In this document: piece after piece, positions 1-4,316 of the stretch
Position numbering within the stretch: the stretch's first letter is position 1
How the letters are laid out: every line of letters begins with the position of its first letter
Source: a virus
Taxonomy: Duplodnaviria > Heunggongvirae > Uroviricota > Caudoviricetes
DNA length: 4,316 nucleotides
Direction: 5' to 3' (one strand)
Virus record (IMG/VR): IMGVR_UViG_2671181094_000004
The notes under the pieces: generated by a model
Database searches by the model: none
What the model was told of the DNA's origin: nothing
Seen by the model: the letters and a program-made list of their open reading frames with translations, nothing else
Made by a program: the position numbers and the translations under genes

Positions 1-2
1 AC

Positions 3-269
3 TGTTCAGCAGATTATCAGGCGCAACTGAAGCGGCATAATCTGCGTGGAAGTATGAGCGCAAAAGGTTGCTGCTACGATAATGCCTGCGTGGAAAGCTT
101 CTTTCATTCGCTGAAAGTGGAATGTATCCATGGAGAACACTTTATCAGCCGGGAAATAATGCGGGCAACGGTGTTTAATTATATCGAATGTGATTACAAT
201 CGGTGGCGGCGGCACAGTTGGTGTGGCGGCCTCAGTCCGGAACAATTTGAAAACAAGAACCTCGCTTAG
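3..269 (+). CDS. insF: IS3 transposase OrfB (InsF-type DDE transposase), C-terminal fragment; 5' partial, starts before the window
   Basis: The frame is open from position 3 to the TAG at 267-269. The translation [47 protein letters not shown]...[16 protein letters not shown] matches my memory of the IS3 OrfB C-terminus, including the conserved E of the DDE triad in CVESFF. The listed ORF 54-269 is only the part after an internal Met. Confidence 0.85.
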
Positions 270-299
270 GCCTGTGTCCATATTACGTGGGTAGGATCA
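270..299 (+). repeat. IS3 right terminal inverted repeat
   Basis: The terminal ~30 bp end in ...gggtaggatca. The reverse complement TGATCCTACCCACGTAATATGGACACAGGCC has the IS3-family TG...CA terminus. The exact IR length was not measured against the left end, which is not in the window. Confidence 0.7.
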
Positions 300-455
300 C
301 ATACCGTCATGAGCGACATGCTTATATTCCCTTCCTTCCATAAACGATTTTTCCCGGGCCTTTTTTAACGTACCTTTTTTTATTCCTTTCAGCGCAATTA
401 ACTGCTCTTCGGATACCCATTTGCCGGGAGAGACAATCATGATTACTTCGCTCAT
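297..455 (-). CDS. Excisionase-like small DNA-binding protein (Xis family candidate), C-terminally truncated by the IS3 insertion
   Basis: ATG at 455-453 to TGA at 299-297 gives 52 codons by manual translation: MSEVIMIVSPGKWVSEEQLIALKGIKKGTLKKAREKSFMEGREYKHVAHDGM. The W...TLKKARE...GREY pattern resembles lambdoid Xis proteins (lambda Xis has ...RRWVRE...DGREYLF). The stop codon is the last 3 nt of IS3, so the native C-terminus is missing. The RBS is weak. The ORF is absent from the supplied track, presumably below its length cutoff. Confidence 0.45.
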   Translation of the reverse strand: MSEVIMIVSPGKWVSEEQLIALKGIKKGTLKKAREKSFMEGREYKHVAHDGM

Positions 456-527
456 CGATTTCTTTATCTCTTACATCAGACGAGCGCCGGTTGCAGAATA
501 CCAGTCACAACCGGCGACAGTTGAACA

Positions 528-2999
528 TTAAGAATCAGCCTGACTCGGGATCAGTTTTTGCCAGATAACTGAAACGTATTTTGCCTGGTAACGGGCGTCA
601 TCAAGTGCATTATGGCGCTCACCTTCGAATGGAATAGCCGTTCTGGCATCGAAGTCTATGGCTTTCCCCAGCTCAACGATTGTGCGTACATCGCGATCGT
701 TGTAGTAACGCCACGGGCAGGGGATCCCCTGCCGTTCGTATGAACGGCGCAAAATCGTGTTGTCGAAGTTGGCTCCATTTCCCCAAACCTGAACAAAAAA
801 TTCACCGGAGTTTTCGTCGATAAATTCCCGCAATTGTAACAGTGCATCATCTAACGGGATTTCATCGGTCATAATGGCAGATTGCGCTTCGCGTGATTGC
901 TTAAGCCACCATTTAATGGTGTTCCGATCAATGACTCCGCCAGCAGTTTCCAGATCGATAGTCTTACTAAATTCCGGTCCCATATCTCCGGTTTGCGGAT
1001 CGAAAAATATTGCACCTATTGAGATGATCGGGGCATCAGGATTTTTTCCCATGGTTTCAAGGTCGATCATTAGATGGTCACACGTCCTGCTGGTGGATGT
1101 GATTTCGTGATGACCGTTCACCTTAATTGAGTGATCTGCCGTCTCGCCAGTTTCATTATCGCTATTGTGATGCTGATTGCCGCTAGTGTTCTCCTTGTGT
1201 GGATGTTCAGCGCCTTCCATTTCCTCCGGATCATCTTCCTGAACTTCAACCTGATATTCTTCATCGAATGTTTCTTGATATGTTGCGTCGCCCATCACCG
1301 CGCCACAATCAGGGCAGTTGCCGCCGCCGGTCTGACCGCAGGCGGTGCAGACTTTTTCCACTTCCTGTTGCGCCACTGGTTCAGGCTGTTTCGTTTCTGG
1401 CTCGTTTTGTAACGCATTTGTGCTGTTTTGTTCCGCTTTTTGGTAGTTCCGTTCCGATTCATGCTGGTTCTGGTTCACAGAATCGCGGGTCTGGATCCCC
1501 TTAACCCATTTCGGATCATTCGGGTCACTAATCCCTTCAACAAATTCACCACGTGATGCAGCAAGCAACTTATCGGCGTCAGGCTGGCTGATATTGGCTG
1601 CCTGCATAATTTTGTTTACTTCGTCAGCGGTAACTTTTATCGGCTCTGGTTGTTCTGAATCTTCAGCGGTATCTACATTTTGCGGTAAGCCCGTGTATGT
1701 GCCATTTTTTCGGGCAAAATATTCTTCTTTTGTGATTTCAGTGGCGCCAGCAGCCAGTGCCTTATCCAGACCAGAAAGTTTGTTTGCGCGACCGTATTTT
1801 TCTCCGTCCTTATCTGCGAAGAGGAAATAGAACGGCCCCTCACGCTCTACAGATGGTTCAGCTTCCGGCGCGGTTTCATTTTTTGGGATATCAGATACCT
1901 CAGTTTCCACTGCATCAGTTTGTGTTTCTGATGACTGGAGAACATCAACAGTGCCCAGGTCTGTTTCTTCATTCTCAAACACGCCCTTTGTCGTCAGGTA
2001 TTCGCAGATATATTTGTTCAGTGCTATGGGATCTTTGTGAATGTCGATCGGACGCTCACGGACAAGGCCAAAAATAGTCTGGCGGTCGTAGCGAAGGGCA
2101 TCAGGCTGTTTGCGCATTGATGCCGAGATACGCTTCCAGTCTTCGCGGTCGTTGTCGATAACTTCTTTTTTTGCCCAGCGATGGATGCTGCCGTCAATGT
2201 TTCCGGCATCCACATCACCAGGCCAGAGAGCGTAGGCCAGTTCGTCATCCAGTGTTTTCCATGTCTGCTTGTATTCGCGATGAATGGCAGCAATGACCGG
2301 GCTGATTTTTCCTGTTGAATTTTCAGTGTACTGTTGATTGGCTCTGGCGCGGGCGAGATCAACAACAGACGTGTATTTTCCGGTTTCCTTGCGTTCACCT
2401 TCGCGACGTTTTTTCCAGATGCGCATCTCTGCCTGAATTTCGGGCCATTTAGCACCAGGAATACATTTATGCTTAACCCACCCAATGGCGTGCAACTTAA
2501 GCTCCGGATACATGGCGTTAACTTCTGGCATTTTCATCAACGCTTCAACGATATGTCCGTCGAATGTTGCCATGTCTTCCTGCAACAATTCCTGTGCGCT
2601 AATAACCATATCAACGGTGATGTTTTCACATGTGTCGAACTTAACCATGACAGCGTTCTGTACTTCAGGGGCCAGCTTGTCAAAAGTGACGTTCATCGGA
2701 TCGGATTCAGTCTCAACCGGGACAAAAGAAGCAGACTCCTCATCCCAGCGGTTTTCCTGCATATATTCAGCATCCCATGAATCGAGGGCAGGGCGGGGTA
2801 TGCCAGGTTTATCCTCGCAGACAATAAATTTATAAGCGCAGTCCTGAGCAGCCGGATAATGTTCCAGGAACTGCCAGTGAAATTTTGCTCGAGCACGGCG
2901 TTCGTCGCCAGCTTCAATGGCTGTGGCTACAGCCACAGCGCCTTCTTCCCTTGTTGCCAGTTCGTCAGGAATAGCGGCGCAAATAAAGACTTTACTCAT
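528..2999 (-). CDS. Large multidomain prophage protein (823 aa): N-terminal domain of unknown function, central CxxC-x7-CxxC zinc ribbon within acidic low-complexity linkers, C-terminal DnaQ-like DEDDh 3'-5' exonuclease domain
   Basis: This is an uninterrupted 824-codon ORF with GAGG (3013-3010) 10 nt upstream of the ATG at 2999. The C-terminal residues ~641-815 (nt 555-1079) carry Exo I LMIDLETMG (D646, E648), Exo II VQVWGNGANFD (D746) and Exo III HNALDDARYQAKYV (H796, D800/D801), with DnaQ-like spacing. The zinc ribbon CTACGQTGGGNCPDCG is at residues 551-565 (nt 1305-1349). Linkers rich in E, D, Q, P and T span residues ~350-390, 440-550 and 570-635. Gene order places it in the early-left exonuclease slot. 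Confidence 0.85.
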   Translation of the reverse strand: MSKVFICAAIPDELATREEGAVAVATAIEAGDERRARAKFHWQFLEHYPAAQDCAYKFIVCEDKPGIPRPALDSWDAEYMQENRWDEESASFVPVETESDPMNVTFDKLAPEVQNAVMVKFDTCENITVDMVISAQELLQEDMATFDGHIVEALMKMPEVNAMYPELKLHAIGWVKHKCIPGAKWPEIQAEMRIWKKRREGERKETGKYTSVVDLARARANQQYTENSTGKISPVIAAIHREYKQTWKTLDDELAYALWPGDVDAGNIDGSIHRWAKKEVIDNDREDWKRISASMRKQPDALRYDRQTIFGLVRERPIDIHKDPIALNKYICEYLTTKGVFENEETDLGTVDVLQSSETQTDAVETEVSDIPKNETAPEAEPSVEREGPFYFLFADKDGEKYGRANKLSGLDKALAAGATEITKEEYFARKNGTYTGLPQNVDTAEDSEQPEPIKVTADEVNKIMQAANISQPDADKLLAASRGEFVEGISDPNDPKWVKGIQTRDSVNQNQHESERNYQKAEQNSTNALQNEPETKQPEPVAQQEVEKVCTACGQTGGGNCPDCGAVMGDATYQETFDEEYQVEVQEDDPEEMEGAEHPHKENTSGNQHHNSDNETGETADHSIKVNGHHEITSTSRTCDHLMIDLETMGKNPDAPIISIGAIFFDPQTGDMGPEFSKTIDLETAGGVIDRNTIKWWLKQSREAQSAIMTDEIPLDDALLQLREFIDENSGEFFVQVWGNGANFDNTILRRSYERQGIPCPWRYYNDRDVRTIVELGKAIDFDARTAIPFEGERHNALDDARYQAKYVSVIWQKLIPSQADS

Positions 3000-3092
3000 T
3001 TTGTTTTAACCTCATGACAGATTTAAGGATGAACAAATCCCTGCCATTGCTGGCATATAAGAATGAAACCGGATATTTATTACGGAACTGTT

Positions 3093-3284
3093 TTAAAGAC
3101 CTGCCGGGATTTCGATATTATCCTGGTGAATAACTTTATCGACCGGGTAACAGTTACCGGGAATTTTCTGTTCGGTTGCTGCAGTCATACACTCCTGCAT
3201 TGTCCTGTGAACACTGACTGCAATATCAACTGGCTCTCCGGAAACAAGAAAAACTGTCAGAACAAGCGCAAATGCTGAATTCAT
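3093..3284 (-). CDS. Small protein (63 aa) with an N-terminal hydrophobic segment (possible signal peptide or membrane anchor) and two Cys in the C-terminal half; function unknown
   Basis: The ATG at 3284-3282 overlaps the upstream gene's TGA (3283-3281) as ATGA, and AAGGA lies ~10 nt upstream. The protein is MNSAFALVLTVFLVSGEPVDIAVSVHRTMQECMTAATEQKIPGNCYPVDKVIHQDNIEIPAGL. The longer track ORF (81 aa from 3338) has no better start context. Confidence 0.6.
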   Translation of the reverse strand: MNSAFALVLTVFLVSGEPVDIAVSVHRTMQECMTAATEQKIPGNCYPVDKVIHQDNIEIPAGL

Positions 3285-3469
3285 TGTGCACATCCTTTTG
3301 GCATCAGACGTAAACGAGCCAGCATTGAAACAATGCATATTTTATTTAATAGCTCCCGTTCTTGTTTTCTCTTGTTAATGGCATCTTCAGTAAATACAGG
3401 GTTACTGATAGTGACACCAATTTCAAAACAACCTTCAGACGTATTAACGTTTGGTAATAACGTTTTCAT
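3281..3469 (-). CDS. Small early-region protein (62 aa), RacC-like by position immediately upstream of the exonuclease gene; identity not verified
   Basis: The ATG at 3469-3467 has a strong SD (GAGGA) 8 nt upstream. The protein is MKTLLPNVNTSEGCFEIGVTISNPVFTEDAINKRKQERELLNKICIVSMLARLRLMPKGCAQ. The 97-aa track ORF starts at a GTG (3574) with no SD, so the ATG start is preferred. Its stop overlaps the next gene's start (ATGA), indicating translational coupling. Confidence 0.65.
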   Translation of the reverse strand: MKTLLPNVNTSEGCFEIGVTISNPVFTEDAINKRKQERELLNKICIVSMLARLRLMPKGCAQ

Positions 3470-3830
3470 TATCGCGTCCTCAACAATGAATTTTGTGATG
3501 CAGTGCCTGGTGCCTCCAGGTGACGTTAACCAGTTAACAATTAACGCCGGATACAGAGAATCCACCCATAACACTGTTTTTGGTTTTAACTGTTCCGCGT
3601 GCGCTTAGCCGCATTCACCGCATCACAAAATTCACTTTAAAAACGGCGGCAGAGCAGTCACGGAGTAAAACTGATACCGCCAAACGTCACCAGAAAATTG
3701 ATAACAGAGGGCGTTGCAGCGGGGTTGTCACTTAAGCGTATGGTCAACCTGACAACTCGGTGTCCTCAACGGGGAAGGAATAACCCCGCCATACTTACCG
3801 CCGCGCCATTTCGCGGGTTGCCACAACCGG

Positions 3831-3892
3831 AAGCGCACGGTCGAATTAAATTTAACGACACCGTACAGTGAGACGAACTTCGCCGTGCGCTT
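3831..3892. repeat. Perfect 10-bp inverted repeat (aagcgcacgg / ccgtgcgctt) flanking a 42-bp spacer that contains a 10-bp AT palindrome (ttaaatttaa, 3846-3855)
   Basis: Read directly: 3831-3840 aagcgcacgg and its exact reverse complement at 3883-3892. It lies in the ORF-free divergent intergenic region, ~80 bp upstream of the plus-strand ATG at 3972. Confidence 0.6.
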
Positions 3893-3971
3893 TCGTGTTG
3901 TGTGCCTGCTTTTAACCACGTCAGGCGAGGTGGTATCCTTCTTATTCCGAATAACCAAGAAGGAAATCTAT

Positions 3972-4040
3972 ATGACTAAAGAAGAATTTGTCTCTTATAT
4001 TTTTGATAAAACGGTTGAGGTAATGACTCCAACTTATTGA
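3972..4040 (+). pseudogene. 5' remnant of a divergently transcribed gene, disrupted by IS1 after codon 16; the reading frame runs into IS1 and stops at 4038-4040
   Basis: AGGA at 3961-3964 lies 7 nt upstream of the ATG at 3972. The native codons give MTKEEFVSYIFDKTVE; IS1 sequence begins at 4019, and the remaining codons (VMTPTY, then stop) are IS1-derived. The identity of the original gene cannot be determined from 16 residues. Confidence 0.55.
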
Positions 4041-4316
4041 TAGTGTTTTATGTTCAGATAATGCCCGATGACTTTGTCATGCAGCTCCACCGATTTTGAG
4101 AACGACAGCGACTTCCGTCCCAGCCGTGCCAGGTGCTGCCTCAGATTCAGGTTATGCCGCTCAATTCGCTGCGTATATCGCTTGCTGATTACGTGCAGCT
4201 TTCCCTTCAGGCGGGATTCATACAGCGGCCAGCCATCCGTCATCCATATCACCACGTCAAAGGCCGACAGCAGGCTCAGAAGACGCTCCAGTGTGGCCAG
4301 AGTGCGTTCACCGAAG
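4019..4316 (-). mobile_element. IS1 insertion sequence (partial; continues beyond the window end), InsB-proximal end facing the prophage
   Basis: ggtaatgactccaacttattgatagtg from 4019 matches the IS1 terminal inverted repeat (GGTAATGACTCCAACTTATTGAT). The downstream sequence encodes the InsB C-terminus on the minus strand. The 9 bp adjacent outside are aacggttga (4010-4018); the target-site duplication cannot be verified. Confidence 0.9.
4034..4315 (-). CDS. insB: IS1 transposase InsB, C-terminal fragment; 5' partial, starts beyond the window end
   Basis: The frame is open from the window end to the TAA at 4036-4034. The translation ...[75 protein letters not shown] matches my memory of the IS1 InsB C-terminus. 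Residues encoded by 4256-4315 differ at a few positions from the IS1 copy I remember, so this is an IS1 variant. Confidence 0.85.

Follow-up and report, generated by a model that had tools for sequence, protein, structure and literature searches.

Genes and insertion elements at the locus

The window, by which we mean the whole stretch of 4,316 nucleotides that was analysed, is the reverse complement, base for base, of an entire draft contig of Escherichia coli (CXYS01000097.1, assembly GCA_001269125.1), and it is bounded by fragments of insertion sequence repeats: the last 299 bp of an IS3 on the left (1-299) and the first 298 bp of an IS1 on the right (4019-4316). As the contig ends inside each element, neither the far side of IS3 nor the region beyond IS1 can be read from the window. 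Between the two elements lies one leftward early operon, encoded entirely on the minus strand. It comprises the DicF RNA (3644-3695; a full-length match to Rfam RF00039 at 72.5 bits), which lies upstream of dicB (3281-3469; DicB Pfam match), followed by ydfD (3093-3284; Pfam match, DUF1482), an exonuclease gene (528-2999) and the 5′ two-thirds of an excisionase-like gene, xis (300-455; DUF1233/PF06806). With DicF, dicB and ydfD in a leftward operon and with integration next to rspB, the prophage is of the Qin-like lambdoid type; rspB and rspA flank it in the sister contig and in all three of the related chromosomes introduced below.

The exonuclease of 823 amino acids is exactly that of the E. 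coli entry WP_053290155.1 and matches PF16473 at 225.7 bits; it is composed of YdfE_N and YdfE_C together with a C-terminal Rv2179c-like 3′-5′ exoribonuclease domain (residues 642-813), and its relatives carry the RefSeq name 'exonuclease'. The load of insertion sequences had raised the suspicion of a Shigella origin, which was rejected since the proteins are assigned to E. coli in the source. This exact sequence is on record from the present contig only, and the cluster to which it belongs at 90% identity has 23,183 members. On the plus strand, the IS1 end cuts at 4019 into a short open reading frame (3972-4040, MTKEEFVSYIFDKTVE…); by position alone, this frame appears to correspond to a 66-residue hypothetical protein, WP_000159335.1 (L002 8759-8959), with which related prophages are annotated.

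The sequences with which the window (contig L011) was compared were a sister contig of 432,769 bp from assembly GCA_041330615.1 (L012), a Logan contig from SRR27235296 (L018), and three related E. coli chromosomes in which xis is intact (L001, which is strain F1005, L002 and L021). The sister contig and the Logan contig were found by looking up the 47-residue product that starts at an internal ATG, which is the form that gene callers had used; the contig of the window itself was returned as well. There is one mismatch between the sister contig and the window over the 4,316 positions, and the IS3 and IS1 junctions are both common to the two.

Positions 1-299 (plus strand) hold the 3′ part of orfB, the transposase gene (ORF 3-269, with matches to the integrase-core domains rve_2 and rve_3), together with the right terminal inverted repeat (approximately 260-299, ending ...GGATCA). 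There are no mismatches between this segment and the last 299 bases of the 1258-bp IS3 of F1005, which is labelled 'IS3-like element IS3 family transposase' in RefSeq, with a 'programmed frameshift' noted for this near-identical copy. The complete IS3 of the sister contig is also 1258 bp long and differs from the F1005 copy at two positions, and its genes carry HTH_Tnp_1, and HTH_21 together with rve. The termini of the element are of the form TG...CA and read TGATCCTACCCAC... and TGATCTTACCCAG...; on direct comparison 28 of the 40 terminal positions match. A repeat search seeded with exact 9-base matches did not report these terminal repeats, which are imperfect and contain no such seed.

The breakpoint in xis and the far side of IS3

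The minus-strand reading frame at 297-455 encodes 52 amino acids (MSEVIMIVSPGKWVSEEQLIALKGIKKGTLKKAREKSFMEGREYKHVAHDGM) followed by TGA. Its score with the putative excisionase profile PF06806 (DUF1233) is 69.5 bits, where the cut-off is 22, but the match spans only profile positions 1-47 of 70; the product ends at residue 52 and the C-terminal segment of the domain is absent. All 52 residues are identical to the start of the 83-residue protein WP_000005552.1. At the DNA level, it can be seen that the window is identical to two intact alleles through ...CATGACGGTATG, down to position 300, and that past this point it continues as TGATCCTACCCACGTAATATGG..., which belongs to the right inverted repeat of IS3, whereas the intact alleles continue as CCATGGGATAACAGTCC.... 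The alignment thus breaks at 299/300, which bears out the sequence-only reading that the xis frame runs open to position 300 and takes its TGA from the tca at 297-299. These are the terminal three bases of the element, and since the right end of IS3 begins with 5′-TGA on the xis coding strand, translation stops immediately after Met52. On that strand the IS3 end reads TGATCCTACCCACGTAA..., giving an instant stop in this frame and a stop after no more than 5 or 10 codons in the other two; the IS3-supplied stop codon is a trivial consequence of the end sequence. The Met52 codon itself (300-302, CAT on the plus strand and ATG on the xis strand) is one copy of the target-site duplication.

The IS3/xis junction was confirmed in three contigs, namely the window, the sister contig and the Logan contig, and its presence in the last two, which are independent assemblies, argues that it is not an assembly artefact. 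A 141-base query across the junction found no single-piece match in 5,426 complete E. coli genomes; in 12 complete-genome records the whole query was covered as two pieces lying 362-476 bp apart. In F1005, the one of these 12 records that was inspected, IS3 (L001 3042-4299) lies outside xis, in the integrase arm-binding region of a related prophage. That copy lies between …AGTT and GATT…, without a matching 3-bp duplication, suggesting that the site was rearranged or suffered a deletion. Likewise, an exact 33-base pattern for the junction had no matches in the GTDB species representative genomes. The junction is thus documented in draft or short-read-derived assemblies only.

The far side of the element can be read in the sister contig. 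Here IS3 occupies 8142-9399, with one ATG before it at 8139-8141 and another after it at 9400-9402, and the native continuation of xis, CCATGGGATAACAGTCC..., follows directly after IS3 and the second ATG. Duplications of 3 bp are typical of IS3 itself, and in the sister genome the duplication is seen directly. When IS3 and one ATG were deleted in silico, an 83-residue reading frame identical to WP_000005552.1 was recovered. Taken together, the ATG duplication and the contiguous 3′ end of xis in this contig show that the insertion was a simple one and that no deletion took place. The sequence-only reading had looked to the far side of IS3 for the displaced 3′ portion of xis and a 3-bp duplication (CAT on the plus strand), and both are present in this near-identical genome. 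It had also held that the remainder of xis and the genes beyond it were separated or lost: they are indeed separated, by 1258 bp, but they are not lost, as int and the junction with rspB are retained in the sister contig. We infer that the genome from which the window derives has the same far side.

Elements of the IS3 family move by copy-and-paste transposition and leave short target duplications (PMC11708052). On the proposed model, the 1258-bp IS3 would have entered xis at codon 52/53, in a Qin-like lambdoid prophage next to rspB, by simple transposition of the copy-out/paste-in kind, duplicating the target triplet ATG. The frame would then halt directly after Met52 at the IS3-derived TGA, and the 3′ end of xis, int and the junction between prophage and chromosome would be pushed 1.26 kb away without being deleted. 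In the genome of the window, the predicted order on the far side is the IS3 left end (…GCTGGGTAAGATCA), ATG, and then CCATGGGATAAC… leading into the 3′ end of xis. With the far side taken from the sister assembly, we consider it highly probable that a simple IS3 insertion at codon 52/53 explains the truncated xis gene.

A different course of events would be an IS3-associated deletion or rearrangement that, in the genome of the window, removed or relocated the 3′ end of xis, int and the attachment site. The window contig stops inside IS3, and rearrangement is known in the region, since the IS1 at the contig end lacks a target duplication in the sister contig; the IS3 in the int region of F1005 likewise lacks a matching 3-bp duplication. 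In the sister contig, however, which has the same IS junctions and differs from the window at one base in 4,316, the 3-bp duplication is perfect and the 3′ end of xis, int and rspB are contiguous. We therefore regard a deletion or rearrangement as very unlikely, and favour the simple insertion.

The truncated product and its possible effects

The intact xis gene is 252 bp long and encodes the 83 residues of WP_000005552.1 in the three E. coli chromosomes L001, L002 and L021, in each of which the gene order is exonuclease gene, xis and tyrosine integrase gene, adjoining rspB. The same order of xis, int and rspB is found in the sister contig, with IS3 and IS1 interposed. Protein searches returned full-length relatives of 82-89 residues from Escherichia, Cronobacter, Klebsiella, Lelliottia and Silvania, and when 18 of these were aligned, all 18 continued past residue 52, where a number of positions are near-invariant (P53, D55, N56, S57, C59, F60, I66, D67 and I70) within the motif PWDNSPCFYN..EID.WI. 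Phages gave the same picture: every one of the 153 phage records with a match covers at least 80% of the 83 residues, and the isolated phages HannyBb, mEp460_ev081, Tritos and PhiR42_1 carry xis at 98.8% identity. In the alignment to full-length genes that had been proposed as a check, homologues thus extend approximately 31 residues past the break, and the claim that IS3 truncates xis stands, the product having 52 residues in place of 83 and losing 31.

An NMR structure from Klebsiella pneumoniae described as a 'putative excisionase' (PDB 2KVV) aligns to residues 7-73 and is the top structural match for the intact protein as modelled by AlphaFold, with a mean pLDDT of 75. The excisionase role of the family is itself putative, coming from annotation and from the similarity to 2KVV. 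The model contains a strand at 13-15, helices at 16-23 and 29-36, and strands at 44-46 and 59-62 followed by a helix at 63-72, and the last two of these elements lie beyond the cut. The 52-residue product is accordingly predicted to keep the N-terminal strand and the helix-turn-helix. Missing from it are the second strand of the wing, the C-terminal helix, the basic tail and the motif that is best conserved across the family. Judging from conservation and a model of medium confidence, the product has very probably lost any excisionase activity. The window reading frame is a truncated member of the family and, in effect, a pseudogene.

We also considered whether the insertion might have a regulatory consequence, either because IS3 supplies an outward promoter or a terminator at the end of the exonuclease-xis operon, or because the 52-residue helix-turn-helix fragment still binds DNA and hinders the excision of related prophages. 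IS3-family ends carry partial promoter elements, and the fragment retains the model strand at 13-15, the helices at 16-23 and 29-36 and the strand at 44-46. However, consensus scans found no sigma-70-like promoter and no intrinsic-terminator-like site at or near either IS3 junction, with counts for both equal to the shuffled expectation. Moreover, the IS3 transposase genes run toward xis, and in this convergent arrangement any effect would be limited to antisense read-through; the upstream region of the operon has, besides, been lost to IS1. The suggestion that IS3 influences the end of the adjacent operon is therefore unsupported, and a regulatory consequence of either kind appears very unlikely. 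It is similarly doubtful, to the point of being speculative, that the fragment might still be made, bind the excisionase sites of this prophage and of related, co-resident lambdoid ones, and so act as a dominant negative lock on them, or that selection might have favoured xis::IS3 and int::IS1 because they hold the dicF-dicB-exonuclease module in the host.

The least credible explanation is that the allele is naturally short, or that the protein natively ends here, and that the reading frame adjoins IS3 by coincidence. It could draw on the many database entries of 45-56 residues named 'excisionase family protein, partial', but the genes behind the entries inspected are broken off by contig ends and run on as ...ATGC or ...ATGCC like the intact gene, complete homologues are all of approximately 83 residues with a conserved motif past residue 52, and the stop codon lies within IS3 sequence, so that the breakpoint alignment and the alignment of 18 relatives already refute it. 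Truncation by a simple IS3 insertion remains the reading that we prefer.

Partial entries required care in another respect. Eight contigs encoding exactly the 52-residue product were first taken to be further copies of the junction, and all of them proved to be cut by contig ends. Likewise, we considered an insertion or mosaic hotspot at this codon and rejected it, as partial products occur at all lengths between 47 and 56 residues, on comparable numbers of contigs. When a truncated protein is looked up by its exact sequence, most matches are genes ended by contig edges.

Many other disruptions of xis in E. coli were seen in the protein search, among them a fusion to an IS1 end after His49, two different fusions after Gly51 and further fusions to insertion sequences (the chimeric or truncated entries are P0011, P0026, P0047, P0048, P0052, P0058 and P0061). 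A further fusion tail (…KRLVRTVLIFTESSDQLS) is repeated at two sites among the xis chimeras. The many chimeras and truncations indicate that xis has been disrupted repeatedly and independently, which fits recurrent decay.

State of the prophage and comparison with known systems

Two further lesions can be seen in the sister contig. At 9533-11590 the integrase gene is split by an IS1 (9822-10589) with a 9-bp target duplication, CTGAAGTCG, and removal of this IS1 in silico gives an integrase reading frame of 426 residues. As removal of the insertion sequences restores the reading frames of both xis and int, with target duplications intact, both recombination genes were hit by separate, simple insertions. 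The sister contig retains the junction of the prophage with rspB, rspA and ynfA. The second lesion is the IS1 that corresponds to the end of the window contig (L012 3655-4422). This copy has no 9-bp target duplication, its flanks being AAAGTACAGGATTTA and TCAACCGTTTTATCA, and its neighbours are an AraC-family regulator gene, a DUF523/DUF1722 gene and lysis genes, where related prophages have ydfC, ydfA, repressor genes and replication genes. The lack of a target duplication and the altered neighbouring genes point to an IS1-mediated deletion or recombination, and this implies that the same event probably also cut the dicF-dicB-exonuclease-xis operon from its native upstream region.

The sequence-only reading had presented the xis lesion as direct evidence of a defective, immobilised remnant. 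Its view of the prophage as a remnant holds, but xis::IS3 taken alone keeps all of the native sequence. Stronger evidence for a defective prophage is provided, as far as the sister sequence allows, by int::IS1 and by the IS1 copy without a target duplication. On the arrangement of the sister genome, we conclude that the prophage is a grounded remnant in which xis::IS3 is one of three lesions.

IS3, the DUF1233-type excisionase and the Qin-like prophage at rspB are all known entities, and the inactivation of a prophage recombination gene by an insertion sequence that leaves a target duplication is ordinary, textbook decay of a cryptic prophage. The practical consequence is one of annotation: the reading frame at 297-455 should be recorded as an excisionase pseudogene disrupted by IS3 and not as a small protein, and the Qin-like prophage should be listed as a grounded remnant. 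Beyond annotation the locus has little significance, except as a clean example of the stepwise inactivation of a prophage by insertion sequences.

Compared with DUF1233/PF06806 'putative excisionase' proteins, the window product shares residues 1-52 with the 83-residue protein and its gene occupies the same slot between the exonuclease gene and int, but the product lacks the 31 C-terminal residues, and with them the conserved motif, the second strand of the wing, the last helix and the basic tail. The IS3 is that of E. coli, being identical over 299 bp in the window and, in the sister genome, 1258 bp long with imperfect terminal repeats of approximately 40 bp, orfA and orfB with rve domains, TG...CA termini and a 3-bp target duplication; the element itself is unchanged, and what is particular to the present case is only its insertion site in the xis gene of a Qin-like prophage. 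The closest comparison for the prophage as a whole is Qin of E. coli K-12, which lies at the same site next to rspB, has the same order of DicF, dicB, ydfD and exonuclease gene, and has also decayed through insertion sequences. In K-12 Qin, ydfE is truncated next to IS2 and intQ is a pseudogene. The prophage of the window differs from it in having a full-length exonuclease of 823 residues and an xis gene, and in the nature of its lesions, namely xis::IS3, int::IS1 and a deletion bounded by IS1.

Follow-up and report, generated by a model that had tools for sequence, protein, structure and literature searches.

Rac RecE carries its nuclease domain in residues 564-866, and its N-terminal part is described as 'of unknown function' (review PMC11611040). 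According to the portion of a survey used here (PMC12315714, Genome Res 2025), a Rec module is absent in 22% of lambdoid phages, DnaQ-type nucleases occur sporadically near int, and 3'-5' exonucleases usually inhibit homologous recombination; that portion does not describe a fusion of the RecE scaffold to a DEDDh domain or its strict anti-correlation with recT. For T4 DexA and its E. coli homolog EcD a 3'-5' DNA exonuclease activity has been demonstrated experimentally (PMC12153337). EcD digests 5hmC T4 DNA, spares unmodified dsDNA and shields cells from T4 (Kang et al., NAR 2025, PMC12153337); DexA residue W152 is required for 5hmC recognition, in which D169 also takes part, and EcD is without the tetramer residue D90 (PMC12153337). 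In the Qin prophage the dicBF transcript spans ydfABC-dicF-dicB-ydfDE (bioRxiv 10.1101/2023.04.14.536235). Our literature search found no paper joining ydfE, dicB and an exonuclease. Here we analyse a locus of this type in a stretch of 4,316 nucleotides of viral DNA (IMG/VR record IMGVR_UViG_2671181094_000004), called the window throughout.

Results

The window holds an early-left dicBF operon of the Qin type, its DicF, dicB, ydfD and ydfE succeeding one another on a single strand (Table 1). The assignment to Qin is based on the presence of DicF, DicB and YdfD, on ydfE aa 1-256 and on the location of the relatives' locus next to rspB. The original prediction had read an xis-like gene at 297-455, a 72-bp gap, an exonuclease at 528-2999 and two small genes, and these coordinates were confirmed on the minus strand by ORF and Pfam analysis. 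Only two gaps separate the genes, one of 72 bp (456-527) and one of 93 bp; the dicB open frame continues upstream as far as 3574. Positions 297-3469 represent the promoter-distal end of a PL-type dicBF operon (dicF-dicB-ydfD-ydfE-xis) of a Qin-family lambdoid prophage.

Table 1. Features of the window and the basis of their annotation.
Feature	Position (nt)	Strand	Basis
IS3-family right end	1..299	+	Transposase ORF 3' end 54-269; Pfam rve_2/rve_3
xis' (truncated excisionase)	297..455	-	Pfam DUF1233 positions 1-47 of 70, E 1.8e-19
Intact ydfE, 823 aa, RecE-scaffold / DEDDh 3'-5' exonuclease (predicted)	528..2999	-	
DEDDh (DnaQ-like, Rv2179c/T4 DexA family) domain, aa 642-813	561..1076	-	Pfam PF16473, E 4e-67
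Segment common to Rac RecE (DNA and protein), aa 475-622	1134..1577	-	
Small beta-hairpin/helix module, aa 388-432	1704..1838	-	Conserved, invariant GPFY...GRANK
YdfE_C helical scaffold domain, aa 245-340	1980..2267	-	Pfam PF27432; weak likeness to RecE 278-360
YdfE_N N-terminal scaffold domain, aa 1-205	2385..2999	-	Pfam PF27430
ydfD (lysis protein YdfD)	3093..3284 (K-12 start)	-	DUF1482 (Pfam, E 4e-26); K-12 and RefSeq annotation
dicB (cell-division inhibitor)	3281..3469	-	Pfam DicB, E 1e-39; K-12 annotation
DicF sRNA	3644..3695	-	Rfam RF00039, 72.5 bits (gathering score 48), E 3e-15, full length
IS1 end (insB 3' part)	4019..4316	-	Pfam DDE_Tnp_IS1; IS1 terminus read from sequence

The window copy is an operon fragment left between IS3 and IS1. 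The IS3 terminal repeat (...GGTAGGATCA) has its last base at 299, and E. coli matches to the window start at 300 or else contain IS3. This end has removed int and truncates xis, whose stop codon is provided by the IS3 terminus, leaving 52 aa compared with 83 aa in relatives (two of them, L001 and L002, carry a 252-nt full-length 'excisionase family protein'). At the other side, IS1 parts dicF-dicB-ydfD-ydfE from ydfABC and the dicA/dicC control and promoter region, which it replaces from 4019 on; in relatives, including K-12, the sequence runs on into ydfC/ydfB/ydfA/dicA. Since the operon is separated from its promoter by IS1, the exonuclease gene in the window may be unexpressed. The dicBF region of K-12 Qin (ydfABC-dicF-dicB-ydfD-ydfE) agrees with the window in genes, order and chromosomal family. 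The differences are that the window has its xis cut by IS3 and its ydfABC/dicA side removed by IS1, and that K-12 carries ydfE as a pseudogene, interrupted by IS2E behind codon 256.

On sequence comparison the 823-aa exonuclease gene is the unbroken version of this pseudogene (100% identity over aa 1-256). PHROG 2082 covers the protein end to end, and copies 99-100% identical are found in E. ruysiae, in IMG/VR prophages and in phage HannyBb. Among 5426 complete E. coli genomes, 3537 have 80% or more of the gene, and up to 10 places in a genome match it. The arrangement is very common, is catalogued already (PHROG 2082; Pfam YdfE_N/YdfE_C) and is a standard dicBF operon end, no anomaly.

The protein is a mosaic: the YdfE_N/YdfE_C scaffold is followed by a linker and zinc ribbon common to Rac RecE and, at the C-terminus, by a DEDDh domain. 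The small module at aa 388-432 (AF2 pLDDT about 86) is invariant across 43 homologs at G388, P389, F390, Y391, G403, R404, A405, N406 and K407. The RecE-shared segment includes the DPNDPKW motif at aa 492, a CxxC...CxxC zinc ribbon (C551-C565, nt 1305-1349) and the acidic linker. By BLASTP, aa 262-625 match RecE 278-591 (E 6e-61; 39% identity along 364 aa), aa 470-625 being nearly identical, and the similarity is lost beyond RecE residue 591, at the start of the nuclease domain. The relation extends to the DNA, with gene nt 1425-1548 at 90% and nt 1592-1867 at 83% to recE (blastn). The exonuclease gene and recE share a common descent, and the DEDDh domain occupies the exact place of the RecE PD-(D/E)XK 5'-3' nuclease. 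As a whole the protein is no RecE equivalog: NCBIfam NF007259 (cut-off 1269 bits) gives it 279 bits, at model positions 271-602 only, and Pfam finds no DUF3799 or PDDEXK match in it.

The DEDDh domain scores 225.7 bits with PF16473 (cut-off 27) over profile positions 2-177 of 177. All five catalytic residues are kept (D646, E648, D746, H796 and D801; DxE, D, H-x4-D), aligned with D7/E9/D119/H186/D191 of T4 DexA, and PDB entry 8kel, an exodeoxyribonuclease, is matched at E 1e-6. Members of the DEDDh/DnaQ-like family are 3'-5' exonucleases, and this polarity leaves 5' overhangs, which are not a substrate of RecT or Bet. By its domain family the window protein would not be the 5'-3' dsDNA exonuclease making 3' overhangs that a two-component SynExo recombinase (exonuclease plus annealase) contains. 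The same catalytic domain is present in proteins of lambdoid and P22-like phages (epsilon34 gp34, mEpX2_032, PhiR47_1) and in T4 DexA and EcD; the short DEDDh forms, unlike the window protein, measure about 180-227 aa and are without the RecE/YdfE scaffold. Enterobacterial short forms share 53-58% identity with the window domain. The short-form E. coli homolog acts as an anti-T4 nuclease (PMC12153337), pointing to another role than the one proposed below.

Domain exchange is visible among the relatives. A protein of phage 813R8 joins a part equivalent to RecE 50-591 (59% identity) to a DEDDh domain, and the N-terminal 591 residues of RecE are common, over their whole length, to relatives of this type. 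The reverse combination occurs in locus L015, where a protein with 87% identity over aa 1-499 continues into DUF3799 (PDDEXK) and has a RecT-family gene (Pfam E 2.7e-44) after it. As L015 combines this closely similar N-terminal part with a PD-(D/E)XK domain and recT, what the window lacks is the swapped 'nuclease domain plus recT' cassette. The N-terminal types YdfE_N and RecE_N each occur with either nuclease, and the scaffold family is fused to several different C-terminal domains. In the YdfE/RecE family, nuclease domain and annealase are thus exchanged as a single cassette.

The original prediction had seen no room for an annealase gene in 300-3469 and expected a six-frame search to be negative. 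This was borne out: in 250-3620 the six-frame Pfam scan (E<=1) gave no RecT, Bet, Erf, Rad52 or Sak family, the only matches being Rv2179c-like, RNase_T (weak), DUF1482, DUF1233 and DicB. No annealing-protein gene (RecT, Bet, Erf, Rad52-like or Sak4) is adjacent to the exonuclease gene, as would be the case in a SynExo. Pfam and PDB sequence searches for a hidden annealase were negative, and aa 1-520 of the exonuclease showed neither an annealase fold nor an annealase family.

We extended the comparison to 335 related loci, 226 of DEDDh type and 104 of PD-(D/E)XK type, which are closely related prophages and not independent events. The 226 DEDDh loci (211 with at least 1 kb downstream) gave no RecT, Bet, Erf, Sak4 or Rad52-like match in a search with six reference proteins and spot Pfam checks, which a wholly novel annealase family would escape. 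The integrase is the next large ORF downstream of the nuclease gene in five divergent loci of the DEDDh type. Conversely, recT directly follows the nuclease in 103 of the 104 PD-(D/E)XK loci, the remaining contig ending 37 nt past the nuclease, and it starts at most about 70 nt from the nuclease match in 79 of the 80 for which the distance was measured. Intact Qin-type prophages adjoining rspB keep the order int-xis-exonuclease-ydfD-dicB, and the complete genome of phage HannyBb is laid out like these relatives of the window, equally free of an annealase; in its whole genome no annealase, Gam, Abc2 or lambda Exo reference was matched (all E>0.02). The exonuclease-xis junction with its 72-bp spacer is the same in intact relatives and in the complete phage. 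Given the strict exclusion between DEDDh domain and annealase in the census and the equal layout of a complete phage, the absence of an annealase is native to this lineage and not a local loss. The synteny comparison suggested with the original prediction accordingly shows an annealase to have been absent from the outset (Qin-type prophages, HannyBb, 226 DEDDh loci), and the case named as its refutation, this same exonuclease beside a recT since deleted, was not found among the loci examined.

Discussion

The gene orders of Rac and lambda given in the original prediction are correct, and Rac offers the most direct comparison. Like the window gene, Rac RecE/RecT occupies an operon position between kil-type genes and xis. 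In contrast to Rac, the window has a DEDDh (3'-5') instead of a PD-(D/E)XK (5'-3') nuclease, no recT, ralR or rcbA downstream, and an N-terminal 260 aa that belongs to YdfE_N, where RecE has Pfam Exonuc_VIII. The lambdoids with 'no Rec module' (LLS group) resemble the window type in being without annealase, Gam and Abc2, and a DnaQ-type nuclease very near int is common to phages of that survey and the window type; scaffold relatives without the nuclease domain fit its 'RecE-2' description (PMC12315714). A further likeness is that the HannyBb genome carries 7 Chi sites, compared with about 1.3 expected from base composition. LLS itself has a yfdP/yfdQ-type early-left region without a window-type nuclease.

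Taken together, we favour the reading of the locus as the end of a Qin dicBF operon with an intact mosaic ydfE, a native absence of annealase and a stand-alone 3'-5' DNA exonuclease. The nearest kin of the protein appears to be T4 DexA, a DNA exonuclease. Produced from the early-left transcript on derepression of the prophage, the enzyme would trim 3' single-stranded ends or flaps on replicating phage DNA or on broken DNA. Strand annealing and exchange would be left to host RecA/RecBCD, as put forward for Rec-module-less lambdoid phages. The RecE-like scaffold probably guides the enzyme to whatever partner or DNA structure RecE itself is directed to. Both the substrate (DNA or RNA) and the role are assigned solely from homology and gene position, and the Pfam family is named for a mycobacterial exoribonuclease. 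A positive role of a 3'-5' exonuclease in lambdoid recombination is not established.

The original prediction also held that the gene may lie outside any two-component recombinase. Its point about the missing annealase stands; its argument from nuclease type does not suffice, since stand-alone DEDDh short proteins occur in genuine Rec modules beside Rad52-like annealases. In mEpX2 and epsilon34 they sit in a Rad52-like annealase-SSB-exonuclease-Abc2 module, unlike the window gene, so that this domain type by itself is still compatible with a recombination role. That the protein is nevertheless half of a two-part recombinase, with an annealase coming in trans from a second resident prophage (such as Rac RecT) or contained as an unrecognised domain in the 640-aa N-terminal region, we regard as highly improbable. 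To judge by the up to 10 matching places per E. coli genome, a single genome can harbour several related prophages, the scaffold family carries several different C-terminal domains, and the N-terminal portion of RecE stimulates linear-linear recombination (PMC11611040); but recT strictly tracks the PD-(D/E)XK and never the DEDDh domain, 5' overhangs would be the wrong substrate for RecT or Bet, and neither the HannyBb genome nor aa 1-520 of the protein yields an annealase. There is next to no probability that an annealase gene was once present and then deleted in the window strain, e.g. through IS3 or IS1 activity. The two flanking elements did truncate xis and cut the operon, yet both lie outside the exo-xis and exo-ydfD junctions, the 72-bp spacer is that of intact relatives and the complete phage, and none of the 226 DEDDh loci has an annealase. 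A local deletion is ruled out by the synteny data.

Two further explanations concern the activity itself. An HREX-type exclusion or defence nuclease, degrading the DNA of rival phages such as T-even phages with modified cytosines and not serving prophage recombination, seems unlikely to us. The gene does lie at the int-proximal prophage end, where accessory genes are frequently found, and its domain belongs, with complete catalytic residues, to the DexA/Rv2179c family. The same family includes EcD, which cuts 5hmC T4 DNA and protects cells from T4 (PMC12153337), and the neighbour dicB protects against phage infection, as the title of PMC6832061 states. However, the window protein has a Tyr where DexA has W152 and the short forms have Trp, the Asp equivalent to D90 is retained whereas EcD is without it, and the equivalent of DexA D169 falls in a loop whose alignment shifts between runs and is not reliable. 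EcD also appears to be short and stand-alone, judging by its residue numbering (A78 for DexA D90), without a RecE-like scaffold. Moreover, the gene is part of a DicA-repressed early-left operon and no promoter-like site of its own was found, so that no expression would be expected in a quiet lysogen. Very unlikely is an exoribonuclease (Rv2179c, RNase T or oligoribonuclease-like) acting on RNA, for instance in processing or turnover of the dicBF transcript or of host RNAs, or on small nucleotides. The name of the best Pfam family ('3'-5' exoribonuclease Rv2179c-like'), the weak RNase_T match, the RefSeq label '3'-5' exoribonuclease' of some copies and the excision of the operon's sRNA from its transcript would fit such an enzyme, but the only solved relatives at E<=0.01 in the sequence search are DexA-type exodeoxyribonucleases, close short-form homologs are flanked by SSB and Abc2 within modules for DNA recombination, and the domain replaces a DNA exonuclease on the RecE scaffold. 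DicF processing has in addition been ascribed to RNase E and RNase III (bioRxiv 10.1101/2023.04.14.536235).

Returning to the stand-alone DNA exonuclease, we tentatively raise a wider possibility, namely that the RecE/YdfE scaffold is a modular delivery platform of enterobacterial lambdoid phages that carries PD-(D/E)XK (always with RecT), DEDDh (never with an annealase), or one of two further C-terminal domains, the DEDDh version forming a distinct annealase-independent system. If true, this version might be an end-blunting factor feeding phage DNA to host RecBCD/RecA, or an HREX-like exclusion nuclease, and would functionally replace RecET in prophages of about two thirds of E. coli genomes.

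Results

The exonuclease gene is ydfE of a Qin-type dicBF operon

Megablast against complete E. coli genomes identifies the segment as part of a Qin-type prophage adjoining rspB. Relatives with an intact left arm begin at rspB and continue with int - xis (83 aa) - exonuclease (823-825 aa) - ydfD - dicB - ... - ydfA - dicA, followed by dicC - ydaT. The corresponding K-12 locus reads dicA-ydfA-ydfB-ydfC-dicF-dicB-ydfD-ydfE-intQ', where ydfE is a pseudogene cut by IS2E. K-12 YdfE and the window protein share 100% identity over residues 1-256, so the 'exonuclease' is the intact form of ydfE; the DicF sRNA identifies the operon as dicBF. According to bioRxiv 10.1101/2023.04.14.536235, the dicBF transcript starts upstream of ydfA and takes in ydfABC, dicF, dicB and ydfDE. 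All relevant genes of the window lie on the minus strand.

Features of the window and the evidence for each
Feature	Position	Strand	Evidence or remark
IS3-family element end	1-299		xis stop codon comes from its terminus
Excisionase, DUF1233	297-455	-	Pfam, profile positions 1-47 of 70 only
823-aa exonuclease	528-2999	-	residues 642-813 Rv2179c-like DEDDh domain, Pfam 225.7 bits, E 4e-67
Chi octamer	1089	+	inside the exonuclease gene
GISDPNDPKW motif	1503-1523	-	aa 492-498
GPFY...GRANK mini-domain	1704-1838	-	aa 388-432
DUF1482 (ydfD)	3093-3338	-	Pfam
DicB	3281-3574	-	Pfam; 97 open codons from GTG start
STnc100 match	3437-3646	-	Rfam 34.5 bits, sub-threshold (gathering 47), E 5.6e-5
DicF sRNA, full-length	3644-3695	-	directly upstream of dicB; Rfam RF00039, 72.5 bits
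Small ORF	3885-4040	+	MTKEEFVSYIFDKTVE..., cut by IS1
IS1 end	4019-4316		severs ydfABC and dicA/dicC promoter side

Because the IS3 end cuts xis to 52 aa and removes int, and IS1 cuts the promoter side, the window copy is a stranded operon fragment; IS1 separates it from its promoter, and expression from dicBp is unlikely. A promoter/terminator consensus scan gave nothing above shuffle expectation, and nothing between exonuclease and xis. The small opposite-strand ORF is homologous to 13759-13959 of L001, a Qin-type prophage relative. The match to STnc100, a gammaproteobacterial sRNA, runs over the spacer between dicF and dicB and over the additional 5' part of the long dicB ORF. The start of dicB itself is placed differently, the HannyBb annotators using the long form (294 nt; L003 8426-8719) and K-12/RefSeq one of 62 codons.

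Of 5426 complete E. coli genomes, 3537 (65%) contain at least 80% of the 2472 nt of ydfE, in up to 10 places per genome, which puts the ydfE-type exonuclease gene among the most widespread E. coli prophage genes. The window protein has a PHROG of its own (phrog_2082, matched over 1-822 of 823), and in homologs Pfam recognises PF16473 together with two families of recent date, PF27430 (YdfE_N) and PF27432 (YdfE_C). Database names vary between 'exodeoxyribonuclease VIII', 'exonuclease' and '3'-5' exoribonuclease'. Full-text searching found no paper combining 'ydfE', 'dicB' and 'exonuclease'; mentions of ydfE are marginal only.

DEDDh loci lack an annealase

The original prediction placed xis directly after the exonuclease and left no room for an annealase gene; its coordinates and this conclusion are correct, because the spacers measure only 72 bp (xis/exonuclease) and 93 bp (exonuclease/ydfD). 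The six-frame annealase search, for which a negative outcome had been anticipated, was indeed negative: over 250-3620, Pfam matches at E<=1 were confined to the families of the window and a weak RNase_T match, with no annealase family among them.

The same layout occurs in a complete phage. The 45,272-bp genome of Escherichia phage HannyBb, which includes terminase, head, tail and lysis genes, has an exonuclease gene 99.4% identical to that of the window; the gene order there is repressor - small ORFs - dicB - ydfD - exonuclease - xis - int. The whole phage genome was searched by tblastn with RecT, Bet, Erf, Sak4, Rad52-like annealase, Gam, Abc2 and lambda Exo, each of which recovers its own source locus, and none of them was found (all E>0.02).

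Using four different queries, 335 related loci were collected from one-genome-per-species contigs and IMG/VR and classified by tblastn; these are related prophages, not independent events. An annealase was absent at all 226 DEDDh loci, 211 of which include at least 1 kb of downstream DNA, in a screen that would miss a wholly new annealase family. The nearest large ORFs around the nuclease gene at five divergent DEDDh loci are an integrase downstream and an HTH repressor upstream. Among loci with a PD-(D/E)XK nuclease, recT lies downstream in 103 of 104; of the 80 with a measured distance, 79 have recT starting no more than about 70 nt from the nuclease match. The sequence of the lone exception (L178) stops 37 nt past the nuclease match.

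The protein is a RecE mosaic

BLASTP aligns window residues 262-625 with Rac RecE 278-591 at 39% identity (E 6e-61). Three stretches are almost fully identical: the DPNDPKW motif at aa 492, a zinc ribbon of the form CxxC...CxxC at C551-C565, and an acidic linker rich in His. Similarity ends at the start of the RecE nuclease domain, which comprises residues 564-866 and follows an N-terminal part 'of unknown function' (review, PMC11611040). Likewise, the NCBIfam RecE equivalog matches at model positions 271-602 only, with 279 bits (cut-off 1269).

Two relatives show the exchange from either side. The exonuclease of phage vB_EcoS-813R8 consists of RecE 50-591 (59% identity) and a DEDDh domain, and is followed by xis and int with no recT. 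The 987-aa protein of L015, a MAG contig, shares residues 1-499 with the window protein at 87% identity and continues into a DUF3799 PD-(D/E)XK domain; behind its gene come first a RecT-family gene (Pfam E 2.7e-44), then small ORFs, and finally xis (DUF1233) and an integrase gene. At the DNA level the window gene matches the L015 gene at 89.6% over nt 1-1494, where the match breaks off sharply; it matches Rac recE at 83-90% over nt 1425-1867, and nt 1868-2472 have no match in either gene.

Both N-terminal types occur with both nucleases: YdfE_N with DEDDh at 167 loci and with PD-(D/E)XK at 2, RecE_N with DEDDh at 59 and with PD-(D/E)XK at 99. Because recT tracks PD-(D/E)XK while the N-terminal types assort freely, 'nuclease domain + recT' behaves as a single exchangeable cassette, with the DEDDh domain as its alternative. 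Such behaviour is consistent with RecE being specific for RecT as its partner. A 703-aa protein (P0203) has RecE residues 1-526, broken inside the zinc ribbon, fused in frame to the C-terminal part of RecT; it reflects either a natural deletion joining recE to recT or an error of assembly.

Residues 1-640 gave only 246 matches at E<=1e-3 among 1.84 billion representative proteins, so the scaffold family is narrow; where the organism is named, its sources are Enterobacteriaceae. C-terminal partners of the scaffold are DEDDh, DUF3799 PD-(D/E)XK, an uncharacterised domain of ~290 aa (phrog_2489) and another uncharacterised domain (phrog_26058), the latter in P0126, P0133, P0151, P0258 and P0267, ending ...QQLTIAALHGLCANPA.... 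The alignment used for structure prediction was restricted to query aa 1-520, as a full-length version had forced unrelated C-termini together. The mini-domain, with its invariant residues, and the GISDPNDPKW motif are kept in nearly all scaffold relatives whatever the C-terminus; the motif also coincides with a recurrent mosaic breakpoint, and L015 diverges immediately after it.

The nuclease-less relatives with phrog_2489 (P0129 family) are probably the 'RecE-2' of PMC12315714. Their domain has a KKSLTDAxKKALSxLGFSADV motif and, in an AF2 model, a helix / long beta-sheet / helix core. A Rad52-like annealase identity rested on this motif and model and is unsupported: there was no Pfam match, no PDB match by profile, no HMM/hhalign signal to RecT, Bet, Erf, Sak4 or Rad52-like protein, and no Foldseek hit in the PDB below E 0.1.

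The DEDDh domain resembles DexA

In an L-INS-i alignment D646, E648, D746, H796 and D801 correspond to D7, E9, D119, H186 and D191 of T4 DexA. Sequence comparison at E<=0.01 yields just two solved relatives, 8kel and 8ken, both 227-aa 'exodeoxyribonuclease' chains, which correspond to DexA and its S87A/D90A mutant (PMC12153337). The domain also occurs as a short protein of ~180 aa within canonical Rec modules ordered Rad52-like annealase - SSB - DEDDh - Abc2 (mEpX2, epsilon34), and alone in PhiR47_1, where it lies close to the left end of an early-left operon of yfdP/yfdQ type; these settings agree with those described in a 2025 survey of lambdoid Rec modules (PMC12315714).

Discussion

Our analysis places ydfE as the last early-left gene before xis, encoding a RecE-like scaffold with what is, by alignment, a complete DEDDh active site, and shows no annealase, Gam or Abc2 partner across the ydfE lineage. 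The suggestion that the gene stands outside any two-component recombinase is thus supported, with the refinement that it is a RecE derivative whose nuclease cassette has been swapped. We hold this structural and evolutionary account with high confidence. On prophage derepression the exonuclease would be made along with DicF, DicB and YdfD and would digest, in the 3'-5' direction, the 3' tails or flaps present on phage DNA or on broken DNA. Host RecA/RecBCD would carry out homologous recombination, as proposed for Rec-module-less lambdoids. This functional part, a 3'-5' DNA exonuclease on 3' ends with recombination by the host, is plausible and offered tentatively.

Its strongest rival, an HREX-type role in excluding competing phages by degrading their DNA, seems unlikely. 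EcD, an E. coli short-form homolog, does selectively degrade 5hmC T4 DNA and protects against T4 (PMC12153337). Against such a role for YdfE, the window protein has Tyr at the position of the DexA specificity residue W152 and retains D90, and the gene lacks its own promoter and lies in an operon under repression. The picture from the specificity residues is mixed overall, with the D169 equivalent differing between two alignments. Action on an RNA substrate, as one database name would have it, is quite improbable, and an annealase supplied in trans or hidden inside the protein still more so. Least credible of all is a local deletion: with the same annealase-free layout in HannyBb and the 226 DEDDh loci, an annealase was never present rather than lost.

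In this prophage gene family, which is very common and already catalogued, the annealase-free arrangement is the normal state. The finding is in this sense ordinary: the window holds the normal distal end of a Qin-type dicBF operon, and annealase-free lambdoid prophages are common and documented. The strict co-variation of recT with nuclease type is a useful but modest comparative observation. As recT accompanies PD-(D/E)XK and never DEDDh on one scaffold, the label 'exonuclease VIII' is wrong for the DEDDh forms, and the rule supplies a natural domain-swap series for probing the enigmatic RecE N-terminal region.

Chi is said to be almost missing from lambda-type phages that carry a Rec module. 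HannyBb has 7 Chi sites, with ~1.3 expected from base composition, a count that agrees only modestly with a 'no Rec module, Chi-bearing' class. The sites lie at 26330, 35321, 35447, 35505 and 41639 on the top strand and at 35911 and 35963 on the bottom strand; the window exonuclease gene holds one octamer (GCTGGTGG).

Follow-up and report, generated by a model that had tools for sequence, protein, structure and literature searches.

Knowledge of the small RNA DicF dates from 1989, and that of its processing from 1990. The dicF/dicBF operon of the Qin prophage of Escherichia coli K-12 has reportedly been studied by Faubladier in 1990, by Balasubramanian in 2016 and by Ragunathan in 2023.

For K-12, it has been shown that the operon is transcribed from dicBp, located upstream of ydfA, and that neither primer extension nor RT-PCR revealed a promoter inside the operon (PMC10448788). 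Here, a DicF species of 190 nt requires RNase III and a species of 53 nt requires RNase E (PMC10448788), and the end of a 72-nt form results from cleavage of the read-through transcript by RNase III (PMC9438474). The RNase III and RNase E processing of DicF, as well as the repression of ftsZ, is known for K-12 only (PMC10448788, PMC5069750).

The stretch of DNA analysed here, in the following called the window, has a length of 4,316 nt and is a remnant of a lambdoid prophage of the E. coli/Shigella type. On its left side, the right end of an IS3 element (1-298; 100% identical to annotated IS3 copies) adjoins and truncates the excisionase gene of the prophage (ORF 297-455, minus strand). The integrase is absent and, since it is missing, this prophage copy cannot excise. 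Further to the right, the minus strand encodes an exonuclease of 823 aa (528-2999), YdfD (3093-3284; DUF1482, annotated as lysis protein; Pfam PF07358, E 2.1e-26) and the cell-division inhibitor DicB of 62 aa (3281-3469; Pfam PF05358 DicB, E 1.9e-40, positions 1-62/62). Here, ydfD overlaps the stop codon of dicB, which is annotated by RefSeq in identical loci. Between ydfD and the exonuclease gene a terminator-like hairpin, TGCCAGCAATGGCA, is present on the minus strand (3034-3057). On the right side, an IS1 element starts at 4019 (4019-4316 in the window, with an InsB-like ORF on the minus strand at 4034-4255), which cuts a plus-strand ORF 47 nt after its start and separates the dicF-dicB module from any remaining operon promoter and repressor. 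The megablast match to intact loci ends at 4018, and the contiguous IS3...IS1 arrangement was present in no complete E. coli genome of the collection searched. Since the start codon of dicB is found at 3467-3469, position 3470 is the first base of its leader, and the interval 3470-3971 comprises all bases from this codon to the start of the plus-strand ORF.

The initial annotation had described this interval as a divergent intergenic region with nested inverted repeats and had considered an operator, a switch or a small-RNA locus. This reading is supported in part, since the small-RNA locus stands, whereas the operator or switch does not. The two strongest features of the interval were absent from it, namely DicF on the minus strand (3644-3696) and a long-range inverted repeat (3487-3505/3616-3634), which is perfect over 15 bp, extends to 19 bp at 95% and is reached in 0 of 300 shuffles. 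The scan of the Rfam families, which had been proposed as a check, identified DicF at once: the 53-nt sRNA matches RF00039 over model positions 1-52/52 (E 3.3e-15), and its 72.5 bits exceed the threshold of 48. A small-RNA locus or structured noncoding RNA had thus been named correctly, although the sRNA itself had not been placed. The DicF layout consists of a single-stranded seed followed by the terminator stem-loop (3645-3681) and a U tract (3639-3643). It is identical to the annotated dicF of K-12 in 52 of 53 nt, the last base being the sole difference, and the record of phage Tritos annotates the same stretch as DicF. Furthermore, dicB starts 174 nt downstream of DicF on the same, minus strand, as in the dicBF operon.

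The near-identity to K-12 extends well beyond DicF. Compared with the ydfC-dicF-dicB interval of K-12 Qin, 417 of 444 nt (94%) are identical between 3470 and 3913, including 172 of 174 nt of the dicF-dicB spacer and, on the upstream side of DicF, 134 of 135 nt. This near-identity, the identity of DicF and dicB and the predicted conserved helices described below were obtained directly from the sequences. To the right of ~3913 the resemblance to K-12 is lost (29 of 65 nt identical beyond 3905), and ~3913 is, judged from the alignment, a mosaic joint. Matches to the interval were found in 4739 of 5426 complete E. coli genomes and also in viable phages, for example mEp460 and Tritos. In the intact copies, a repressor/Cro pair is followed by small genes, the noncoding stretch and dicB-ydfD-exonuclease-xis-int, an order which K-12 Qin, E. 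coli CP53 and the phages Tritos and mEp460 have in common. Since every intact copy shows this order, the interval lies within a leftward early operon, which begins beside the repressor/Cro pair ~1.1 kb further right. As a separate observation, 247 bp of the 254-kb record of Aeromonas phage AP1 (MT713136.1, 249906-250152) are 100% identical to window positions 3460-3706, covering the dicB start, the leader and DicF, which are unannotated there; assembly contamination or a very recent transfer are possible explanations.

The interval very probably represents that part of the early-left (PL-like) dicBF operon of a Qin-like remnant which carries dicF, and it contains four RNA modules. Transcription would proceed from right to left as a polycistronic transcript, starting at a repressor-controlled promoter further right, beyond IS1. 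The first module, a hairpin at 3905-3820, would be cut by RNase III to create the 5' end of the 190-nt pre-DicF, which would continue with the second module, a conserved structured 5' domain of 115 nt (3827-3713). The 5' end of the third module, DicF (3696-3644), would be generated by RNase E in the single-stranded stretch following the 5' domain, and its 3' end by its own intrinsic terminator. On read-through, the fourth module, the leader (3645-3475), would form, in which a stem of ~30 bp pairs the U tract with the ribosome binding site of dicB, the first gene 3' of the RNA modules. Cleavage of this stem by RNase III would yield the 72-nt DicF and a processed dicB mRNA, and mature DicF would base-pair with ftsZ and other host mRNAs. 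The dependence on RNase III and RNase E as well as the transcript sizes in this scheme are taken from the K-12 literature. The native promoter lies outside the window and IS1 at 4019 possibly disconnects the operon from it, so that the locus may here be silent or driven by read-through.

All repeats listed in the initial annotation were located where it had placed them. Taken alone they are not significant, because dinucleotide shuffles of the region give them often: 9% of the shuffles contain a perfect inverted repeat of 10 bp or more, and nearly all of them contain 7-bp inverted repeats. They are considered real since they are conserved and partly covarying among relatives, and not by significance alone. 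In contrast, the reiterated TCAAC motifs are not clearly enriched, with 3 copies in ~500 nt and 17 copies compared to 10.3 expected in the whole 4316-nt window. The repeats are RNA helices of the minus-strand transcript and not protein operators, and the assignment of each of them to a specific RNA helix is a useful result of this analysis. The folding energy is uninformative for the strand, since both strands fold far better than shuffles (z -4.9 for the minus and -5.8 for the plus strand). DicF, the terminator and the G-U pairs were used to assign the strand. A number of conserved pairs form as G-U in the minus-strand RNA and would be A-C mismatches on the other strand, which places selection on the minus-strand RNA.

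The long processing hairpin upstream of pre-DicF (3820-3905, minus strand) contains the 10-bp inverted repeat as its core (AAGCGCACGG at 3831-3840 and CCGTGCGCTT at 3883-3892) together with the AT palindrome TTAAATTTAA (3846-3855). Its minimum free energy is -38.3 kcal/mol (z -3.7), and 0 of 200 shuffles fold as well. Of ~24 predicted pairs, 21 consensus pairs are kept across 13 variants; the lower stem of ~21 bp is conserved and the apex is hypervariable between relatives. Both this hairpin and the stem of the dicB leader provide the about two helical turns (roughly at least 20 bp of mostly continuous dsRNA) of an RNase III stem. The transcript lengths known from K-12 were mapped onto the window through the gap-free alignment, a length arithmetic with an accuracy of about ±5 nt. 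Here, the 5' end of the 190-nt species maps to ~3833 in the 3' strand of the hairpin, the 3' end of 72-nt DicF to ~3625 and the end of the 1,146-nt ydfABC-dicF transcript to ~3501, the latter two falling in opposite strands of the ~30-bp leader stem. This arithmetic is self-consistent, since the same start site, implied by '+813/814', also predicts the end of the published 1,608-nt K-12 transcript at the terminator-like hairpin after ydfD (3034-3057). We infer from these positions that the hairpin 3820-3905 would be the RNase III substrate yielding the 5' end of the 190-nt pre-DicF, and each cut was assigned to a predicted stem in the same way. At its base, the hairpin shares 3820-3827 of its 3' strand with the 5' strand of helix 1 of the following domain, and the two pairings are mutually exclusive.

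The conserved 5' domain of pre-DicF (3713-3827, minus strand, 115 nt) sits between the RNase III hairpin and DicF and is predicted to form a four-way junction. It consists of helix 1 (3820-3827/3713-3720), hairpin a (3801-3816) and stem 3 (3797-3800/3758-3761), which carries hairpins b and c. Here, two further elements of the initial annotation are found, since hairpin b corresponds to the GC hairpin CGGGG...CCCCG (3770-3788) and hairpin c to the 7-bp repeat (TGACAAC 3750-3756/GTTGTCA 3724-3730). A covariance model built on the domain, R1, scores 154.5 bits on the window and gave 94 matches in the 100 sources searched; no Rfam family matches the domain at E<=1. Among 54 distinct sequences, 96.9% of the cells pair, compared to 29-55% in controls with slid partners, and 8 pairs change on both sides, a number reached by 1 of 500 shuffles. 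In addition, a candidate pseudoknot of 6 bp, GUAUGG (3789-3794) with CCAUAC (3738-3743), is kept in 99% of the cells, and its strands are the two most invariant unpaired segments of the domain. Its pairing changes from U-A to C-G in the P1 lineage; since this change counts as one evolutionary event, the pseudoknot is regarded as a candidate only. Predicted loops and junctions contain the most invariant nucleotides of the domain, GGUAAGUAUGG and CAGGUUGACCAU. In hairpin b, the loop (3775-3783 and equivalents) varies in sequence and length and is always pyrimidine-rich with a UCC/CUCC core, as in the variants UUAUUCCUU, UUUCCUCCAUUG, GCGACUCCUUC and CCUAGUCCU. This loop resembles an anti-Shine-Dalgarno sequence and could be a second seed or a contact site.

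The 5' domain is combined with different 3' partners. In 81 loci it is followed by the canonical DicF seed and terminator, in 17 loci of cdtI and Stx2c-type phages by a different seed and terminator and in 10 loci by a P1-type tail; several rarer partners exist besides. In phage cdtI, the domain is found ~280 nt downstream of a near-consensus pL (TTGACA-16-CATAAT), which is overlapped by operator repeats common to the pR region. In P1, it lies ~50 nt downstream of the C1-controlled promoter Pban in a region labeled 'dicF-like region' in the GenBank record. A search of genome contigs with a GC-rich 17-mer gave nearly only chance matches in GC-rich genomes, the only real one being Escherichia albertii. 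Four variants (L138 of E. albertii at ~6745-6950, and L030, L043 and L049) have kept the 5' domain together with most of the seed of DicF, UUUUCUGGUGA, and have a shorter, different terminator hairpin, GGCGGAAA(C/U)GGAUAUCCGCC. The terminator module thus appears to be exchangeable independently of the seed.

The spacer between dicF and dicB forms a leader (3475-3645, minus strand) with a minimum free energy of -70.5 kcal/mol (z -6.6); when 3465-3645 was folded, 0 of 200 shuffles folded as well. Its closing stem of ~30 bp (3616-3645 with 3475-3506) has the perfect 15-bp repeat as its core and pairs the U tract of the DicF terminator and the following bases with the Shine-Dalgarno sequence of dicB (GAGGA, 3478-3482). 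The Rfam family STnc100 (RF02076) matches the leader over its full span (3437-3646) with 34.5 bits against a threshold of 47 (E 5.6e-5); the copies of mEp460 and Rac score 40.1 and 43.8 bits, respectively, and all copies 33-44 bits. Because these scores fall below the threshold, the spacer is termed STnc100-like and not a member, and it is likely a distant relative of STnc100. The same layout precedes kilR in Rac-type phages, the kil gene of Shigella phage 75/02, terB of P7 and tciA of P1, and its pairs are kept across the kilR, terB and tciA copies with some compensatory changes. We infer that the closing stem would be a second RNase III site, and that read-through transcripts would carry dicB in a translationally closed form which RNase III cleavage remodels. 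STnc100 and PasD have been described as trans-acting Hfq sRNAs, not as cis leaders (bioRxiv 10.64898/2026.05.13.724894). A bona fide STnc100 of 114 bits is present in the late region of mEp460 (L255, 40232-40422), where it follows the Q genes and a pair of tRNA genes and precedes an ORF annotated as 'TolA', and in P1 and P7 the order is tRNAs, STnc100-like element and tciA or terB. RNAs of the STnc100 type may generally be leaders of the following gene and not free-standing sRNA genes.

Two other explanations of the interval as a whole have to be weighed. If it were a divergent control region, the repeats would act on the leftward operon and on the rightward gene as operators or as a switch. 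Besides the repeats themselves, the plus-strand ORF speaks for this, for which a strong ribosome binding site had been noted and was confirmed (AAGGA, 8 nt before the ATG at 3972). The window contains its first 15 codons and two bases (3972-4018). In intact relatives it encodes 66 aa and belongs to phrog_34441, as seen for the full-length ORF of CP53 (E 1.5e-50), and the corresponding place in phage SfII holds a counterpart of 63 aa, to which the aa identity is 29%. Conservation in SfII is higher over the 75 nt upstream (3896-3971, 77.8% identical) than over the ORF itself. According to this comparison, the ORF probably represents a genuine small gene that has signals of its own, and because of this and of the conserved 75 nt, 3896-3971 may hold a rightward promoter or a 5' UTR; a simple scan reported no promoter in this stretch. 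However, a rightward promoter there would not turn all of the 500 bp into a divergent control region. Between 3200 and 4100, the minus strand showed no sigma-70-like site, the two plus-strand sites found in the interval are at chance level, and the HTH repressor/Cro pair is located ~1.1 kb to the right in CP53 and mEp460, which does not correspond to the operator/promoter (immunity) region of a lambdoid phage. Elsewhere, promoters that bear operators are located beside the repressor genes, OL-type repeats are found at pL in cdtI, and the K-12 experiments found no internal promoter. Furthermore, the repeats tolerate G-U pairs and covary as RNA, and the apex bearing the AT palindrome is partly hypervariable between relatives. 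A divergent promoter and operator switch is unsupported for an interval that is internal to a leftward polycistronic operon, and we regard it as highly improbable. ARAGORN found no tRNA-like element.

Even less credible is that the conservation reflects a small basic protein encoded on the minus strand. The interval contains stop-free stretches of up to 79 codons (3731-3967 minus, 3641-3868 plus and 3538-3732 plus), and the two plus-strand ORFs of 51 and 57 aa have no family match. The minus-strand ORF of 76 aa (3731-3958) matches phrog_8854 with E 2.1e-27, and a 3-nt indel in the hairpin apex between the window and K-12 preserves its frame. Nevertheless, these stretches start with TTG or GTG only; the 76-aa ORF has no ATG, no Shine-Dalgarno sequence and no Pfam match, and PGAP makes no call. 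In a set of 66 distinct translated variants, the length of the open frame ahead of the conserved core varies between 22 and 119 codons. The commonest variants of the K-12 type contain TAG stops in frame, and in the largest cluster the frame is shifted by 1-nt indels in hairpin b. Since in-frame stops and 1-nt indels break the frame in most relatives, the ORF is considered to be an artefact of gene calling. The statement of the initial annotation that the interval lacks a credible ORF is in line with this: the stop-free stretches have no Pfam match, the RefSeq pipeline annotates none of them in intact relatives, and no conserved ORF crosses 3470-3971. Several GenBank records contain 'hypothetical protein' calls over the pre-DicF RNA or antisense to DicF, and the mEp460 record extends dicB to 94 aa, into the dicB leader. 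Phrog_8854, these calls and the extension of dicB, seen at 3731-3958 (minus) of the window and at 3300-3455 (plus) and 3001-3285 (minus) of locus L003, look like annotation artefacts turned into a protein family. This cautions that, in phrog_8854 and several 'hypothetical proteins', ORFs have been called over a structured RNA.

Within the dicF operon, the role of the 5' domain has to be considered separately. Quite possibly, but short of probable, the domain is a passive structural ruler without a function of its own, which leaves a single-stranded window for RNase E before the terminator. RNase E makes the 5' end of DicF just 3' of helix 1, and all variants of the family consist of the domain, 12-40 unpaired nt and a terminator, as expected for a ruler. 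A ruler would not, however, require that the most invariant nucleotides are located in predicted loops and junctions, and the domain is 78-88% identical in P1 and the lambdoid pL leaders despite the replaced seed and terminator. It seems rather doubtful, although worth considering, that the domain would be an autonomous structured RNA family with its own function in early phage transcripts; as an RNA family it may be the only new element of the locus. We propose as the most attractive function the suppression in cis of the terminator which always follows, by which transcription from pL or Pban would reach dicB/exo/xis/int or, in P1, ban. Alternatively, the domain could be a scaffold for the biogenesis and stability of swapped seed-terminator modules. 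The data are compatible with each of the three, a passive ruler for RNase E, a scaffold for biogenesis and an antiterminator acting in cis. When the pL operons of cdtI, K-12 and the window type were searched for an antiterminator protein resembling N, only families of unknown function were found. If the domain acts on transcription or on sRNA biogenesis, this would explain how N-less lambdoid phages read through the DicF terminator and how the targets of prophage sRNAs diversify by module swapping. Of the whole locus, the most conserved piece is the portion of pre-DicF which K-12 discards.

Among the known systems, the putL/putR sites of HK022 resemble the 5' domain: in either case a structured RNA of the early leftward transcript precedes terminators that need read-through. 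Nevertheless, put RNA forms two stem-loops and the consensus of the 5' domain a four-way junction; put adjoins its promoter, whereas the domain is ~0.8-0.9 kb away; and put has two copies per genome, downstream of both early promoters, whereas R1 has a single match in the whole of mEp460 and none in HK022. A sensitive blastn search of 3697-3905 against the whole HK022 genome gave nothing significant. A put antiterminator RNA, which acts in cis via the zinc-binding domain of RNA polymerase beta' to suppress the terminators downstream, was therefore rejected, based on the missing alignment, the other architecture and the single copy in mEp460. In the 'dicF-like region' of P1, downstream of Pban/Op72, the domain is 78% identical with compensatory changes, is present in sense orientation and is followed by an intrinsic terminator. 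In contrast to the window, this region has neither a DicF seed nor an upstream RNase III-type hairpin of the Qin kind, and tRNA genes follow. The leaders of kilR (Rac), tciA (P1) and terB (P7) resemble the dicF-dicB spacer in their long closing stem and inner hairpins, among them a common CCUGGAGGCACCAGG hairpin with a compensatory change, and all of them, like the dicB leader, precede small toxic or division-related genes.

The gene-free interval is the already known dicF locus together with its processing signals, and the finding as such matters little, since this copy is a near-identical, IS-truncated remnant of a known locus. The window and the dicF/dicBF operon of K-12 Qin share the same DicF, the hairpin on the ydfC side, the 5' domain, the spacer and dicB-ydfD in the same order and on the same strand. 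They differ to the right of ~3913, where intact relatives of the window type carry a plus-strand ORF of 66 aa and a minus-strand ORF of 121 aa in place of ydfB-ydfC. Furthermore, the exonuclease gene is intact in the window (823 aa), whereas its K-12 counterpart ydfE is a pseudogene, and, unlike K-12 Qin, the window copy is truncated by IS3 and IS1.

Follow-up and report, generated by a model that had tools for sequence, protein, structure and literature searches.

A probable IS1-mediated deletion truncates a small antisense gene and removes the dicBF promoter and repressor in a decaying Qin-like prophage

We analysed a stretch of 4,316 bp (the window), which corresponds to the entire draft contig CXYS01000097.1 of assembly GCA_001269125.1. 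Our results point, with a probability of roughly 0.8, to the left arm of a decaying Qin-like prophage in which the IS1 sequence at the right border is the scar of an IS1-mediated deletion that truncated a 66-aa antisense gene and removed both the dicBp promoter and the repressor. Both ends of the window are collapsed repeats, IS3 on the left and IS1 on the right, and the IS boundaries double as assembly breakpoints. The window stops inside IS1, and the sequence beyond this element was read from L017, a near-identical assembly and not the source strain. The features assigned to the window are the following:

1..299, plus strand: right end of IS3, with the 3' part of transposase orfB (rve_2/rve_3 Pfam matches) and the terminal sequence ...GGGTAGGATCA ending at 299
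297..455, minus strand: excisionase gene (xis) truncated by IS3 (PF06806 DUF1233, E 1.8e-19)
528..2999, minus strand: full-length YdfE-type protein of 823 aa with a C-terminal 3'-5' exonuclease domain (PF16473 Rv2179c-like, E 4e-67; YdfE_N/YdfE_C; WP_053290155.1)
3093..3284, minus strand: ydfD, 63 aa, DUF1482, annotated lysis protein (annotation/domain match)
3281..3469, minus strand: dicB, 62 aa, cell-division inhibitor (PF05358 DicB; annotated as dicB in L001 and L002)
3644..3695, minus strand: DicF sRNA (Rfam RF00039, 72.5 bits for a gathering score of 48, E 3e-15, model positions 1-52 of 52)
3696..3913, minus strand: structured 5' leader of the dicF precursor (conservation, inverted repeats and folding)
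3930..3938, plus strand: candidate extended -10 element TGgTATCCT, putative promoter of the 66-aa gene (motif shared with diverged homologues)
3960..3964, plus strand: Shine-Dalgarno (SD) sequence AAGGA (AGGA at 3961-3964) with a 7-nt spacer to the ATG (from the sequence)
3972..4018, plus strand: first 47 nt (15 2/3 codons) of the 66-aa gene, WP_000159335.1 / phrog_34441, identical to the start of the intact CDS in L001, L002, L003, L029 and L032
3972..4040, plus strand: chimeric 22-codon ORF, MTKEEFVSYIFDKTVE plus VMTPTY, with its TGA inside the IS1 inverted repeat (from the sequence)
4019..4316, minus strand: right end of IS1, comprising the IRR GGTAATGACTCCAACTTATTGAT at 4019-4041 and the 3' part of insB (PF03400 DDE_Tnp_IS1; 100% identity to IS1 copies)

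The initial annotation of this DNA had described a plus-strand ORF at 3972 preceded by AGGA at 7-nt spacing, and direct reading of the sequence gave exactly these coordinates. From the ATG at 3972-3974 the frame reads MTKEEFVSYIFDKTVE and then VMTPTY before reaching the TGA at 4038-4040. The intact gene runs ...ACGGTTGA followed by AATGTATGCC (L001), whereas the window instead continues with GGTAATGACTCCAACTTATTGATAG, which is the IS1 right inverted repeat. This comparison places the breakpoint unambiguously at 4018/4019, the inverted repeat (GGTAATGACTCC...) starting at 4019, in agreement with the meeting point and stop codon first proposed. The native sequence left amounts to 47 of 201 nt and the 3' 50 codons are severed; the third base of codon 16 (4017-4019) is supplied by IS1, and the Glu residue is kept by chance. 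The gene is indeed cut after about 16 codons, but it was not decapitated as had been said, since its head is what remains in the window and its 3' 50 codons are what was lost. Over positions 4019-4316 the window is 100% identical to IS1 copies, and the element shares its direction of transcription with dicF and dicB. Exact-pattern scans of genome_contigs and viral_contigs returned no match to the window junction, and looking up a 51-aa GTG-started chimeric ORF found no record.

Evidence on the nature of this junction came from L017, a 432-kb contig of GCA_041330615.1 that matches window 1-4316 with one mismatch (99.98%) and spans both ISs. Its IS1 is a complete 768-bp element at 5655-6422, with InsA and InsB Pfam matches and with exact IRR and IRL. 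The element is preceded by ...ACAGGATTTA and followed by TCAACCGTTT, the IRR side being the window junction. A simple IS1 insertion is expected to carry a direct 9-bp target-site duplication (TSD; range 8-11), and none flanks this copy. The duplication that the initial annotation had suggested looking for at the other IS1 end does not appear, this end being flanked in L017 by ...ACAGGATTTA and not by AACGGTTGA, and adjoining the late region. Since the TSD is missing and the IRL side is joined to the late region, we read IS1 in L017 as a deletion junction. The same locus provides two controls: a second IS1 in int (L017 11822-12589) has a perfect 9-bp TSD, CTGAAGTCG, and the IS3 in xis (L017 10142-11399) has a 3-bp TSD, ATG. 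With the junction IS1, three IS elements lie in 7 kb of a single arm of this prophage.

The IRL flank corresponds to the region upstream of a ybgA-like gene (2-thiouracil desulfurase family), ...TAAATCCTGT, and beyond this gene lie AraC-type, holin, lysozyme and Rz genes, oriented as a co-linear deletion would leave them. In the BL21(DE3) gene order the two breakpoints are about 6.4 kb apart, and the deletion would have taken the lipocalin gene, Q, DUF968, rem, hokD, DUF977, O, ydaT, dicC (dicC/cro), the DicA-like repressor, the ydfA-like gene, the 121-aa partner gene and the 3' 50 codons of the 66-aa gene, together with dicBp, which is located upstream of the ydfA-like gene. Two routes could have produced this loss: an IS1 close to the ybgA-like gene in the late region may have transposed intramolecularly (adjacent deletion), or two direct IS1 copies may have recombined, possibly with a simple insertion carrying a TSD as a prior step. 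The exact IRL-side junction of L017 was absent from the complete E. coli genomes, where all 15 places that seemed to cover it were multi-piece, and no precursor arrangement was found in any complete E. coli genome searched.

At the opposite border, similarity to intact prophages begins at window 300. The truncated xis encodes 52 aa when read from the first ATG, or 47 aa in the called gene, for 83 aa in the intact product; an intact xis of 252 bp is present in L001, and the IS3-truncated product recurs on many contig ends. The simple IS3 insertion into xis was a separate step that preceded the deletion, because L018 carries the IS3-cut xis together with an intact 66-aa gene and immunity region. 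The earlier view that the prophage segment is bounded by two independent IS insertions thus holds for IS3, which is an independent, simple insertion with the TSD ATG, but not for IS1, which in L017 is a deletion junction.

Next, we compared the gene neighbourhood with that of intact relatives, in which the order in the direction of the operon is a DicA-like HTH gene, a DUF1391 (ydfA-like) gene, the 121-aa gene, the 66-aa gene on the opposite strand, dicF and dicB. In these relatives the block forms the left arm of a Qin-like lambdoid prophage next to rspB, and the Qin-type order (ydfA-like ... dicF, dicB, ydfD, ydfE, xis and int beside rspB) was confirmed in L001, L002, L003 and L032. The 66-aa gene is embedded in the dicBF early-left operon in antisense orientation and converges with the 121-aa gene, the two sharing 32 nt; the window lacks the promoter-proximal part of this operon. 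A polycistronic RNA initiated at dicBp, in front of ydfA, is known to yield both DicF and dicB; no promoter was found within the dicBF operon, and dicBp is repressed by DicA (PMC10448788). In K-12, RNase III cuts a 190-nt DicF species from the dicBp transcript (PMC10448788).

Two elements of the initial description do not survive this comparison. The 66-aa gene is not divergently transcribed, as it is antisense within an operon transcribed from a distant promoter on the right, dicBp, in front of ydfA. Similarly, the supposed repeat-rich intergenic region (3575-3971) contains no divergent control region, and this DNA is now re-read as encoding, on the minus strand, the DicF sRNA and its structured precursor. 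The dicF leader (query 1-214) is about 90% identical in thousands of E. coli genomes, K-12-type Qin included, holds inverted repeats I2-I5 and folds better than shuffled sequences (z = -2.4). Additionally, we observed a mosaic boundary at about 3913-3940: thousands of genomes match either 3700-3913 (about 90%, K-12 type) or 3700-3940 (99-100%, with no annotated gene), and only about 400 continue past it into the 66-aa and 121-aa module, which replaces ydfB-ydfC.

On the other side of DicF, a sub-threshold Rfam match to STnc100 was detected at 3437-3646 on the minus strand (34.5 bits vs a gathering score of 47, E 5.6e-05), spanning the dicF terminator, the dicB 5' UTR and the dicB start. The two arms of a 19-nt inverted repeat (95% complementary), at 3487-3505 and 3616-3634, are separated by 110 nt; one immediately follows DicF and the other immediately precedes the dicB start codon. 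The repeat is a candidate for a long-range RNA duplex, and possibly for the RNase III site at the DicF 3' end.

Other IS1 elements have entered this same stretch of DNA. E. coli JBEHAAB-19-0176 (L029 4058-4825) has a canonical IS1 with the 9-bp TSD CGAATAACC, equivalent to window 3947-3955; it separates the conserved TGGTATCCT motif (the putative -10) from the SD, has the window's orientation and leaves the 66-aa gene otherwise intact. A set of S. sonnei contigs opens with an IS1 right end, directly after which comes the remainder of the gene, AAACGGTTGAAATG... (the 3' 50 codons). At this junction (L012, L013 and L015, positions 1-60) the IS1 orientation is opposite to that in the window, the site corresponds approximately to window 4009, and the flank overlaps the window flank by 10 bp. 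The S. sonnei-type junction occurs only in S. sonnei-labelled assemblies and in three metagenome contigs, an exact-pattern scan of genome_contigs gave no match to it, and neither this junction nor that of the window is present in any complete E. coli genome searched. The simplest reading of these nearby events is that they are independent insertions into an AT-rich target.

Separately, in several database ORFs (P0052, P0053, P0009, P0010 and P0014-P0016) foreign sequence is joined to the 66-aa gene or to the DNA upstream of it; examples are a transposase-like C-terminus entering about 65 nt before the ATG and foreign tails that begin after residues 37 and 46. These fusions suggest further independent IS insertions or rearrangements in other strains. 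We also considered an IS hot spot selected to silence dicBF, prompted by three IS1 events in about 70 bp and the read-throughs P0052, P0009 and P0015, and toned this idea down; as 390 of the 398 genomes carrying the gene keep it essentially whole, we claim no selection for its disruption.

The alternative that best withstands these data is that the window's IS1 is a simple insertion with an 8-9 bp TSD in a divergent regulator, immunity or exclusion gene, with the prophage continuing past the element. Both the junction and the gene are real, the canonical IS1 with TSD CGAATAACC in JBEHAAB-19-0176 and the IS1 end preceding AAACGGTTGAAATG in S. sonnei lie close by, and an antisense gene in an early-left operon would recall sieB of Rac. 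L017, however, has the same junction without a TSD and joined to the late region, which contradicts a simple insertion for the L017 lineage. Moreover, the gene is antisense within the operon and does not face it across a control region, and its hydrophilic product has no family similarity, membrane segment or HTH that would fit a regulator or exclusion protein. We consider this alternative unlikely.

A second alternative would be the transposition of a composite element made of two inverted IS1 copies with their IRR ends outward, generating a 10-bp duplication AAACGGTTGA, so that the window and the S. sonnei contigs would be the two sides of one event. The window flank ...AAACGGTTGA before the IRR and the flank AAACGGTTGAAATG after the IRR in S. 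sonnei do share exactly 10 bp, and each is joined to an IRR end with insB 3' sequence. Nevertheless, the junctions come from differently labelled taxa (the proteins of the window and L017 are labelled E. coli, and the other junction is from S. sonnei or metagenomes), neither is found in complete E. coli genomes, the co-linear deletion explains the L017 arrangement, and two independent insertions in opposite orientation offset by 1 bp, each with a 9-bp TSD (AAACGGTTG being expected in S. sonnei), fit equally well; the composite is very improbable.

We also asked what the intact gene is. The search with the N-terminus and upstream region, proposed initially as a way of recognising a fortuitous ORF, found an intact homologue of 66 aa, deposited in RefSeq as WP_000159335.1 "hypothetical protein". 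The window agrees fully with the intact gene in the 16 N-terminal residues, the SD and the 270 nt upstream, and PGAP places the 66-aa CDS at exactly the window's ATG in every intact prophage inspected, which include those of E. coli CP53, O111, EC6563, JBEHAAB-19-0176 and BL21(DE3). The family N-terminus is MT[KN]EEFV[ST]YIFDKTVE and the window encodes those residues only, a gene fragment whose product could not work as a member of the family. The intact protein matches phrog_34441 (unknown function) end to end (E 1.5e-50). Among 5426 complete E. coli genomes, 398 contain the promoter-plus-gene segment, E. coli B, BL21 and C included, and in 390 of them the match covers at least 80% of the 251-bp promoter-plus-gene query, which we took as an intact gene.

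Homologues of 65-66 aa exist in Cedecea (73% identity) and in other assemblies (54-57%). Nei-Gojobori estimates of dN/dS, for which dS was near-saturated, were 0.11 against the Cedecea homologue and 0.28 against L028. The start codon and the SD are conserved, with SD-like GGGAGG in L026 and AAGGA in L028. These ratios correspond to purifying selection, and by this sequence criterion the 66-aa ORF is therefore a real gene. The downstream end of a TGnTAyCCT motif lies 32-33 nt before the ATG in three diverged homologues whose flanks otherwise differ. A consensus promoter scan did not call this element; on account of its conservation upstream of diverged homologues, the 66-aa gene probably has its own promoter. 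That the ORF is instead a chance product of the junction or of antisense sequence might be argued from its short length, its lack of a Pfam family, its position antisense to the operon transcript and a tiny family of 13 matches among 1.84 billion representatives, but we find it scarcely credible for a 66-codon frame that is open in 390 E. coli genomes, keeps frame and length in Cedecea and other enterobacterial prophages at 54-73% identity, shows dN/dS of 0.11-0.28 with saturated synonymous sites and a conserved SD and start codon, moves to different prophage contexts, and yields a confident helical hairpin in AlphaFold2 (pLDDT 79). These data make WP_000159335.1 a real, selected and narrowly distributed small protein, whose gene lies antisense within dicBF in E. 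coli B, BL21, C and O111 strains.

The protein itself resembles no characterised family. It has no match in Pfam, NCBIfam or PADLOC (0 PADLOC matches), a PDB sequence search gave chance-level matches only (E >= 0.46), and Foldseek of the model against BFVD and PDB returned no match at E <= 0.001. The HMMER profile search over the 1.84 billion representatives returned the family itself, with its fusions or truncations, as ten matches at E <= 1e-10; the other three were long proteins with weak similarity in several stretches (E 2e-06 to 2e-04). The AlphaFold2 model is a two-helix hairpin (H3-22 and H31-54). The protein is hydrophilic and acidic (GRAVY -0.68, pI 5.3), with no membrane segment (maximum 15-residue hydropathy 0.6) and no helix-turn-helix by Pfam, by NCBIfam or in the two-helix model. 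As modelled, the 66-aa protein is a soluble two-helix orphan. A literature search found no mention of the accession WP_000159335.1, and no expression data for the protein were found. The regulator, immunity or exclusion role initially offered for the lost gene finds no counterpart in these results, as there is no similarity to regulator, immunity, exclusion or defence families, no HTH and no membrane segment; what would speak for exclusion is the analogy of position with sieB.

The 66-aa gene always overlaps tail-to-tail with the conserved C-terminal domain of a 121-129-aa partner, the DNA being dual-coding over 32-56 nt; the arrangement is seen at L001 5442-5473, L028 5839-5894 (where the partner has 129 aa) and L026 3568-3897. 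In Cedecea the module lies between cro and a cII-like gene, and the partner is reduced to its C-terminal domain (...LPVIREAI.R.GL.G.YDH......RTM..SLG), in an ORF that extends antisense across the small gene and does not have the usual stop. As judged from these contexts, the 66-aa gene and the partner domain behave as a small mobile module, or moron. A more speculative and doubtful extension would unite the protein and the partner C-terminal domain in a hitherto unnoticed two-gene module of the prophage. Transcribed in the lysogen from a promoter of its own, antisense to dicBF, this module would modulate DicF/DicB processing or expression (through the protein, or by transcriptional or antisense interference) or give the lysogen a phenotype, such as exclusion. 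If this were true, the loss through IS1 would be more than neutral decay.

Returning to the deletion, its consequences can be proposed from the arrangement of the sequence. The small gene is inactivated, and the intact dicF and dicB would be cut off from the only promoter known to drive them. A promoter scan of the minus strand between IS1 and dicF found no consensus-like promoter, and the main consequence is likely to be that dicF and dicB lose their promoter and expression. IS1 is classically polar; transcription reading through from the co-oriented element, or a weak hybrid promoter formed at its end, may nonetheless drive dicF and dicB. Loss of the repressor would be tolerable because dicBp is removed together with it. 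This joint loss would disconnect two host-toxic cell-division inhibitors and represent a viable route to prophage domestication. Beyond annotation the case has little import, turning a mysterious truncated gene into documented IS1-mediated prophage decay.

Among known systems, the small gene can be compared first with sieB of Rac and lambda-type prophages, which has its own promoter inside the early-left region and, in Rac, is encoded on the strand opposite kilR and ydaF. Its product is a membrane protein roughly three times the size of the 66-aa protein. The two genes are alike in position, in antisense orientation within the early-left operon and in probable expression independent of the operon promoter; their products, however, share no sequence or fold similarity, the 66-aa protein being soluble and acidic, and the analogy is one of position only. 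The correspondence with WP_000159335.1 / phrog_34441 is exact in the N-terminal residues, SD and upstream DNA, with only 47 of 201 nt left in the window.

The Qin dicBF operon (ydfABC-dicF-dicB-ydfDE, with dicBp and DicA) shares with the window and its relatives the order of DicF, DicB, YdfD, YdfE and DUF1391 (YdfA), the rspB-side attachment site and a dicF leader about 90% identical to the K-12 type. Where K-12 Qin has the ydfB-ydfC module, the 121-aa gene and the convergent 66-aa gene are found here. Unlike in K-12 Qin, where ydfE is truncated by an IS2, ydfE is full length here (823 aa).

Finally, the window IS1 belongs to the IS1 family by its IRR GGTAATGACTCCAACTTATTGAT (4019-4041) and insB (PF03400), this copy forming a rearrangement junction. 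It resembles the IS1 adjacent deletions and the IS decay of cryptic lambdoid prophages in having an IS1 end fused to prophage DNA without a TSD and a co-linear loss between two prophage sites, and the L017 prophage has, as in such decay, a further IS3 in xis and an IS1 in int. Nothing sets it apart as unusual: the breakpoint falls in a small antisense gene, dicBp and the repressor are lost together, and the case is one of ordinary IS-mediated decay of a cryptic Qin-like prophage, a kind of event already known.
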